This document shows, one piece after another, positions 1-64,000 of a stretch of 64,000 nt of DNA. Each line of letters begins with the position of its first letter. Positions within the stretch are counted from its first letter, which is position 1. The position numbers and the translations under genes were made by a program. The notes beneath the pieces are model-generated. The model was given only the letters and a program-made list of their open reading frames with translations, was not told the DNA's origin and made no database searches. This DNA comes from Carcharhinus longimanus (taxonomy: Eukaryota), in contig JASCQW010000112.1 of the NCBI GenBank assembly GCA_030264375.1, forward strand, positions 31,642,764-31,706,763, in the 5' to 3' direction.

Positions 1-190
1 TCCCACACCCCAAAGATGTGCTCTTAGGCTGATTGGTGTAACAAATTGTCCCTAAATTAGTCTCCCCTCAATCTGGTCAATGTGGAGTGCCATAAGCGTA
101 GACAAGGGTCATGGGTGGAAGAGGGAACTCACAATGTTAAAATGGCGGCGCAGGCTCGTTGGGCCGAAGGGCTTGTTTCCCGTGCTGTGT
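1..190 (+). mobile_element. 3' part of HE1/V-SINE-like element
   Basis: tcccacaccccaaagatgtgc V-domain end and a CR1-type tail tgggccgaagggcttgtttcc.gtgctgt. Confidence 0.6.
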
Positions 191-948
191 TGTTCTTTGA
201 GTTGCAACTGTTTATGTTTGAGTTGATACTAGAAGTGTTAAATAAAGGAATTGTTGAATTATTTTCCTTGTTTGTTTCATTAAGCTGGAATGCTTGGAAG
301 GTGTTGAAATTAAAGCTGTATAACACATCCCACACAGAATCAATGCTCCATTTCCTTCACATTCCTTTAATGTGATTAATTAATGAGATACAGTTGTTTA
401 CCCTGTTCACACAGGTTCCGATGCCATTACCCTTGCATTACTGACTTGCACTTACAAAAGTTTGTCATGCAAAGATGTCTTTTTAACTTTAACTCCAGAA
501 AATTCTGTATCTTCAGGAGAAATTTATTTGGCATAGAATATTAGAGATGGAATAAGGGGATCATATCTGGCTAAAAATGTGAGGGACAGCAATCGTCAGA
601 ACTAGAATTTTTCCATATGTTTGTCAATCAAAAATTTTCCTGCTACCTTCAGTATGCAATATAATTCTAAACTAAACAGTGCAGTTGAGCAAATATGGCT
701 GCTTAATTAGTTTACCACGATATGTAAAACAATTCCTAAATGTTAAGAATTTAGGTCCACACCAACACCCACACCAGAGAAGGGATTGAAGAAAAGAAAG
801 AATATATATCTCAGCACCAAACTCCAATGCTTTCAATTAAACACAGGTTTTTGGCCAGTCAATATAAACTGAAATGGCCTCAAGAACTCTGGTTATCCAT
901 TAGTTAGAATGAATATAATTTGCCAAATGCCACTGTTCATGCCACTAT

Positions 949-954
949 TTTATT
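949..954 (-). terminator. Candidate polyadenylation signal AATAAA
   Basis: TTTATT on the plus strand, about 1.07 kb downstream of the stop; alternatives at 1181-1186 and 523-528. Confidence 0.4.
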
Positions 955-1730
955 GTATACGTTTACATAACACTTTTGTTAAGCAGTGTATTACTATCAA
1001 CTATGAAAAACAGTTCAGTCACTTAGTCATACATAATATAGCCCACTGTTATAATCTTATACATCACAATATTTACATTCAATACTACCCTGTGCTCAAG
1101 TTAACAGAACTGTTAGGAAAAGATTAGATATGAAACATGGTAAACAAGCCAAAGATTGTTTTGTTACATGTATAAACTCATTTATTAGGATGTGTGCCTA
1201 GAATTATTTCAAAAAGAAAAATGTAATTGGAAAAAATAAATGAAAAATTCTTTAATATAGAAATATACTTGAATACTTAGTTCAATGAAGTGCTGTAGTG
1301 TTTTGCACCAAACTGTGGTGAAAGTTATTGCATCATTTCCATAATAGACACAGAAGTTAATTGATGACAATATCCTCTGCTCATTCTCACATTCGCCATT
1401 CCATTAGTCACATACACTTCACTTACCTCAAACAACTCAGACAGTGCACCTCACCTTACTAAAACCCTTGTTCATCTCAATTGCAGCATTATCACATTAT
1501 TTTAAAGTCTTTTTTCATGTCCAAGCATACATTTCATAATCCTTTAACTGCTCTAATTATCATAAAATCAAACTCTGCTAGTCCATTCATCTGGCCTTTC
1601 AATAATTATAACTTCCTCCCTGAAACCCAAGAAAGTTACATTAAAACATCTCCCTTACCACCACTGCCAGCCAAGCATGTCACATACTTACAATACTGAG
1701 GTCATGTGGTTTTCAGATAACACCACTTCC

Positions 1731-1853
1731 TCTGTGTGTATGTGTGATGTCCAGGTCTAAATGTGTGCACGTATGGGTCCATGCACATGTGCAAGTGTGC
1801 ATGTTTTTGTTTGTGTACACGTGAAGGTGTGCTTGGGTACACATATGCGTGTT
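1731..1853. repeat. Degenerate (TG/CA)n purine-pyrimidine tract in the 3'UTR
   Basis: tgtgtgtatgtgtg...gcacatgtgcaagtgtgcatg...tgtgtacacgtg...acacatatgcgtgt. Confidence 0.6.
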
Positions 1854-2021
1854 CTTCGGATGTAGCGATGCGACTTTGTTCAGAGAAAAAGCACCATAAA
1901 CTACTGCATATCCAAATCACAGCACATAAATATCTAGTTCCTCGTTAGGGAGGAGAACACCTCCATTACGTAGCAGATTGTATTTGTTCCAGATTCCAAT
2001 TAAAAGGACTCAAGAATATTC

Positions 2022-2063
2022 CTAAGCCAGAGATCGTTGCCGGGGCTTTATTCTAGGATACAA
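2022..2063 (-). CDS. PPP1R13B: ASPP1 last coding exon (LYPRIKPRQRSLA*)
   Basis: Acceptor ttttgttacag at 2064+, phase 0; TAG stop at 2022-2024; typical ASPP C-terminus. Confidence 0.95.
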   Translation of the reverse strand: MYPRIKPRQRSLA

Positions 2064-4190
2064 CTGTAACAAAATAAGAAGAAAAGGACATTAAAATAAT
2101 GATAATATTACTATATTGTACTTTCCAAACAATTGTACTTCCTTCTTCAGTCACAAACAAACAGTCTGAGCTAAGGATGTCACTACAGTCAATACTAATA
2201 CTGCTCTGAATTTGATAAAATTTATAGGAACATGTGGCAATGTCAGGAAACAAAGTCCACTGTAGAATAAGATGACAAAAATTAACCAGGTGTAAAAGGA
2301 GAAGATATGAAGAGAGTAAATGCTTGGTCAAAGAGGCATGTTTTAAGGAGGGTCTTCAAAGAGAGGTGGTAGGTTAAAGGTTTAGAGAAGCAATTTCATA
2401 ATGTAGGTTCTAGACAGCTAAAAATACAGCCAGGAACAGTGAGGGATGCATAAATCCAGGGCTGGAAGAACAAAGAATCTTTGGATAGTTGTAGGCTTGG
2501 AAAAATGAACCAAGCAGGGATTTGAACAATAGATTGGAAGGCAAAATTGATTATTATTATTAGTAAATTCCCTATTTCTTCATCTAAATCAGCTTTATGA
2601 TCATACTAGCAAACAAATGGCTAAATACATTCAAGCACATTAATTTACTTCCCCCATTTCACAGTAGGGTTCTGATAGTTGAAAGATAGATTCATGGTAC
2701 AGGTGGCTGCCATTCAGTTCATGATGTCAGTCAGAAAAGTGCCATCCATTTTAATTGCATCTTCCAGCTTTTGGTCTGTAGCTTATGGCACCTCAAGGAC
2801 ATATCCAAATGCTTTTTATATGCTTCTGGTATATTTAGAATTAATTTAATAGAAAAGCTAGTGCAGCTCTAGGCTATGGAGGCCAGTCTTAAAGGGTTAG
2901 CTATTTTTGGCCTCAAGATGGGACAGCAAGGAAAGTGAACACTTGCTCAATAATTAAACTGTCAATATAAATGGTCTTGAGAAAAGGTGAACATTCTTAC
3001 ATGGCTTACTACTTTTTTTCAATGCCAATTATTTTCTTTTGATCAAATTTGAGTCGCCTTGAATGTCTCTGGTTCAGCCCACCACCAGTTAACTAATGAT
3101 CATTAGTGGCAGTCTGTACTTGCTGATTTAATATTATGTATTAACATAGCTCACTCTGATCATTTCAACTAGCTTTTAAATCTTCTTACAGTCTCAAATT
3201 TTTGTTCTCAATACCAAGTTTTTAACTGAAATGGAAATCAGTATTTGTCCAAAGCAGTATCAATGATTTTAAAAAAAATTATAATCTCAACTTTAAATAA
3301 TCCTATGGCCAAAGAGTATAATTCCAAGTTCTTTTAGCTTTCCTTATTTCATCCAGCAGTTAGATGTACAGCAGCAACTATAGAAAACTTGCTGCAGCCC
3401 ACAAATTCAAAGCAATAATCTTATCATAAATTAGAATTATGGGGCCAAACTTCATGCTGCTATTTTTGCACTTTATACTTGATATCTGTTTCTAGGCTGC
3501 CTCTATCCAATAGTTTTGTAAAGCAAAGGATAATAAGAAGCACCACAGTTTGTAACATATAGGAAATGTAGTAATTGATTTGGACTGTGCTATAAATAGT
3601 TTGTCCTGTTAAAACTAATGAATCATATGGATCAGTGGCACAAAAATCAATAACTGACATTTAGAATTTAATGATACATCAGTTGTTAATGAAAATATTT
3701 ATTTTTTCTTCAGTTATGTTGTTCATTCTTTACACTAACTTCTATTTTCTTGGACTGGTCCCCAAGAAGATTTCTCCAACCTGACCTTTTACACTCTTCC
3801 AGTCTCTTTAGCTACTGATTAGCTAGCAAACTTGGATTAAGAGTTCTTGGAACCTTGGGCATCAATAACATTTCAGCCTTTCCCCTTGACACAAAGTATC
3901 AAGCCAATCCACTAAAACTCCGATGTATAGTAAAATACATAAAGCTGCAGGCTTGCAGAATATCTACAAACTAGATTAATCAGAATTACAACACTTAGGC
4001 ACCACAGTCTACCATTCTTAAATGACAGGAGCACATATGGGTCGTCTGACATGAGTTTCTAAATTTGGCTGGGTCTTCTAACATCATAATAATACTAGCT
4101 GACGGACAGATTAAGTTATTTTTGTTTTATTTGCACTATTACATTTTAATGAAAAAATGTATAAAGTTACAGAATATTGGCTATATTTAC

Positions 4191-4390
4191 CCCTAGCAGA
4201 TTGCGAGGAACATAGCCTTCCTTGTCATTCAAACGAGCCCACCACCAGTCTGTTTCATTGTCATCTTTACGCCTCAGGACCATCAGAGGATCTCCTTCAT
4301 GGAATGATAACTCATCACTGTTCTTGGCCTCGTAGTCCCACAAAGCATAAACCACACCTTTGTTCATGACACCCATTTTTTCTTGTACTC
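4191..4390 (-). CDS. PPP1R13B: ASPP1 exon, SH3 domain ([34 protein letters not shown]...[19 protein letters not shown])
   Basis: cacaatag acceptor, gtaaat donor, 200 nt, phase 1->0; ALWDY/WW/GYVP SH3 signature. Confidence 0.96.
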
Positions 4391-4954
4391 CTATTGTGGA
4401 TTGAAAGTAATTCGCAATTACCCCAGGAACTGACAAACATGTTGCTGGTCATTGAACAAACAAAATGTATGCTTTAGAGTTATACTTGCTTACTGGATCA
4501 AATATTTTCTTTTGCATTCAGAAGTATTCATTTAAACATGTTTAGTTAATATATGTATCCAGACTTATAAAAATGTATCAAGTATCCTCTCAGGCTGGTC
4601 ACTATCATATAGTTGAGAGAGCAAAACAGCATTGCTCCTGGACTCGACTACAAAATGCTATTCTAGAATGGAAAGTAGACAGGGGGAGAAATTACTCTTC
4701 TTTAAAAATTGGCTCGTTCTCCCTTCTCAAAAGAAGGAATGCATTGCTGTCAATTAGCAATCCATTAAGGGGTTTTAGGAAATTTTTTTTTGCCAAGTAG
4801 CAAAAAAAAGTGGCAAACAGCCTCATGATTTTCTGCTTAAGGAATTAAGTTGAACTGTTGGAACAGTTATACTAAAATTACCATTATCACAGAACTGAAT
4901 CTTTGTATACATGCTGTGGATTTGCCACTAATTTACAATTTTGTATTACATAAA

Positions 4955-5590
4955 GATGGCAGGACATGTTGAGCGACTAGTTAATAAAGCATATTGTATC
5001 CTACATTCTATTAATAAGGACATTGAGACAAGAGTAAGGAGGTCATGTTGAACATGTTTAAGATACTATTCAGGCCTCATCTGGAGTATGGAGACAACTT
5101 CTGCATGCCATAATGGAGGAAGGATGTAAAGGCATCAGAAAGTACAGCAGAGATTCACAGGAACAATTCCAGGGATAAACAATTGTAACTATGAAGATAG
5201 CTTGAAGACATTGGATCTGTTTATCTTGGAGAAAAGAAGGCCGAGAGGAGACCTGATCGACATGTTCAAGATACTGATGGATACGGATAGAGTAAATAGT
5301 GAGAAACTGTTCCTTCACAAGAGAGCATCAAATAATAGGCAAAAGGGGCATAATGGGAGGAAAAATGTTTTCACCCAGAGGGTGGCTGGAGTCTGGAACA
5401 ACTTTGAGATGGTGGTAGAAGCAGATTCAATCTAGGTATTCAGAATTCAGAGGGAATTAGATTGCTACTTAAAAAGAATGAATGTGCAAGGTTACAGGGA
5501 TAAAGGTAGGGGAGTGGGACCAGGTAGGATGTGCAAACTCGATGTGCTGAATGACCTTCTTCTGCACTGTAAGGATTCTGTGATAAAACA
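4955..5590 (+). mobile_element. CR1-type LINE 3' fragment
   Basis: ORF2 C-terminal remnant LFILEKRRPRGDLIDMFKIL...FTQRVAGVWN, followed by tail. Confidence 0.8.
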
Positions 5591-6209
5591 TTCAAAAGTG
5601 AAAGGAACAATGTCAGGAGTGTCTAGGGTGTATTTGTTCACAAAGTATATAACCTGACACTGGTTTATGTCCATAAATGGCAAGTTCCTGATCATGGCAA
5701 GCTTGAAACAGAAGCAGCAAGCAGAGACTAAACACCAACATGGAGGGTGAGAAGTGAATCAATCTAAATATTGGTTAGATGGCTCAGTGTATAGTTAGTA
5801 AAGACAGAACATTTGACTTGAACAGAGAAACTTGATAAAGTGATCAACATTTAGTGCAACATTTAGCACTGCTTAATTCATTTTGCCAAATTTTTAAGAG
5901 AACATAAGAACATAAGAAATAGGAGCAGGAGTAGGCCATCTAGTCCCTCGAGCCTGCCCCGCCATTCAATAAGANNNNNNNNNNNNNNNNNNNNNNNNNN
6001 NNNNNNNNNNNNNNNNNNNNNNNNNNNNNNNNNNNNNNNNNNNNNNNNNNNNNNNNNNNNNNNNNNNNNNNNNNTCAGACCAACCCCATCCCACCTGAAC
6101 AGGTCCCACCTACCCCAATACTGGTGCCAATGCCCCATAAATTCAAACCCAGAGGGGTTGAACATGTGCACAAGATGAAGAAAGAATCACAAGGTTCATA
6201 AATACTTGC

Positions 6210-6376
6210 CATAAAGGAACTGTGAACACTGTACAAAGCCTTCTTCCATCTCCTCACATTTATCTGCTGCTGTTTCAACATCACTGATGGTGGTGGCAAA
6301 AATAGCAGCACCAGATTCCACAAGCAGTTTGCAGAGTTGGACACTGTTGCAGGAAGCAGCACAGTGTAATGGTGTC
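6210..6376 (-). CDS. PPP1R13B: ASPP1 exon, ankyrin repeats ([27 protein letters not shown]...QCSQFLY), GC donor
   Basis: ttcttctcag acceptor; 167 nt, phase 2->1; the only in-phase donor is G|GCAAGT. Confidence 0.94.
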
Positions 6377-7941
6377 CTGAGAAGAAACCAGTACAATTTC
6401 AGATAACTTCAAGACTAAAGTCACTCAGATATATGCTAGTGAAGTATACATCCTTTTAACCAAATAAATCATATTTCCACATATAGAATAACAATTATTT
6501 AACTACAGGAACAGCTTTTTAACAGTCCTTAAAACTACAGCTATAAATTGCCCAAAATATCCTGTAGGCATAATATGTGGGATGAATTTGACCCAGACCA
6601 TAAATCAATTTGGCTGCAAACATAGAGATGAAGGGTATATCACTTCTATGAGTGGTAGGGGATATGGTGTGGGGAGGACAGGGAAAGAGAAGCATATACA
6701 AATAAAATGTAAATCATTGCAGATTTTGTCCTTGACACTTGTTGCAGACCCTGTACTTCATTCAGAGATTTGCAAATTATTTTCTTAATAATCAGCTGGC
6801 CACGAAAAGGTAAAATATTTTGGAACTTTCCCATCGAGAACAACTTCAAGCAGTAACACCCGATTTCCTTCCCATCTAGCACAAGATAACTATACATTTC
6901 TATTATTAACACAACACTGCATTTCTTCATTGCCTCAGATACTGCCAATCCAGTGTTCAAGGTACAGCCTGACCATAGAATTGTACTGTTTGAACACTAT
7001 TCCCTCTAAATTACAGTATAATGTTTTGTTAATTGCTCCTGTAAACTGATCAGACATGTTTAAGATTCTCAAAACACATAACACCTATTTTTTTCTTATC
7101 TATAGTCCTTTGAACCTGTTTGCATTAAGCTTGATCTACCTTTAATCTATACGCAAACTAATTCTGTAATGAAAATCCTATTCCAGTGTTCAAATGACAA
7201 TGTCAGGAGGAGCAGAGTCAGCTACAATTTTTACCACACTACTTGTTTCTCCAAGGCACAAAGCATTGCAGATTCATTTATTTACTGACAATCATACATT
7301 TTATTCAGTAGAAATGTATAGTGGAAGAGGAAACATTTTAATTTGTTGCATGTAACTCCAGAAAGAGAAATTAAAATTTTCTATGGATAGAACATAGACT
7401 CCACAACTGTCCTCTGTTGGCACAATATGTACTGTACATTGGAGGTAGAGCCATCTCGTTAACTTGCTGTACTTGTAACTAATTTGCAAATAAATGGGTG
7501 ATCAAAAGTTTGGTTGAAAAGGTGCTTTTAAAAAAAAGACTTTTTAAAAACTTGGGGACAGAAAGAAGTGGGGTAAGAGAAAAGAGAGAGAGAAATAAAG
7601 AACAAAAAGGGAGGGGAGAGAAAAAGTGGGGTAAGAGGGCAATAGCGAGAAAGAGCAGGAAAAATTAGAGGGTTAGGAATTCCTGTCCCTGGAGACCAAG
7701 GCTACTGTGGCTGAAGACCATCAGTGGTGAAAGAGATAAAGGGAAAGAAAATGCACAGAAGAAAAACATTTATACAATTACAAGCCCAGTTTAAATCTCC
7801 TAACAAACATTTGCAACAGAAATTTACAATTATAACGAGAGCTTTAAGTTTAATTGAGGACAGATTTCATCAGCTTAGTTTAAATGCATACTGACTACAT
7901 TTCAACCAATATTCATATCAAAAAGAACATCTCAAGCTTAC

Positions 7942-8075
7942 CATCCATCACTGTCTGCTGCATTTGCATTTACACCAAAATCAACAAGGAACTTCACAAT
8001 GTGATGGTGACCAGCACACACTGCATTGTGTAATGGTGTTATTCCTTCATCATTAGGTCTACTAGGATCATTGAC
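7942..8075 (-). CDS. PPP1R13B: ASPP1 exon, ankyrin repeat ([45 protein letters not shown])
   Basis: ttttggccag acceptor, gtaagc donor, 134 nt, phase 0->2; TPLH ankyrin motif. Confidence 0.96.
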
Positions 8076-8192
8076 CTGGCCAAAACAAAAAAAGTGAACA
8101 TATTAAATAACTGTTTAAACAAGACTTGCTATTGTGTAGGAATTTCAAATGCAGCATGCAACAAATTACAATACAAAATGTAAAAAGATTAC

Positions 8193-8330
8193 CTCATAAA
8201 TGATACGCTGCACAAGATCAAATTCTCCTTCTAAAGAAGCATCTAGTAGTAAAGCTAGAGGATCGAATTTTACCCTCATTCCACAACCAGTCCTTTCTGA
8301 ATCAGGCTTTTTTAAATTTGTACGTTTAAT
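8193..8330 (-). CDS. PPP1R13B: ASPP1 exon with PP1-docking RVxF motif ([46 protein letters not shown])
   Basis: tttcctcag acceptor, gtaatc donor, 138 nt, phase 0->0; RVKF motif. Confidence 0.96.
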
Positions 8331-9574
8331 CTGAGGAAATATACTAATATTAGAAGTAAATTCAACAATTTGCAAAAGAGAAACACATCTTTCTAGGACC
8401 ATCTAGCAAAAGTTTTAACAAAAGTTGCTCAAATGTAAAGCTACAATGGCATTTTTGTGATGCTGAATCTTAGCTGCTAATATTTTTGGAATCTTGTCAT
8501 TTCCATGTTTCACATATACTCATACCTTTAATCTTGCATTCATAAAATGTCAAAGCTAGCTGTAGCATCCACAATTCACTTTGATTGAGCTCTGCTTATT
8601 AGCACCGAGGAGGGAATAAAGGCTTACTTTCCATTGCCCTTTATCTGGCTTTGCTTCAAAGGTTCATCTACTCTTCCCTTAAAATGAATCTTATGGCATC
8701 TCCCTTACTCCATGGCAATGCCTTGCCCAGAGTTGACATGCCAAGCAATCAGAATTTTTTTTGGCATTCTTGCAACTGTCCTGATGAATGCATGATAAAA
8801 AGCTTCATCAACATCTATCTATTTTCAGCAATATTCAAGGAATGAAATTCTTAAACTTTTTCTTCACGACTCTTCCCTCAAGCAGGAGTGCTTTGGAAAA
8901 TAACAGGTAAAGTCAAGAAGAAATGGAAGATGAAAGAAAATCATAAATTAAAGTATTTTGTTCATTGGACAAGTTAGCAGGCTAAGGGATGATTGCATCT
9001 AATGGGATTATTTCTAGGATCCTGTGGAAGGTAAACAGGAACTTGCTGGGACCCTAATACCATATTTCAGGTGTCTATGGAGTGTGGATGGGTGCTGGAG
9101 AAATGGAGAGTGACCAAATATTGCCCATTTTTAAAAACTGAGACAGAACTAGTCTGGATAATTACAGTCCAAGATAGAGAAAAAAAATTTACATTACATT
9201 GTAGTTTCATTACCATGAGACATTGCAAAGCATTCATAGCCAATGGTGATAGAGAAATATTTATAAGTAATTTCACTCTTATTTACCTACATAATAATAG
9301 AAACAGAAAACAAAAGTGGCCAGCATGGATTTCTCAAGGTAAGACAGTGCTTGACAAGCCTCAGTGAATTCTTTGAGGAAGTAACAGGTTAGGTACCCGG
9401 ATGAAATGCAGTGGATATAGTGAACACGGATGCTCAGAAAACCCTTCAAGAGGTACCACACAAGAGGTTACAAGAGTAAAGATAGAATTAAGGGACTGGA
9501 TTAAAATGAGTTAGAATGCAGGAGTGAGAGTTAGAGTTAAGCGTAATTGTTTAGGATAGTTGGAAATGGTGATG

Positions 9575-10370
9575 TCAAAGAACAAAGAAAACAAAGTAAG
9601 TTACAGCACAGGAACAGGCCCATCGGCCCTCCAAGCCTGCACTGACTTTCTATTTTCCTTGTATTCCACACTTGCTTCGTATGTTCCCAACCTCCTAGCT
9701 TTGACAAATGCTTCTTTTTTCTCTGACTAGGTTCACAATATCTCTCGTTAGCCAAGGTTCCCAAAATTTGCCATACTTATCCTTCATCCTTACATGACTA
9801 TGCCACTCCTGAATCCCTACCAACTTACACATGAAAGCCCCCCACATGCCAGATGTTGATTTGCTCTCAAACATCTACATTCTTCAGTTCCTGACTAATA
9901 TTGTTGTTATTATCCTTCCCCCAGTTTAGTAACTTGAGGACTACACTTATCTTGATCGAAAAGTACCTTAAAGCTTGCTGAATTGCGGTCACTGTTCCCA
10001 AACTGCTCCCCTACTGAAACACTGACCACCTGGCTGGGCTCATTCCCCAATACCAGGTCCAGTGTGGCTCCTTCCCTGTTTCAAGAAGCCCTTCTGGATA
10101 CTCCTTACAAACTCTGCTCCATCTATATCCTGAGCACTCAGTCCCAGTCAATATAGGGGAAATTAAAATCTCTCACCACAACAATCCTGTTACTTTTACA
10201 CCTTGCCAAAATTTGCCTACATATCTTTTTCTCAATCTCCTGCTGGCAGTTGGGTGGCCTATAGTAAACCCCCAACACTGTGACTACACCTTACCTATTC
10301 CTGAGCTCTACCCATATTGCCTTGCTGCATGAGCCCTCCAAGGTGTCCTCTCTGAGGACAGCTGATAATC
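9575..10370 (-). mobile_element. CR1-type LINE fragment (endonuclease region fused to a 3' tail)
   Basis: Closely similar to 13100-13870; the tail aagaacaaag...acagcacaggaacaggccc lies at 9575-9640. Confidence 0.75.
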
Positions 10371-10786
10371 TCCCAAGAAACTTCACAGGAATCATTGTAA
10401 ACAAATCATGGGGTCGAGCCAGATAAGGTGATATTAGATTAGCTGACCAAAAGCTTGGTCAAAGAGGGTGGTTTTAAGAAGTATATCAAGGAAAAGGGTC
10501 CTTTGTGCCTGCACCACCATTCACTATGAGCATGGCTGCCTGTAATTACATTTCTAGAGAGCTGGGGAAGGGCTTTGTGCGAAGTCCGATCATGAACTCT
10601 GCAGCTTGCTTGCAACTGAAAAAATATTTACAAAGTGTGACTAATTTTGAATAGAGATTGCGCTCTGCACTGACTCTACCCTACTTAAAAGCGAACATAT
10701 TTCTGCTAATAAATAACACACCCCTCCTCAAACTTGCTTTTTTGGTAACTAAATTAACTCAGCCTACTAGAATACTTGTCTCTTTC

Positions 10787-10792
10787 TTTATT
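10787..10792 (-). terminator. Candidate AATAAA for the CHRAC1-like terminal exon
   Basis: TTTATT on the plus strand about 370 nt past the CHRAC1-like stop, within an AT-rich UTR-like stretch. Confidence 0.4.
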
Positions 10793-11160
10793 TTTCCAAA
10801 CATACAAAAGTATATTTCACATATATACACAATATTATACCAAGTTTGTTCTGTTATTTACCAATAACACAACTAGGAAGGAAAAAAACTGATCTTTTCA
10901 AAAAAATACAGCAGTTTCCAATCATTGAACTGACGGAACTGTTAACACTAACTCCAGACTTCCTATTCGATCATTGTTCAGTTCTTCACAGTTGTTTAAT
11001 TTGTGGAATTTACGAATTGTGCATGTGTAAGTTGTGCTGACTTATCCCAAATGCACAATAGTCTTAAGGCTTTGTGTTTTCTTCTTGCTGCCTACTGAAA
11101 GCCTTTGGACAATTGTCAGCTAGATGCTGGTACAGTGAAAAAGCACTTTCTCAATTTCCT

Positions 11161-11318
11161 TTAGGATTCATTTTCTTCATCCTCCTCATCGTCATCCTCC
11201 TCATCACCCTCGTCATTTTCATCATCGTCACCTTCCCGATCTCCACCACCACCACCATCCTTCTCCTCCTCCAGTATCCGGAGGTATTCACTTGCCAAGA
11301 TCTTCTTCGGCAAGATAT
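11161..11318 (-). CDS. CHRAC1: Orphan terminal coding exon of CHRAC1 ([D]ILPKKILASEYLRILEEEKDGGGGGDREGDDDENDEGDEEDDDEEDEENES*)
   Basis: Acceptor attcttacag; phase-1 start; resembles the recalled human CHRAC1 C-terminus FLADILPKKILASKYLKMLKEEK + acidic tail; TAA at 11161-11163. Upstream CHRAC1 exons are not seen. Confidence 0.82.
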
Positions 11319-12055
11319 CTGTAAGAATATTACTGCATGGTTAAAGCGGATGTACTTTATATTAAGTTCTGAGGTAAAGTGTGGGACAAAGGCCGAAATG
11401 AGCCTTTGGTAGCAATACAAACCTGGTGATGGATTTTACACACTTAAATTTTGTTAAAAAGTGACCGCGATACTGCTGAACTGTGAAATAAAACTAAACT
11501 GGTTCACTAATAATTTTTATACCAAAAACCTGCCAACTGTAACCAGATGTGACTGCTGTGTCAGACTTTGGTGACTGACTCTGAAGCAACAGCCCATGCA
11601 GTTGTAAAAACTATCACCAGGCCTGAGGGATGGGCAAGAAGTGTAGTCCTAAAAGCAACAACATGAATTGGCTGAAATCGAGAGAATGAGTTTTCTCAAG
11701 CCATTGTAACTGACGCAAAGAATATCATCTCAGTGCTACTTCTGAGGCTTTTACTGAATTTCCTATTTCAGCGGTCTCCAAACTCCGATCTGGATGTGGC
11801 CCGCTGTGGGCCGTAGTTTGGAGACCCCCTGCCCTATTTGTAAAACTTGTATTGTTGGCTTTACGCTTTCCTCACAAGAGGAAATGTTCTCTGCATCTAC
11901 TCAAGCAAAACCTTACATTATTTTCTAGACCTACTGGGCCATCTTTCAACTCTTCNNNNNNNNNNNNNNNNNNNNNNNNNNNNNNNNNNNNNNNNNNNNN
12001 NNNNNNNNNNNNNNNNNNNNNNNNNNNNNNNNNNNNNNNNNNNNNNNNNNNNNNN

Positions 12056-14390
12056 ACTCCATCTGCCATCTCTCCACCCAAGTCTCCAGCCAATCTATGT
12101 CCTGCTGTATCCTCTGATGGTCTTCATCGTTATTTGCAAATCCACCAACCTTTGTGTCATCCACAAACTTACTAATCAAACTAGTTACATTTTCCTCTAA
12201 ATCATTTGTATATATTACAAACAGCAAAGGTCCCAGCTCTGATCCCTGAGAAATGTCACTTGTCACAGCCCTCCATTCAGAAACGCACCCTTCCACTGCT
12301 ACCCTCTGTCTTTTTTGACCGAGCCAGTTTTGTNNNNNNNNNNCCACCTTGCCAACTCACCTCTGATCCCATGCAACTTCACCTTCTGCACCAGTCTGCC
12401 ACAAGGGACCTTGTCAAAGGCCTTACTGAAGTCCATGTAGACAATATTCACTGCCTTCTTTGTCACTTCCTCGAAAAACCCGATCAAGTTAGTGAGACAC
12501 AACCTCCCCTTTTCAAAACATGTTGCCTCTCACTAATACATCCATTTATTTCCAAGTAGGAATAAATCCTGTCTTGAAAAATTCTCTTCAATAATTTCCC
12601 TACCACTGTCGTAAGGCTCACCAGCCTGTAATTACCTGGATTATTCTTGCTATCCTTCTTAAACAAAGGAACAATATTGGCTATCCTCCAATCCTATGGG
12701 ACCTCTCCTGTAACCAGTAAGGATATAAAGATTTCTCTCAATTCCTCCCATCCCTCTCTCAGTATTCTGGGATATATCCCATCAGGCTCTAGGGACTTGT
12801 CTACTTTAATGTTTCTCAAGATCCCCAATATCTCCTCCTTTTTGATCTCAACATGACTCAAACTATTTACATTTCCAGATTCATCATCCACCAAGCCCTT
12901 CTCTTTGATGAATACTAAGGCAAAGTACCGATTTAATAACTCACCCATTTTCTCTGGCTCCATGCATAGATTCCCTGAGTGGGCCAACCCTCTACATAGC
13001 TATCCTCTTGCTTTTTATATATGTATAAAAAGCCTTCGGATTTTCCTTAATCCAGCTGGTCAATGCTTTTTCATGACCCCTTTTAGCCCTCTTTACTCCT
13101 TTCTACTTTCCTTACATTCCACACTTTCTCATGTGTTCCCAGCCTCCGATCTTTGTCAAATGCTTCCTTTTTCTCTTTGACTAAGGCTCATAATATCTCT
13201 CGTTATTCAAGGTTCCCAAACTTGCCATACTTATCCTTCATCCTTGTGGGAATGTGCCGGTCCTGAATCCCTTTCAACTTATGCTTGAAAGCCTCCCACA
13301 TGTCAGATGTTGATTTGCCCTCAAACATCGGCCCCCAATCTACATTCTTCAGTTCCTGCCTAATATTGTTGGAATTAGCTTCCCCCAATTTAGCAACTTA
13401 ACTTGAGGACTTCACTTATCTTTATCCATCAGTACCTTAAAACTTGCTGAATTGTGATCACTGTTCCCAAACTGCTCCCTGACTGAAACATTGACCACCT
13501 GGCTGGGCTCATTCCCCAATACCAGGTCCAGTATGGCCCCTTCCCTAGTTGGACTATCTACATACTGTTTCAAGGAGTCCTCCTGGATGCTCCTTACAAA
13601 CTCTGCCCCAACCACACCCCTAGTACGTGAGTCCCAGTCAATATAGGGGAAGTTAAAATCTCCCACCACAACAACCCCGTTACTTTTACACCTTGCCAAA
13701 ATCTGCCTACACATCTGTTCCTCTATCTCCCACTGGCAGTTGGGCGGCCTATAGTAAATCCCCAACATTGAGACCACTCCTTTCCTATTCCTGAGCTCTA
13801 CCCATATTGCCTCGCTGTATGAGCCCTCCGAGAGGTCCTCCCAGAGTACAGCTGTAATATTCTCCTTAACCAGTAGTACAACTCCCCCACACCTTTTACA
13901 TCCCCCTCTATCTCTCCAGGGTACAGATGTTTCAGGTATGTTAAGATGCCAATCCTGTCCTTCCCTTAACCAAGTCTATATAATGGCAATATCATAGTTC
14001 CTAGTACTAATCCGAGCTATAGGTTCATCTGCCTTACCTGTTACACTTCTTGCATTGAAATAAATGCACTTCGGTCCACCAGACCCTCTTTGATTAGCAA
14101 CCCTACCCTGCCTGCTGTTTGAGTCTGACTGGCTCTACTCGCTGGTTCCCCTTCAGCTAATTCACCTTCGCTTTGGTTCCCAACCCCCTGCCAAATTAGT
14201 TTAAGTCCTCCCATGTGACACTAGCAAACTTCCCGGCCAGAATATTTTCCCGGCCAGTTTAGATGCAACCCGTTGTTCTTGTACAGGTTGATCCAGATAT
14301 CTGAAACCCTTCCTCCTACACCAGCTGTTCAACCACATATTGAGCTGCATTATCTTCCTATTCCTAGCCTCACTAGTATGTTCACTCCAG
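12056..14390 (-). mobile_element. CR1-type LINE ORF2 (APE endonuclease + RT N-half), disrupted
   Basis: GIYYRPPN, VVGDFNFPYIDW, LDLVLGN, SDHN (endonuclease); PGNYRLVSLT, YMDFSKAFDKVP, QGSELGPLLF, KFVDDTK (RT). Confidence 0.92.
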
Positions 14391-14952
14391 TTCATTGTAT
14401 ATATCAATGATTTGGGTCCTTTATCAACATGATCCCCATTTCAGTTCAAACCATGTACATACATGGAAAACTGTCACACAGATGGAACATTTTACTTTAG
14501 ACATAATTCCCAGTATAATGTTCATTAACTGTGAAGAAGATGATTTCTAATGTTTTGGACAAAACTTGTGAAAATGATATCCACATATCACATGATGCAA
14601 TGCAGTTAAGCCTTGTTCTAACTTCTCCAAAATTCAGAAGAGCTCTTCTATTACATCAATTCTACTTCCCATATCAGACTCACATGAAAGTTAAGAGAGA
14701 TTCCCAATGTAATGCCTAATTTGGGACAGAGTTGTCTTATTAACTAACAGAAATGATCTAAACTAATTTCATATATAGCATTTCTTGCCAAGAAGAAATT
14801 TGCATCCATTATCGAGGTTCAATTTAAAACCAGTTGGACAGTATCATAATTTACTCTGTTATTCAGGAAATAAAGCTTTAGAAAAAAGAGCCCAATGATT
14901 CAACTGATATTATTTGGTTTATAATTTATATGAAGAACAACTCAAAACTTAC

Positions 14953-15689
14953 AGGAGGGGGCAGTGGTACAGCAGGTGGTGGAGGAGCATCTTCCTCTGG
15001 TGACATCACCTCTGGCAAAGGACTTGGTAGTTGCTCCGTTTGAACAACAGCAGGATTATTGTTATTGTCCTCTATTGTCGCAGGAATTTCATTGTCATCT
15101 GTCTGAATCAATTCAGAATGTGGAGAAGGCAGCTGGTTATCATTGGCATCTGATGACGGTTGAACTTCAGGCTGAGTTGTTGGTTCAGGCTGCACAGAAC
15201 CAGACTCCACAATGCTGGTGTTACCATTATCAACATCTGCTAAAGCACCTACGTAGTCCTGCTGGTTACTGGGGAGATAAAATGGCATGTTATCCATACC
15301 TCCAGCTAGTGTATTAAAACGCTGATAGAGTAACTTCTGTATATTTGGTCCACTTGGGCCTTCAGGCTCCGTTATAGAACTGCGTTTCTTCAGAGGCCTT
15401 GGTGCATGTGCCAGCTTTTTCCTTAGAGCTTCAAGGTCAGCATCACTTTGATACCGTAATGGTGAGTGCACAATGGGCAATAATTTTGTAGGACTCAGAG
15501 GACGTGGGATGTTTTCAACATTCGAGTTGGCAGGTGGCAAGTTCTCATGCTCTGGATCTTTTTCAATACTAGTTTGGTTTTCATCACTGGTCGGAGGATG
15601 GGAACTTTGGAAAGGCTGATTATGAGCAAAAGGCAAAGGAGATGGGGAAGCAGAACCAGATCCAGATGACAATACTGGCTTTCCATACA
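14953..15689 (-). CDS. PPP1R13B: ASPP1 large proline-rich exon (MYGKPVL...PRPLSPTKL...[17 protein letters not shown]...PLPPP)
   Basis: cttttctag acceptor, gtaagt donor, 737 nt, phase 1->0; lies in ORF 14926..15690. Confidence 0.96.
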
Positions 15690-16014
15690 CTAGAAAAGTG
15701 AAACAGAGACCTCTTTATTAAATCAAAAGCAATGGTTATACTTAACTATATCAAATTCCCACCAATCATGACTTGCTCTTTCGCTAATTTGCTTCTCCGT
15801 ACAAAAGTCTTTGCTCACCAGATCGCCCATTGCGGGCCCAAATGTTCATTTATCTGCAGTTTTAAATGTTAAAATATAGAAGCTAACATGCCAAAAAAGA
15901 AAAACTGCGCAAATTTAAAAAACAACAATTGGTGTCCGTAATATATTTCCTGCACTAGATAGTGCACGCAATCATTTTGTTGCTGCACATAGGTGTTCAC
16001 GGTTGTTGATATTT

Positions 16015-16258
16015 ACTCCACTAATGTCCTTTAGGGAAGGAAATCTGTCATCTTTACCTGGTCTGGCCTACATGTGACTCCAGAGCCGCAGTAATGTGGT
16101 TGACTCTCATCTGCCCTCTGAAATGGCCTAGCAAGCCACTCAGTTGTATCAATCGCTCAAGAAGGCAACACACCATCACCTTCTCAAGGGCAGCTAGGGA
16201 CAGGCAATAAATACTGGCCAACCAGAGACATCTATGTCCCATGAATGAATAAATGAAT
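16015..16258 (+). mobile_element. SacSINE1/Deu-like SINE 3' half
   Basis: ggaaggaaatctg...acctggtctggcctacatgtgactccagagcc core and tail gggcagctagggacaggcaataaatactggcc. Confidence 0.7.
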
Positions 16259-16583
16259 TTCTGATCACAATCCACCTCTACTCTCAAGTGAAGTACAAGT
16301 TTTACGTTGTGTAATAAGACAAAACAAAAACCAATTTCCCCAGTATATGTCTCTAAGAGCATAGCTTCTATTGCCTTTGATCCTTTATATATATCAAAAT
16401 GTAGCATAGCTGGAACCAATTAATAAAACATGTTTGTTGCTTGTGATCTCTCAGTTTGCAAGTTTGCACCGGAACATAACCCCTGCAAATGGCAGGGCTG
16501 CATACTTTACGACAGACACAATATTATAAAAAATATCAAATTATTAATTGCTTTGATCAAGCATTAAAAGTTAAACTACTTAC

Positions 16584-17109
16584 TTGCTTTAACAGTATGA
16601 GTTTTGTTTAGGGTGTTATATGCAGCCTGTTGATAATTCTTTGGTGGAGTAGCTTGCTGAAGATACATAGAATAAATTGAACTGGAATTCACGGTTTGAG
16701 GCCCTTTTCGTGGAGACTGAGGTCTAGAACCTTTATCAGTTAAGAATGGCCTTACTGCCACAGCTAGTGGTGGATCAGGTCTGTTATCTCCAGCAGGAAA
16801 CAATGGTGAACCAGCTGGCTGATAAGTAGGACTTGGAGGCACAGTAATTCTCTGCTGAATTTGTTGTGAGGCACTAGCTTGAAATGTACTTGCAGGTTGC
16901 GAAAGCTGGATAGGTTTCTGCCAATTTGCTGAGGTTATGTTGGAGACTGAACCCATATTAGGCCGAGGCTGAGTGTTATCTTTCATTCTTTCCAGTGAAC
17001 TGGTAGAACCGATGGCCATGAGAGAAGATTTCGAGTGAGATCCATAAGACTGAGGCAGCTGCTTTACTGCACTTGGCACTGATGGCGGTACTTTTCCTGT
17101 TTCAATACC
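16584..17109 (-). CDS. PPP1R13B: ASPP1 exon ([19 protein letters not shown]...[33 protein letters not shown]...VKA)
   Basis: tttaatttag acceptor, gtaagt donor, 526 nt, phase 0->1. Confidence 0.95.
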
Positions 17110-17269
17110 CTAAATTAAAGAAGATATTGTTAAAACTACTCAATCAGATTATAATCTCCAGAACAAAGCTTTATCTAACCAATTTGTGACTAATGGCCAG
17201 TTTCAAAAACATAAAGCACTTAAAAAGTTTCATGTCATTTACCCTTCGGTGGAAAGTTTAAAGTTTATT

Positions 17270-17570
17270 TATTAGTGTGACAGGTGGCCTTACATTAACA
17301 CTGCAGTGAAGTTACTGTGAAAATCCCCTAGCCGCCACACTCTGGCACTTGTTCAGGTACACTGAAGGAGAATTTAGCATAGCCAAATGCTAGATTGGAA
17401 GATTTGACGTTTGAAAAATAAGAACATAATTAGCGGGCATTCAAAGAAATTTTCAACCATTGGTTAAAAATGAAAAGCAACCTAAAAGATTGGAAGATGG
17501 GGAGGAATGCACCTGGCCAGCACATCTTTCGGACTGAGGGAGGAAGCTGGAATACCTGGAGGAAATTTGT
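17270..17570 (-). mobile_element. HE1/V-SINE-like fragment (interrupted)
   Basis: gaagttactgtgaaaatcccctagccgccacactctggc... and cacatctttcggactgagggaggaagctgga. Confidence 0.55.
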
Positions 17571-17932
17571 GCCCAAAGAAGTGTGAATAGGAACAAATTA
17601 CTATTTATAGCTGCCACCCAAAAAAAGGGTTGAGGAATTATGAACTCAATGTTCAGTCAGGAAGGCTGTAAATTGCCTAAACTTATCTTGATCTTTCATA
17701 ATATTATTTCACTATTTTCATACTATTCAAGTATGACGAACACTGTTAAATGTTCAAAAACTAAAACTTTGGATTCAGAATAAACAAAATTTAATAGTGT
17801 GTCCTGGAGAAGTACAGGCAGTCTGCCATCTAGAGTTGCTGTACCTTGAAATTAATTTACTAAAATCGGACAGGAAAAGATCACCTCATATCAAATGGAT
17901 CAGAGACAATTTGAAGTACTGTCAAAACCTAC

Positions 17933-18108
17933 CACCATTTTTTCATTGCTTGAAATAGCTGAGGAAGTGGACAGGGCCTGACTTGATCCAGTTCCAGGTT
18001 TCAAAACTGTATCCATGTTGGATTCCTTCCAGTCATTGTTTGCTGTTGTAGGTGATTTCCCTGTAGTAACAGATCCCTGTGGGAGTGCTGGCCAATTTCC
18101 ATCGTTAG
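17933..18108 (-). CDS. PPP1R13B: ASPP1 exon (ANDGNWPALPQG...NDWKESNMDTVLKPG...NEKMV)
   Basis: cctaattag acceptor, gtaggt donor (a tandem GT donor would end the exon 3 nt earlier); 176 nt, phase 1->0; ANDGNWP matches ASPP1. Confidence 0.92.
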
Positions 18109-18689
18109 CTAATTAGGACATGAAAAATTGCAGTACATTTAACAAATCTATTTAAAAAGATTCAAACAGCTACTTATTTTGATTAAATTGATCACCTAAT
18201 CTATCACTCCAGTTAGGGCAGAGTTAGGGAGAGAATGCACCAACTATTGTTCAAGCACAATCATTGCAGCCATTTTGGGAACAAAGTGGAAATATAATTT
18301 CCTTATTTTACTATGCACATGGCACATGCAAGCAGTTGAGTTTCGTTACAAACTGATTAGATATGTCATATGTCCTCTGCCTAAAGACAGGGCCTAAGAT
18401 CACTGATAATACCTCATCTCAAGCTGTTTTCTTGGCAGTTTCTCTGTGGTAGTTTGCCATTGCCTTCATTTGGTTAACTGACATACAAAGACAATGATCC
18501 TCTAAATACTATTATTGCATGCTACTTGTCGCACAACACACATCATCACACCAAAATCGCAAAATAATTTTCTCTAGTTGTTTATTTAAGCTTCACTTAG
18601 CCTGACGGATCAGCATTTTAACACAACGTAACCATAATGGTACGATTAGTTAAGGTCTTCTTTGGTAAATTTCCCAGAGATGGACAAAG

Positions 18690-19590
18690 CAAACCTTACA
18701 GTTAAGGAGGAGTGTGAAGTATTGGATGGGACAATATTTCTTTCCTATGTTTAAGATTCTTAGCATTCTTGAAAGTAGATCAATCACCAGGCCAAGAAGA
18801 AATGTATAGCAGGTTGTTAAAGAAAACAAAAGAAGAAATAGTGGAAATTTTATCCATCAGTTTTCAATCCTCTCTGAACATAGGTGTGGTGATGGAGGAT
18901 GACAGGATTGCTAATCTTGCATAGTTGTTGGGAAGGAATAGCCCAAGTAATGAAAGCCAGTTGACAATTACTTCAATGGTGGGCAAATTATTGGAAAAAA
19001 TTCTGAGACAAGATATAATTAACCATTTAGAGGGCCTTGGATTAATTAGGGACAGCATGGATTTGTTAAGAGAAAGTAATTTTTGAGTAACATGATAAGA
19101 CTGGTTTTGAGGAAGTAACAAGGTGGGTCAATAAGGGAGGCATGTTTGAAGTAATTTGCATAACGACAAGGGCTTTTGAAAAGGTCCCCCATTGCAGACT
19201 GATCAGAATTGTAAAAGCCTACGGAATCCAAGAGAAATTAGCAAATTGGATCCAAAATTGGCTCTGTGACAGGAATCATTGGTTATTGGTTAAAGGGTGT
19301 TTTCAAGATTGGAAAGCTGCTTCCACTGAGATTCTACAAGGCTCAGTACTTGGTCTCTAAGTACATGTTATACATATTAATGATTCAGACTGAAATGTGT
19401 GCATCATTGGGATATGAAAATTAACCAAGGGGTAAAAGTGGGGGAAAAAAAGCTGTAGTCCATAGGAAGATAACCACAGGATGGTCAGATGGGTAGAAAA
19501 GTGGTTAATGGAATTCACAGAAGTGAAAGGTAGCGCATTTGGAAAGGATAAACAAGGCTAGAGAACGCACAGTAAATTATAGGTGCTATT
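18690..19590 (+). mobile_element. Degenerate CR1 RT fragment
   Basis: AFEKVPHCRLI...WIQNWL...QGSVLG in ORF 19142..19360. Confidence 0.75.
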
Positions 19591-20469
19591 GTAAGTGCCA
19601 GTTTGCTCAAAGGGAAATTTGAACAAGCGCATGTTATGAGGAGGTATCTGAAGTCAAGAGAAGTACATTTCAGACTACTTGTGAATATTTTAAATGTTAA
19701 ATTTAAACATTTATCACGACAAAAGGGGAAAAAACATTACTTAAAGACACAAGAACACTTTTACACAGTTAACAGTACTTCTACAAAAACTTTTCCCACA
19801 ATATTCTGGCTTTAAGTAAACTCAGAGCTAAACTCCCTTCTGGTGGCAACAGTCCTCATTGGTTTTTAATCTATTTTTAAAAATCCAGTAATGTTACTAC
19901 AAAATGTTCTGCTGCTATACAGAAATCTTACTGGGATTGGTATGGGGTACTGGGGAGCCACAATTTGTCGACAAGGCTGTTTGTAGACAAAAAACATCTA
20001 TTCTGAGAGTGGTGGCAATGGATTTCTCACAAGTCTGTCTCCAGCGCACACCATCTTGGCAAAATGTCATAGCCACCCTCTAACAATCATCAATTTATTT
20101 TTAAACATGTTTTTTCCCTTTCCCAAAATTTAACAATCTTTTGTGTTATTTTATGGCTACTTTTTAAAGAAAATAAACTTACTACTTCACCTCACCAATT
20201 TAAGATCACCCAATTGTATATGTTCCTTTTGAAATACAAGTTAACTCTAAATCACTTATTCATACTGCCTTCCTGGCACTCCATTTCCACTTCAACCACT
20301 TGCCTTCTCATCTACCTCTTGTTGAAGTTTCAACTCTTGCAGTCTAACTGTCTTCAGTTTAATTAAACCAGACACATCCATACTCAAACACAAATGCCTT
20401 TTTTCACAATAAATGATGGTGATATCAAAAAAATTGCGAAATCTCATTTTCTCACAATAAGTTTCTGAA

Positions 20470-21510
20470 AAACGTAGAGCAACAGGAGGATCTTGGAGTC
20501 TATGACTACTGATATCTGAAGGTAGCAGGACAGGTAGATAAAGTGGTCAACAAGGCATAGGGGATCCTTTCCTTTAGTGTTGGAGCTGGGAATGTTATGT
20601 GAACACCATTCAGACTACAGCTAAAATACTGCGCAAGTTCTGGTCATCTGATTACAGCAAGGATCTGATCATAGAGACTCAAGGGTATTTCTAGGAATGC
20701 TGCATTTATGGATGACTAAAGATGAAATTGGCTGGGCTTGTTTTCCTTGGAGCAGAGCAAACCGAGGAAATTTCATTGAGATGCATAGGGAAGACCTAAT
20801 TTTTTTAAGCAGACAGATTAATAACCAGCAGGTATGGATTTCTAGTAATTGGTGGATGAATTAGAGGGGAATTTAGGTGCAATTCTTTCATCCAGGAGAG
20901 GTCTCAAACTCACTGTCTGAAAGGGCAGCAGAGGCAGAAATACTCATCTCGTTTATTGAGCATTTGAGATGCAGTAATCTATAGTGCTACAGATCACAAG
21001 CTGGAAGTTGTGGTTAGACTGGATAACTCTTCCAGTTGGCATGGACACATTGGACCAAATGTTCTCCTTCTGTGTCTTAAATATTTCTATGTTCTCAACA
21101 TGAATTTCTGAACTTAACAGGTCCATAGGAAATAAAGTGGGCAGCACATCATTCCACAATTACTTCCACGCCTCTGTGGTGGCTACATTTTAATAGCAGC
21201 AGAGAATAGGTCACCAACTCATTGACTAAAAAGGGAATGGAACAATGGTGGTTATCAAATGGAAAAATGGTGCTTTGCAAAATTTCAGATAGTGGATGTC
21301 TGGAATTCGCTGCTGGAATTGGTGATGGAGACAAAGACCCTAAACTCTCTTAAAAAATACCTGGATCTGCACATTAAGTGCTGTAAGAAACAGGGCTATG
21401 GCCAGCTTCAGGAAGGTAGGATTAGAAAGAGCACATGGGTGTCCTCAGGGTGACATAGACAAGATGAGCTGAATAGTCTCCTCCTGTGCTGTTACTTTTC
21501 TATTTTCCTA
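20470..21510 (+). mobile_element. Two degenerate CR1 3' fragments
   Basis: gggcttgttttccttggagcagag and VWNSL motifs followed by CR1 tails. Confidence 0.6.
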
Positions 21511-22920
21511 AGGTAGCTCATAAAAACATGATTACTTTTCCAAATTCAAAACTTATTCTATTTAACGACAGAAGTTTTAAGTTTGTGCAGAAATGTAAAA
21601 ATGATTTCTTTAATACTATCTTAATTCAAAATTAGCAATATATTTGAATGTTTTACATTACAATTTTATCATATATATCACAAAGTGCAAAGTATACATT
21701 CTATTTGTCTACAATGCCACAATTGGTTCTCAGCAAGTGTAAGAAAGGAAACTTAATTAAAAGAAACTGTACACCAGCTAATTCTTCCAATTTTCTGCTC
21801 ATCATCCATTTCTGAAAGCATCAGTTCACTTTATTTGGCACTACATAATGTGTTAATTCGTAATACAATTATCCATGGGTTTTAGATGTAAATCCATCAG
21901 TTTTGGTTATGGCAAATTTAACAATGCGCCACTTAACCACCAGTTCACTGCATGGGTTGTTTAAACACAACCCAGCCTACTAAAAATTGTTTGGTTGTTT
22001 ACTTACTATTTACTTATTTACTATTGTGACAATTTCGTAAAATCAAATTTCAACTTTTGGGCTATTTTGATTTATGAACTCATTTTGTTCCTTGGATGGG
22101 ATTTTTATTTATTTTATAAAAGATTGTCAAGCTAGAAAGAATTTTTGCAATTAAAAAATTAACTTTCCCTGTTCTTGTATGTAAATTTAAAAGTTTTAAA
22201 ACAGTCTGCATTATATTAAGGTGTCTCTGGAAGCTTAAAAGAAAAAAGTCTTTAAATGCCTGACAAGCTCAACATTATAGAATTTCAATCACAACTACTA
22301 CTTTCACAAGATCTTGATTTAAAATGGGTGAAGATGACAACTTCTCTTGAAAAAATGAAAAAAAAATTGAGAGCTTACTAGTAAATCAACATGAACAACA
22401 ATTATATTGAGCATTTGCAAGATAAACAAAGGAGAAAAACTTTCAGTCCACCTTCAGGTTTTCCATAAAGAAAACTGAATCACAAATAGATCTACTGAAA
22501 TTATATAAAACCGTGACTTTGCCTTACATATCAACTACTGCAGAATTGTTCATGGCCTTTGCAAAACTACTGTAACATTACATTTGGGGGAGCATTAAAG
22601 AATTCTCAATATTTTGTACCATTAGACCACTATAATCAATGGCAGGCTATTATAATCACTGAATATTCAGTTTTGAGGAGTTAAAACAGGTGAAAAGATT
22701 TCATTCAGTTTTGAACAGTCAATCATAAAAGGAAACTTCATGCACCAGGCATATACAAACACATGCATCAGTTAGATATATTAAATATGATTAGATTAAA
22801 AAAACCCTTAAATAGGATGCCAGATTTAATTAGGGATGCATTATTAGGGGATTGTTGCATTCAAAATTATAACAAATTACATCAGTCAGTTCAATAAAGC
22901 AGAACTGTATAAAGACGTAC

Positions 22921-23034
22921 AACCCAAGCATCTGCTTTCATAGTTTTTAAAATGCAAGGATGAACCAGAGTCAAGACCCACATCCAAATTAGACACCACC
23001 CAGGAGCCGGTCAGCTTGTGTCTAAGCATTTCAT
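22921..23034 (-). CDS. PPP1R13B: Putative ASPP1 cassette exon B (DEMLRHKLTGSWVVSNLDVGLDSGSSLHFKNYESRCLG)
   Basis: Pyrimidine-rich acceptor tattttctgttctattatacatag, donor gtacgt; 114 nt, phase 1->1, open in the ASPP1 frame; shares W.VSNLD with exon A. Confidence 0.62.
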
Positions 23035-23402
23035 CTATGTATAATAGAACAGAAAATAGAAGACATATAACTGTAGAACACATTAGGTTTAAATTTTAAA
23101 TATTAGATGCATTTTTAGAAACAAGATTAAAATGTTACCATTTAGTGCTTTTTGATTGAAAACATACAACATGAACATTTAGCTCTACCACGTTTATTTA
23201 CATCTACATTTGGCTGCACAATAACACTCACTTGTATTTACAATAGATTCATAGGATTAATTTGTAACAAAAGTATTAAATGTAACCCGGAATTTTCCAA
23301 ATGTCACTTCTAAGGCAAGCAGAATGATTGTTTTATGCAAGCTTAAAGTATACCGCAGAAAATGTCCTTTAAGCAAAGTCAGTAACAGTTCCACAGACTC
23401 AC

Positions 23403-23558
23403 AATGTAGTTTGTCAGGAACAGAAGCTGCCAAGTGGTTCACACTATGATCTGGAGACTTTAGGGAGGCAGCAGAAGAAATTAAACCAGGATCCACTATG
23501 ATGTCTAAATTAGAAACTTTCCAAATCCCTGGAGGTTTTTTCAAACTGCCATCTGATT
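23403..23558 (-). CDS. PPP1R13B: Putative ASPP1 cassette exon A (ESDGSLKKPPGIWKVSNLDIIVDPGLISSAASLKSPDHSVNHLAASVPDKLH)
   Basis: Acceptor tttgacttcttggacag, perfect gtgagt donor; 156 nt, phase 1->1, open in the ASPP1 frame. Confidence 0.75.
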
Positions 23559-23989
23559 CTGTCCAAGAAGTCAAAGCAAAGTGAGTCATTGAAGGACCCA
23601 GTAGTAAAGCAAAAGAGAAACAAGAACACAAAATAAGACAGTAAATTAAACATAAAAAGGAAGTTAGAAGAAATCTGAAATATTAAATTATAAATTCTAA
23701 ATATGGCACACTAAAAATGTGATCCCAAATACTTCCCAACTTCGTAACATACTAACAGCTAGTATAAAATGACACCCTGAAAGAACGAAACACTTAGATA
23801 GGATGCTACAACACTCTGGAAATAAGATCACTTCTGAACTCTTTCGGAGGAGGGAATTAGCACTAAGAAATTATGATCCCAGCTCAGACTCCCAAGCTTT
23901 TGGTAAGATCCGGTTAGAGATCAATAACATTTTGTTTAAAGTAGCCAAAAGTTTAAGGTTCAAGAAATTTGCTAAGAGAATCCACAAAA

Positions 23990-24770
23990 TTCATAGAAAC
24001 TTGAAGGAGGTCATTCCACCCTTCGAACCTGCACCGCCATTCATTTTGATCATGGCTGATCATCAAATTCAATATCCTGATCCCCCTTCCTCCTTGATTG
24101 TGCTTTAACAATAGTTGGTGCATTCTCTCCCTAACTCTGCCCTAACTTTAGCACCATGAACTATATCTAAATTCTTCTTGAAATCAGACGTTTGGTCTCA
24201 GTTACATTCTATGGTAGTGAATTCCACTCATTCACCATCCTCTGGGTGAAGTAATTTCTTCTCATCTCAGTTCTAAAAGTCCCTTTATTCTTAAACTATG
24301 ACCCCTAGTTCTGGTCTCCCCCACCATTGGGAACATTCTTTCTGAATCTACCCTAACCTTGTCAGAATTTTGAGAGTTTCTATGAAGTCCCCTTCCACAC
24401 TTCTAAACTCCAGTGAATATAATCCTAACCAATTTAGTCTCTCCTCATATGCCAGACCTGCCACCCCAGGAATCAGCCTGGTAAACCTTCGCTGTACTTC
24501 CTCTAATAGCAAGGACACCCTTCCTCAGATAAGGGCACTCAAATTGCACAATACTCCAGGTGTGGCCTCATCAACACCGTATACAACTGCAGCAAAACAT
24601 CCTTATTCTTATATTCAAATCCTCTTGCTCTGAAGGCCAACATATCATTTGCCTTCTTTACTGCCTGCTTACCTGCGTGCTTACTTTCAGCAACTGATGC
24701 ACGACGACTTCAAGGTTTTGTTGAGTACTACCTCTCTCAATTTACACCCATTCAAGAAATAATCTCTTTT
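23990..24770 (-). mobile_element. CR1 3' fragment
   Basis: Antisense of the RFTRLIPG..GL.YEERL..LGLYSLEFRR region. Confidence 0.75.
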
Positions 24771-25209
24771 TCCACAGATTTTGAACAAACAAAAATAAAC
24801 TTTACCATACAACGTCAAAATATAAAACCATTTACAATGTTGATTTTACATTCTTAACATTCAGAATTAATATTAAGTGCGTATGAATTAACAGAAAATT
24901 GTGATCAAACACACCACGTTTTACAAAGTCCAATGGATTTTGCAGCAACCTACCAGATGTCAGTAAACACTGAGTCATCAACCAATCTCTGAAAATCTGT
25001 CTCCCTCATGAACGATTCTAAAGTTTTCACTTTTGAAGACCAAGATACTGAATTCTTTCAAAGCTGCTCCAACTCAGACCTGTCAAAACCTGCACCTCTC
25101 CCAGGATTTTGATCTCATTTCCTGATTCTGCATTTGCCCGAATTTTCAAGCCTACACTCCAGCCTCAACTTACTAGTGCAATTTCAGTTCTTTACAAGCT
25201 TTTCTTTAA

Positions 25210-26260
25210 ATATTTGATTTATTGTCACATATATTAGCATACAGTGAAAAGTATTGTTTCTTGTGCGCTATACAAAGCATATCGTACATAGGGAAGGAAA
25301 GGAGAGAGTGCAGAATGTAGAGTTACAGTCATGGCTAGGGTATAGAGAAAGATCAAAAGTCTGATGGCAGCAAGGAAGAAGCTGTTTTTGAGTTGTTTGG
25401 TATGTGTCCTCAGACTTTTTCCCGATGGAAGACAGGAAGGTGCTTTTCCGAGGCAGTGGGAAATGTAGACAGTGTCAATGGATGAGAGATTGGTTTGAAT
25501 GATGGACTGGGCTTCGTTTATGACCCTTTGTAATTTAGTGCAGTCTTGGACAGAACAGGAGCCAAACCAAGACGTGATACAACGGGAAAGAATGCTTTCT
25601 ATGTTGCATCTGCAGACATGCCAAATTTTCTAAGTCTCCTGAGAAAGTAGAGGCATTGGTGGGCTTTCTTAACCAGAGCATCTGCATGGAGGGACTAGGA
25701 CAGGTTGCTGGTAATCTGGACACCTAAAATCTTGAAACTCTCGACCATTTCTACTTCATCCCTATTGGTGTAGACAGCGCCATGCCCTCCACTACGCTTC
25801 CTGACATTGACAACAATTTCCTTCATTTTGTTGACATTGAGGGAAAGACTATTGTCTTGCACAAGTTCACCAGATTCTCTATCTCTTTCCTGTACTGTGT
25901 CTCGTCATTNNNNNNNNNNNNNNNNNNNNNNNNNNNNNNNNNNNNNNNNNNNNNNNNNNNNNNNNNNNNNNNNNNNNNNNNNNNNNNNNNNNNNNNNNNN
26001 NNNNNNNNNTTATTGAATGGCGGGGCAGGCTCGAAGGGCCAAATGGCCTACTCCTGCTCCTATTTCTTATGTTCTTATGTTCTTATCTAACCAACAACAG
26101 TGGTGTTATCAGCAAACTTGAAAATCAAGTTGAAGGGAATTTGGCCATGCAATCAGAGGTGTACAAAGAGTATAGTAAGAACTGAGGGTACAGCCTTGCA
26201 GAGTACTGGTGATGAGAATGATCATGGAGGTGGTGTTGTTGCCTATCCTTATTGACTGTA
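25210..26260 (-). mobile_element. Rex1/Babar-type non-LTR retrotransposon 3' part (contains gap)
   Basis: Antisense copy of the element at 48840-49580 and 58231-59160 (LYFLRRLRKFG region; aaatcaaat tail). Confidence 0.75.
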
Positions 26261-27123
26261 GTTAGCTTCACTGATCTGGCACTGGTTTGAATTTCACCAA
26301 GCTCCTTAGCTACACCAAACTATAAATAGGTCTCAGAGCTTGTTCTATGTCCCAACCCTTTTAGCACGGAGCCAGTGACCTTGTGCCAATCTCTCAGCTC
26401 CTGAGGCTGAGGCTTCAGGACTTCTCCTGACCTCTAACTGCGTAGAGCCACCAAACAACTCCTGGGACTTCTTCTGAGCCCCAAGCACACAAGAAGCAAC
26501 TCACAGCAACATTTTTGCTGCTGGAGTCTAGCCTGCTAACAGCAGCTCCTTTCTACTACGGCCTTTTCTCCCCCGATATAGAAAACTCACTCCTCCGGCA
26601 AACACGGATCAACTGAAGTTCTAGGACTTGAGCTCCACCCATTTCCATGGCAACATAGCTCTCCAGAGTTCATGAAGTTTAAATTAATTGTCACGAGAAC
26701 TTTCAAAACAAAACTATCTTCTCGGCTGCATTCTTTACAAGCAGTATACACACCTCAGCCAGAATTCTTCATCCTCACCTGCAACCGAGATTTTGCAGTC
26801 CCACTTCAGTAAACGGAGATTCGGTTAAGTGCCAAATTCTCTGTTCTCATTGGCAACAGGATGCAAGACTGGGAGAATTCCAGCCCTCACCTCGAATTCC
26901 CCACTGAAGCAAGTCTACAGGCTGTTTTACGATCTTACTTTTCTAGCTGTTAACACAGCCTCAACTTTCAAGTGGAATATTCTTCAAGTTGCTATAATTG
27001 AATTTATCCCATTTTCTACAATTAAACTTTATCAAACTTTAAACTACTTTTAAAATATTACTACAAACCATGAACAACATTTTTATAGCAAAATTGAAGT
27101 CTTTCCTATTTTCCTGTTTATTG

Positions 27124-27445
27124 GGCAGCACAGTGGCACAATGGTTAGCACTGTTTTCTCACAGTGCCAAGGGCCAGAGTTCGATTTCGGCTTTGGGTGA
27201 CCGTGTGTGGAGTTTGCATGTTCTCCCCATCTCTGCATGGGTTTCCTCGTTTCCTCCCACAGTCCAAAGATGTGCAGGCTAGGTGGACTGGCCATACTAA
27301 ATTGCCCTATAAGTGTCCAAAAATTTGCAAGTTATTTGCATTAGCCATAGGTTAAAGGGACAGGGTGGGAGAGTCCACCTGAGATAGATTCTCTTTTGGA
27401 GTGCTGGTGCAGACTCGAACTGAATAACCTCAGTCTGCATTGTAT
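27124..27445 (+). mobile_element. HE1/V-SINE-like tRNA-derived SINE
   Basis: ggcagcacagtggcacaatggttagcactg (A box), gagttcgatt (B box), V-domain gtgtggagtttgcatgttctcccc...cctcccacagtccaaagatgtgc. Confidence 0.8.
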
Positions 27446-27639
27446 GTTTCAGTACCCAATCGGCATCAAGAATTTATGGATTTGGTACAGCACAATTTTG
27501 AAGAATAAAACTTCTGCACTTCTTCCCAACTTATGCGCCCAGCCTTATTTGATTACTTTAAAATTGCTACATTAGCTATTCCTCAGTCCCTTGAGTGAAA
27601 TTGCCAATTTTATGCCAAATGAACAGCAATTTTGTATTG

Positions 27640-28300
27640 TGAACTCAATAGCTGACTGGTGATTGGTAAATTTAAATAACTTCAGAGACAAAAATACTCT
27701 AATCTTTCTACCAGTCATTTCAAATCTACGTCACTGGGTTATTGACCACTCAATTTTACACACCTTAACAAAATCTCAGTCTCCATTATTCCAAAGAAAA
27801 CAATCCCAACTTATCCAATCTTTTCTCAATAGCTAAAATTTTTGGCAACATCCTCCTAACCCTCCTCAGCATCCTCTCTATTGTGATCACATCCTTCGTG
27901 TAATGCAATATCCTGAACTGTATGGAGTCTTCTAACTGTGAACTAAATAGTGGTCTCTGCATCTCTAGCATATCCTCCCTATGCTGCTCTTGTGCCCTAT
28001 GCCTCAGACAATAAAGAGATGCATCTTGTATGTCTTTTTAACCACCTTGTCCATCTGTTTTGTTAACTTCAGGAAGAGAGGATATGCACTCCAAGGTCCC
28101 TATGTTCCTCGACACTTTTTAGAATTCTATAACCTCTATTGTATTCCTTTGCATTGTTTGACTTCCCCAAATGGATTACCTAATTTCTTCAGACTGAATT
28201 CCATTTGCCAATTTTATGCCCACCTAACCAGTCTACTGATATTTTCCTGCAGTTTAGTTTTCTTCCTCACCAATGACAATATTGACAATTTTCATATCAT
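27640..28300 (-). mobile_element. Degenerate CR1 3' fragment
   Basis: ORF 27786..27971 ends RLDKLGLFSLE. Confidence 0.65.
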
Positions 28301-28329
28301 CTTTAAAAAAGGCTCCCCTTGACCTCACT

Positions 28330-29200
28330 GACCATCCTGCCAGCCTGCATTTCCAACAAATTATATTGCAGTGTTCCTATCACCTCCAAACTCACCTTTT
28401 CCACCTGTTTTTAGCATTTGAAGGGTCCATTCCCTCTGTAAAACCCTAACCAAATTTCAAATGTTGCAAAAATCTCAAATCTCCCAAAAACCTCTCCCCG
28501 TTCTATGTCACATATCTATGCAAGTGTAGAACATACAAAGTCTATTCTTCTACCTTTTATCATCCTGGCCCCAGACTTTCCTTCCCAGTGCAACAGCAAT
28601 TTATGCTTATTTCTTTCAATTGACTATATACTGTATTCACTGCTTGCAAAAGATTCTGCTCTACATCAAGACAACAAAATGCAGATTGGGTGACCGCATT
28701 ACATTTAATCTGCAAGCATAGCTTCCAGTAGCCTTTTATTTTAATTCTCCACCTTGCTCTAATACTGATCTGTCATCATCTTGCAGAATTCCAATGAAGC
28801 TCAATGCAAGTTTGACCAATGGCACCTAAACTTTTGATTAGGCACGTCACAACAATTTCAGACCATAACCTCTTCCCCCATCTTGGGGTTTTGGTTTTTT
28901 TTTTCCCCTCCTTTTTCCTTTCAAATGGCAGCTGTTTATCATTCTGTCATTCACACCTTTTCTAGATACATCTTTCATTTCTTTACTTTACTATTCCTTT
29001 CAACATTACACCGCGAACACTCGCTATTTAATCTATCCTGTTTTCACAGTCCTTCCTATTTGTTCTTTTTCCCACCCTCACCCCTTTCACTCAAAACCTA
29101 TTTTTAACTTTTCTCAGATCTAATGAAAGATCAATCTGGAATTTTAACTCTATCACTCACCACAGATACTGCCTGAGCATTTCTTGCTTTTCCAACATTA
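28330..29200 (+). mobile_element. Degenerate Penelope-like element 3' end (GIY-YIG remnant + terminal repeat)
   Basis: Decayed YCI.C...LYI.TK.RLGDR-like GIY-YIG segment at about 28630-28700; pyrimidine-rich LTR ending cacagatactgcctgagcatt. Confidence 0.6.
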
Positions 29201-29424
29201 ATATAAAATCAAGAGCACTCTGATTTCTATTACGTAGGTCTACTGCATCTGTGGTTTGCAGTTCTACACACTGTATAAAACACCCCAAATCTAAACTTTT
29301 TTTTAATTTTTAGAATTTACTGGATGTGGGCATCGCTGGCTTGGCCAGCGTTCACTGCCTATCCCCGATATCCCTCAAGAAGGTGCCGGTGAGCTGCCTT
29401 CTTGAACTGCTGCAGTCCATGGTG

Positions 29425-29840
29425 TAGATACCAATGTTCGCTCTGTACGTGGTCTAAANNNNNNNNNNNNNNNNNNNNNNNNNNNNNNNNNNNNNNNNNN
29501 NNNNNNNNNNNNNNNNNNNNNNNNNNNNNNNNNNNNNNNNNNNNNNNNNNNNNNNNNNNNNNNNNNNNNNNNNNNNNNNNNNNNNNNNNNNNNNNNNNNN
29601 NNNNNNNNNNNNNNNNNNNNNNNNNNNNNNNNNNNNNNNNNNNNNNNNNNNNNNNNNNNNNNNNNNNNNNNNNNNNNNNNNNNNNNNNNNNNNNNNNNNN
29701 GAACTCTCCATTCACCTGACGAAGGGGCAAACCCCAAAAGCTTGCGAGTTTACTATCAAATAAATCGGTTGGACATAAACCTGGTGTTCTCAGATTTCTA
29801 ACTGTGTTTACCCCAGTCCAACACTGGCATCTCCACATCA
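29425..29840 (+). mobile_element. Penelope-derived element end (gap inside) with hammerhead-like core
   Basis: ttcacctgacgaaggggcaaaccccaaaagctt followed by the terminal ...ccccagtccaacactggcatctccacatca shared with other copies. Confidence 0.7.
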
Positions 29841-29849
29841 TGGAGAATG

Positions 29850-31625
29850 CGCCAGTTGATAGTGACTGACCAAGCACTGTTTGAAATTTAAACCAGGCAG
29901 TTTAACTCTGATAGGGCAATGCTTTGACCCAAATAATGAACCAGTGAATGACCATTGCTTATTTTGTTTAGCTAATTAGGTGTAATGCTTTTCAGACACC
30001 TGCTGTGTCTGAAAAGAACAGGACATAGCGATTTGCTTCCAGTACATGCAACTACGAGCCCGGCTGACAATCTTTAATTTTTAGCACATTGAGGATAATT
30101 TAGCAAATGTTGTCCAATTGTGGAATCACATCTAAAGTTGAACGCTATTCTGAGTTTTGAAAGCAAGAGCTAGTCAGGTATGTACTTTGCCCATTATAAT
30201 CAGTGGAAGGGACATTTTGTTTGATACAATCCATCAGTCTTTGGGGCAAATACCTTACATGGATAGCATCACATTGGTACTGAAATTCATATACTGCATT
30301 ACTCATTTGTGAGATAGGCACAATGTCTTTTTGCCTTGACAACAGCATCTTATTAGTGACGAATACCACTCATGCTGCTCTTGCATAGTAGCAGCACAAA
30401 ACATCTGTCTTCACTTATTGCTCAAATCTTTCAGATGCCTTGCCCTTCTAAGGCAATTGACATAGCCTGGGTACTTTTCAGGGCTGAACATGATGACCTT
30501 GGACTCATTCACAAGCTTGTGCAATATACAGCATGAAATGATCTGATCAAGGCAGCTAGCTGTATTTCACAGAATGTCTTTGATGCACCCTATTTCAGCA
30601 TCACAAGCATGCATGGTGAACAAATGACTTGAACCTTATTTACAAGGTTATCAATTAGGCCAATCTACCATGTGAATGGTAAGAATTCCAATATGTATAT
30701 TGATCAATAAAAATAGGTTTGCAGTATGCCATGGTAGAGGACCCTCTGATTAGATTTCACAACCAACACTTCAAGGAAAAGGTGTTAATTTGACTGCTCT
30801 ATTTCAAAGGTGAATTTGAGCGCAGGATGGATGGAACCCATTAAGACATGTAAGGAAGTTATGACTTGCTTATGGATTTATATATAGCATATTTATCATA
30901 CACATCAGAAGTATGCAATAAGGAGGAGGTTTGGTGTCAATTCATTGAAGACATGTTTCCCATGGAACCCAACAAAGATGTTAGCAAGTGTTGGGTTTAG
31001 AGAGTAACCCATGGCAACACTATCAATTTGGGCATTAATAGTCTTGTTAAATCTGAACTCAGTGTGTATTGCCAAGTTCATAAGCACAATAAATTCACTG
31101 ATTCAAACAATGGGGGCAGATCTAGATCATCATCCAGCACAAACAGCTGTGCTTGAAGTGAAACATTAGTTAATAAGCTAGAAATGTTCCAACCCCTGTT
31201 TATAAAATTCAGAGCAGTGTCCAACCTGATTCTGTGACTGGACCACATTTGCTAAATAATCCTCTGTTGTGCAAAAAATAACACTAACAACCAATTTAAG
31301 CTCGTCAGTCAGGCTCACAGTGAGGTGCATTTGCAAATACTGGAAGCTAAATATAATACATGGTGCCCTGTTCTTTGCAAATGGAAAGAACATGTTCACA
31401 CATTACACACATAACCATTCACTGGTTCATTCCACAGCCATTGCCTTGACCAGAGTCAAGCTGTATGTTTTTTTTTACATGGCAGGTGACTGTCAATGAC
31501 CGTCCACTGCTGCATTATTCATTGCAATGCATCTTCCTGAGTCAACTCGCCAACCAATTGGCACACTCTTCTCATAGTATAAAGTTGTTGCTCCCCATAA
31601 CAATGGTGTTCTTGTGATTTTCCTG
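29850..31625 (-). mobile_element. Penelope-like element (RT + GIY-YIG remnants) with inverted terminal copy
   Basis: QIDSVAMGYSLNPTLANIFVG (PLE RT) at 30905-31087; SNAVYEFQYQCDA (GIY-YIG) at 30145-30369; about 29850-30200 is repeated inverted at about 31190-31560. Confidence 0.8.
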
Positions 31626-32936
31626 AGCCAAAAAATGCATATTTAAAAAATAGGAACTGAATGTAAACTTAATCCACTATAATTATACCTTCCTGCTGCA
31701 GCACCTCTGCTGTGACACTTATCTGCACAACATGCAAAATTAATTAACAACAGCCACACAGGACCACAGACACCTCTCTCCATTAGATACAAGTGGTTAT
31801 ACATAGCTTGAGGGGCACCATTCCGCAAGTGCAGTCACAGTATTGTCGAGGAAATTCTATGCTTCAGCTAACTACTTTCCTAAATTTGGTGTTAAACTAC
31901 AAGGAGTAAAATAAATTAACGCATTATACAAAATAAAATGGAATCAACATACATCTAAACACACCACAGTCTAATTCCCCCCCATCTCAAGATGACATTC
32001 AGCCCTGGTTTCTCACGTGCAACAACACAGATGATCAGCTTCAATGCAAGAAACACAACGTTAACTATGTTAACATATGTTTAAAAGACAACTAATATTT
32101 ATATAACACCTTTCACTTGCTCAGGAAGTCCTAGTGCTTCATCAACCAACATTTTTTTCTTTGAATTGTAATCAATTATTACGTAGGGAAATGCAGCACC
32201 TAAATAGGCCACAGTTTAATGTAGCATTTGACAGATGGCGACTCTGACAATGCAGCACTTATTCAGTGTTAAAAGAACTGTCAGCCTTCTGTGGAGCTTG
32301 AACTCTCACTCAAGAGTGCTACCATAAAGTTAAGCTGACAACAGGCAACAAAAACAAAATCAAAGTCAAAAATCAAACAATTCTTTGGGGTACTGGAGTG
32401 GTGAAACTCACAGGAAAAACTCAAACCCAGCAAAAACAATGCTTAACCAATCTTTATCCCTATATTTTTAGAAGTAGACAATCTGCATGACTATTTCTTA
32501 ATGTAGATTTTTTATATTTTTTGAAACTTGTATTTTTAATCCATTGGACTGAGTGTGAAATTTACATGTTGCAAGTCACAAGTCACAAGTTAAGGGGATG
32601 TCCAGCCCAGAAATTAACTAGATTGATGACTTGGATGGGGTATAAGAAAATATTGAGTAGAATTAGTTATTATTCTCCTGAGTTTAGAAGGATGCAATTA
32701 TTGGTTCCTTGAGGGTGAGACTGAGGAATTAATAATGGGAAACAAGGCAATGGCACAGCCTTTGAATAAATATTCTGTATTCAACTTCACAGCAGAAGAC
32801 ATAAAAAATCCTCAGAATAATAGAAAATCTCTGAAGACAAAAAGGAGGGAAGAACTTAGTTACAACCACTGGAGAAAACTGGGAAAACTAATGGAACAAA
32901 TGGAAGGCTGACAAGTCCCTGGCCTGATGGCCTGCA

Positions 32937-34050
32937 TATGTGGCGTTGGACTGGGGTAAACACAGTAAGAAGTCTCACAACACCAGGTTAAAGTCCAACC
33001 AGTTTATTTGATAGTAANNNNNNNNNNNNNNNNNNNNNNNNNNNNNNNNNNNNNNNNNNNNNNNNNNNNNNNNNNNNNNNNNNNNNNNNNNNNNNNNNNN
33101 NNNNNNNNNNNNNNNNNNNNNNNNNNNNNNNNNNNNNNNNNNNNNNNNNNNNNNNNNNNNNNNNNNNNNNNNNNNNNNNNNNNNNNNNNNNNNNNNNNNN
33201 NNNNNNNNNNNNNNNNNNNNNNNNNNNNNNNNNNNNNNNNNNNNNNNNNNNNNNNNNNNNNNNNNNNNNNNNNNNNNNNNNNNNNNNNNNNNNNNNNNNN
33301 NNNNNNNNNNNNNNNNNNNNNNNNNNNNNNNNNNNNNNNNNNNNNNNNNNNNNNNNNNNNNNNNNNNNNNNNNNNNNNNNNNNNNNNNNNNNNNNNNNNN
33401 NNNNNNNNNNNNNNNNNNNNNNNNNNNNNNNNNNNNNNNNNNNNNNNNNNNNNNNNNNNNNNNNNNNNNNNNNNNNNNNNNNNNNNNNNNNNNNNNNNNN
33501 NNNNNNNNNNNNNNNNNNNNNNNNNNNNNNNNNNNNNNNNNNNNNNNNNNNNNNNNNNNNNNNNNNNNNNNNNNNNNNNNNNNNNNNNNNNNNNNNNNNN
33601 NNNNNNNNNNNNNNNNNNNNNNNNNNNNNNNNNNNNNNNNNNNNNNNNNNNNNNNNNNNNNNNNNNNNNNNNNNNNNNNNNNNNNNNNNNNNNNNNNNNN
33701 NNNNNNNNNNNNNNNNNNNNNNNNNNNNNNNNNNNNNNNNNNNNNNNNNNNNNNNNNNNNNNNNNNNNNNNNNNNNNNNNNNNNNNNNNNNNNNNNNNNN
33801 NNNNNNNNNNNNNNNNNNNNNNNNNGAACGGCGGGCAAGTATGTCCCAAAGCATGGTACACTGGGGAGACCATGCAGACACTATGACAAAGGATGAATGA
33901 ACATCGCTCGACAATCACCAGGTAAGACTGTTCCCTTCCTGTTGAGACTAGAACTCTCCACTCACCAGACGAAGGGCAAACCCCAAAAGCGTGTGGTTTT
34001 ACTATCAAATAAACTTGTTGGACTTTAACCTGGTGTTGTGAGACTTCTTA
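32937..34050 (+). mobile_element. Penelope-derived insertion with inverted terminal arms and 13-bp TSD (mostly gap)
   Basis: TSD ctgatggcctgca at 32924-32936 and 34051-34063; inverted arms; GIY-YIG remnant CPKAWYTGETMQTL at 33826-33886. Confidence 0.85.
33018..33825. other. Largest assembly gap; other N runs at ~5975-6074, 11956-12055, 12334-12343, 25910-26009, 29459-29700, 43175-43274, 55352-55451, 58051-58230
   Basis: Runs of N; several are exactly 100 nt, a common placeholder for gaps of unknown size. Confidence 0.98.
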
Positions 34051-36427
34051 CTGATGGCCTGCACCAAGGGTCTTAAAAGAAGCGGCTGCCTGGTTGGTTG
34101 ATACATTTGTTGCAATCTTCCAAAATTCCCTAGATTCTGGAAAGGTCCCAACAGATTACAAAACTACAAATCCAATACACCTCTGTTTAAGAAAGGAGAG
34201 AAATAAAGCAGGAAATTCTAGGTTGGTTAGCCTAATGCTTGTCACTGGGAAAATGCTAAAATCCATCATTAAGGAGGTAGTATTGGGACAGATAGGGAAT
34301 CAATGCTATCAGCCAATATCGACATGGTTTTGTGAAAGGGAAATTTATTCAGCAAATTTGGCTACAATACAGTTGCTCCCTTCATCCAAGTCTTTAATTT
34401 TCATATAATATTGCTAGTTGAAGCCCAGTACAGATTCTTGTAGCACTCAACTAGTTTCAGTTTGCCATCTTGTAAATGACCCATTCATCCCAGTTCTCTG
34501 TTTCTTGTTAGTTTGGCAAATCCTGTATTTATGCTGATATGATCTTGGGAGTGATCTAAGTCCTTACCTTGTGCAGAAACATTTTATTTGACATCTAATT
34601 GAACACTTTCTTGAAATCCAAATACATATCTACTGGTTCCCCTTTATCTTCTCTGCTTGTTATATCCTGCATACACATAGCAAGTAATTTGGAAGACAAA
34701 CAAAATGTTGGTCTTTAATGCGAAGGGGAACAGAGTATAAAAGTAGGAAAGTCTTGCAACATCTGTATAGGACAGAAGTGAGAACACATCTGGAGTAGTG
34801 TGCAGATTTGATCAACTTCGTCAAGGAGAAACACTTGGATAAGCAGTCCAGAGATGGTTCACTAGGAATTAGGATTTTTTGTATTATGGGGAAAGGTTAA
34901 GCAGATTTGGCCAATACTCTCACCAGTTTAGAAGAATGAGAGGTGATCTTATTGAAACTTACAAAGTTCTGAGGGTACTTGGCAGATTAGATGCTGAGAG
35001 AATGTTTTTTTCCCTGTGGCAGAATCTAGAACTAGGGTGCTCAGTTTAAAAAAGGATCTCCCATTTTATCTCTCAAAGAATCATTAGAGTTTGGAATTCT
35101 TTTTCCCAGTGAGCCATGGAGACTGGGTCATTGAATACGTTCAAGGCCAAGTTAGATTTTTGATTGACAATAGAGTCAAGGGTTACGGGGGAAGGCAGGA
35201 GAGTGAAGTTAAGGTCATAATTAGATTGGGCATAACCTTTTGAATGGTAAAGCAGGTTCATGGGGTCAAATTGCCCACTCCTGCTTCTATTTCATCTGTT
35301 ATGTAGATGATCTCATGGAGATGCATAAAATTCAGAAAGGGCGTGACAGACCTGATTTGGAGGTGTGTTAATTCAGCTCAACAATGTAGAACTAGAGGTC
35401 ATAGATTCAGCGCAGACATGCTATTGAATAGAATTTCTTCTCGAAGGGCAGTGAATCTTTGGAATTCTCTACTCATTGCACTGTAAAGCTCACTGAGTAT
35501 AACTAAGGTTGGGAATGCTAGCTTTTTGGGCTCTCAGGGAATCAAGTCATGTGCATAGGGTGGAAATGTGGATTTGATGCAAAGGTTGACCAAGATTTTT
35601 GTGAACTGTGGTGCAGACAGGGACTGCAAAATTTAGGCCTATTCCTTACTTTACATATTAAATATTAGGATGCTGGCATTATAAAGCAAATGAGTTGAGA
35701 GGCATGGGTACACCCAAGTAACGTTTTGCCTTTTGAGGAGAGTCGAGCATAAATTGTGAGATTGCCGTTAGATGTTATGACACACCGGTAGATGTAACTG
35801 TATGTTTTGACTATGCAAATTTTCTAGATAGGTGCAACAACTAATGTAACAATCATAAGGTACATAAAGGCAAACAGAAAGGGGCATTAGCTTCAAGAAA
35901 AATCGGAATAAATTACCATCATTTGAGTACTAAAATAAATAACTAGACATAATATTAGTGCAATACATTAGTCTTCTAATATGCTGCATCATGCATATCC
36001 AGGTATTGCCAATAATTCACCTCAGTTCGTTACTTATTTCAAAAAGGGTAGAAGGGTCATACGGAGGAAATAAAATGATTGCATTCACACCTCATTATCC
36101 AAAAGCAGAATTCAGAAACCAGAGAATAGGCTGCTTTTTGATAAGTTCATTTAAGAAAAACTTTTGAGATACAGAATATTCTACACTAACTGGGAATGAG
36201 GGGAACCAGAGACAATATGAATTGACAAAAGCATAGCCAAAAATTCCTATTTCACATTTTTGCTCTGGAACACAATTAATTCCCAATTGCTTAATCCATA
36301 ATTTATTTCAATCTGATCTGTGGGTCAAGCTTTTATTCAATATTTTCCACCTTTCTTAATTAAGTTAACCTTTCTCACAACAGGAGCACTGTTTTTCTTT
36401 TAAACAGCAACTTACTCCACTGTTTAC

Positions 36428-36629
36428 CAGATTTTGCCGTAGTCATAACATAGCCATCACTGCTAGATACAATCAGTGACTGAAGTTTTAAGACCTCTCC
36501 TGGTGATGACAGGTTACCTTCTGGTCTAGTTGCAGTAGAAACTTGGATGTAGGGTCCCACAGCAGCAACACGACCGGAGGTATTAGAGTGCGTCTGTGGT
36601 ACTGGTGTGCCATTAACTCGATTCAGCTG
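36428..36629 (-). CDS. PPP1R13B: ASPP1 exon (QLNRVNGTPVPQTHSNTSGRVAAVGPYIQV...TAKS)
   Basis: cttttccctttagCAG NAGNAG acceptor, gtaaac donor, 202 (or 199) nt, phase 0->1; RVAAVGPYIQ is conserved in ASPP1/2. Confidence 0.95.
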
Positions 36630-37883
36630 CTAAAGGGAAAAGCAGATTTGTTAAATAAACATCAATATCAGGTATGAAAAAAAGTTAACTGCTCTACCAC
36701 AGTAGACTTACATTCTCATAAATTTTTTTGACAAAGTTAATGATTATGTACAGCAACTAGCAGATCGCCTGTTACAATGAGCTGCAGTATATGTTATTGT
36801 AGGAGGATGGGAGGGAGGTAGGGAGAAACCAGGAATGTTGGGTGTCTAGTAGGATTTAATAGTAAAAGAAATTTCAGTGGGCTTGAACATAAAAGAGTGA
36901 AGTTAACAAGCAAGTTTGGATAGCTGCAACAATTGCTGCCCACAATCATACAGATACATGAAAGTGATCAGAAACAGGTATCAATTTAAAGAAAAATGAA
37001 AATAAATTACTGCAGTTTAAGAGATATTGAAATAAATAACATTAGGCACAATAGTGCAGTACATTGGTCTTCAAATGCAAATCCAATGGCCTAGCAGGGA
37101 ATTGATCTGTGGCTGGTAATCACTGGAAGAAGCAAGATATGTAGACAGCAATGGCAACAGTTGCCATGAGGAAAAGGTGAGACATCCAGGGTGGCCAACC
37201 CAGGAATTTTCCCATTGTCTACATAAACACATAAGAGTCGTAAGTGTATGTTACAAATTCCAGTATTTCAGACTGGCTGAAGAAACAATGTCATTTCACA
37301 AAGTAATTACTTGGTTTAATGTAGTTAATTTGTAAATACTACCACTTTAGGAAAAAAATGATTTGGTTGGTCTTGCCATCACTATTTACTGAACTTTCCT
37401 ACCTACCTAGAGAATGGAATTGGCTTCTGATTGGCTTGAATGTTCAATGACTAAATAAGAGCCAATCAGCACAGATAACTTAAAAAACTTATCTGAGCTA
37501 TTAGTGTTCTTTGCCCTGTGGGCACTTGTTAGGTATGATGCCATGAAAGATGCGACTAATAATGCACAATAGATAATTTTCAATTCTACAGATGATAAAG
37601 TGATTCCACCTTCAATATTTTATCACAATAGCTCACAGAAAAACAAAAGATGTAACAAAATAGCATAGTATTATCACTTATTAACAAAATAAAATTAGTT
37701 AAATCTTCACCTCTTAGAAAATGAATATTCACAATAAAAGTAAAAAACCAAATCTACTAAAAAGGATATTGTAAACATAAAACAGAGCAGTTCAGAACTG
37801 AAGTTCTTTCATTGCAGAACTGCGCACAATTTGTTCAATTACAGACAAAATGTTAGATTTAAAAATAGAAATCAGCTTCATAC

Positions 37884-38048
37884 AGGGATGTTTTCCTTTT
37901 GACGTGCATCAGATTTCTTCTTCCACAAGCGTTCACGAAGTTCACTGATTCTTTTGTCCATCATAGTCACTTCCACGTTACGCTTGTTAAGCAGTTCCTT
38001 TTGATGTTGAAGTTTAGTATTTTGCTCTTGATTAAGCTTATTGCGAAT
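37884..38048 (-). CDS. PPP1R13B: ASPP1 coiled-coil exon ([55 protein letters not shown])
   Basis: cctttttag acceptor, gtatga donor, 165 nt, phase 0->0. Confidence 0.95.
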
Positions 38049-38673
38049 CTAAAAAGGACAGTAATTCCATAGTGTGAAAATATTTGGTGTTATAATCTGT
38101 TTCTAAACTCTTTCTCAAGCTCAAGTTTCTTTAGCTGGTCAGGGAAAGTTAGGGAGTGTCAAACTTCTCTATTGCTGCTTTTCTGTTGTGTGAAACCTAT
38201 GCTAATGGTGCTGGCTCCCAGCACGTTGGTGTTGTGCAGCTAGTGCCAACCCCCAAATTGAAGCTGCCAGATTGGTGAGGCTGGATGCCAGGATGACTTT
38301 TTTTTTTAAATAATTGGTCTTCCTAATGCCTGGCTTAAGTGAATCATCCACTTGATAGTCTGGTTTCGTTTGCCTGCCTTCTTAACCATTGTGCAAAATA
38401 AGTACATAGAAATAAAATGAAACAGTAAATTGTTTAAATTCTTAACATCTTATACTTTTATAAATAACTTCTTCAATCCAATGAAGAACTCAATCTCCAT
38501 AAAAGGCAAGGTAAATATAGGTTTTCACTTGTAATTTTCAACAATATCAGGTTATCAAGAATAACTAAGATTTATGGTTCCTTTTATAAAAATTAAATCA
38601 ACTTTTTTCTTGGATCCTTAATACAGTATTATAAAATGGGTACCACAGCTTTGGTTCATTTTGCATGCTTCAC

Positions 38674-38870
38674 CTGTAGCTCTTGATATAGCTTTTTTAA
38701 TTCAACTGCAGCAGGTCCTGGAACTTGTCCATTGTAAGCCTGCAATCCATTTGTTTTTCCTTTTCTCAAGTCATCAAGTTGCTGCGTCAGTTGATCAACT
38801 TTTAACACAGCCGATTGCAACTCCCGCTGTTTCTCATGAAACATACTGTTGATGTGCTCAATTTCAGCTG
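38674..38870 (-). CDS. PPP1R13B: ASPP1 coiled-coil exon ([28 protein letters not shown]...[13 protein letters not shown])
   Basis: (CT)n tract then cacagCAG acceptor, gtgaag donor, 197 nt, phase 1->0. Confidence 0.95.
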
Positions 38871-39119
38871 CTGTGAGAAGAGAGAGAGAGAGAAAAGCGA
38901 TAAACTCGAAGCCTGCAAACTTGCTAGCTCTTAAAGTGCACTATATTTATTTCAATTTCATTTAAGGTAATATTTGCAGAGCATGAACATCAAACTTTCA
39001 GAAAATAGAAAGAAATTATCTGATATTAACATTAATGGGGTGTAAAATAGCTGAAAACCACAATGTGCAATACCAGTGGCTTGTGTAATGCCTCAGATGC
39101 AGTACAATACATTCTGAGG

Positions 39120-40440
39120 ATAGAATATTAGAGATCATAAAGGTTTACAGCATGGAAACAGGCACTTCAGCCCAATTTGTCCATGCTGCCTTTTTTTAAA
39201 GCCCCTAAGCTAATCCCAATTGCCCACATTTGGCCCATATCCCTCTATACCCATTGTACCCAGGTAACTATCTAAATGCTTTTGAAAAGATAAAATTGTA
39301 CCCGCCTCTACTACTACCTCTGGCAACTTGTTTCAGACACTCACCACCCTCTGAAAAATTGCCCCTCTGGGGACTTTTGTATCTCTCCCCTCTCACCTTA
39401 AACCTATGCCCTCTAGTTTTAGACTCCCCTATCTTTGGGAAAACATATTGACTCTCTTACTGGTCTATGCTCCTCATTCTTTGATAGACCTCTAAGGTCA
39501 CCCCTCAGCCTCCTCCTACGCTCTAGAGAAAAAAGTCCCAGTCCATCCAGTCTTTCCTTAAAACTCAATCCATCAAGTCCCAGTAGCATCCTAGTAAATC
39601 TTTTCTGCACACTTTCTAGTTTAATAATATCCTTTCTACAGATCGATAGACTTGTGTGGTATAAGATTTAGGATTAATGTAGAGTCACAGAGATCTACAG
39701 CACAGCAAAATCCCCTTGGCCCATTGAATCTATATCAGTCAAAGACAAACCATCCAACTATTCTAATCCTATTTTCCAGCACTTGGTCCATAGCCTTGTG
39801 TGTCCTGGCATCCCAAGAGCACATCTAAATATTTCTTAATTATTATGAGGGTCTCTGCCTCCACCACCCTTTCAGACAGTGAATTCCAGACTTCCACCAT
39901 CCCCTGGTTGAAAAAGCTTTTCCTCACATCCCCTCTCAACCTCCTGCCCCTTACCTTAAGTCTATGGCCCCCGGTCATTGATCCCTCCACTATGGAGAGG
40001 AGTTTCTTCCTGTCTACTCTATCTGTGCCCTTCTTAATCTCATACATCTCAATCATGTCCCCTCTCAGTCTCCTCTGCTCCAAGGAAAATAATCCCAGTC
40101 CATCCAATCTATTTTCATAACTAAAACGCTCCAGCCCGGGCAACATCCTGGTGAATCTCCTCTGCACCCTTTCCAGTGCTGTCACATCCCTCCTTTAATG
40201 TGGATTCTGGAACTACACACAATACTCTTGCTGTGGCCTAACCAACATTTTACATAGTTCCAGCATAACCTCCCAGCTCTTAAACGCTCTGCCTCAGCCA
40301 ATAAAGGCAAGTATACAATATGCTTTCTTAACCACTTTATCCACTGTCCTGCTACTTTAAGAGAGCAGTGTACATGCACACCAAAGTCCATCAGACATTG
40401 GTGCTTCACAGGCTCCTGCCATTCATTATGTCTTTCCTGT
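39120..40440 (-). mobile_element. Two tandem CR1 (HER1-like) 3' fragments
   Basis: ORFs 39419..39610 and 39769..40185 (LERVQRRFTRMLPGL...LGLFSLEQRRLRGD...VWNSL). Confidence 0.88.
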
Positions 40441-40761
40441 GTCTGCCATAGTGGGCCCTCCTAGTTCCAATCTTCCACCATCACTTGCATTTATATTACA
40501 TTTACATGACTGTTCCCTCCCCCAGTGGGGTTTGGCCCCGTATGTTTGGCAGATATTTTGCCCAGACTTGGACAGAAGCTGGAAGGAGTCCTCCTCACAG
40601 GGAGGCAGATGCTTGAGAAAGACAAGATTCTTGCCAAGGGACCCAATATTACTCTGTTTGAAAATTAGGAACAGCCTACTGTTTGTCCAATAAGAATCTA
40701 AACAAACTTTGGTGAATCACAGGAAAAACGGAAACAAAACAGCAGCCGTGTAGAAGCTTAC

Positions 40762-40898
40762 CTGCCTCGGTTGCTATGACTGTGATATTGTGCCAAGGCA
40801 TTTCTTCCCGGTCTAGTGGTTTTAATGTTACAATTGATCCATTGGCAGAATTTATGTTGAAGTATCTGTCCAAATCAGTATGTCGATCGATAGAGTAA
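40762..40898 (-). CDS. Orphan type II classical cadherin exon, EC4 region ([45 protein letters not shown])
   Basis: Acceptor tttgaactttccag, donor G|gtaagc, 137 nt, phase 2->1, no stops. LDRE Ca-binding motif plus DRHTDLDR and WHNITV are typical of CDH6/9/10/8/11-type cadherins. The paralog cannot be assigned. Confidence 0.88.
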
Positions 40899-41240
40899 CT
40901 GGAAAGTTCAAATCAGAAAAACAATTTAGATAACACCCATTTCCAAAAGATGGAGATTTTGACCCTTTGTTTGTTGATTCCTATTGCAAACTCAAACACT
41001 TTTAATGCAGGGCTCTGACCCAGCAATCAGTTTCCTGACTCAATATCCTCCCACCTATTCCAACCAAGAGTTAGATGCAGTATCATTAATGTTTTTTTTG
41101 TGCCTATTTAGGGTAATTTTCCAACTATTGCTAATACTTTTCCTTGTGTCGGCAGCATTCTCTGACATTAAGCCTCTGTAAGTGCTGCTCTGTAACCGTC
41201 TAGTGTTCAGTTGTTCTATGTTTGATTATGTTTATTTACC

Positions 41241-41580
41241 TGGGGAGGTGATGGCCTCGTGGTATTATTGCTAGATCGTTAATCCAGAAACTCAGCTAAT
41301 GTTCTGGGGACCCAGGTTCGAATCTCGCCACAGAAGATGGTTGGAATTTGAATTCAATAAAAAGTATCTGGAATTAAGAGCCTACTAATGATCATCAACC
41401 ATTGTCTATTGTCAGAAAAGCCCATCTGGTTCCTTTAGAGAAGGAAATCTGCCGTCCTTACCTGGTCTACATGTGACTCCAGAGCCACAGCAATGTAGTT
41501 GACTCTCAACTGCCCTGAGGCAACTAGGGATGGGCAACAAATGCTGGCCCAGCCAGCGATGTCCATGTCCCACAAATGAA
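41241..41580 (+). mobile_element. SacSINE1/Deu-like tRNA-derived SINE, near full length
   Basis: tggcctcgtgg A box, ggttcgaatc B box, core ggaaatctgccgtccttacctggtctacatgtgactccagagccacagcaatg, LINE-like tail. Confidence 0.8.
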
Positions 41581-42302
41581 TCTGTTTACAATTGCTGCTT
41601 ACTGTGCTTGATCAGTTAAGCCTGGGTATGGACTCAGGGAAAAGTTATAGAAACCAAGGGGTGAATTTTCTGGTTCCGCTGGCCACGGGAATCATAGTGG
41701 GCAAGAGGTGGACCATGGAAAGGTCTGCTGTTGGCCTCGGGTCTGACTTCTAAGGTGGGATTTTCCGGGCACGCCCCGAGGTCAGACTGGAGGCATGGAG
41801 TAGATACCACAAAGCACAGTAAATAAAACTCATTACCCATTGAAACTAATGTAATTTTTTTGTAGATCAGAAATATAAAATTTACTACAATGGTCTCTAG
41901 GATTTGTCTGGCAATGATCGGTGAAAATATATCTGTCCATTTTTCCGCTCTCGCTCCCATGAGAATGTTTCTAACGTGGATAAGTGCTTTTGCGGTGATT
42001 CAATCAAGATTGAGGACTTGTCACGTAAGTAATTGTGGAGATGCATTTACGTTTTAACATTTTGTTCTCCAATACAAGGACGCATTTGAAAAGAAGATTG
42101 AAAATGCATTAAAGAGCTCCACTGCTAACTCATAAAAAATCTGAGTCGCACAGATAGTTAAAGTTGGTCTTTTGTTTGCTCATTCTCAGGATGTGAACAT
42201 CACTCACCCCAGCCTGCATTTATTATCCATTTTAACTGCCCTTAAGAAAGTGGGGTGAGTCACCTTCTTGAACTGCTGGAACCCATGTGGTGTAAGTATT
42301 CC

Positions 42303-42455
42303 TGATGTACAGATGCCGGTGTTGGACTGGGGTAAACACAGTAAGAAGTCTCACAACACCAGGTTAGAATCCAACCAGTTTTTTTTAAATAAACCAGTTT
42401 TTTCAAATAAACCTGGTTGGACTCTAACCTGGTGTTGTGAGACTTCTTACTGTGT
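42303..42455. mobile_element. Miniature palindromic Penelope-derived insertion
   Basis: 43-bp inverted arms (42336-42378 / 42413-42455, 1 mismatch); direct repeat gtgtaagtattcc at 42290-42302 and 42452-42464. Confidence 0.85.
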
Positions 42456-42869
42456 AAGTATTCCCACAGTGCTGTTGGGAAGGGGGAATCCAGGATTTTG
42501 ATCCAATGATAGTGAAGGAATGGCGATATAGTTCTAAGTCAGGATGGTGAGTGCCTTTGACGGGAGTTGATAGCGTTCCGTGTATTTGCCACCTTGTCCC
42601 CCGAAATGGCAGAGCTTGAGAGTTTGGAAGATGCAGTTGAAGACCCTTTTGGTGAGTTGCTGCAGGACATCTCCTAAATGGTACGCACTGCTGCCACTGT
42701 ACATTGATGGTGGAGGGAGTGAATGCTTAAGATGGTGGATGGGCCATCAATTATACAGCTGTTTTGTCCTGAATGGTAGTAAGCTTTTGAGTATAGTAGG
42801 AGCTACCAGGTTGCTACAAAAAAGAATCATCTGGTTCACGAGTGCCCTTAAGAGAAAAAAGATCTTTCT

Positions 42870-43174
42870 TTTCATGGGCATCACAGGTAGGCCAGCATTC
42901 ATCCCTAGTTGCCCAAGACAAGTTGAAGAGTCAACCACATTGCTGTGGCTCTGGAGTCACATGTAGACCAGACCGGGTAAGGATGCTAGATTTCCTTCCC
43001 TAAAGAACATCAGTGAACCAGATGGTCTTTTCCGACAATTGACAATGGTCATCAATAGATTCTTAATTCAAATTCCACCATCTGCCGTGGTGGGATTCAA
43101 ACCCGGGTCCCCAGAATATTAGCTGAGCTTCTGGATTAATAGACTAACGATAATATCACTGGGCCACGGCCTCC
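42870..43174 (-). mobile_element. SacSINE1/Deu-like SINE
   Basis: Reverse complement of the 41241-41580 family. Confidence 0.8.
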
Positions 43175-43274
43175 NNNNNNNNNNNNNNNNNNNNNNNNNN
43201 NNNNNNNNNNNNNNNNNNNNNNNNNNNNNNNNNNNNNNNNNNNNNNNNNNNNNNNNNNNNNNNNNNNNNNNNNN

Positions 43275-43351
43275 ACCTGTTGGACTTTAACCTGGTGTTG
43301 TGAGACTTCTTACTGTGTTTACCCCAGTCCAACGCCAGCATCTCCACATCA
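43275..43351 (+). mobile_element. Penelope-derived terminal arm next to gap
   Basis: gttggactttaacctggtgttgtgagacttcttactgtgtttaccccagtccaacgccagcatctccacatc. Confidence 0.75.
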
Positions 43352-45020
43352 CATTCTGTCAAGAAGCCAATTTTGTATCCATTTAGAGACCTCATCCTGG
43401 ATCCCATTAATGTCAGATGCAATATAATTTAGATAAATGAGGTTATTCACTTTGAAAGCAAGAACAAGGCAGCAGATTATTACCTGAATGGTTGTAAATT
43501 GGGAGAGTGAAGTGTGCAGTGGGACCTGGATGTTGTTGTGCATAGTCGCTGAAGGTAAGCATGCAGGTACAGCAGGTGGTAAAGGAGGCAAATGGCCTTC
43601 ATTGCAAGATGTTTCGAGCACAGGAGCAGGGATGTGTTGTTGCAATTATACAGAACCTTCGTGAGGCCACATCTGCAATACTGTGCGTAGTTTTGGTCTC
43701 CTTTTCTGAGGAGGGATGGTCTTGTTCGAGGGAGTGCAGCGAAGGTTTACCAGGCTGATTCTGAGGATGGCGATATTGATGTATGAGGAGAGATTAACTA
43801 GGCTAGAATTCTTTTTGCCGAAGTTCAAATGAATAACGGGGTATGTCTGAGACTTACAAAATTCTAACAGGACTAGACAAGATAGATGCAGGAAGGACGT
43901 TCCCAATGGTGAGAGTGTCCAGAACCAGGGGGTGACAGTCTGAAGATTCAGGGTAGACCATTTAAGATAGAGATAAGAAAGCATTTCTTCACCCAAAGAG
44001 CGGTATGCCTGTGGAATTCACTACCATAGGAAGAAGATGATGCCAAAACATTGAATGTATTCACAAGACGACGAGATATAGCAGCTGGGCCAAAAGGAAT
44101 CAAAGATTATGGGAAGAAAGCAGGATTATAGAGTCATAGAAACAATCCAACTTGACCATGCTGCCCGTTTTTTTTTAAACCCCTGAACTAATCCCAATTG
44201 TCTGCACTGGGTCCATATCCCTCGATATCCAAGGTACCCACGTAACTATCTAAATGCTTCTTAAAAGACAAAATTGTACCCGTCTCTACTACCCACCTCT
44301 GGCAGCTTGTTTCAGACACCTACCAGCCTCTATGTGAAAAAATTACCCCTCTGAACACTATTGTATCTCTCCCCTCACATCTTAAACCTATGCCCTCTAG
44401 TTTTAGACTCCCCTACCTTTGGGATAAGATATTTACTATCTAGCTGATCTGTGCCCCTTGTGATTTTATAGGCCTCTATAAGGTCACCCCTCAGCCTCCT
44501 ACCCCCACAGAAAAAAATGTCCCAGTCTATCCAGCCTCTTCTTACAACTCAAATCTTCAAGTCCCAGTACCATCCAAGTAAATCTTTATTTACTACACTC
44601 TTTCTAGTTTAATAATATCCTTTCTATAATAGGGTGACCAGAATTGCACACAGTATTCTAAGTGTGGCCGTACCAATGTCTAGTACAAGTTCAACAAGAC
44701 ATTCCAACCCCTGTATTCAATGTTCTGACCGATGAAACCAAGCATGCTGAATGCCTTCTTCACCACTCTGTCCACCTGTGACTCCACTTTCAAGAAGCTA
44801 TGAACACATACACCTAGATCTCTTTGTTCTGTAACTTTCCTCAATGTCTTACCATTAACCGAGCAAGTCCTGCCCTGGTTCAATCTACCAAAATGCATCA
44901 CCTCGCATTTGTCTAAATTAAACTCCATTTGCCACTCGTCAGCGCACTGGCCCAATTGATCAAGATCCTGTTGCAATTGGAGATAACTTTCTTCGCTATC
45001 CATTATGCCACCTATCTTGG
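43352..45020. mobile_element. Adjacent CR1 fragments (plus strand ~43400-44130, minus strand ~44130-45020)
   Basis: ORF 44680..45003 WQMEFNLDKCEVMHFG...RDLGV; the minus copy closely resembles 39120-39640. Confidence 0.8.
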
Positions 45021-45204
45021 CATAGTCCAGGATGATCTCTCATGCTAGAAAAGATTTCCATATTTTTGTCATGAACCTTAATGCTTCTGAACATGAGGAG
45101 AAGCTGATGGCACTGCATCATATATTGCCAGCTAAAATGTGATCAAACACACATTTAAGGACACCATCACCTTGCAAGCAAAGAAAGTTATAAGAAATGG
45201 TCAG

Positions 45205-46600
45205 CATTTATTGTTCTTTTCTAATGCTCTTGAGAAGTTGGTGGTAAGTCAGCTTCATTAACCATTTCAGTCCATCTGGGGACGATATTCCCACAATGCT
45301 GTTAGGGAGAGAGTTTGATCTGGCATTGAGGGTGGTGACATATTTCCAAGTAAGAATGATATGAGAAACTTGCAGGGGAACTTGGACTATCGACATTTCC
45401 ATGGGTCAGCTGTTCTTGTCCTTGTTGAGGGATAGTTTACAGGTTTGGAAGTTGAGGTGGCTACAATTCATTTTGTAGGTGTCACACACCATAGCCAAGG
45501 CATGCTGATGGTGGAAGGAGTAAATGGTATATGTGGTAGATGAGTTGCCAATCAAGCAGTCTGCTTTTTTCTGGATGATATGGAGTTTGAGTGTTGCTGG
45601 AGATACTTGCCACTTCCCTGGTTGAGTGTATTTAATCACAGATCTGACATGGTGAAATGGCTTTGGGGATTGAGACAAATTATTTGTCATAGAATAACCA
45701 GCTTCTAGTTTTTTTCTTATAGCACAGTAATTATGTGGATAGTCCAGCTAAGTTTCTGGTCAATGGCGACTCCCCTGATGCAGGGAATTCAATGAATTTC
45801 AAGATGGGACAATTAGACTCCCCACTGTTGGGGATCATCATTGCCTGGTTAACATTACTTCCACTTGCAAGCCCAAGCTTAAATGTTGTCTATGTCTTGC
45901 TGCATGAGAGTACAACTGCTTCATTACCTGTGGATTAGTGAATGGAATGGAACAATACAATTACCAGTGAACATTTCCAGTTATGGCATTATGATTGCGG
46001 GAAGGTCATTGATGAAGGCTGTAATGTGGTGTGGTCCTGATGGAATTGAAACTGAGTATTGGTAAGCAGGTAATGGTGAATTCCTGTCAATGACCCCTAT
46101 CATTGCTTTGCTGATAATCAAGAGCCATCTAATGGAGCAGCTTTTGGCTAGATTGGATTTGTCCTGCCATTTGTGGTTAGGCTGTGCCTGCATGATGTTT
46201 CACATTGTTAGGTAGAGGCAAGTGCTATAGCTAAACTAGAATAGCTTAGTTAGGGATGCAGCTAGTTCTGGAGCACACTTAGAGCAATGTAGTTTGGATG
46301 TTTGGGGGGAAACCATTGTTTTTGCTATCTCCAGTGTGCGTGGCCATTTCTTGAAATCACACATAGTGATCAAGTTGGCTGAAGATTGGTTTCTCTGATG
46401 GTGAGGACTTCAGCAGTATACCAGGTTGGATGATCCACTCTGCACCCTGGTTGAAGATCAATGCAAATGCTTTATCCTTGTCTTTTGCAGTAGTGCCAGG
46501 CCCAACTATCACTGAGAGTGGGGATATACATTGGACCTCTTTTTCACATTAGATGATCAATTGTTCACCACAATTCACAACTGGATCTGGAAGGACTTCA
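45205..46600 (-). mobile_element. Old CR1/L2-group LINE (family sharing its tail with the SacSINE1-like SINE)
   Basis: Decayed RT (KWQDKSNL...LLIISKAM; FINDLP); same family as 54570-56100 and 42170-42800. Confidence 0.6.
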
Positions 46601-48307
46601 GATTTGCCCATCCGTTAAGATGGGGAAAGAAGACAGGGGCAATCTAGGGATTTGGAGACTGTTGAATTGGTCAGTGCAGAGAACCTGTGACAAAGACAGC
46701 AACTCAGAGGAGAGAAACCACAGGGAATGCTATGGCATCATGGAGCAATTGGAAGGAAAATGGTGTGATTGGAGTGCAGAGCTATAGTAGTAATATAGAA
46801 TTCCATAAATCACTAGTACAGGTAGGTGGTTTATTTTATAGAGTCCTACATGCCTTGTTGGCTCCAACATGCTAGGCAAAAAGGTACAAGACAATCAATG
46901 AAAAATGTTTTGAAACAAATGTTGGGATCCCTCTCTTGATAGTAACTAGTGGCATAAGGGAGGAATTATTTGGAGAGTGGGTGAAAAAGGCAATAAAAGA
47001 TGGAGCAGGGGGCAAGAAATATAAGAGGAAAGAAAGAAAATAGGTCAGAAAGAAGAGCATGAAAAAAAGCAACATTTTCTAAGAAGGGAGGCAGTTTAAA
47101 ATTATTTAGATATATACATACAAAGTATTCAGGACAAAAATCAGTGAACTAGAGAGACAGATTGTTATGGGAGGAGACATGTTATCGTATTAATAGAGAT
47201 GTGATGTAGACTACAGCAGGAGTGAGTTAAACATTCCTAGTTACAAACATGCAAGAAGAATCGAATAGGAAATTATTGATCAAAATTCCATTACAACTCT
47301 AGAAGATATTTCTGACAAAAGCTGCATCTATTTGATACGAGTTAAACTCCTCTATTGGAAAAAGTGATAAATAGAGGAAATATATGAGGGGAATAAAAAT
47401 GTCAAACTAACAAGATAACATGATTTTTAATATCCAAAACTAGAGACAGGTAAAAGGCAGCAAAGAGAAGGGTTTTCTGTTGATTTCTAAATCAGTATGC
47501 TTTTAGTCATCAAAGCTAGAGACAAGACTAGATTTTAGTATTTAAAAATGAGATAAGTGTGAGAAAAAGAGCAAGCAGTGACTATGCAGTAAGTGGCGAA
47601 ATCAAACTGAAAATTATACTGGGAGATATGACAAATGTTAATGTGAAAAAACAAGCACAGTACAGAAAGTAGAAGGATATTAGAACTCTGGAAAGTCTAA
47701 AAAAGGTTATGAAGAAGAGTGGCAAGGAATAAAATAGCTTACTGATGAAAACAGAAAGGATGCAGACTATTAGAGAGGAAATAAACTTTGAGATGGTGGC
47801 AGTAAAAGTTCAACGGTTCAAAAAGTGGCAAGATAAGGACTAAATGTAGATAAAAGTGGTCATGATCTTTGGAAACATGCTTGCAAGGTGATTTCATTTG
47901 ACTTGGCATGTCTGTTCTTGCTCTTTGAAAGAGCCGTTCAATTTAGACCCTCACTCAACACTTTTCCCCATACCCAGTGAATTAAACTTTGGCAAGTACA
48001 TGCCTAATTGCTTTTCTTGATGTCAATGGTAAATTTCTTGCACCCCCTCACCCAAACCAGGCCTTGATATCCTTCCAAAGTGTGGCGCTCAGAACCATGA
48101 ATGATTCTCTAGCTGCAACCTTTGATGTCATCAGTCACCAGAAATCTACTGATTTCTGTCTTGAACATGCGAAATGGTTGAGCTTCCACAGCTCTGAGGG
48201 ATAGAGAATTCCAAAGATTTGCCATCCTCTGAATGAAGAATTTCCTCTCCATCTCATTCTTAAATGGCCTATCCTTTATCCTGGCTCTAGGCTCACCAGC
48301 CAGGAAA

Positions 48308-48635
48308 GATGTTCTGGGGACCCAGGTCGGAATCCCTCCACAGCAGATGGTGGAATTTGAATTCAATGAAACTTATCCAGAATTAAGAATCTATTGATCA
48401 CCATGAAACCATTATCAATTGTCAGAAAAACCTATCAATTGTCGGAAAAACCTATCTGGTTCACTAATGTCCTTTTGGGAAGGAAATCTGCCATCCTTAC
48501 CTGGTCAGGCCTACATGTGACTCTAGAGCCACAGCAATGTAGTTGACTCTCAACTGCCCTCGGGTGGCTAAGGATAGGCAATAAATGCTGGCCAGCCAGC
48601 GACACCCCATATGCCACAAGTGAATTTTAAAAAAA
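48308..48635 (+). mobile_element. SacSINE1/Deu-like SINE (5'-truncated)
   Basis: Same core and tail as 41241-41580. Confidence 0.78.
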
Positions 48636-48834
48636 GTCACGCACCAGAGCACCCAGATCCCTCCATATCGGAGCTTATAATTTTTCACCATTTATGTAAT
48701 ACACTTCTTTATTCTTCCTGCCAAAATGGACAATTTCATGTTTCCACAATATATCCCATGGGATTTAGATTTTGTAGAAAGGATGCAGAGTAAAAAAGCT
48801 GTAGTAACAGAGAAACCTTACAATGCAGAGAGAG

Positions 48835-49585
48835 AATCTGGTGAACTGATGTTTACGACAATAATCTCTTCCTCAATGTCAATAAAATGAAGGAGATAGT
48901 CACTGACTTCAGGAAGCATAGTGAAGGACATGTCCCTGTCTACATCAAAGAGGGTGAAATAGAAGTGGTCAAGAGCTGCATGTTTTAGGTATTCAGATTG
49001 CCAACAACCTGCCCTCGTCTTGCCACACAGACGCCTCTACTTTTTCAGGAAGTTAAGGAAATTTGGTACGTCCACTACGGCTCTCACCAACTTTTACAGA
49101 TACAGCATAGAAAACATCCTTTCCGGTTGTATCCCAGCTTGGTATGGCTTCTGCTCTGTCCAAGATTGCAAGAAACTACAAAGAGTCACGAACGAAGCCC
49201 AACCCAACATACAGACCAGCCTTGCTTCCACTGACTCTGTCTACACTTGCCATTGCCTCGGAAAAACAGCCAGCATAATTAAGGACCCCAACACACCCCA
49301 GATATTCTCTCTTCCACATTCTCCCATTAGGAAAAAGGTACAAAAGTCTGAGGTCACGTACCAACCGACTCAAAAATAGCTTCCTTCCTGCTGCCATCAG
49401 ATTTTTGAATGGACCTACCTTATATTAACTTGATCTTTCTCTACACCCTAACTATGACTGTAACAGTACATTCTGCCCACTTTTCTCTCCTTCTCTATGA
49501 ACGGTATGCTTTGTCTGTACAGCACACAAGAAACAATACTTCTTATTGTACACCAATATATTTGACAATAATAAATCAAAGAATT
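48835..49585 (+). mobile_element. Rex1/Babar-type retrotransposon 3' end
   Basis: RRLYFFRKLRKFG..LTNFYRYSIENILSGCI.AWYG in ORF 49020..49379; NNLFLNVNKMKEIVTDFRK upstream. Confidence 0.85.
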
Positions 49586-50132
49586 AATTGGACTACAATG
49601 AGAATAGTGTGTTTAATTTTGGGAGCTTCACTTCAGCACAGAAGAAAACCTATGGAGATTTATTAAAATGATACCAGGGACGAATGATAAAAGTTTAAAG
49701 GTTAGACTAGAGAAATTGTGTCTTTTTCCACAAGAAGGGAGAAGATCTAACATAGATGGTTAATGATGATGAGTTTTGATAAAGCAAAACTAAGTCTACT
49801 AGTCAGGAGTTAGTAATTTGAGACCATAAATTGAAGTTTGCCTTTCGAATGAAGAGATAAGTTTCTTTTTTGACATAAAAAATTGTTTCTAGAAAAACAT
49901 TCCGTATCCTAACATCTTGGAAGAAGCTTCAAAACTTCTTTTAAAAAGGATCGCTATTTGAAAAACAAACAGCAACAGAAAAAGGAATAAACGCACAACT
50001 AATCTGCCTATGTTGTATAAGCTATGGTATTGTCAATGTCCTGAAATATTCCAAATTAATTATTTTTACTAATAATATACCCATTGATTAATGCTTGAAA
50101 TGCAAAATGTATTCCAAAATAAGAATACTCAC

Positions 50133-50307
50133 AAAGATTGCCATTGATAATTTTACTATAGTCCACCTGTCCTCGCATAGCTCGTATCTTCTTCAGCTTT
50201 GCCTCCTGGTTCTCCATACGTTCTTTCAGCTTCTGTAATTTGTCACTTTCTGAAATGGACTGCTGCTGGCGCCTCTCTTGTTGTTTCAAATAACGCAAAC
50301 GTTGCTC
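50133..50307 (-). CDS. PPP1R13B: ASPP1 exon ([58 protein letters not shown])
   Basis: ttccctcaaag acceptor, gtgagt donor, 175 nt, phase 0->1. Confidence 0.96.
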
Positions 50308-51186
50308 CTTTGAGGGAAGAAGAAGAGTATTTATACATTTTGCTTTTTGAGATTACAATGTTCAAACAACAAATGTTCACATTGTATCGCTGGATAGTTC
50401 AACACTTGAATACTTAAACAAAATCAAAATACTATGGATGCCGGAAATCTGCAAGAATATTAAACTAGTGGCATCTAAGGAGAGTAAAACAATGCAAAAT
50501 GATAGTGTTGTGTGTTTCCAGCATGTCCTGTTTTTACACAAGTATATAAATCCCAAATTGAAAAGTTACAATGTTGCACTTGGTGAGAGTTATAAAAAAA
50601 TCACTTGCTGGACTGCATTAGATACATAAGTTATCCAAACCTCAAGGTAAAGTGCCGTGACAGCTTGATTTAGGGGAACCTTATCTTGTGTCAGATTTAT
50701 AATAAAACAATAATAGCAGACAAGGAGAAACCTTTGCTCGGGAATTTTATTTCGAGTGGCAAAAATACTTGTGCTTACATTTTCCTTGCAACTCACAATT
50801 CTATATTCTTGTTTCTCATTATATAGTGGTGAAGTATGAGAATTGTAGTACTCAGTGACTATATATCCTAACTGCGCAACGAGGAAGTGACTACTTGATT
50901 ATGCTGGTCTTCATACTTTCATTAGCTATCTCTGCATTTATGAGATAACCTCACAATATGGAAACTCTCTCTCCCCTCCACTACCTTTCACTAGCCTAGG
51001 AACACAGAAGCTGACTATAATAACTTCACTGGCACCCAATCTTGTATCTCCCAAGTCAGCAAAGGCCAGTGATGAAGGCTGCCAACTTCTTCATCTATCG
51101 AGCTCATATCAGTTACAGAACACATTTTACGTTTAGTCATCTTCGACCACTTTGTGTAAAAACATAGATGATTTGTTAGAACCAGA

Positions 51187-51497
51187 ATCATAGAATCTAC
51201 AGCGCAGAAGGAGGCCATTTGACCGATTGAGTTTGCACTGACCACAATACCACCCTGACTATATCCCCATAACCCTATGCATTCACCCTAGCTAGTCCCC
51301 CTAACGCCAAGGGGTGATTTAGCATGGCCAATCCTCATCTTTCGATTGTGGGAGTAAACCGGAGCACCAGGAGGAAACTCATGTAGACGTGCGGAGAATG
51401 TGCAAATCCACACAGGCAGTGACCCAAGCTGGGAATCAAACCCGGCTCCCTGCTGCTGTTAGGCAGCAGTGCTAACCACTGTGCTATCATGCCACCC
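51187..51497 (-). mobile_element. HE1/V-SINE-like SINE
   Basis: Antisense A/B boxes and V-domain; tail catagaatctacagcgcagaaggaggccatt. Confidence 0.8.
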
Positions 51498-52761
51498 TCA
51501 ATTTTGTTGCACTAGATTAGATATCAGATTCATGAATGCATGCTAGTTCTTAACAACATAAAAGTATATTTGTTGCTACAAAATATCAGCAAAGCTCATG
51601 TGATTGGCAAATTCAGCATTGTTAAATATTTTTAAATATTTTGTGCACTCAGCACAGGCAGCTTAACCGTGGGGATAATTCTATCATTCGTTTACTAAGA
51701 TTCTGGATTGGGTATGGAATGATCAGCAAGTATGATTATATCCTATTAAAAAGTTATCTGAAACATGATTGAAGACAGTGATCATATGAAAATAAGTTTC
51801 ATTTTGATTTTGACTGATGCTTTCACTCTTGTTTTTTCTGGGCTATTATACTGTTACAATGCAACTTTTCTGCCACCAGTCTCCTTGCAAAGTGTCCAAG
51901 CTGCGTTGTTACAGCTCCTCCTGATTTATCAGTTTCCCAGAATAAATAAGAAGTTCCTGTGTGGAAATCTGTAATCTGCTGATAAGAGCTGCCATTTAAA
52001 ATAACTCACTGAAAGCAATCAACTCCCCTAATTATACTAGTTCCTTTCTCATCAGTATGAATTCGGCAACCCTGAATACTGCTTTAGGACTAATGATGAA
52101 ACGTTTATGGAACACTAACTTAATTAGTGTCAAAGGGATTTCTTGTTCTTTTCATTGAACAACAGGAACAGACCACCAGTTCAGGTCAGCATTTATGCTT
52201 CATCTGAATCTCCTCCAGATTTTTCTTAGCCAACTGTCAGCATGACCCTTTATCCTCTTCTCCCACATATGATTATCTAACCTCCCTTAATCAAACCCAG
52301 TGGGAGTGAGTTCCAAATTCTCACCAATCTCTGGATAAAGAAGTTTCTTCTAAATTTCTCATCTGATATCATTACCCTTTTGTTTTGTTCTACCAAACAT
52401 AGGGAATCACCCCTCAGTCTTCTCTTCCAATCCTACTCATCCTGAATCTTTGTTTTAGAGAAAATGTATCATTCCACACACATTCCATTTTAATTCTTCT
52501 GTAAAGTAAGTGACTACCTTAAACTTTAGCTGCCAAAATGAAATATTGCAGACTGATGCATTTTCCAGTTACATACTCATGTGCCCATACTACAAATATA
52601 TTAATGTCCGTTTGTAATTTGTTGCAGTTTCCCTCTGCCAGTTTGTAACTGAATTGACAAAATGTGATGAGAAACCTCTTTTATGGCATCCACATGACAT
52701 CTTGGAGGAAAAACAATTTGTTCTCAATTAATCTCCAAGGCCACAGTGAAAATGGCCATCA

Positions 52762-52955
52762 AGAATCATAGAATCCCGAGTGTGCAGGATGCGGCCATTT
52801 GGCCCATCGAACCTGCATCCACCCAGGCCCTATCCCTGTAACCCCATATATTTACCCAGCTAGCCCCCAACACTGATGGGTAATTTACATGGCCAATCAA
52901 CTTAACTGCACATCTTTGGACTGTGGGAGAAAACTAGAACACCCAGAGAAAACCT
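52762..52955 (-). mobile_element. HE1/V-SINE-like 3' fragment
   Basis: gcacatctttggactgtgggagaaaactaga plus tail. Confidence 0.65.
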
Positions 52956-53099
52956 AAGGTGTATAAGGGCGGTTCTTCACTTGATGTTCTTGCTTGAAGA
53001 AGCACCTGGCCTCCAATCAGTGTTTTCTTATAGTTGCAGAACATAAGGATGGCATCTCAGTCCGAGACTTCAATCAAACATTCTAGCTATGCCAAATTA

Positions 53100-54340
53100 C
53101 AGTACAATCTGATTTGAACCAAGGAGCTCAATTGCTTGAGGGCAATGGATGCAGATTTGGGACATGGTTTGTAATATGTAGAAAACCTTCAGAGGACTTA
53201 AGGAAGCTACAAAGAGATATATAGATAAAACAAGTGGGCAAAGATCTGGCAAATTGAGTATGTTGTGAAAATATGAAATTCTCCATATTGGCAGGAAGAA
53301 TATAAAAGTATATTATATAAATGGCAAAACATTGTAAGCTCCCATACAGAGGGATCTGGGTGCCTTGGTGCATTTTTTTTTTAATTCACTTGTGGGATAT
53401 GGGCATCACTGGCTGGCCAGCATTTATTGCCCATCTTTAGTTGCCTGAGAGCAGTTGAAAGTCAACCACATTGCTGTGGCTCTAGAGTCACACGTAGGCC
53501 AGGCCAGGTTAGGACAGCAGATTTTCTTCCCTAAAGGAGATTAGTGAACCAGGTGGGTTTTTACGACAATCGACAATGGTTTCGTGGTCATCAGTAGATT
53601 CGTAATTTCAGATATTGTTTACTCAATCCAAATTCACCATCAGCCATGGCGGGATTCAAACCCAGATCCCCCAGAACACTAGCTGAGTTTCTGGCTTAAT
53701 ACTTTAGCGATAATACCACCAGACTATCGCCTGCCCATGAATTGCAAAAGGTACAAGTAATTAGGATCGTTTATAGAATGATATAATTTATTGCAAAGGG
53801 AGTCAAATACAAAAGCAGGGAGGTCAACATCTGGAGTACGATTAACAGTATTGGTAAATGAATTGGAATTAATGCAGAGAAGATTTAACAGACTAATGCC
53901 TGGAATGAGCAGGTTGTCTTAAGAGGAAAGATGAGAAAGGATAAGCTTATATCCCTTGGAGTTTGAGTATGAAACTTGATTGAAACATATAAGCTCACAA
54001 GGCTTCTCGACAGGGTGGATGTGGAAAGTATGAGAGAATCTAGAGCCAGAGGTCACTGTTTAAAAATAAGGGATTTCTCACTTAAGACAGAGATGAGGGG
54101 AATGTTTTTCTCAGAGTCCTTAGTCTTTGGAACCCAATTCCTCAAAAGGCACTGGAAGCAGTCTTTGAAATCTTTTAAGGCAGAATTAGTACATTCTTGA
54201 TGAACAAGGGCATGCATGATTATCTAAAATAGGTGGGAGTGTGAAGTTGCAATTACAATCAGATCAGCCATGATCTTACTGAATGGTGAAGCAGGCTCGA
54301 GGGGCCTACGTTTGCTCCTAATTTATATGTTTGTGTCAAA
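53100..54340 (+). mobile_element. CR1 3' fragment with nested SacSINE1-like SINE (53374-53736, minus)
   Basis: CR1 RDLGALVH interrupted at ggtgcat|...|catga by a full SINE. Confidence 0.78.
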
Positions 54341-54569
54341 TCAGTTGGAATTACAAGAGGAAAAAGGAAGCTGGAGGTCAAGTTTAGGTTGACAAATATG
54401 AAATTTGCAAAAGCAGACTGTTATATAAAGATGGAAATCTTTGATGGTTGTGGTTAGCTAAGGAATGGGGTGAAATAGAATGGTGGGCAGAAGAAACATT
54501 TCATGATTTTGCTAAATCTCAACATAGCCTATGACACTGAAGATGAATCATTTAGTAGTCAAACGTTTT

Positions 54570-56100
54570 AAAAATATCATCCATGAGGTGTGAAATAGCT
54601 AGCAAGGACTCCATTTATTGTTTATCCATAATTGCTCTTGAGAAGATGGTGGTAACTTTCCTTCTCAAACCACTGCAATCTGTTGTAGCTATACCCACTG
54701 TTGTTAGAAAGATGTTCCAGGATTCTGACCCAGTAATGATGAAGAAATGGCAATATAGCTCCAAATCAAGATGGTGTGACTTTTGGAGAGGAGCTTGGAG
54801 AGGGTGGTGCTCCCATAAGTCTACTGCCCTTGTCTATCGAGGTGGGAGAAGCTGTGGGTTTAGAAGTTGCTGATTAAGTAGGTTTTGAGAGTTTTGCAGC
54901 AAGTCTAGTATATAGAACATACGGTTACCACTATGCCGAAGAGAGTGAATGTTTATGAGAATGTGATGCCAATCAAGTGGACTGCTGTGTCCTGGATGGC
55001 ATTGAGCTTTCGAGCATCGTTGGAACTGTACTCATTCAAGCAGACAGAAAGCATTCCATCACACTCCTGACTTACATATGGTAGACTGGCTTTGGGGAGT
55101 CAGGAGGGTAGTTACCAGTCACGGAATTTCCTGCTCTTGTGGCCACTGTATTTATTTAGTTGGCCCAGTTCAATTTCTGGTCAATGGTAACCCCAGGATA
55201 TTGGGGGATTCAGCAATGGCAATTGATGACAGTTAGATTTTCCCTTGTTTGAGATGGTCATTGCCTGGCAATTGAGAGGTATGAATGTTACTTGCCAATC
55301 ATTAACCCTGCCGGAAGGTTGTCCAGGTCTTGATGCAAGTGGACGTGGACTNNNNNNNNNNNNNNNNNNNNNNNNNNNNNNNNNNNNNNNNNNNNNNNNN
55401 NNNNNNNNNNNNNNNNNNNNNNNNNNNNNNNNNNNNNNNNNNNNNNNNNNNGGACTGCTTCATCGCAAATGGTATAGTTCACTGTGCAGCCACCTGCATA
55501 CACTAAAATTGACCTTATGATAGAGGGACGGTCACTGATGAAGCAGCTGAAGATGGTTGAGCCTAGGACACTTCCCCAAGGAACACATGCGATGTTGTCC
55601 TGCAGCAGAGATGATTGTCCTTCCAACAATCACAACCATCTTCCTCTGTGCTAGGTATGACTCCAACCAGTGTTGAGTACCCCCCACCTCTATTCTCACT
55701 GACTCCAGTTTTGCTAGGAGTCAGATTCAGTCAAATGCTGACTTAATGTTAAGGGCAGTTACTTTCACCTCACAAATTCAGCACTTTTGTCAATTATTGG
55801 AAGAGATTATTGTAATAAGAGCAGGAATTTAGTTGGCCTGATGGGACCCAAACTGAGCGTCAGTGAGCAGGATATTTCTGTGCAAGGGCCACTTAATAGC
55901 ACCGTCAGCGACAACTTCCATTACTTTGCTGATGATCAAGCCTAGAATGATGGAGCTGTAATTGGTCAGCTTGGAATTATCCTGTTTCTTGTGGGCAGGA
56001 CATAACTGGACAATTTCCACATTGTTGAGCAGATGCCAGCACTGTAGCTGGTCTGGAACAGATCGGCTATCACGTGTCTATCTCTGCAGCACAAATCTTA
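54570..56100 (-). mobile_element. Old CR1/L2-group LINE RT fragment (gap inside)
   Basis: VPWGSVLGSTIFSCFISD and LIISKVME...LLTDAQFG in ORFs 55288..55629 and 55829..56020. Confidence 0.75.
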
Positions 56101-56311
56101 AGGACTACAGCTGAGATATTATTAAGTGGTAGTGGCAGAAACTCTCAGCATAGATGGCTACTTGAATAGCTGTGATCAATAGATTTATGAACCAAGAGGA
56201 AGTTGGGATTAGGCAAGGTACCTTTCCACCAACAACCAAATTTCAATTAAACCAAGGATAATCAAATGTCAGACATTAACTTGGATTTGTAAAGAATATT
56301 TAATTATCTAC

Positions 56312-56413
56312 CTTGGCAACCAACATCTGTTGCTGGGCTTCAATCTGATGCTGCTGTCTGGAAGCCATTTCTTGCAGCTCTGAAAGGGTCAACTCCACCC
56401 GCGGGTTACCACC
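56312..56413 (-). CDS. PPP1R13B: ASPP1 exon ([34 protein letters not shown]), most 5' exon in the window
   Basis: aaacacag acceptor, gtagat donor, 102 nt, phase 0->0. Confidence 0.95.
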
Positions 56414-57499
56414 CTGTGTTTTAAAGCAAGGAGATGTTAGCACTGTGGGTATTTTGAAAATTGTGTGCACTTTAACTTTGAAGAATCAATATTTTAGATT
56501 TTAAATACAACTTCATATCACAGGAATTGTTCATCATTAACACACCACATATGCATTAGGTTAACCTGTTACCAACTGTCCACATATTATTCTAATTGCT
56601 CTCAGTGCTCAATATTTGCAATGTGTAAATTCCTCTGCTACAAGCAATGATTTGAGTTTTGAAAATTTCACATTTTTCAGAATAGAAGCTGTCTTTTTCA
56701 TTAGTTTTCCTTTTTAGAATTAGCATTCCAGATTTCTTCCAATTGCGCTAAATGATACCTGCCATAGCTAATTAAGTACACTTTCCTGTAAAGTGCAAGT
56801 CCTAATATTTAGTACACCAGTTTCGTAGGAAGAGACTTTTCATCCCTTTGTTTCTGTGCCAGTTGACCAAGAGCTACTAAGCCTAATCCCAACTTCTTGC
56901 ACTAGGTCAAGAGATCTGTAGATCATGGTTCTTCAAGAAAACAATCAAGTACTTTTTAAACGTGATGCAAGTTTTTGCCTCATCTTTTCAAACTGCAAGC
57001 TCTAGGTCCCTATCACCATCTGGGTGAAATATTGATAGAAGGATATGAAGAAACATATCTTTAAATCTATGTCCCTGGTTTTTGAGCCCTCAGCCAAAGT
57101 AAATAAGTTGTTTCTATTTATTCAATCTAGGCCGCTCAAAATTGAATACATCTCAATTAAGCCATCCTTCTATTCCAAGGAAAACAACCTCAGCCAATCT
57201 AATTTTTCATCATAGATAAATGTTTTTCCAGTCCAAGCAACACTCTCACAAATCTCCTCTCTCCTGTAATGTGATGGCCAGAAGTGTATGCAGAACTCAA
57301 GCTACTGTCTAACTAATGTTCTTTACAGTTCCAACATAGCCCCATTCCTCATATATTCTATGCCTTGACTAATAAAGGAAAACATAAGCCTTCTAAACAC
57401 TATGTTCCTATGTTGCTACTATTAAGAATCTGTGACATACATTTCATCTTCCATACTACTCAGTATCTTCCAATTTATTCTATATTCCCTTGGCTTTTT

Positions 57500-59160
57500 G
57501 CACACCGACTATGGCAAGGTCTGCAAGACATAATAGGCTGTAGGATGAAGACATGTAAAATCACTGGCTCCAATGCACCCCTCCCTGACAAGCTCAATGC
57601 ATTCTATGCCCATTTTGAGCAAGAGGTCAGCGAGAATATGCCTTCCACCCTTGATGAACCAGTATCTGGGGTCACCATTGCAGATGTCAGAGCAGCTTTC
57701 GTGAAGGTGAGCCCATGGAAAGCGACTACCCAGACAGGGTGCCCGGATGAGCACTCAAATCCTGCGCAGATCAGCTGGCAGAGATATTCGCAGACATCTT
57801 CAACCTCTCTTTACTACAATCTGAAGTCCTTATCTGTTTCAAGAAGACAACATCATCCAAGATGGCACCAGAGCAAGGCAACTTCTTGCAAGCTGTGCCC
57901 AGCATACCTTCTAATTCTATCTTTTACACTCGTTCTATGCTTCTAGAACTTCATTCTAACTCTTAATGCATTAAAGCATTGTTAGAGAGCTTAAGCTGAT
58001 CTTTCTCTATGCCCTAGCTATGACTGTAACTACATTCTGCACTCTTGTTTNNNNNNNNNNNNNNNNNNNNNNNNNNNNNNNNNNNNNNNNNNNNNNNNNN
58101 NNNNNNNNNNNNNNNNNNNNNNNNNNNNNNNNNNNNNNNNNNNNNNNNNNNNNNNNNNNNNNNNNNNNNNNNNNNNNNNNNNNNNNNNNNNNNNNNNNNN
58201 NNNNNNNNNNNNNNNNNNNNNNNNNNNNNNCTACTCCGCAATCATCCTCTACGCTGGTGCCCCATAAGGCTGTATTCTCAGCCCCACCAGTATACTCCTT
58301 ATACACTCATGACCGTGTAGCAAAATTCCCCTCCAACTCGATTTTCAAGTTTGCTGATGACCACATTGGATCGGATCTCAAACAATGACGAGACAGAGCA
58401 CAGAAATGAGATAGAGAATCTAGTGCGGCAACAATAATCTCTCCCTTAATGTCAACAAAACAAAGGAGATGGTTATTGACTTCAGGAAGCGTACAGGAGA
58501 ACATGCCGTCTACATCAATGGGGACGAAGTGGGAAGGGTTGAGAGCTTCAAATTTTTAGGCAACCAGATCACCAACAACCTTCCTGGTCCCCCAATGCTG
58601 ACACTATAGTTAAGAAAGCCCACTAATGCCTCTACTTTCTCAGAAGACTAAGAAAATTTGGTACGTCAGCTATGACTCTCACCAACTTTTACAGATGTAC
58701 CATAAAAAGTATTCTTTCTGGTTGTATCACGGCTTGGTATGGCTCCTGCTCTGCCCAGGACCCCATGAAACGATAAAAGGTCATTAACGTAGCCCCCCCC
58801 ATCCATTGACTCTATCTACATTTCCCGCTGCCTCGGCAAAATAGCCAGCATAATTAAGGACCCCATGCAGCCTGGACATTCTTCCACCTTCTTCCGTTGG
58901 AAAAAAGATGCAAAAGTCTGAGGTCACATACCAGCCAATTCAAGAACAGCTTCTCCCCTGCTGCCATCAGTCTTTTGAATGGACCTACCTTGCATTAAGT
59001 TGATCTTTCTCTACACCTTAACTTTGACTGTAACACTACATTCTGCATTTTCTTGTTTCCTTCCCAATGATCGATATGCTCTGTCTATATAGTGCGCAAG
59101 AAACAGTGCTTTTCACTGTATGCTAAAACATGTGACAATATCAAATCAAAATCAAATCTT
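57500..59160 (+). mobile_element. Rex1/Babar-type retrotransposon pieces inserted in a minus-strand CR1
   Basis: LWQGLQDI..LPDKLNAFYAHFE, YSLYTHD..IFKFADD, LYFLRRLRKFG; caaat-repeat tail at about 59140-59158. Confidence 0.85.
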
Positions 59161-61869
59161 TAAAAGCCATCCCATTTCTTTGGGCTAAATTCCATTTTTT
59201 CCTCTCTTCCTGCAGTCTATACCTTTTTATAGACTACAGAAAGCAATGGAGCATGTTCTAATTCCTGCAGAAATCAACAGCCTTCAAATTTCAAAAGTAC
59301 TAGTCAACCATTACCTTTTTCCTATTCCAAGCCAACTTTGGATCCAATTTGTCAATGATTCCTGGATTCCAAGAATGTTTCCTGTTTTGATGAGCCTGCC
59401 ATGTGGGACCTCATCAAAAGTCCTCTAAAACCCACGTAGATCACATCTGTCACACTGACCTCATCAACCCTATTTATCACTGCCTCAAAATATTCAACAG
59501 TTAGAGATCCCACATTGACTTTCCTTGATTAATCAATGCCTTTCTAAATTAATGTTTTTATTGGCCTACAGAATGGATTCCAATAATTTGTCCAGAACTA
59601 AAGTTAAGATAATTGGGCTAAAATTACTTGGATTATCCCTTTCTCCCTTTTTAAACAACATACAATGCAGGCAGTCTTCTAATTGTCTAGGACACCAATC
59701 CTATAGCCAGGGAGGATTGAAATATGATGTTCAGTGACTCTGCATTTTCTTCCCTTGCTGCTTTTAACAACCAAAGACATAGCACTTTATCTACATTTGA
59801 AGATGCTAAACCTTTATAATGCATCCTCTTACAATATTTATCACATCCTATATTTCACACTTCCTTCTTAGCTTTGATGTCATCATCAGCCCTCTCTTTT
59901 ATGATGGTGGCCACAAAGTGATAGCTGAAAAACATTCATTAAGAATTTTATGCATATCCTCACCCATCTCAGATAGGTCACCTTTTAAGTCCCTAATATG
60001 CCCTATTTTTCCTTGTGTAACCTCTTGCTCTCTATGTACTTAGAAAATATCTTGGTGTCTCAGACAAGCTTCCCTTTTTTTGCTTAAAACATGCCCTAAT
60101 GAACCTTGTCAACCTGAGGATTCTCGATTTGGCTGTCCACCCTTATCATTTTTGAAGTTTAACTGCCCATTAGGAGTAAAATGCACCACAGACTTTCTCT
60201 ACCATTTAATTTTTACTTCAGTTGTTGTAATGCTAGAACTGCAAAATTAGCTGAATAGTAAAATGTCTGCACAATTCTAGCAAAAAAACTTCACACTTGC
60301 TGTCATCATCAAAACATCAAATAATACAAAGCAGTTCTGGATGCATTATCATAGAAAATAATTTTTAGCATGTGCATATTTCTTTTTTAATTAAAAGCCA
60401 TTTCCACTGAGATTAATAGTGACATTACAGTAGGATAATGCTAATTTCCATTAAACTCCTTTGCACTTAAATGATTACTAGGTACATTTTTGGATGAATA
60501 TACCACATGGGCTGCATCGATGCATGTAGTCCAGGAAGTTCAAACCACCAGAAAAATCTGCCAGGATGTCAGTATGTAAACACGATCAAAGGACCTCTGG
60601 CAGAATGTATACCTGTATCAGGTGCGGACAGATTTAGAATCAGCATGATCAAATTGGAAAGATAGCAAACCTGTAAAAATCAAATCCTGTACTGAGTTAC
60701 CTTTAGACAAAAAGAATGAAGTTGAAAACTCCTAGACAGTAAAACTGAAATGGTGTTCTTTTCTGAAAGAAAGTTCAATGACCATCTTGAAACATATGTA
60801 AAAGTGTTTCGATTGGACTTTTAGATCATCAACGTGCCCTCTCTTTCAGAGGCATGTACGCAGGTGGCAGCAGTAACAAGAGATTGCACATAATTTTGAT
60901 GTGAACTTCTAAGTTTACAACCAGAATATTATAAGCCTCCGCTTCATTAGTACCATTAGGAAAACACTAGGTTACCTTGTGGAATCAAACTGAAATAAAA
61001 TAAGCACTTTTCCAAATATAGATTCCAAATATGGCATGAGGCTTAAAATCATGACAGAAAAATCAGACAAAATTCAATTCCAGAAAGCTCAGAGTACCTG
61101 AAAGCAAAATTTTAATATTTGCCATCAAACAATATACAGCACAGTTGAAAATTTCTTTCAATTTCTGAAAGTGCCCTAAATGTGATTTAGTACGAGGGGA
61201 ACTTCTGATCAACATTTATCAAGACACAATGTTCCAGATTTGGATTGCCTGTGAAATCATTTCACAAGCAGTTTTCACATTCTATTGAAGGAGATAAATT
61301 GACCAGGAATGTAGTAACTGATAGCATAGTGTGCTAGGTCTGCAGAGTTCTCAATCTGCTATTAGGCCAGCCTAAAATTCACAGTCCATGAGATTCAATG
61401 TTGCTTCTCTCGGACACATAGCTGGCAGAGATGTCATGGAATGGCTTGACAGTAATACCAACTAAGTAAGTTTCTGTACTAGTCAAAACAAAAATCAAAA
61501 TTAACATCAAAGATTTCCTGCCACTTTCCTCGAGCACCATACTCCAAACTTCTGCTTAATGTGGACCCTATATTCTCACCACATTAACCTTCCTACCTTG
61601 AGCATCATGTCTTGGGCATCTTCGTTATTTTACGTCCTCAATCATCCAAGCTCTAAATTTCTGTGTTCAACATGTTTTGTATCTTCCTTCCCAGCTACTT
61701 CTGCCAGAGTTCTGAACTTCTGTTGCACCACTGTCTCTCTTCACGCCAGTTACCTTTGCAGTCTACCCAATTTATCAGCTCTGCTTATTTCATCAGTTCC
61801 ACCTTTCTCCATTTCCACTTTGACCTATCAAACATTTATACTTGCTCAAGCAAAGATAGGAACAGGTTT

Positions 61870-63490
61870 TAAAAAAAACTGAACCATAAGACCCACCTCT
61901 TATTCCCTTAAATCTATCCCTACTAAACTGCTTATCGAACTTCCATTCCTAACCCTCATGTTAGCTACTACTGTTAACAGTTCTCTCTCCTCATCTTTCC
62001 TTTAAATTTGCCATCTCCATCCCTCTTCCAAAAAGAGCAGCACAGTGGCAAACATTGTTATCTCACAGCGCAAGGGACCAGGGTTCAATTCTGGCCTTGG
62101 ATGACTGTGTGGAAGTTGCACATTCTTCCAGTGTCTGCTTGGGTTTCCTCCAGGTGTTGATTTCCTTGCACAGTCCAAAAATGTGTAGGTTAGATGGGTT
62201 AACCCTGGTATATGTGCAGGGTTATGGGGATAGGGCAGTGGGTGGGCGTGGGTAAGATCCTCTGTCATTGAGTAGGTGCAGACTTGATGGCCAAAAGACT
62301 TTCTTCTGCACTATAGGGATTCTATCTCAAAACTTTTAACGTGTTATTGCCTTGTAACTTCATGCCCATCTTTCCCACAACTCTTGAATACCTTCAAGAC
62401 AGGCTTTTGACACTTACACAGTTCCAAAACAGCTCTTATCATAGTCATATGACAACCAATGTGCCTGTGACAAAGGTAAATTATCCCTCATTATTTCGGA
62501 ACCTGTCGACAACCACACCATTCTCTTCTAGTGCTTCTCTACTGTTTTCCAGTTGGTTGGACTGGTCTGGTTCTAATCACTTTTGCCATTGCAGCCGAAG
62601 TAACACTTGCAATGGCTTCTTTTCTGCTCCTACATTGTTACTTCTGGTTTCTTCCAATGTTATAATCTTGGCCCCTTCCACTTTTCCATCTATATGCTGC
62701 CCCTCAGTGTCATCTGAGCAACATCTAGTTGTACCTCTCTTCACTGACTCCAAATTATCAGTACTGGGTAAGCAGAAATTTTCACCAAATGAATAATGGA
62801 AAGGCTAAAGTCATTGCCTTTGGTTCCTGCCACAAACTGTTCTTTAGCCACCATTGCCAGCCTTCTCCCTGACAGATGTTGGAGACTGAACCATGGTTCA
62901 TAACCTTGGTGTCATATCTGCACTTCTGACCACATGTTTGCATTAAGACTACCTATTTTACTTCCACAATTAATGAAATGCTGCCCTTCTCAGCTCATCT
63001 GCAGCTGTAACCCAATCTTAACTGATGTTACCTCTAAACTTAATTTTTCTACTGCACCCCTGATTGGCCTCCTACATTCTATTCACCATAAATTGAAGTA
63101 GCCTAAAATCATTCCCATGTCCTAACTTCTACCAAATCCCACTCACCCATTACTTCATGCTCCAATACCACCATTCATTTGTGCCTGATTAAGCAACACC
63201 TCACTTTTAAAATCTCTCTCTATCTCTTACCTCCTCCATCTCTACAACCTCCAAAATATCTGCACTCCCACAATTCTGGTCTGTTGACATGCCCAAATTT
63301 TACCACTGGTGGCCATGTCTTCACTTGTTACTCCCAAACCTCCTTGTTGACACTCCTTAGAACTGCTACTTTGTCTGCCCAAATATCCCTTTACATGGCT
63401 TAATGTCAAATTTTGTTTGTTAACACTTCTGTGAAGAATCGTGAATCTTTTACTACATTGAAGGTATGGTAGAAGCTTCTATGTTGTTGA
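61870..63490 (+). mobile_element. Degenerate L2 LINE RT/3' end, interrupted by an HE1-like SINE (62036-62325)
   Basis: Decayed L2 motifs: PT.LL, TAL...CDKGKLSL, HTIL, CNGF, LGP....IYMLPL, NLGVI, TSKL..S..LIGLL. Confidence 0.7.
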
Positions 63491-64000
63491 AAATTAAATT
63501 TGACACCTTGGAGACTGGACCCAATGTAGGTCAGCAGGACAGGGTTTTGGAAAAACAAATTCACAGCAAGGTCAGCCAAGAGAATTGGAATAGCTGAAAG
63601 ACAAAAAGCCACTGATGAGCAAAATTTTATTTTGATAAAATATGTGGTTGTGGTGGGATGGGGACAGGCAATGTTACAAAGGTAGAGGTGGACAGTCATT
63701 GTGAAGAAAAAGATATGGGGTCAGATGCTCAGCTAGAGTTGGGCACCACGTTTACAAACAGTGTGGCTAGAGGCAGTGACGAAACAGCAACTCTGCCATC
63801 TGAAAAAAGGCATCTCAGCAAAGCATAATATTTTGGGAATGTTGCATAAATGTCAGAATGGTTACATGCTAAGTGGGCCTGAGCTTTGTGAATCAACGAC
63901 AGAAGTGCTACCAGCTAAGTCAACGTGACAAACTGCGAAGATTTTCACAATGTTTGTCTCACAAGTAAACATATTTATTTTAAGAAACAAGAATCTATTT

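Follow-up and report, generated by a model that had tools for sequence, protein, structure and literature searches.

The host gene and the CHRAC1 block

The window analyzed here, a 64,000-nt stretch of the Carcharhinus longimanus assembly, is occupied on its minus strand by PPP1R13B, the gene for ASPP1, a partner of p53 and PP1. Mapping of four shark ASPP1 proteins placed 15 exons in collinear order on this strand between 56.4 kb and 2.0 kb; the host gene is complete and collinear in the window. With Mustelus asterias PPP1R13B, the large exon at 15690-14950 shares 98% identity. Some variation in exon use was seen along the gene: two minus-strand exons (23377-23558 and 22922-23034) are used in a Cetorhinus isoform, one of them in Stegostoma, and both are skipped in the mapped Mustelus and Scyliorhinus isoforms, and the exon at 36626 has a longer form reaching 36429. 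Tandem NAGNAG-type acceptors lie at 36629/36626 and 38870/38867 (minus strand), and we infer that they match isoforms one residue apart.

One intron of this gene, 6622 nt long and lying between 14953 and 8330, contains on the same strand the last coding exon of a different gene, CHRAC1, together with flanking noncoding DNA (the CHRAC1 block):

14953..15689, minus strand: ASPP1 exon upstream of the host intron, with a phase-0 donor
11322..11955, minus strand: presumed CHRAC1 intron DNA, reaching a 100-N gap
11319..11321, minus strand: splice acceptor CAG of the CHRAC1 exon, with a weak polypyrimidine tract
11161..11318, minus strand: CHRAC1 terminal coding exon, phase 1, 51 codons plus TAA, comprising the end of the histone-fold helix and the acidic tail
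10787..11160, minus strand: presumed 3′ UTR, ending in AATAAA (10792-10787)
8186..8330, minus strand: next ASPP1 exon, on the downstream side of the host intron, whose frame continues that of the exon at 14953..15689

The original prediction had described a CHRAC1 terminal exon inside a same-strand ASPP1 intron, and both the collinear exon mapping and the in-frame junction of the neighboring ASPP1 exons bear out that location. The minus-strand acceptor and the phase-1 open frame that it reported are also present: the exon opens at 11318 with 2 nt that finish a split codon, continues for 51 codons and closes with TAA at 11163-11161. Its assignment to the C-terminus of CHRAC1 was upheld, with no better match to any other protein. 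All nine matches at E ≤ 10 in a homologue search with the exon (among 1116 candidates) were named CHRAC1, the best seven being shark or ray CHRAC1 with E values of 2.6e-10 to 7.7e-7. When six full-length CHRAC1 orthologues were aligned to the window by tblastn, each gave a sole match at 11325-11164 (E 1e-18 to 1e-23), with homology beginning at the split Asp codon and the next match at E 0.39. Since the full-length orthologues match the terminal exon only, exons 1-2, which encode the histone fold, are absent from the sequenced part of the window. The exon peptide returned a single irrelevant match (E 2.5) in a PDB sequence search and 0 families in Pfam.

The exon retains all 12 columns that are invariant across a 17-sequence alignment, as well as the terminal ENES, and its acidic tail has a length of 51 compared with 50-51 in eight sharks. 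Judged from these residues it looks like part of a gene under selection. With a crude matrix its acceptor scored -3.0, whereas the 15 ASPP1 acceptors ranged from -1.5 to 12.3, and a second AG lies 14 nt upstream of it.

Upstream of the exon, 634 nt of noncoding DNA and the acceptor have been kept, and no poly(A) tail follows the block, the longest cue being a 6-A run at 10743; the earlier conclusion that this is not a processed retrocopy thus holds. The first ~130 nt of the presumed intron (the 11955-11845 part) weakly resemble the 3′ part of an old LINE, a likeness whose three scores were reached by 24, 349, and 320 of 500 shuffles. On the other side, the AATAAA that had been cited at 10787-10792 is indeed there, with an ATTAAA at 11000-10995 also within the presumed 3′ UTR, but it is not evidence by itself because 55% of shuffles of the surrounding 621-nt stretch contain one. 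The sequence extends ~250 nt beyond it into other old repeats. The left limit of 10540 originally given for the block did not hold up, being merely the start of repeat remnants, and the true junction could be at any point as far down as ~9590.

LINE copies, repeat remnants, and gaps around the block

The block is bracketed by two copies of a CR1-type LINE and adjoins a scaffold gap:

12056..14390, minus strand: CR1-type LINE copy A, 5′-truncated, decayed, cut by the gap inside its reverse transcriptase region; upper bracket
11956..12055, no strand: 100-N scaffold gap of placeholder size, which can hide any length
10374..10540, minus strand: two old repeat-tail remnants, head to tail (a LINE/SINE tail at 10538-10496 and a second tail family at 10495-10380)
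9590..10373, minus strand: CR1-type LINE copy B, with a ~55-nt 3′ tail directly after its endonuclease region; lower bracket
14400..14422, minus strand: upper copy of a 23-mer resembling a target-site duplication (TSD), 19/23 identical to 10504-10482; borderline
10482..10504, minus strand: lower copy of this 23-mer, spanning the join of the two old repeat tails

The same-strand CR1 upstream and the 100-N gap are both as the original prediction had them; it had omitted copy B below the block as well as the second foreign exon described below. Copy A contains Exo_endo_phos_2 (E 7.6e-15) and RVT_1 (E 9.6e-7) domains in stop-free stretches never above 187 codons. Copy B belongs to the same subfamily, lies in the same orientation and aligns with A over 10373-9646, the two differing by 12.4% divergence and 10 frameshifting indels, with a longest identical run of 41 nt. 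The likeness stops at 9646 / 13099, where B jumps to its ~55-nt 3′ tail; this tail could equal the true end of the gap-severed copy A. We take the repeat-tail remnants to belong to the CR1/L2 families.

The junction between copy A and the CHRAC1 block is the 100-N gap itself, and no N separates the block from three ASPP1 exons at 8330-6208. The window as a whole is fragmented, with nine gaps in 64 kb, most of them edged by a repeat on one side. A 10-N gap at 12334-12343 lies inside copy A and the gap at 55352-55451 likewise lies inside a LINE reading frame, the flanks of the latter overlapping by 5 nt; because these two gaps in LINE frames miss almost nothing, the N counts are best read as placeholders. 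A young repeat, presumably Penelope-like, forms a near-perfect palindrome of 120 nt (90% self-complementary) at 42336-42455, and copies of this repeat edge several gaps (29701, 33017, and 43275). The window gave 0 matches in Rfam and 0 tRNA genes with ARAGORN.

The two copies of the 23-mer flank copy A and the block together, the upper one 12-14 nt above A and the lower one just below the block. A 19/23 match was reached by 11 of 5000 resamples, by 40 of 4000 real pairs, and by 92 of 1500 trials with a wider search space, giving a P of 0.002 to 0.06 that varies with the search space. Other repeat-tail copies in the window align with each half of the lower copy. The 8-mer adjoining the upper copy (14399) is found again at 10399.

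A second foreign exon

Some 30 kb away, another ASPP1 intron contains an internal cadherin exon with a similar layout:

44147..44626, minus strand: LINE copy C, which brackets the cadherin block on its upper side, beyond the 100-N gap at 43175-43274
40762..40898, minus strand: internal cadherin exon, 137 nt, with AG and GT present (PF00028, E 8.6e-9)
39172..39638, minus strand: LINE copy D, the corresponding bracket on the lower side

The exon lies on the ASPP1 strand, downstream of the gap. Copies C and D form a direct pair of a subfamily different from that of A and B, 14.3% apart, with a longest identical run of 35 nt. With 60 cadherin queries, no other cadherin-like piece and none of the neighboring cadherin exons were found in the window. 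Attempts to name the cadherin subfamily failed, as PDB, Atlas, and a representative search support a cadherin repeat only; we take the exon to be that of a type II classical cadherin. The best flanking repeat of the cadherin block scored 12 in nine comparisons, so nothing comparable to the 23-mer of the CHRAC1 block was seen there. An inverted SINE-like pair (41244-41567 / 42873-43174, 73% identical, 1.3 kb apart) lies inside the cadherin block.

A search for a third foreign exon with Pfam covered ~275 distinct stretches (132 + 146), chosen by composition among 1016 stop-free stretches of at least 33 aa, and yielded only the cadherin and the LINE endonuclease and reverse transcriptase domains. 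Rota_NS6, DHC_N2, Ig_TgrO1, and Erv26 gave matches below the cut-off (E 0.002-0.008) that we treated as noise, and a home-made splice-site scan was abandoned as insensitive after it missed the known cadherin exon. Further foreign exons may exist, since the Pfam scan is also blind to the CHRAC1 exon.

If spliced into ASPP1, the CHRAC1 exon would give an out-of-frame end of 55 residues and the cadherin exon would lead to a stop 15 residues on, in both cases before the ankyrin-SH3 region. Neither piece is present in any of 168 fetched ASPP-like proteins.

Linkage of CHRAC1 and PPP1R13B in cartilaginous fishes

Linkage was judged from the length of the sequence that carries each named protein, a proxy that assumes one assembly version per species. 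By this measure CHRAC1 and PPP1R13B lie apart, on separate sequences, in 11 of the 12 cartilaginous fishes compared, a set that holds no carcharhiniform (ground shark). The lengths for CHRAC1 versus PPP1R13B, in Mb, are:

Carcharodon, 199 versus 116
Cetorhinus, 180 versus 102
Heterodontus, 209 versus 131
Heptranchias, 143 versus 87
Stegostoma, 131 versus 96
Rhincodon, 121 versus 94
Pristis, 102 versus 150
Hemitrygon, 225 versus 211
Hypanus, 215 versus 212
Rhinoraja, 94 versus 62
Callorhinchus, 126 versus 24
Narcine, 376 for both

The two Narcine accessions are ~5800 numbers apart, which, if accession numbers follow position, suggests distant positions. Species with one gene or no length were left out (Scyliorhinus canicula, S. 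torazame, Mustelus, two Chiloscyllium, Hemiscyllium, Amblyraja, Leucoraja, two Mobula, and Pristiophorus), and Mustelus CHRAC1 was not among the matches of either CHRAC1 homologue search. Because 11 of the 12 relatives have the genes on different sequences, a CHRAC1 gene nested in PPP1R13B is not ancestral. In mammals, CHRAC1 presumably lies beside TRAPPC9 and AGO2, and the literature entries retrieved are consistent with this placement. Among the literature passages retrieved, no link between CHRAC1 and PPP1R13B was found save for two transcriptome studies that name both once.

Origin of the foreign exons

The original prediction offered three explanations, namely 3′ transduction by the upstream CR1, a nested CHRAC1 gene with its first exons in the gap, and a scaffolding misjoin, of which the last is the best supported, as judged from the LINE brackets, the gaps, and the second exon with the same layout. 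In our most likely reading the CHRAC1 block is the shark's own genuine last exon, which a repeat-mediated error of assembly has probably placed in the ASPP1 intron. The two foreign exons lie 638 (CHRAC1) and 2277 nt (cadherin) from a 100-N gap, and each occupies the end nearest the gap in a segment, bounded by gaps, in which three ASPP1 exons are also found. The window holds 11 repeat pairs of at least 250 nt. Just two of them are more than 80% identical, and it is these that bracket the foreign exons, as direct repeats. None of the 15 ASPP1 exons lies between close direct pairs, and the probability that two random points would both be bracketed is ~0.03, a figure calculated post hoc. A LINE pair and a gap around each foreign exon is the layout of a repeat-mediated misjoin, which favors the artefact reading; shuffling of unique sequence between repeat copies, mimicking biological rearrangement, is a class of mis-assembly that has been described (PMC2397507). 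With the block joined N-free to ASPP1 exons, misordered scaffolds would not suffice as an explanation, and a chimeric contig is required.

We infer that the assembly switched between LINE copies. The ASPP1 intron would hold one CR1 copy and the CHRAC1 locus related copies, and a contig-extension, gap-filling, or overlap-merging step may have jumped between them via an identical stretch of 30-41 nt. The assembly would then have run through ~1.6-2.3 kb of the CHRAC1 locus, with its native intron and 3′ flank, and the leftover break would have been recorded as 100 N. The cadherin locus 30 kb away would have undergone the same misjoin, and nothing biological would then be occurring at ASPP1. The point of the switch is invisible, since neither A and B (41 nt) nor C and D (35 nt) share a tract above chance. 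On this account the native CHRAC1 locus in the assembly probably lacks its terminal exon or breaks at it.

The state of the exon bears on its age. In a neutral simulation at half the A-B divergence, 21% of the sequences kept the frame, the AG, and the stop, and 2.5% kept the invariant residues and ENES as well, so that an undecayed CHRAC1 exon beside a decayed CR1 has a P of ~0.025 at that divergence. An undecayed exon fits a working gene; it stayed intact in 67% of simulations at 1% divergence, so a very recent real insertion also fits. Besides the N-free join, other observations stand against an artefact: a borderline 19/23 TSD-like repeat flanks CR1 A and the block, the acceptor of the CHRAC1 exon scores lower than all 15 ASPP1 acceptors, and both foreign exons lie on the ASPP1 strand, which is expected in 1 in 4 cases by chance.

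If the layout were real, single-exon pieces would have been copied repeatedly into genes in the shark lineage via recombination between, or read-through from, diverged CR1-type LINEs, which we consider unlikely. A duplication at the DNA level, in which a CR1-bounded CHRAC1 piece, either copied or cut out as a circle, recombined into a CR1 of the ASPP1 intron, with the cadherin piece following likewise, would also predict direct-repeat brackets (CR1-block-CR1) and an N-free join to the ASPP1 exons. It requires, however, two independent events in one gene, each finishing beside a gap, and partners 12-14% diverged are poor recombination substrates. Both inserts would be same-strand exon traps that truncate ASPP1, and the CHRAC1 exon has not decayed. 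Circle-mediated insertional duplication has been reported in human (PMC7188851), and for the present locus we regard such a duplication as quite improbable.

Capture through RNA seems less likely still and deserves little credence. An unspliced read-through RNA from the CR1, ending at the tail remnant 10538-10500, would have been reverse-transcribed into the ASPP1 intron, either by classical 3′ transduction or with the RNA starting at a CR1 located within CHRAC1 intron 2; the target-site duplication would then be represented by 14422-14400 and 10504-10482. A same-strand CR1 does lie directly upstream of the block, whose end is a LINE/SINE-tail remnant with the 19/23 repeat after it. Yet there is no poly(A) tail, the sequence runs on beyond AATAAA, the tail remnant is without the terminal part found in other copies, and both halves of the lower 23-mer align with known repeat tails. 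A target-site duplication only 83% identical implies an old event, at odds with the undecayed exon; the cadherin block has no such repeat, and CR1 B is left unexplained. CR1 is reported to recognize its own 3′ sequence (PMC5470649 and PMC5729268), which limits what it can move, and would need its own 3′ hairpin and microsatellite; stringent 3′ recognition in general and the shark HE1/HER1 pair are covered in PMC3747384. Lacking an A-tail, with a decayed LINE beside an intact exon and this need for its own 3′ end, CR1 3′ transduction as first proposed is poorly supported. The nested-gene proposal, that a whole functional CHRAC1 moved into the ASPP1 intron with its promoter and first two exons concealed by the 100-N gap, fares worst and is scarcely credible. 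The exon is intact and looks constrained, and a 100-N placeholder may hide any length; nevertheless 97-99 upstream codons and a promoter must sit in that gap, exons 1-2 are without a match in the sequenced window, and the different sequences in 11 of 12 relatives contradict it. A same-strand gene with a poly(A) signal would moreover endanger ASPP1, and the cadherin exon, without neighboring exons, would be left unexplained.

Returning to the assembly error, the sequence and the gene identity are correct, and the placement is probably an artefact of a known kind. If so, pieces of DNA with exons have been exchanged between loci at LINE copies in this assembly, N-free on one side, and claims of gene loss, pseudogenes, or exon shuffling for CHRAC1, the cadherin, and probably many other genes need read support. 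If the layout is real, CR1-type repeats move host exons in sharks, that is, exon shuffling by a LINE class thought incapable of it; ASPP1 would then bear two same-strand exon traps, the CHRAC1 one with a poly(A) signal, and a form of ASPP1 without the ankyrin-SH3 end would be possible.

Comparison with known systems

No matching case was found in the parts of the literature retrieved on CR1 transduction, shark mis-assembly, misplaced exons, and HER1. The CHRAC1 exon resembles Heterodontus francisci CHRAC1 and Scyliorhinus canicula XP_038664661.1, with 18/19 and 17/19 identical residues at the conserved exon start, and shares with shark and ray CHRAC1 (CHRAC15) an equally long acidic tail ending in ENES. 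Unlike those genes, it is a last exon alone, inside PPP1R13B, with no PF00808 histone-fold part in the window.

As in L1 3′ transduction (PMC5470649), intron-containing genomic DNA lies downstream of a same-strand LINE; in contrast to it, the element is of CR1 type, there is no poly(A) tail, the target-site duplication is doubtful, a second LINE lies below the block, and the ages of LINE and exon disagree. Duplication through extrachromosomal circular DNA (eccDNA; Takahashi and Innan 2020, PMC7188851) likewise leaves a genomic fragment at a distant site with no RNA hallmarks, but here there are two cases in one gene, both beside gaps. Repeat-induced mis-assembly (Phillippy et al. 2008, PMC2397507) is a class defined by read-level signatures, and the comparison made here is at the level of the assembly only; the brackets at this locus are 12-14% diverged rather than near-identical. 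The arrangement is nonetheless that of the class, both blocks being foreign unique DNA between repeat copies of the same orientation.

Follow-up and report, generated by a model that had tools for sequence, protein, structure and literature searches.

What do two small neighbouring exons of equal phase, lying in one long intron of a shark ASPP1 gene, add to the protein, and where do they come from? The question is raised by a stretch of 64,000 nucleotides of the Carcharhinus longimanus genome (contig JASCQW010000112.1), which is called here the window. An earlier note on this DNA had proposed that the two exons, named here A and B, descend from an ancient exon duplication and are optional or mutually exclusive, changing the number of copies of a motif in the protein. 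In the present work this proposal is followed through gene models, contigs of related species and the paralogous gene iASPP.

The ASPP1 gene in the window

ASPP1 is a partner of phosphatase PP1 and of p53. The minus strand of the window contains most of the ASPP1 gene (PPP1R13B), the first exons being located outside it. The identity between the exons of the window and a shark ASPP1 model is mostly above 90%, and the Pfam domains of the ortholog are those of the ASPP1 architecture: an RA-like N-terminal domain, a coiled coil, a proline-rich region, ankyrin repeats, and SH3. In the tree the gene of the window groups with ASPP1, whose clade has a support of 99/97; this ankyrin-SH3 tree does not resolve how ASPP1, ASPP2 and iASPP branch off from one another.

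Exons A and B are flanked by two constitutive exons (Table 1). Use of the short donor of the upstream one makes this exon 90 nt shorter, removing 30 residues directly before the cassette exons. Some shark models without B (P0011, P0019, P0009, and P0016) are equal in length to B-bearing ones, which points to other length-changing splice choices elsewhere in the gene.

An ASPP1 intron also holds, on the same strand (40898-40762, minus), a lone and intact classic-cadherin exon of 137 nt. It shows AG/GT ends, an open frame and a Pfam Cadherin match (E 4e-9), its top protein match is of 69%, and no second DNA copy was found elsewhere in the genome. It may be an orphan, or else a fragment that the assembly has misplaced.

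Table 1. Features of the ASPP1 cassette-exon region and of the iASPP motif exons. Positions are those of the window, except where a locus of the same genome is named.
Feature	Position	Strand	Description
Upstream constitutive exon	36428..36629	-	phase-1 donors 36428 (long) and 36518 (short); from exon comparison and contig loose ends
Tandem acceptors of the upstream exon	36629 and 36626	-	
Cassette exon A	23403..23558	-	156 nt, phase 1-1; motif core WKVSNLDI at 23523-23500
Second acceptor of exon A	23552	-	6 nt inside the exon, giving a 150-nt form; only in models such as P0008
Intron between A and B	23035..23402	-	368 nt; removed when both exons are included (joint "skips 368, CT..AC")
Cassette exon B	22921..23034	-	114 nt, phase 1-1; motif core WVVSNLDV at 23002-22979
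Two UGCAUG hexamers	22739..22767	-	153 and 176 nt downstream of B
Downstream constitutive exon D	17933..18108	-	176 nt, phase 1-0; motif copy WKESNMDT at 18031-18008
iASPP motif-1 exon (same genome)	L007:1018-917		102 nt, phase 1-1
iASPP motif-2 exon (same genome)	L006:9199-9123		77 nt, phase 1-0; after the motif-1 exon

Structure and mutual likeness of exons A and B

The lengths of the two exons, the gap between them, their common phase and their open frames are all as the earlier note had described them, and both exons show AG/GT ends. The alignment claimed for their peptides also holds, with 10 identities over 18 positions. Its BLOSUM62 score of 49 was matched by none of 5000 shuffles, nor by any of the 46 further candidates for an exon (open, with AG..GT ends) in this intron (best scores 24/27 across shuffles and intron candidates). 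At the DNA level the likeness of A and B is that of chance (241 of 2000 shuffles reach the score), and in the protein it is limited to about eight residues, the profile scores being negative beyond this core.

The common core of A and B can be written W-x-[VI]-S-D-L-D-[IV]. The residues W, S, D, L, and D are present in 100% of 26 distinct A blocks and in 90-100% of 41 distinct B blocks, while B varies across species at most of its other positions. Searched against the shark's own genome, each exon peptide matched its own exon and, at chance level, one other place; since they missed the iASPP copy described below, these searches are insensitive. The exon peptides had no match among PDB sequences, Pfam or the ESM Atlas.

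Both motif copies of C. longimanus carry Asn (at 23511 and 22990 of the window) where nearly all other species carry Asp, and one related shark has Asn at the first-D position in B only. Gene conversion is an unlikely cause of the Asn in both copies, since A and B differ at silent sites. RNA editing was discarded as an explanation of the D/N difference, the genome agreeing with runs X1 and X2.

Splicing of exons A and B

Eight runs, of 12 listed, were compared. Their contigs come from related species, their RNA origin was guessed, tissues are not recorded, and contig depth is no measure of expression. The exact removal of GT-AG introns in the contigs indicates that they derive from RNA, and the refutation of mutual exclusion given below depends on this.

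A direct joint between A and B (23403-23034) is present in three of the eight runs, namely X2, X9 and X10. The joint of A to D (23403-18108) was found in X1, X2 and X4, and that of B to D (22921-18108) in X2, the loose ends of B in X9 and X10 reading into the next exon. Other loose ends show the upstream exon running directly to D, with both cassette exons skipped (X1 and X4). The short donor of the upstream exon is used in these two cases and also before A in X2, while X10 joins the long donor to A. One X10 contig spans the upstream exon, A, B, and D; no exon joint came from X3, X6 and X7. Inclusion of B only was seen in none of the eight runs, and it is present just in models P0015, P0020 and P0044. 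Contigs thus show inclusion as well as skipping at canonical splice sites: A and B are optional, additive and independently included cassette exons. The runs differ in their joints.

These joints in shark contigs bear out the first of the two alternatives of the earlier note, that of optional exons. The second one, mutually exclusive exons, would suit the tandem arrangement, the equal phase and the homologous core, but it has practically no probability left given the direct A-B joints, the presence of both exons in 22 of the 43 shark models among the matches listed and the reading frame, which is kept when both exons are together. Near A and B, no docker/selector-type repeat and no strong inverted repeat were found.

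Two UGCAUG hexamers, which we take to be RBFOX-type sites, are located downstream of B. The chance of finding two of them in 250 nt is 0.003-0.007, six patterns having been tried, and the distal hexamer is retained in a loose end of X10. The pair is a possible candidate for an inclusion enhancer of B. The supplements of an RBFOX2 paper (PMC5771670) contain no Ppp1r13b splicing row.

Conservation and age of the exons

The exons were tallied by pattern match among 120 of 423 matches and up to 15 members of each cluster looked up; two variant B cores were admitted by hand, and isoforms of the same species are non-independent. Among the matches listed, the 43 shark models hold both exons in 22 cases, only A in eight, only B in three and neither in ten. 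Exon A is present in four of the eight ray models, and both exons in six of the seven models from chimaera. Among the bony vertebrate models listed, A appears in 18 of 23 from ray-finned fish (B in none), in three of five from lungfish and in all six from birds, B in the single crocodile model, and both exons in the single coelacanth model. Frogs (10 models) have both exons in eight cases and A in one; turtles (14 models) have both in two, A in four and B in eight; and squamates (33 models) have both in two, A in 25 and B in six. Of the 104 mammalian models listed, 75 carry B and none carries A.

Since A and B are found in models of cartilaginous as well as bony vertebrates, both exons are, on the evidence of these models, older than the split between the two groups. 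The age supposed in the earlier note is sustained in this way, with models from chimaera to human. Annotation, and not the genomes themselves, suggests reciprocal lineage losses, of A in mammals and of B in ray-finned fish. The earlier note had also placed both exons outside the canonical human ASPP1 sequence. Exon A is absent from the mammalian models among the matches listed, but B is present in a predicted human isoform (P0136, XP_016876608.1).

At a shorter distance, exon B of the window differs from X10 at two of 114 positions, and exon A at six of 157, as compared with 46 of 323 positions in nearby intron pieces (P 8e-5 and 5e-4, respectively). Outside the core of A, the ratios of non-silent to silent changes among sharks are 7:6 (X9), 4:2 (X10) and 7:4 (X7), taken from partial and non-independent lists. 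With so many amino-acid changes in A beyond its core, the dN/dS signal is not clean.

A motif common to ASPP1 and iASPP

A third copy of the motif is present in the constitutive exon D. When a matrix built from iASPP only was run over 78218 scan windows, the D copy ranked first, A third and B sixth; two repeat-derived non-coding matches lay above B, and one of these also above A. The matrix built from A and B only, run over 90644 scan windows of the iASPP locus, placed both iASPP copies at ranks 1 and 2. The iASPP exon layout, a phase 1-1 exon and then a phase 1-0 exon with a motif in each, mirrors that of ASPP1, with A/B and then D. Among 42 retrieved iASPP proteins the two motifs occur together in 37, and four of the other five are seemingly partial or isoforms without the region; both iASPP copies are, in these sequences, apparently constitutive. 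The iASPP locus also contains a large proline-rich exon (L007:3326-4252) with several repeats in tandem, each about 15-21 residues long and built on an LDRAPSPR-like unit.

The exon D copy scores 16.6-17.5 in all 57 cartilaginous-fish models. Its W is still present in 66 of 68 placental models, and in these the score is 8.0 at most. Judged by these scores, the copy is decayed in placental mammals.

In the ASPP family as a whole, the motif was matched in 12 of the 96 representatives whose N-terminal part is of sufficient length, against 0.7 expected. Ten of these matches are vertebrate ASPP1- or iASPP-like proteins (partly by construction), another is seemingly spurious, and the last, a single copy in a protein of a sea urchin, may be due to chance. 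The motif is absent from four lamprey proteins and from three named teleost ASPP2 proteins, and one hagfish protein has a D-like copy. A possible resemblance of human ASPP2 was discarded, no motif exon being prominent in 100 kb of the ASPP2 locus of this genome (5195 of them N bases).

As is characteristic of short linear motifs, the core forms a conserved island within a disordered region. The conservation is that of its alignment columns, and the disorder is supported by a weak model and by iASPP. The single-chain model, which is of poor quality as a whole (mean pLDDT 42, even RA and SH3 unresolved), shows no secondary structure and pLDDT values below 50 at residues 330-554. The region of human iASPP that bears the motifs is described as disordered in the accessible part of PMC4486954. 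The suggestion that A and B change motif number agrees with the contig joints and with models from chimaera to human.

Origin of the exon pair

The eight-residue core, the equal phase and the adjacency of the two exons make an old tandem exon duplication the likeliest origin of A and B, as far as their sequences can tell. The duplication claimed at the outset is upheld in part: the exons are adjacent, of the same phase and homologous above chance, but over a 22-residue block A does not come out as closer to B than to the matching iASPP exon. When the columns of this block were resampled 10000 times, A-B ranked first among the three pairings of A, B and iASPP motif 1 in 2346 cases. Neither the tree nor the comparison of cores and blocks resolved the order of exon and gene duplications.

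Another explanation is that A and B are not duplicates, the motif having arisen independently in neighbouring exons or one exon having derived from the D copy. Short motifs arise easily; beyond the core there is no likeness between A and B in protein or DNA, and in this species the alignment score of A with D (54) exceeds that of A with B (49). However, across species the core score of A-B (34.6) exceeds those of A-D (20.2) and of A and B with iASPP motif 1 (28.6 and 28.8, respectively). In addition, A and B both share phase and position with the single iASPP motif-1 exon. A non-duplicate origin is consequently regarded as improbable.

A known class of events resembles the pair in being ancient, tandem and formed by homologous coding exons, namely the tandem duplicated exon substitution events (PMC9741552, accessible part). 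Those events exchange one exon for the other, whereas A and B add up. PPP1R13B is absent from the accessible main text of that study and from one of its supplements, as expected if human retains B only.

Possible functions of the motif

The reading favoured here, held with moderate confidence, is that of an old duplication after which splicing sets the copy number of a predicted docking motif in ASPP1. Docking appears to be the likeliest function because the island of Trp, Leu and Asp is invariant, occurs in two to three copies within a probably disordered linker and is kept in two paralogs. Each of A and B would add one copy of the predicted motif, and splicing would set the motif count of ASPP1 between one and three. 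In this linker the motif would bind a folded partner that iASPP would have as well, the most plausible candidate being a protein of the cortex or of junctions by which the ASPP1-PP1 complex is positioned, and more copies would lead to tighter binding by avidity. In placental mammals exon B could be nearly an on/off switch for the motif, since A is missing from every placental model among the matches listed and the copy in exon D is decayed.

iASPP reportedly binds Keap1 through a DLT motif, which is presumably located near motif 1. Keap1 binding was rejected as the conserved function, DLT being found just upstream in none of the 37 iASPPs with motif 1. Myo1c is a reported partner of the iASPP disordered region, through residues 1-290 and 382-552 (10.1101/870998; PMC8562848; both in their accessible parts). 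The Caenorhabditis elegans homolog functions with only its N-terminal helix and C-terminus (PMC12543280, accessible part), so junction targeting need not use the motif. By analogy with the worm protein, this argues that the motif may be a vertebrate add-on rather than a core targeting signal.

Three other functions have been weighed against docking. The motif could be a caspase cleavage site, in which case A and B would add cuts that release the C-terminal half, which binds p53 and PP1, in apoptosis. Caspases favour a small residue after the Asp, a proline there blocks cutting, and the motif's invariant Trp is too far from the Asp, by six positions on its N-terminal side, to be part of such a site. 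In the A blocks the Asp is followed by I in 22 of 26 cases and in the B blocks by V in 32 of 41, so that A and B mostly lack the small residue; in iASPP motif 2, P or L follows in 30 of 38 blocks. For this function speaks the ending of the A and B motifs in S-D-L-D, similar to the SSLD294 site at which caspase cuts human iASPP, a site with reported conservation from zebrafish to human (PMC4767446, accessible part). SSLD294 is very probably within iASPP motif 2, where WRESSLD is present in many retrieved iASPPs (the human sequence is not among them). The same study, in its accessible part, mapped only D91 and D294, neither of them at the motif-1 position that matches A and B. Overall, cleavage at A and B is rather unlikely.

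To about the same low degree, the exons may be phospho-regulated or length-changing spacers, the core being a kinase site without a dedicated partner. The S-x-x-D of the core agrees with the CK2 consensus; A and B hardly vary in their Ser or Thr at +3 and their Asp at +6, and the remainder of both exons drifts. However, Trp and Leu are equally invariant and would be unneeded by such a kinase, and in shark iASPP motif 1 Ala replaces the motif Ser.

Slightly less probable still is that the motif folds back onto the ankyrin-SH3 domain of its own protein, tuning autoinhibition. The disordered region of iASPP does bind its own Ank-SH3 in pull-downs, most of the binding coming from 120-290 and 290-382 (10.1101/870998, accessible part). 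Against this, an array of human iASPP peptides lists no binder between 211 and 307, a segment expected to span both motifs, and the iASPP fragment 249-482 is reported as non-binding (PMC4486954, in the part accessible for both results).

Prior records and the human exon

RefSeq automatic models already hold A, B or both, such as XP_078418577.1 (basking shark), XP_007886443.1 (chimaera), XP_016876608.1 (human X7), and XP_006515859.1 (mouse X1). These ASPP1 or ppp1r13bb entries are predictions only, whereas the paralogy of the exons and the motif are described here. The human exon B inserts 35 residues, that is, 105 nt. A PPP1R13B splicing event at chr14:104210948-104211054 has been tabulated, without annotation, for colon adenocarcinoma (PMC4446417, accessible part). 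Its inclusion drops by 25 points in the tumours, a change shared by 94% of the 17 matched pairs, and its length is 105 nt by the coordinate convention of the table, checked on the rows of ATP2B4, FLNA and SYK. The event is probably human exon B, a match made by gene and length, not by sequence. In the accessible main text of that work it occurs once, as a marker in a table row.

Regarding iASPP (PPP1R13L), the same core occurs twice on phase-matched exons, like A/B and D in ASPP1. In the retrieved proteins both copies are apparently constitutive, and only the second has a published role, that of the cut site (PMC4767446, accessible part). No description of the motif, of its sharing with iASPP or of the exon pair was found in the full-text literature covered, a scope that leaves out most subscription journals and some splicing tables, and literal motif strings had no occurrence in it. 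The accessible parts of PMC2715230, PMC10240065 and PMC11655644 hold nothing relevant, and those of 10.1101/2022.02.15.480428 and PMC6377682 give background on the subject. The exons are already in databases, and a motif number tuned by splicing is a known kind of event; what appears to be new is the motif of ASPP1 and iASPP, together with a probable human splice switch for it.

Significance for the ASPP family

The positioning of vertebrate ASPP proteins in the cell is stated to be an open question, and their N-terminal halves have been called poorly conserved (PMC12543280, accessible part). A bolder proposal, offered as a tentative one that is more likely wrong than right, is that one common partner docks on a repeated Trp-Asp-Leu-Asp motif of both ASPP1 and iASPP, and that the tumour-regulated exon B would turn placental ASPP1 into a competitor or a mimic of iASPP, its antagonist, at the cortex or at junctions. 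If this were true, iASPP would bear the motif constitutively and placental ASPP1 only when exon B is included. The predicted motif is short, mutable, conserved in jawed vertebrates and common to ASPP1 and iASPP, and human exon B may serve as a natural splice switch for it. Studies that use an exon-skipped ASPP1 cDNA would miss any partner of the motif.

What the first reader, a model, noticed from the sequence alone, without database searches (positions are those of the whole stretch)
40440..42170. Lone, undecayed type II cadherin exon inside an ASPP1 intron
Seen: a 137-nt exon at 40762-40898 with strong splice sites and no stops or indels, encoding a cadherin EC4 segment with LDRE. No other cadherin exon was found in the window, and the block is bounded by LINE fragments rather than by N gaps. 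A same-strand cadherin gene interleaved with ASPP1 is implausible, so this is a captured or duplicated fragment or a repeat-mediated misjoin. If included after exon 50133-50307 (phase 1) it reads [15 protein letters not shown] and would be a poison exon triggering NMD.
Basis: partly seen in the sequence, partly recalled or inferred. Interest (0 to 1): 0.78.

Follow-up and report, generated by a model that had tools for sequence, protein, structure and literature searches.

The report
Misplaced cadherin exon: an assembly error
The stray cadherin exon inside a shark ASPP1 gene is an ordinary exon of a cadherin gene on another chromosome that the genome assembly almost certainly put in the wrong place, so it is not new biology.

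Summary
The exon (40762-40898, minus strand) is real, intact, and lies between two consecutive ASPP1 exons in this assembly. It is not a copy. It is the genome's only EC4 exon of the shark cadherin-6-like gene (44/45 residues identical to two shark orthologues). The rest of that gene is on another scaffold (C132:139.29-139.45 Mb). It covers every residue of the orthologue except 419-464, which is exactly this exon. The C132 intron that should hold the exon has a 6,669-N gap. The first 27 bases after that gap are the last 27 bases of this window's contig (43148-43174, next to an N gap), on the same strand, and that 27-mer occurs at only these two places in 2.68 Gb. The exon's splice phases fit the C132 neighbours and restore a gapless frame; without it the gene frameshifts. 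Contig depths show no doubling. So a 3-4 kb piece of cadherin-6-like intron was joined into the ASPP1 intron, on the left inside a repeat. The left join is not pinned and no long reads were available. Poison-exon and exon-capture readings are not supported. Artefact, about 95%.

The parts
40762..40898 (-). EC4-coding exon (137 nt, phase 2 in, phase 1 out) of the shark cadherin-6-like gene; belongs on G000:C132 between 139,359,456 and 139,310,316
39162..43174 (.). Largest possible extent of the misplaced piece of cadherin-6-like intron (right end fixed at 43174; left end somewhere in 39162-40241; 2.9-4.0 kb)
43148..43174 (+). Last 27 bases of the contig; identical to the first 27 bases after the 6,669-N gap at C132:139,320,927; exact 27-mer found at these two places only
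43175..43274 (.). 100-N gap: the right junction of the misplaced piece
39129..39638 (-). High-copy repeat fragment (LINE 3' end by recalled resemblance); likeliest site of the left misjoin, weak hint at 39373-39443
39680..40430 (-). Second, older high-copy repeat fragment (LINE-like, recalled); its right part is attached to the exon in read contigs; alternative site of the left join
41241..41581 (+). SINE-like repeat (label recalled) inside the piece
42303..42455 (.). Palindromic high-copy repeat inside the piece
42873..43174 (-). SINE-like repeat copy cut at the contig end; at most 84% identical to other scored copies; it continues on C132 after the gap
50133..50307 (-). ASPP1 (PPP1R13B) exon upstream of the intron
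38674..38870 (-). ASPP1 (PPP1R13B) next exon, directly consecutive in shark proteins

Best explanation
Assembly misjoin. A 2.9-4.0 kb piece of the cadherin-6-like gene, holding its EC4 exon and intron flanks, belongs in the 6,669-N gap at G000:C132:139,314,258-139,320,926. The assembly attached it to the ASPP1 intron on C112, on the left through a high-copy repeat and on the right with a 100-N gap. In the animal ASPP1 has a normal intron and the cadherin-6-like gene has all its exons. Shown: single copy, hole in the donor gene, end overlap, phase fit. Inferred: that the join is false rather than a real move, and that it happened inside the repeat at 39129-39638.
For: (1) Exon plus flanks (40440-41260) match only themselves in the genome; 41580-43174 has no second copy among 40 of 16,873 candidates scored, only repeats at 77-94% over short parts. 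(2) The peptide finds itself and 8 paralogous exons at 47-70% among 38 of 38 candidates scored; none lies in the cadherin-6-like gene; nucleotide identity to those 8 is 57-67%. (3) 44/45 identity to cadherin-6-like of Cetorhinus and Mustelus, 39-43/45 to seven other cartilaginous fish proteins. (4) The gene on C132 covers all 793 residues of P0005 except 419-464; its other exons are 79-100% identical and the only aligned stop lies in a short intron. (5) That intron (49.1 kb) has 11 N gaps, 13,410 N. (6) The 27-base end overlap, same strand, exact 27-mer found 2 times in 2.68 Gb; of 3,003 pairs of gap-edge ends among 39 pieces only 2 overlap by 10 or more bases, this one and one across a single gap; chance of the twin falling in that intron is about 2e-5. 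(7) With the exon, the C132 donor (phase 2) and acceptor (phase 1) give a gapless 178-column match to P0005; without it the same sites frameshift into stops. (8) Per-contig depth of the piece is like that of the ASPP1 intron in 4 of 4 runs laid: 9.4 and 9.3 vs 8.6; 6.1 and 6.4 vs 8.7; 20.2 and 16.5 vs 16.9; 2 and 2 vs 2 (a weak measure).
Against: No read or contig was seen that joins 43174 to C132 directly, and none that shows the true ASPP1 intron without the piece. The left side is assembled without a gap and the switch point is not pinned: the shift in copy-specific sites near 39443 (11/315 vs 16/195, p 0.025) uses a break chosen after looking, and no other half of that repeat copy was found (40 candidates scored in each). 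The left edge of the C132 gap does not overlap the piece and is a 242-copy repeat word. Gap-edge 27-mers can recur by themselves: two control edges occur 14 times and once, so the weight lies in where the twin is, not in its existence. The link from the exon to 43174 crosses three repeats and rests on the assembly alone.
Confidence: 0.95

Rival explanations
1. Recent real duplication, collapsed by the assembler: the piece exists both in the cadherin-6-like gene and as a new copy in the ASPP1 intron; the two near-identical copies were assembled once and placed in ASPP1, leaving the gap on C132. The ASPP1 copy could act as a poison exon.
For: A collapse would also give one assembled copy, a hole in the donor and the end overlap. 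The left side is gap-free in the assembly. Inclusion would give an early stop and the splice sites are canonical.
Against: Depth of the piece is 0.7-1.2 times that of the ASPP1 intron contig in 4 of 4 runs, not 2 times; this includes run X1, whose listed contigs over the piece and the ASPP1 exon show no differing letters. The right junction is an N gap, not sequence. Depth per contig is a rough measure, and a copy private to the assembled animal is not excluded.
Confidence: 0.03
2. Real move: the exon was cut out of the cadherin-6-like gene and now lies only in ASPP1, so the cadherin is dead or needs trans-splicing.
For: The assembly taken at face value.
Against: The place it left is an N gap, not joined sequence, and the DNA after the gap starts with the piece's own last 27 bases. 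Loss would frameshift the gene, yet its other exons and this one show no decay.
Confidence: 0.01
3. An old captured or decayed cadherin fragment, or part of a second cadherin gene interleaved with ASPP1.
For: Only the position inside the ASPP1 intron.
Against: 44/45 identity to the orthologue, no other cadherin exon in 64 kb, no donor copy, and an exact hole in the orthologous gene.
Confidence: 0.01

Closest known systems
Shark cadherin-6-like (793 aa; Mustelus asterias P0005, Cetorhinus maximus P0002), a type II classical cadherin of the CDH6/9/10 group
   Same: Exon peptide 44/45 identical, residues 420-464, in EC4; rest of the gene 79-100% identical on C132.
   Different: Last full codon gives Ala where the nine cartilaginous fish proteins compared have Thr; in this assembly the exon sits on another scaffold.
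'Fragmented' false gene loss in short-read assemblies (Kim et al. 2022, PMC9516821; I read five passages and section 9)
   Same: Exons of one gene split over different scaffolds in a gap-rich assembly; the paper reports 26-60% of genes with one or more of eight such errors in earlier assemblies.
   Different: Here the split-off exon is not on its own scaffold but joined into the intron of another gene; the passages read do not describe that case, and no better assembly was at hand to compare.
Poison exons coupled to nonsense-mediated decay (from my own knowledge)
   Same: Inclusion would add a premature stop far upstream of the last junction.
   Different: The exon is a coding exon needed by another gene, and its presence in ASPP1 DNA is not supported.
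Exon capture by retroelement transduction or segmental duplication (from my own knowledge)
   Same: Foreign intact exon with intron flanks among repeats.
   Different: The donor does not keep a copy, depth is not doubled, and one end is an assembly gap.

Membership tests
Type II classical cadherin (cadherin-6-like), gene of origin | Cadherin repeat sequence in the exon | tested here: met
   Pfam PF00028 above cut-off
Type II classical cadherin (cadherin-6-like), gene of origin | Two tryptophans at the start of EC1 (criterion recalled) | tested here: met
   First C132 exon reads RSKR-GWMWNQF
Type II classical cadherin (cadherin-6-like), gene of origin | Five EC repeats, membrane span and cytoplasmic tail in one gene | tested here: met
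   C132 exons cover residues 1-418 and 465-793 of P0005, which carries PF00028 and PF01049
Type II classical cadherin (cadherin-6-like), gene of origin | Exon length and phases shared with paralogues and fitting the neighbours | tested here: met
   Same 137-nt AG..GT frame in 8 of 8 paralogous exons; phase fit on C132
Assembly artefact ('fragmented' gene) | Exon on a different scaffold from the rest of its gene, which lacks it | tested here: met
Assembly artefact ('fragmented' gene) | Gap at the proper place, large enough, with end overlap | tested here: met
   6,669 N for a 2.9-4.0 kb piece; 27-base overlap on the right edge only
Assembly artefact ('fragmented' gene) | No molecule spans the assembled junction | tested here: inconclusive
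   No listed contig bridges 39162-40241 in 4 of 4 runs, but contigs break at every repeat in the stretch and the table is cut
Assembly artefact ('fragmented' gene) | Correct placement in a long-read assembly | not testable with these tools
   No relative's genome or long reads are served for this window
Captured or duplicated exon | Donor gene keeps its copy / second copy exists | tested here: not met
Captured or duplicated exon | Doubled read depth if the copies were collapsed | tested here: not met
   0.7-1.2 times the ASPP1 contig in 4 of 4 runs (rough measure)
Poison exon | Inclusion gives a premature stop upstream of later junctions | tested here: met
   (in silico only)
Poison exon | Exon physically lies in the host intron | tested here: inconclusive
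   Indirect evidence is strongly against; no spanning molecule either way
Poison exon | Junction reads in RNA, rising under NMD block | not testable with these tools
   No RNA run was laid

The most novel reading that the evidence does not exclude
A very recent duplication put an intact cadherin-6-like exon into an ASPP1 intron of this shark; the assembler collapsed the two copies, and the new copy works as a ready-made poison exon that lowers ASPP1, a p53 cofactor.
Probability: 0.03. Interest if true: 0.55.

Novelty: not a real feature. Interest (0 to 1): 0.05.

Why it matters
As an artefact it matters only for curation: this assembly would give a false frameshifted cadherin-6-like gene and a false cryptic exon in ASPP1, and 3-4 kb of the C132 gap can be filled from this window. 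It also gives the scan a quick test for lone intact exons: look for the hole in the orthologous gene and for a contig-end overlap at a gap. If the unlikely duplication were true it would be a caught-in-the-act birth of a poison exon in a p53 regulator.

Tried and rejected
Search for a donor copy by DNA and protein: none. PDB sequence search: only generic cadherin repeats, not informative. Laying contigs of 4 of 24 listed runs: all are short-read contigs that break at each repeat, so the missing bridge over 39162-40241 is no evidence; the joint and loose-end tables were swamped by repeats and cut. No RNA holder listed, which says nothing on expression. Following the left edge of the C132 gap: its last 28 bases occur 242 times, a dead end. 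Pinning the left join: best other copies of the two repeats are 79-89% identical; 25 fetched copies gave only a hint at 39373-39443; searches for the other halves of that repeat copy found nothing above 95%. Tandem repeats: nothing relevant. Earlier scan notes: none, by words or by place. Papers: no paper holds PPP1R13B, cadherin and 'poison exon' together; one listing for shark, type II cadherin, cdh6, genome, not read. The names LINE and SINE for the repeats, the W2/W4 criterion and the EC numbering are recalled, not from a library search.

Full report
Observation. On the minus strand, 40762-40898 is a 137-nt exon with a canonical acceptor and donor and an open frame that scores as a Pfam cadherin repeat above the curated cut-off. 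The gene around it is ASPP1: the upstream exon is 98% identical to shark PPP1R13B proteins, and tblastn places consecutive residues 148-210 and 211-279 of P0121 at 50133-50307 and 38870-38674. All 120 cadherin proteins listed hit the window at this one place.

What the exon is. Its peptide is 44/45 identical to residues 420-464 of cadherin-6-like from Mustelus and Cetorhinus and 39-43/45 to seven other cartilaginous fish proteins. By the linker motifs of P0005 (numbering recalled) this is EC4. In the window's own genome the DNA 40440-41260 matches only itself. The peptide finds itself and 8 paralogous exons at 47-70% among 38 of 38 candidates; these are 57-67% identical in DNA, so none is a donor.

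Where the rest of the gene is. P0005 maps to G000:C132:139,287,102-139,448,827, minus strand (a stricter first look, 57 of 428 candidates scored). I fetched 120 kb of it and the first exon. Every residue of the 793 is covered except 419-464. The exons are 79-100% identical to P0005; the one aligned stop lies in a short intron that tblastn read through. The intron that should hold the missing exon is 49.1 kb with 11 N gaps, 13,410 N in all. The C132 donor at 139,359,456 ends in phase 2 and the acceptor at 139,310,316 starts in phase 1; the window's exon between them gives a gapless 178-column match to P0005, and without it the same sites frameshift into stops.

The physical link. The last 27 bases before the window's gap (43148-43174) are the first 27 bases after the 6,669-N gap in that intron (C132:139,320,927-139,320,953), on the same strand. 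The exact word occurs at these 2 places only in 2.68 Gb. It lies in a SINE-like repeat copy that is at most 84% identical to other scored copies. Among 3,003 pairs of gap-edge ends from 39 pieces, only this pair and one pair across a single gap overlap by 10 bases or more. Controls temper this: two other gap-edge 27-mers of the window occur 14 times and once, so a twin alone proves little. What counts is that the twin is the edge of a gap in the very intron to which the protein evidence points independently; chance of landing in that intron is about 2e-5. Orientation and size fit: the piece is 2.9-4.0 kb and the gap 6,669.

Reads. Of 24 runs listed I laid 4, all short-read contigs. The ASPP1-side contigs end at 38893-39161 and the exon contigs begin at 40242-40314; no listed piece bridges them, but contigs break at every repeat here, so this is not evidence. 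Per-contig depth of the piece is 0.7-1.2 times that of the ASPP1 contig in 4 of 4 runs, which argues, weakly, against a collapsed duplication. Run X1 shows no differing letters in its listed contigs over the exons and may not be independent of the assembly.

The left join. It must lie in 39162-40241, which is two high-copy repeat fragments. In the first, a 71-base stretch (39373-39443) is identical to another genomic copy, and copy-specific sites are rarer left of it than right (11/315 vs 16/195, p 0.025, break chosen afterwards; 17 aligned copies). Searches for the other halves found nothing, and the left edge of the C132 gap is a 242-copy word. So the site is a guess.

How it arose. Shown: one copy, a matching hole, a gap at the hole, an end overlap, phase fit. 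Inferred: the assembler passed from the ASPP1 intron through a repeat into the cadherin intron, ran to 43174, and the scaffold then resumed in ASPP1 across a 100-N gap, leaving a gap on C132. I put this at 0.95; a collapsed recent duplication at 0.03; a real move or an old capture at 0.01 each.

Comparison with what is known. The exon is an ordinary exon of a type II classical cadherin, and the C132 gene meets the features tested. The situation matches the 'fragmented' class of false gene loss in short-read assemblies described in PMC9516821, of which I read five passages and section 9; the listing came. It fails the tests for a captured or duplicated exon. It would work as a poison exon on paper only. 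A search for PPP1R13B with cadherin and 'poison exon' gave 0 papers; the library lacks most subscription journals. Earlier scan notes held nothing.

Verdict. Not a real feature; interest 0.05. The most novel reading left open, a collapsed young duplication acting as a poison exon in ASPP1, has about 3% probability and would deserve about 0.55.

Noticed in passing
G000:C132:139,369,277 / 139,369,378 (L018): The two sides of a 100-N gap overlap by 77 exact bases, a small false duplication; shows that this assembly leaves overlapping ends at gaps.
   Followed up: no
window 23580-23377 and 23032-22919, minus: Two ASPP1 segments that match the Cetorhinus isoform P0134 but not the Mustelus or Carcharodon isoforms tested: likely alternative exons; exon at 36629 also has a short and a long form.
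   Followed up: no
window 40763-40765, minus (last full codon of the exon): Ala where 9 of 9 cartilaginous fish proteins compared have Thr.
   Followed up: no
window 41777: A 22-base insertion relative to the window in 3 of 4 runs laid, which are 1-4% divergent relatives; it repeats neighbouring sequence.
   Followed up: no
G000:C132:138.6-143.6 Mb (L006, L008, L010, L011-L022): Four type II cadherin genes in 5 Mb, of which only one is of the CDH6/9/10 kind by the searches made.
   Followed up: no
G000:C132:139,359,7xx (L017): The cadherin-6-like gene has one very short intron (about 100 bases) between two EC3 exons, in a gene whose other introns are 6-50 kb.
   Followed up: no
window 33951-34053, 42303-42455, 43275-43351, 29701-29840, 32942-33017: The same short palindromic repeat sits at or near four gap edges of the window; it seems to be a main cause of contig breaks.
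   Followed up: partly
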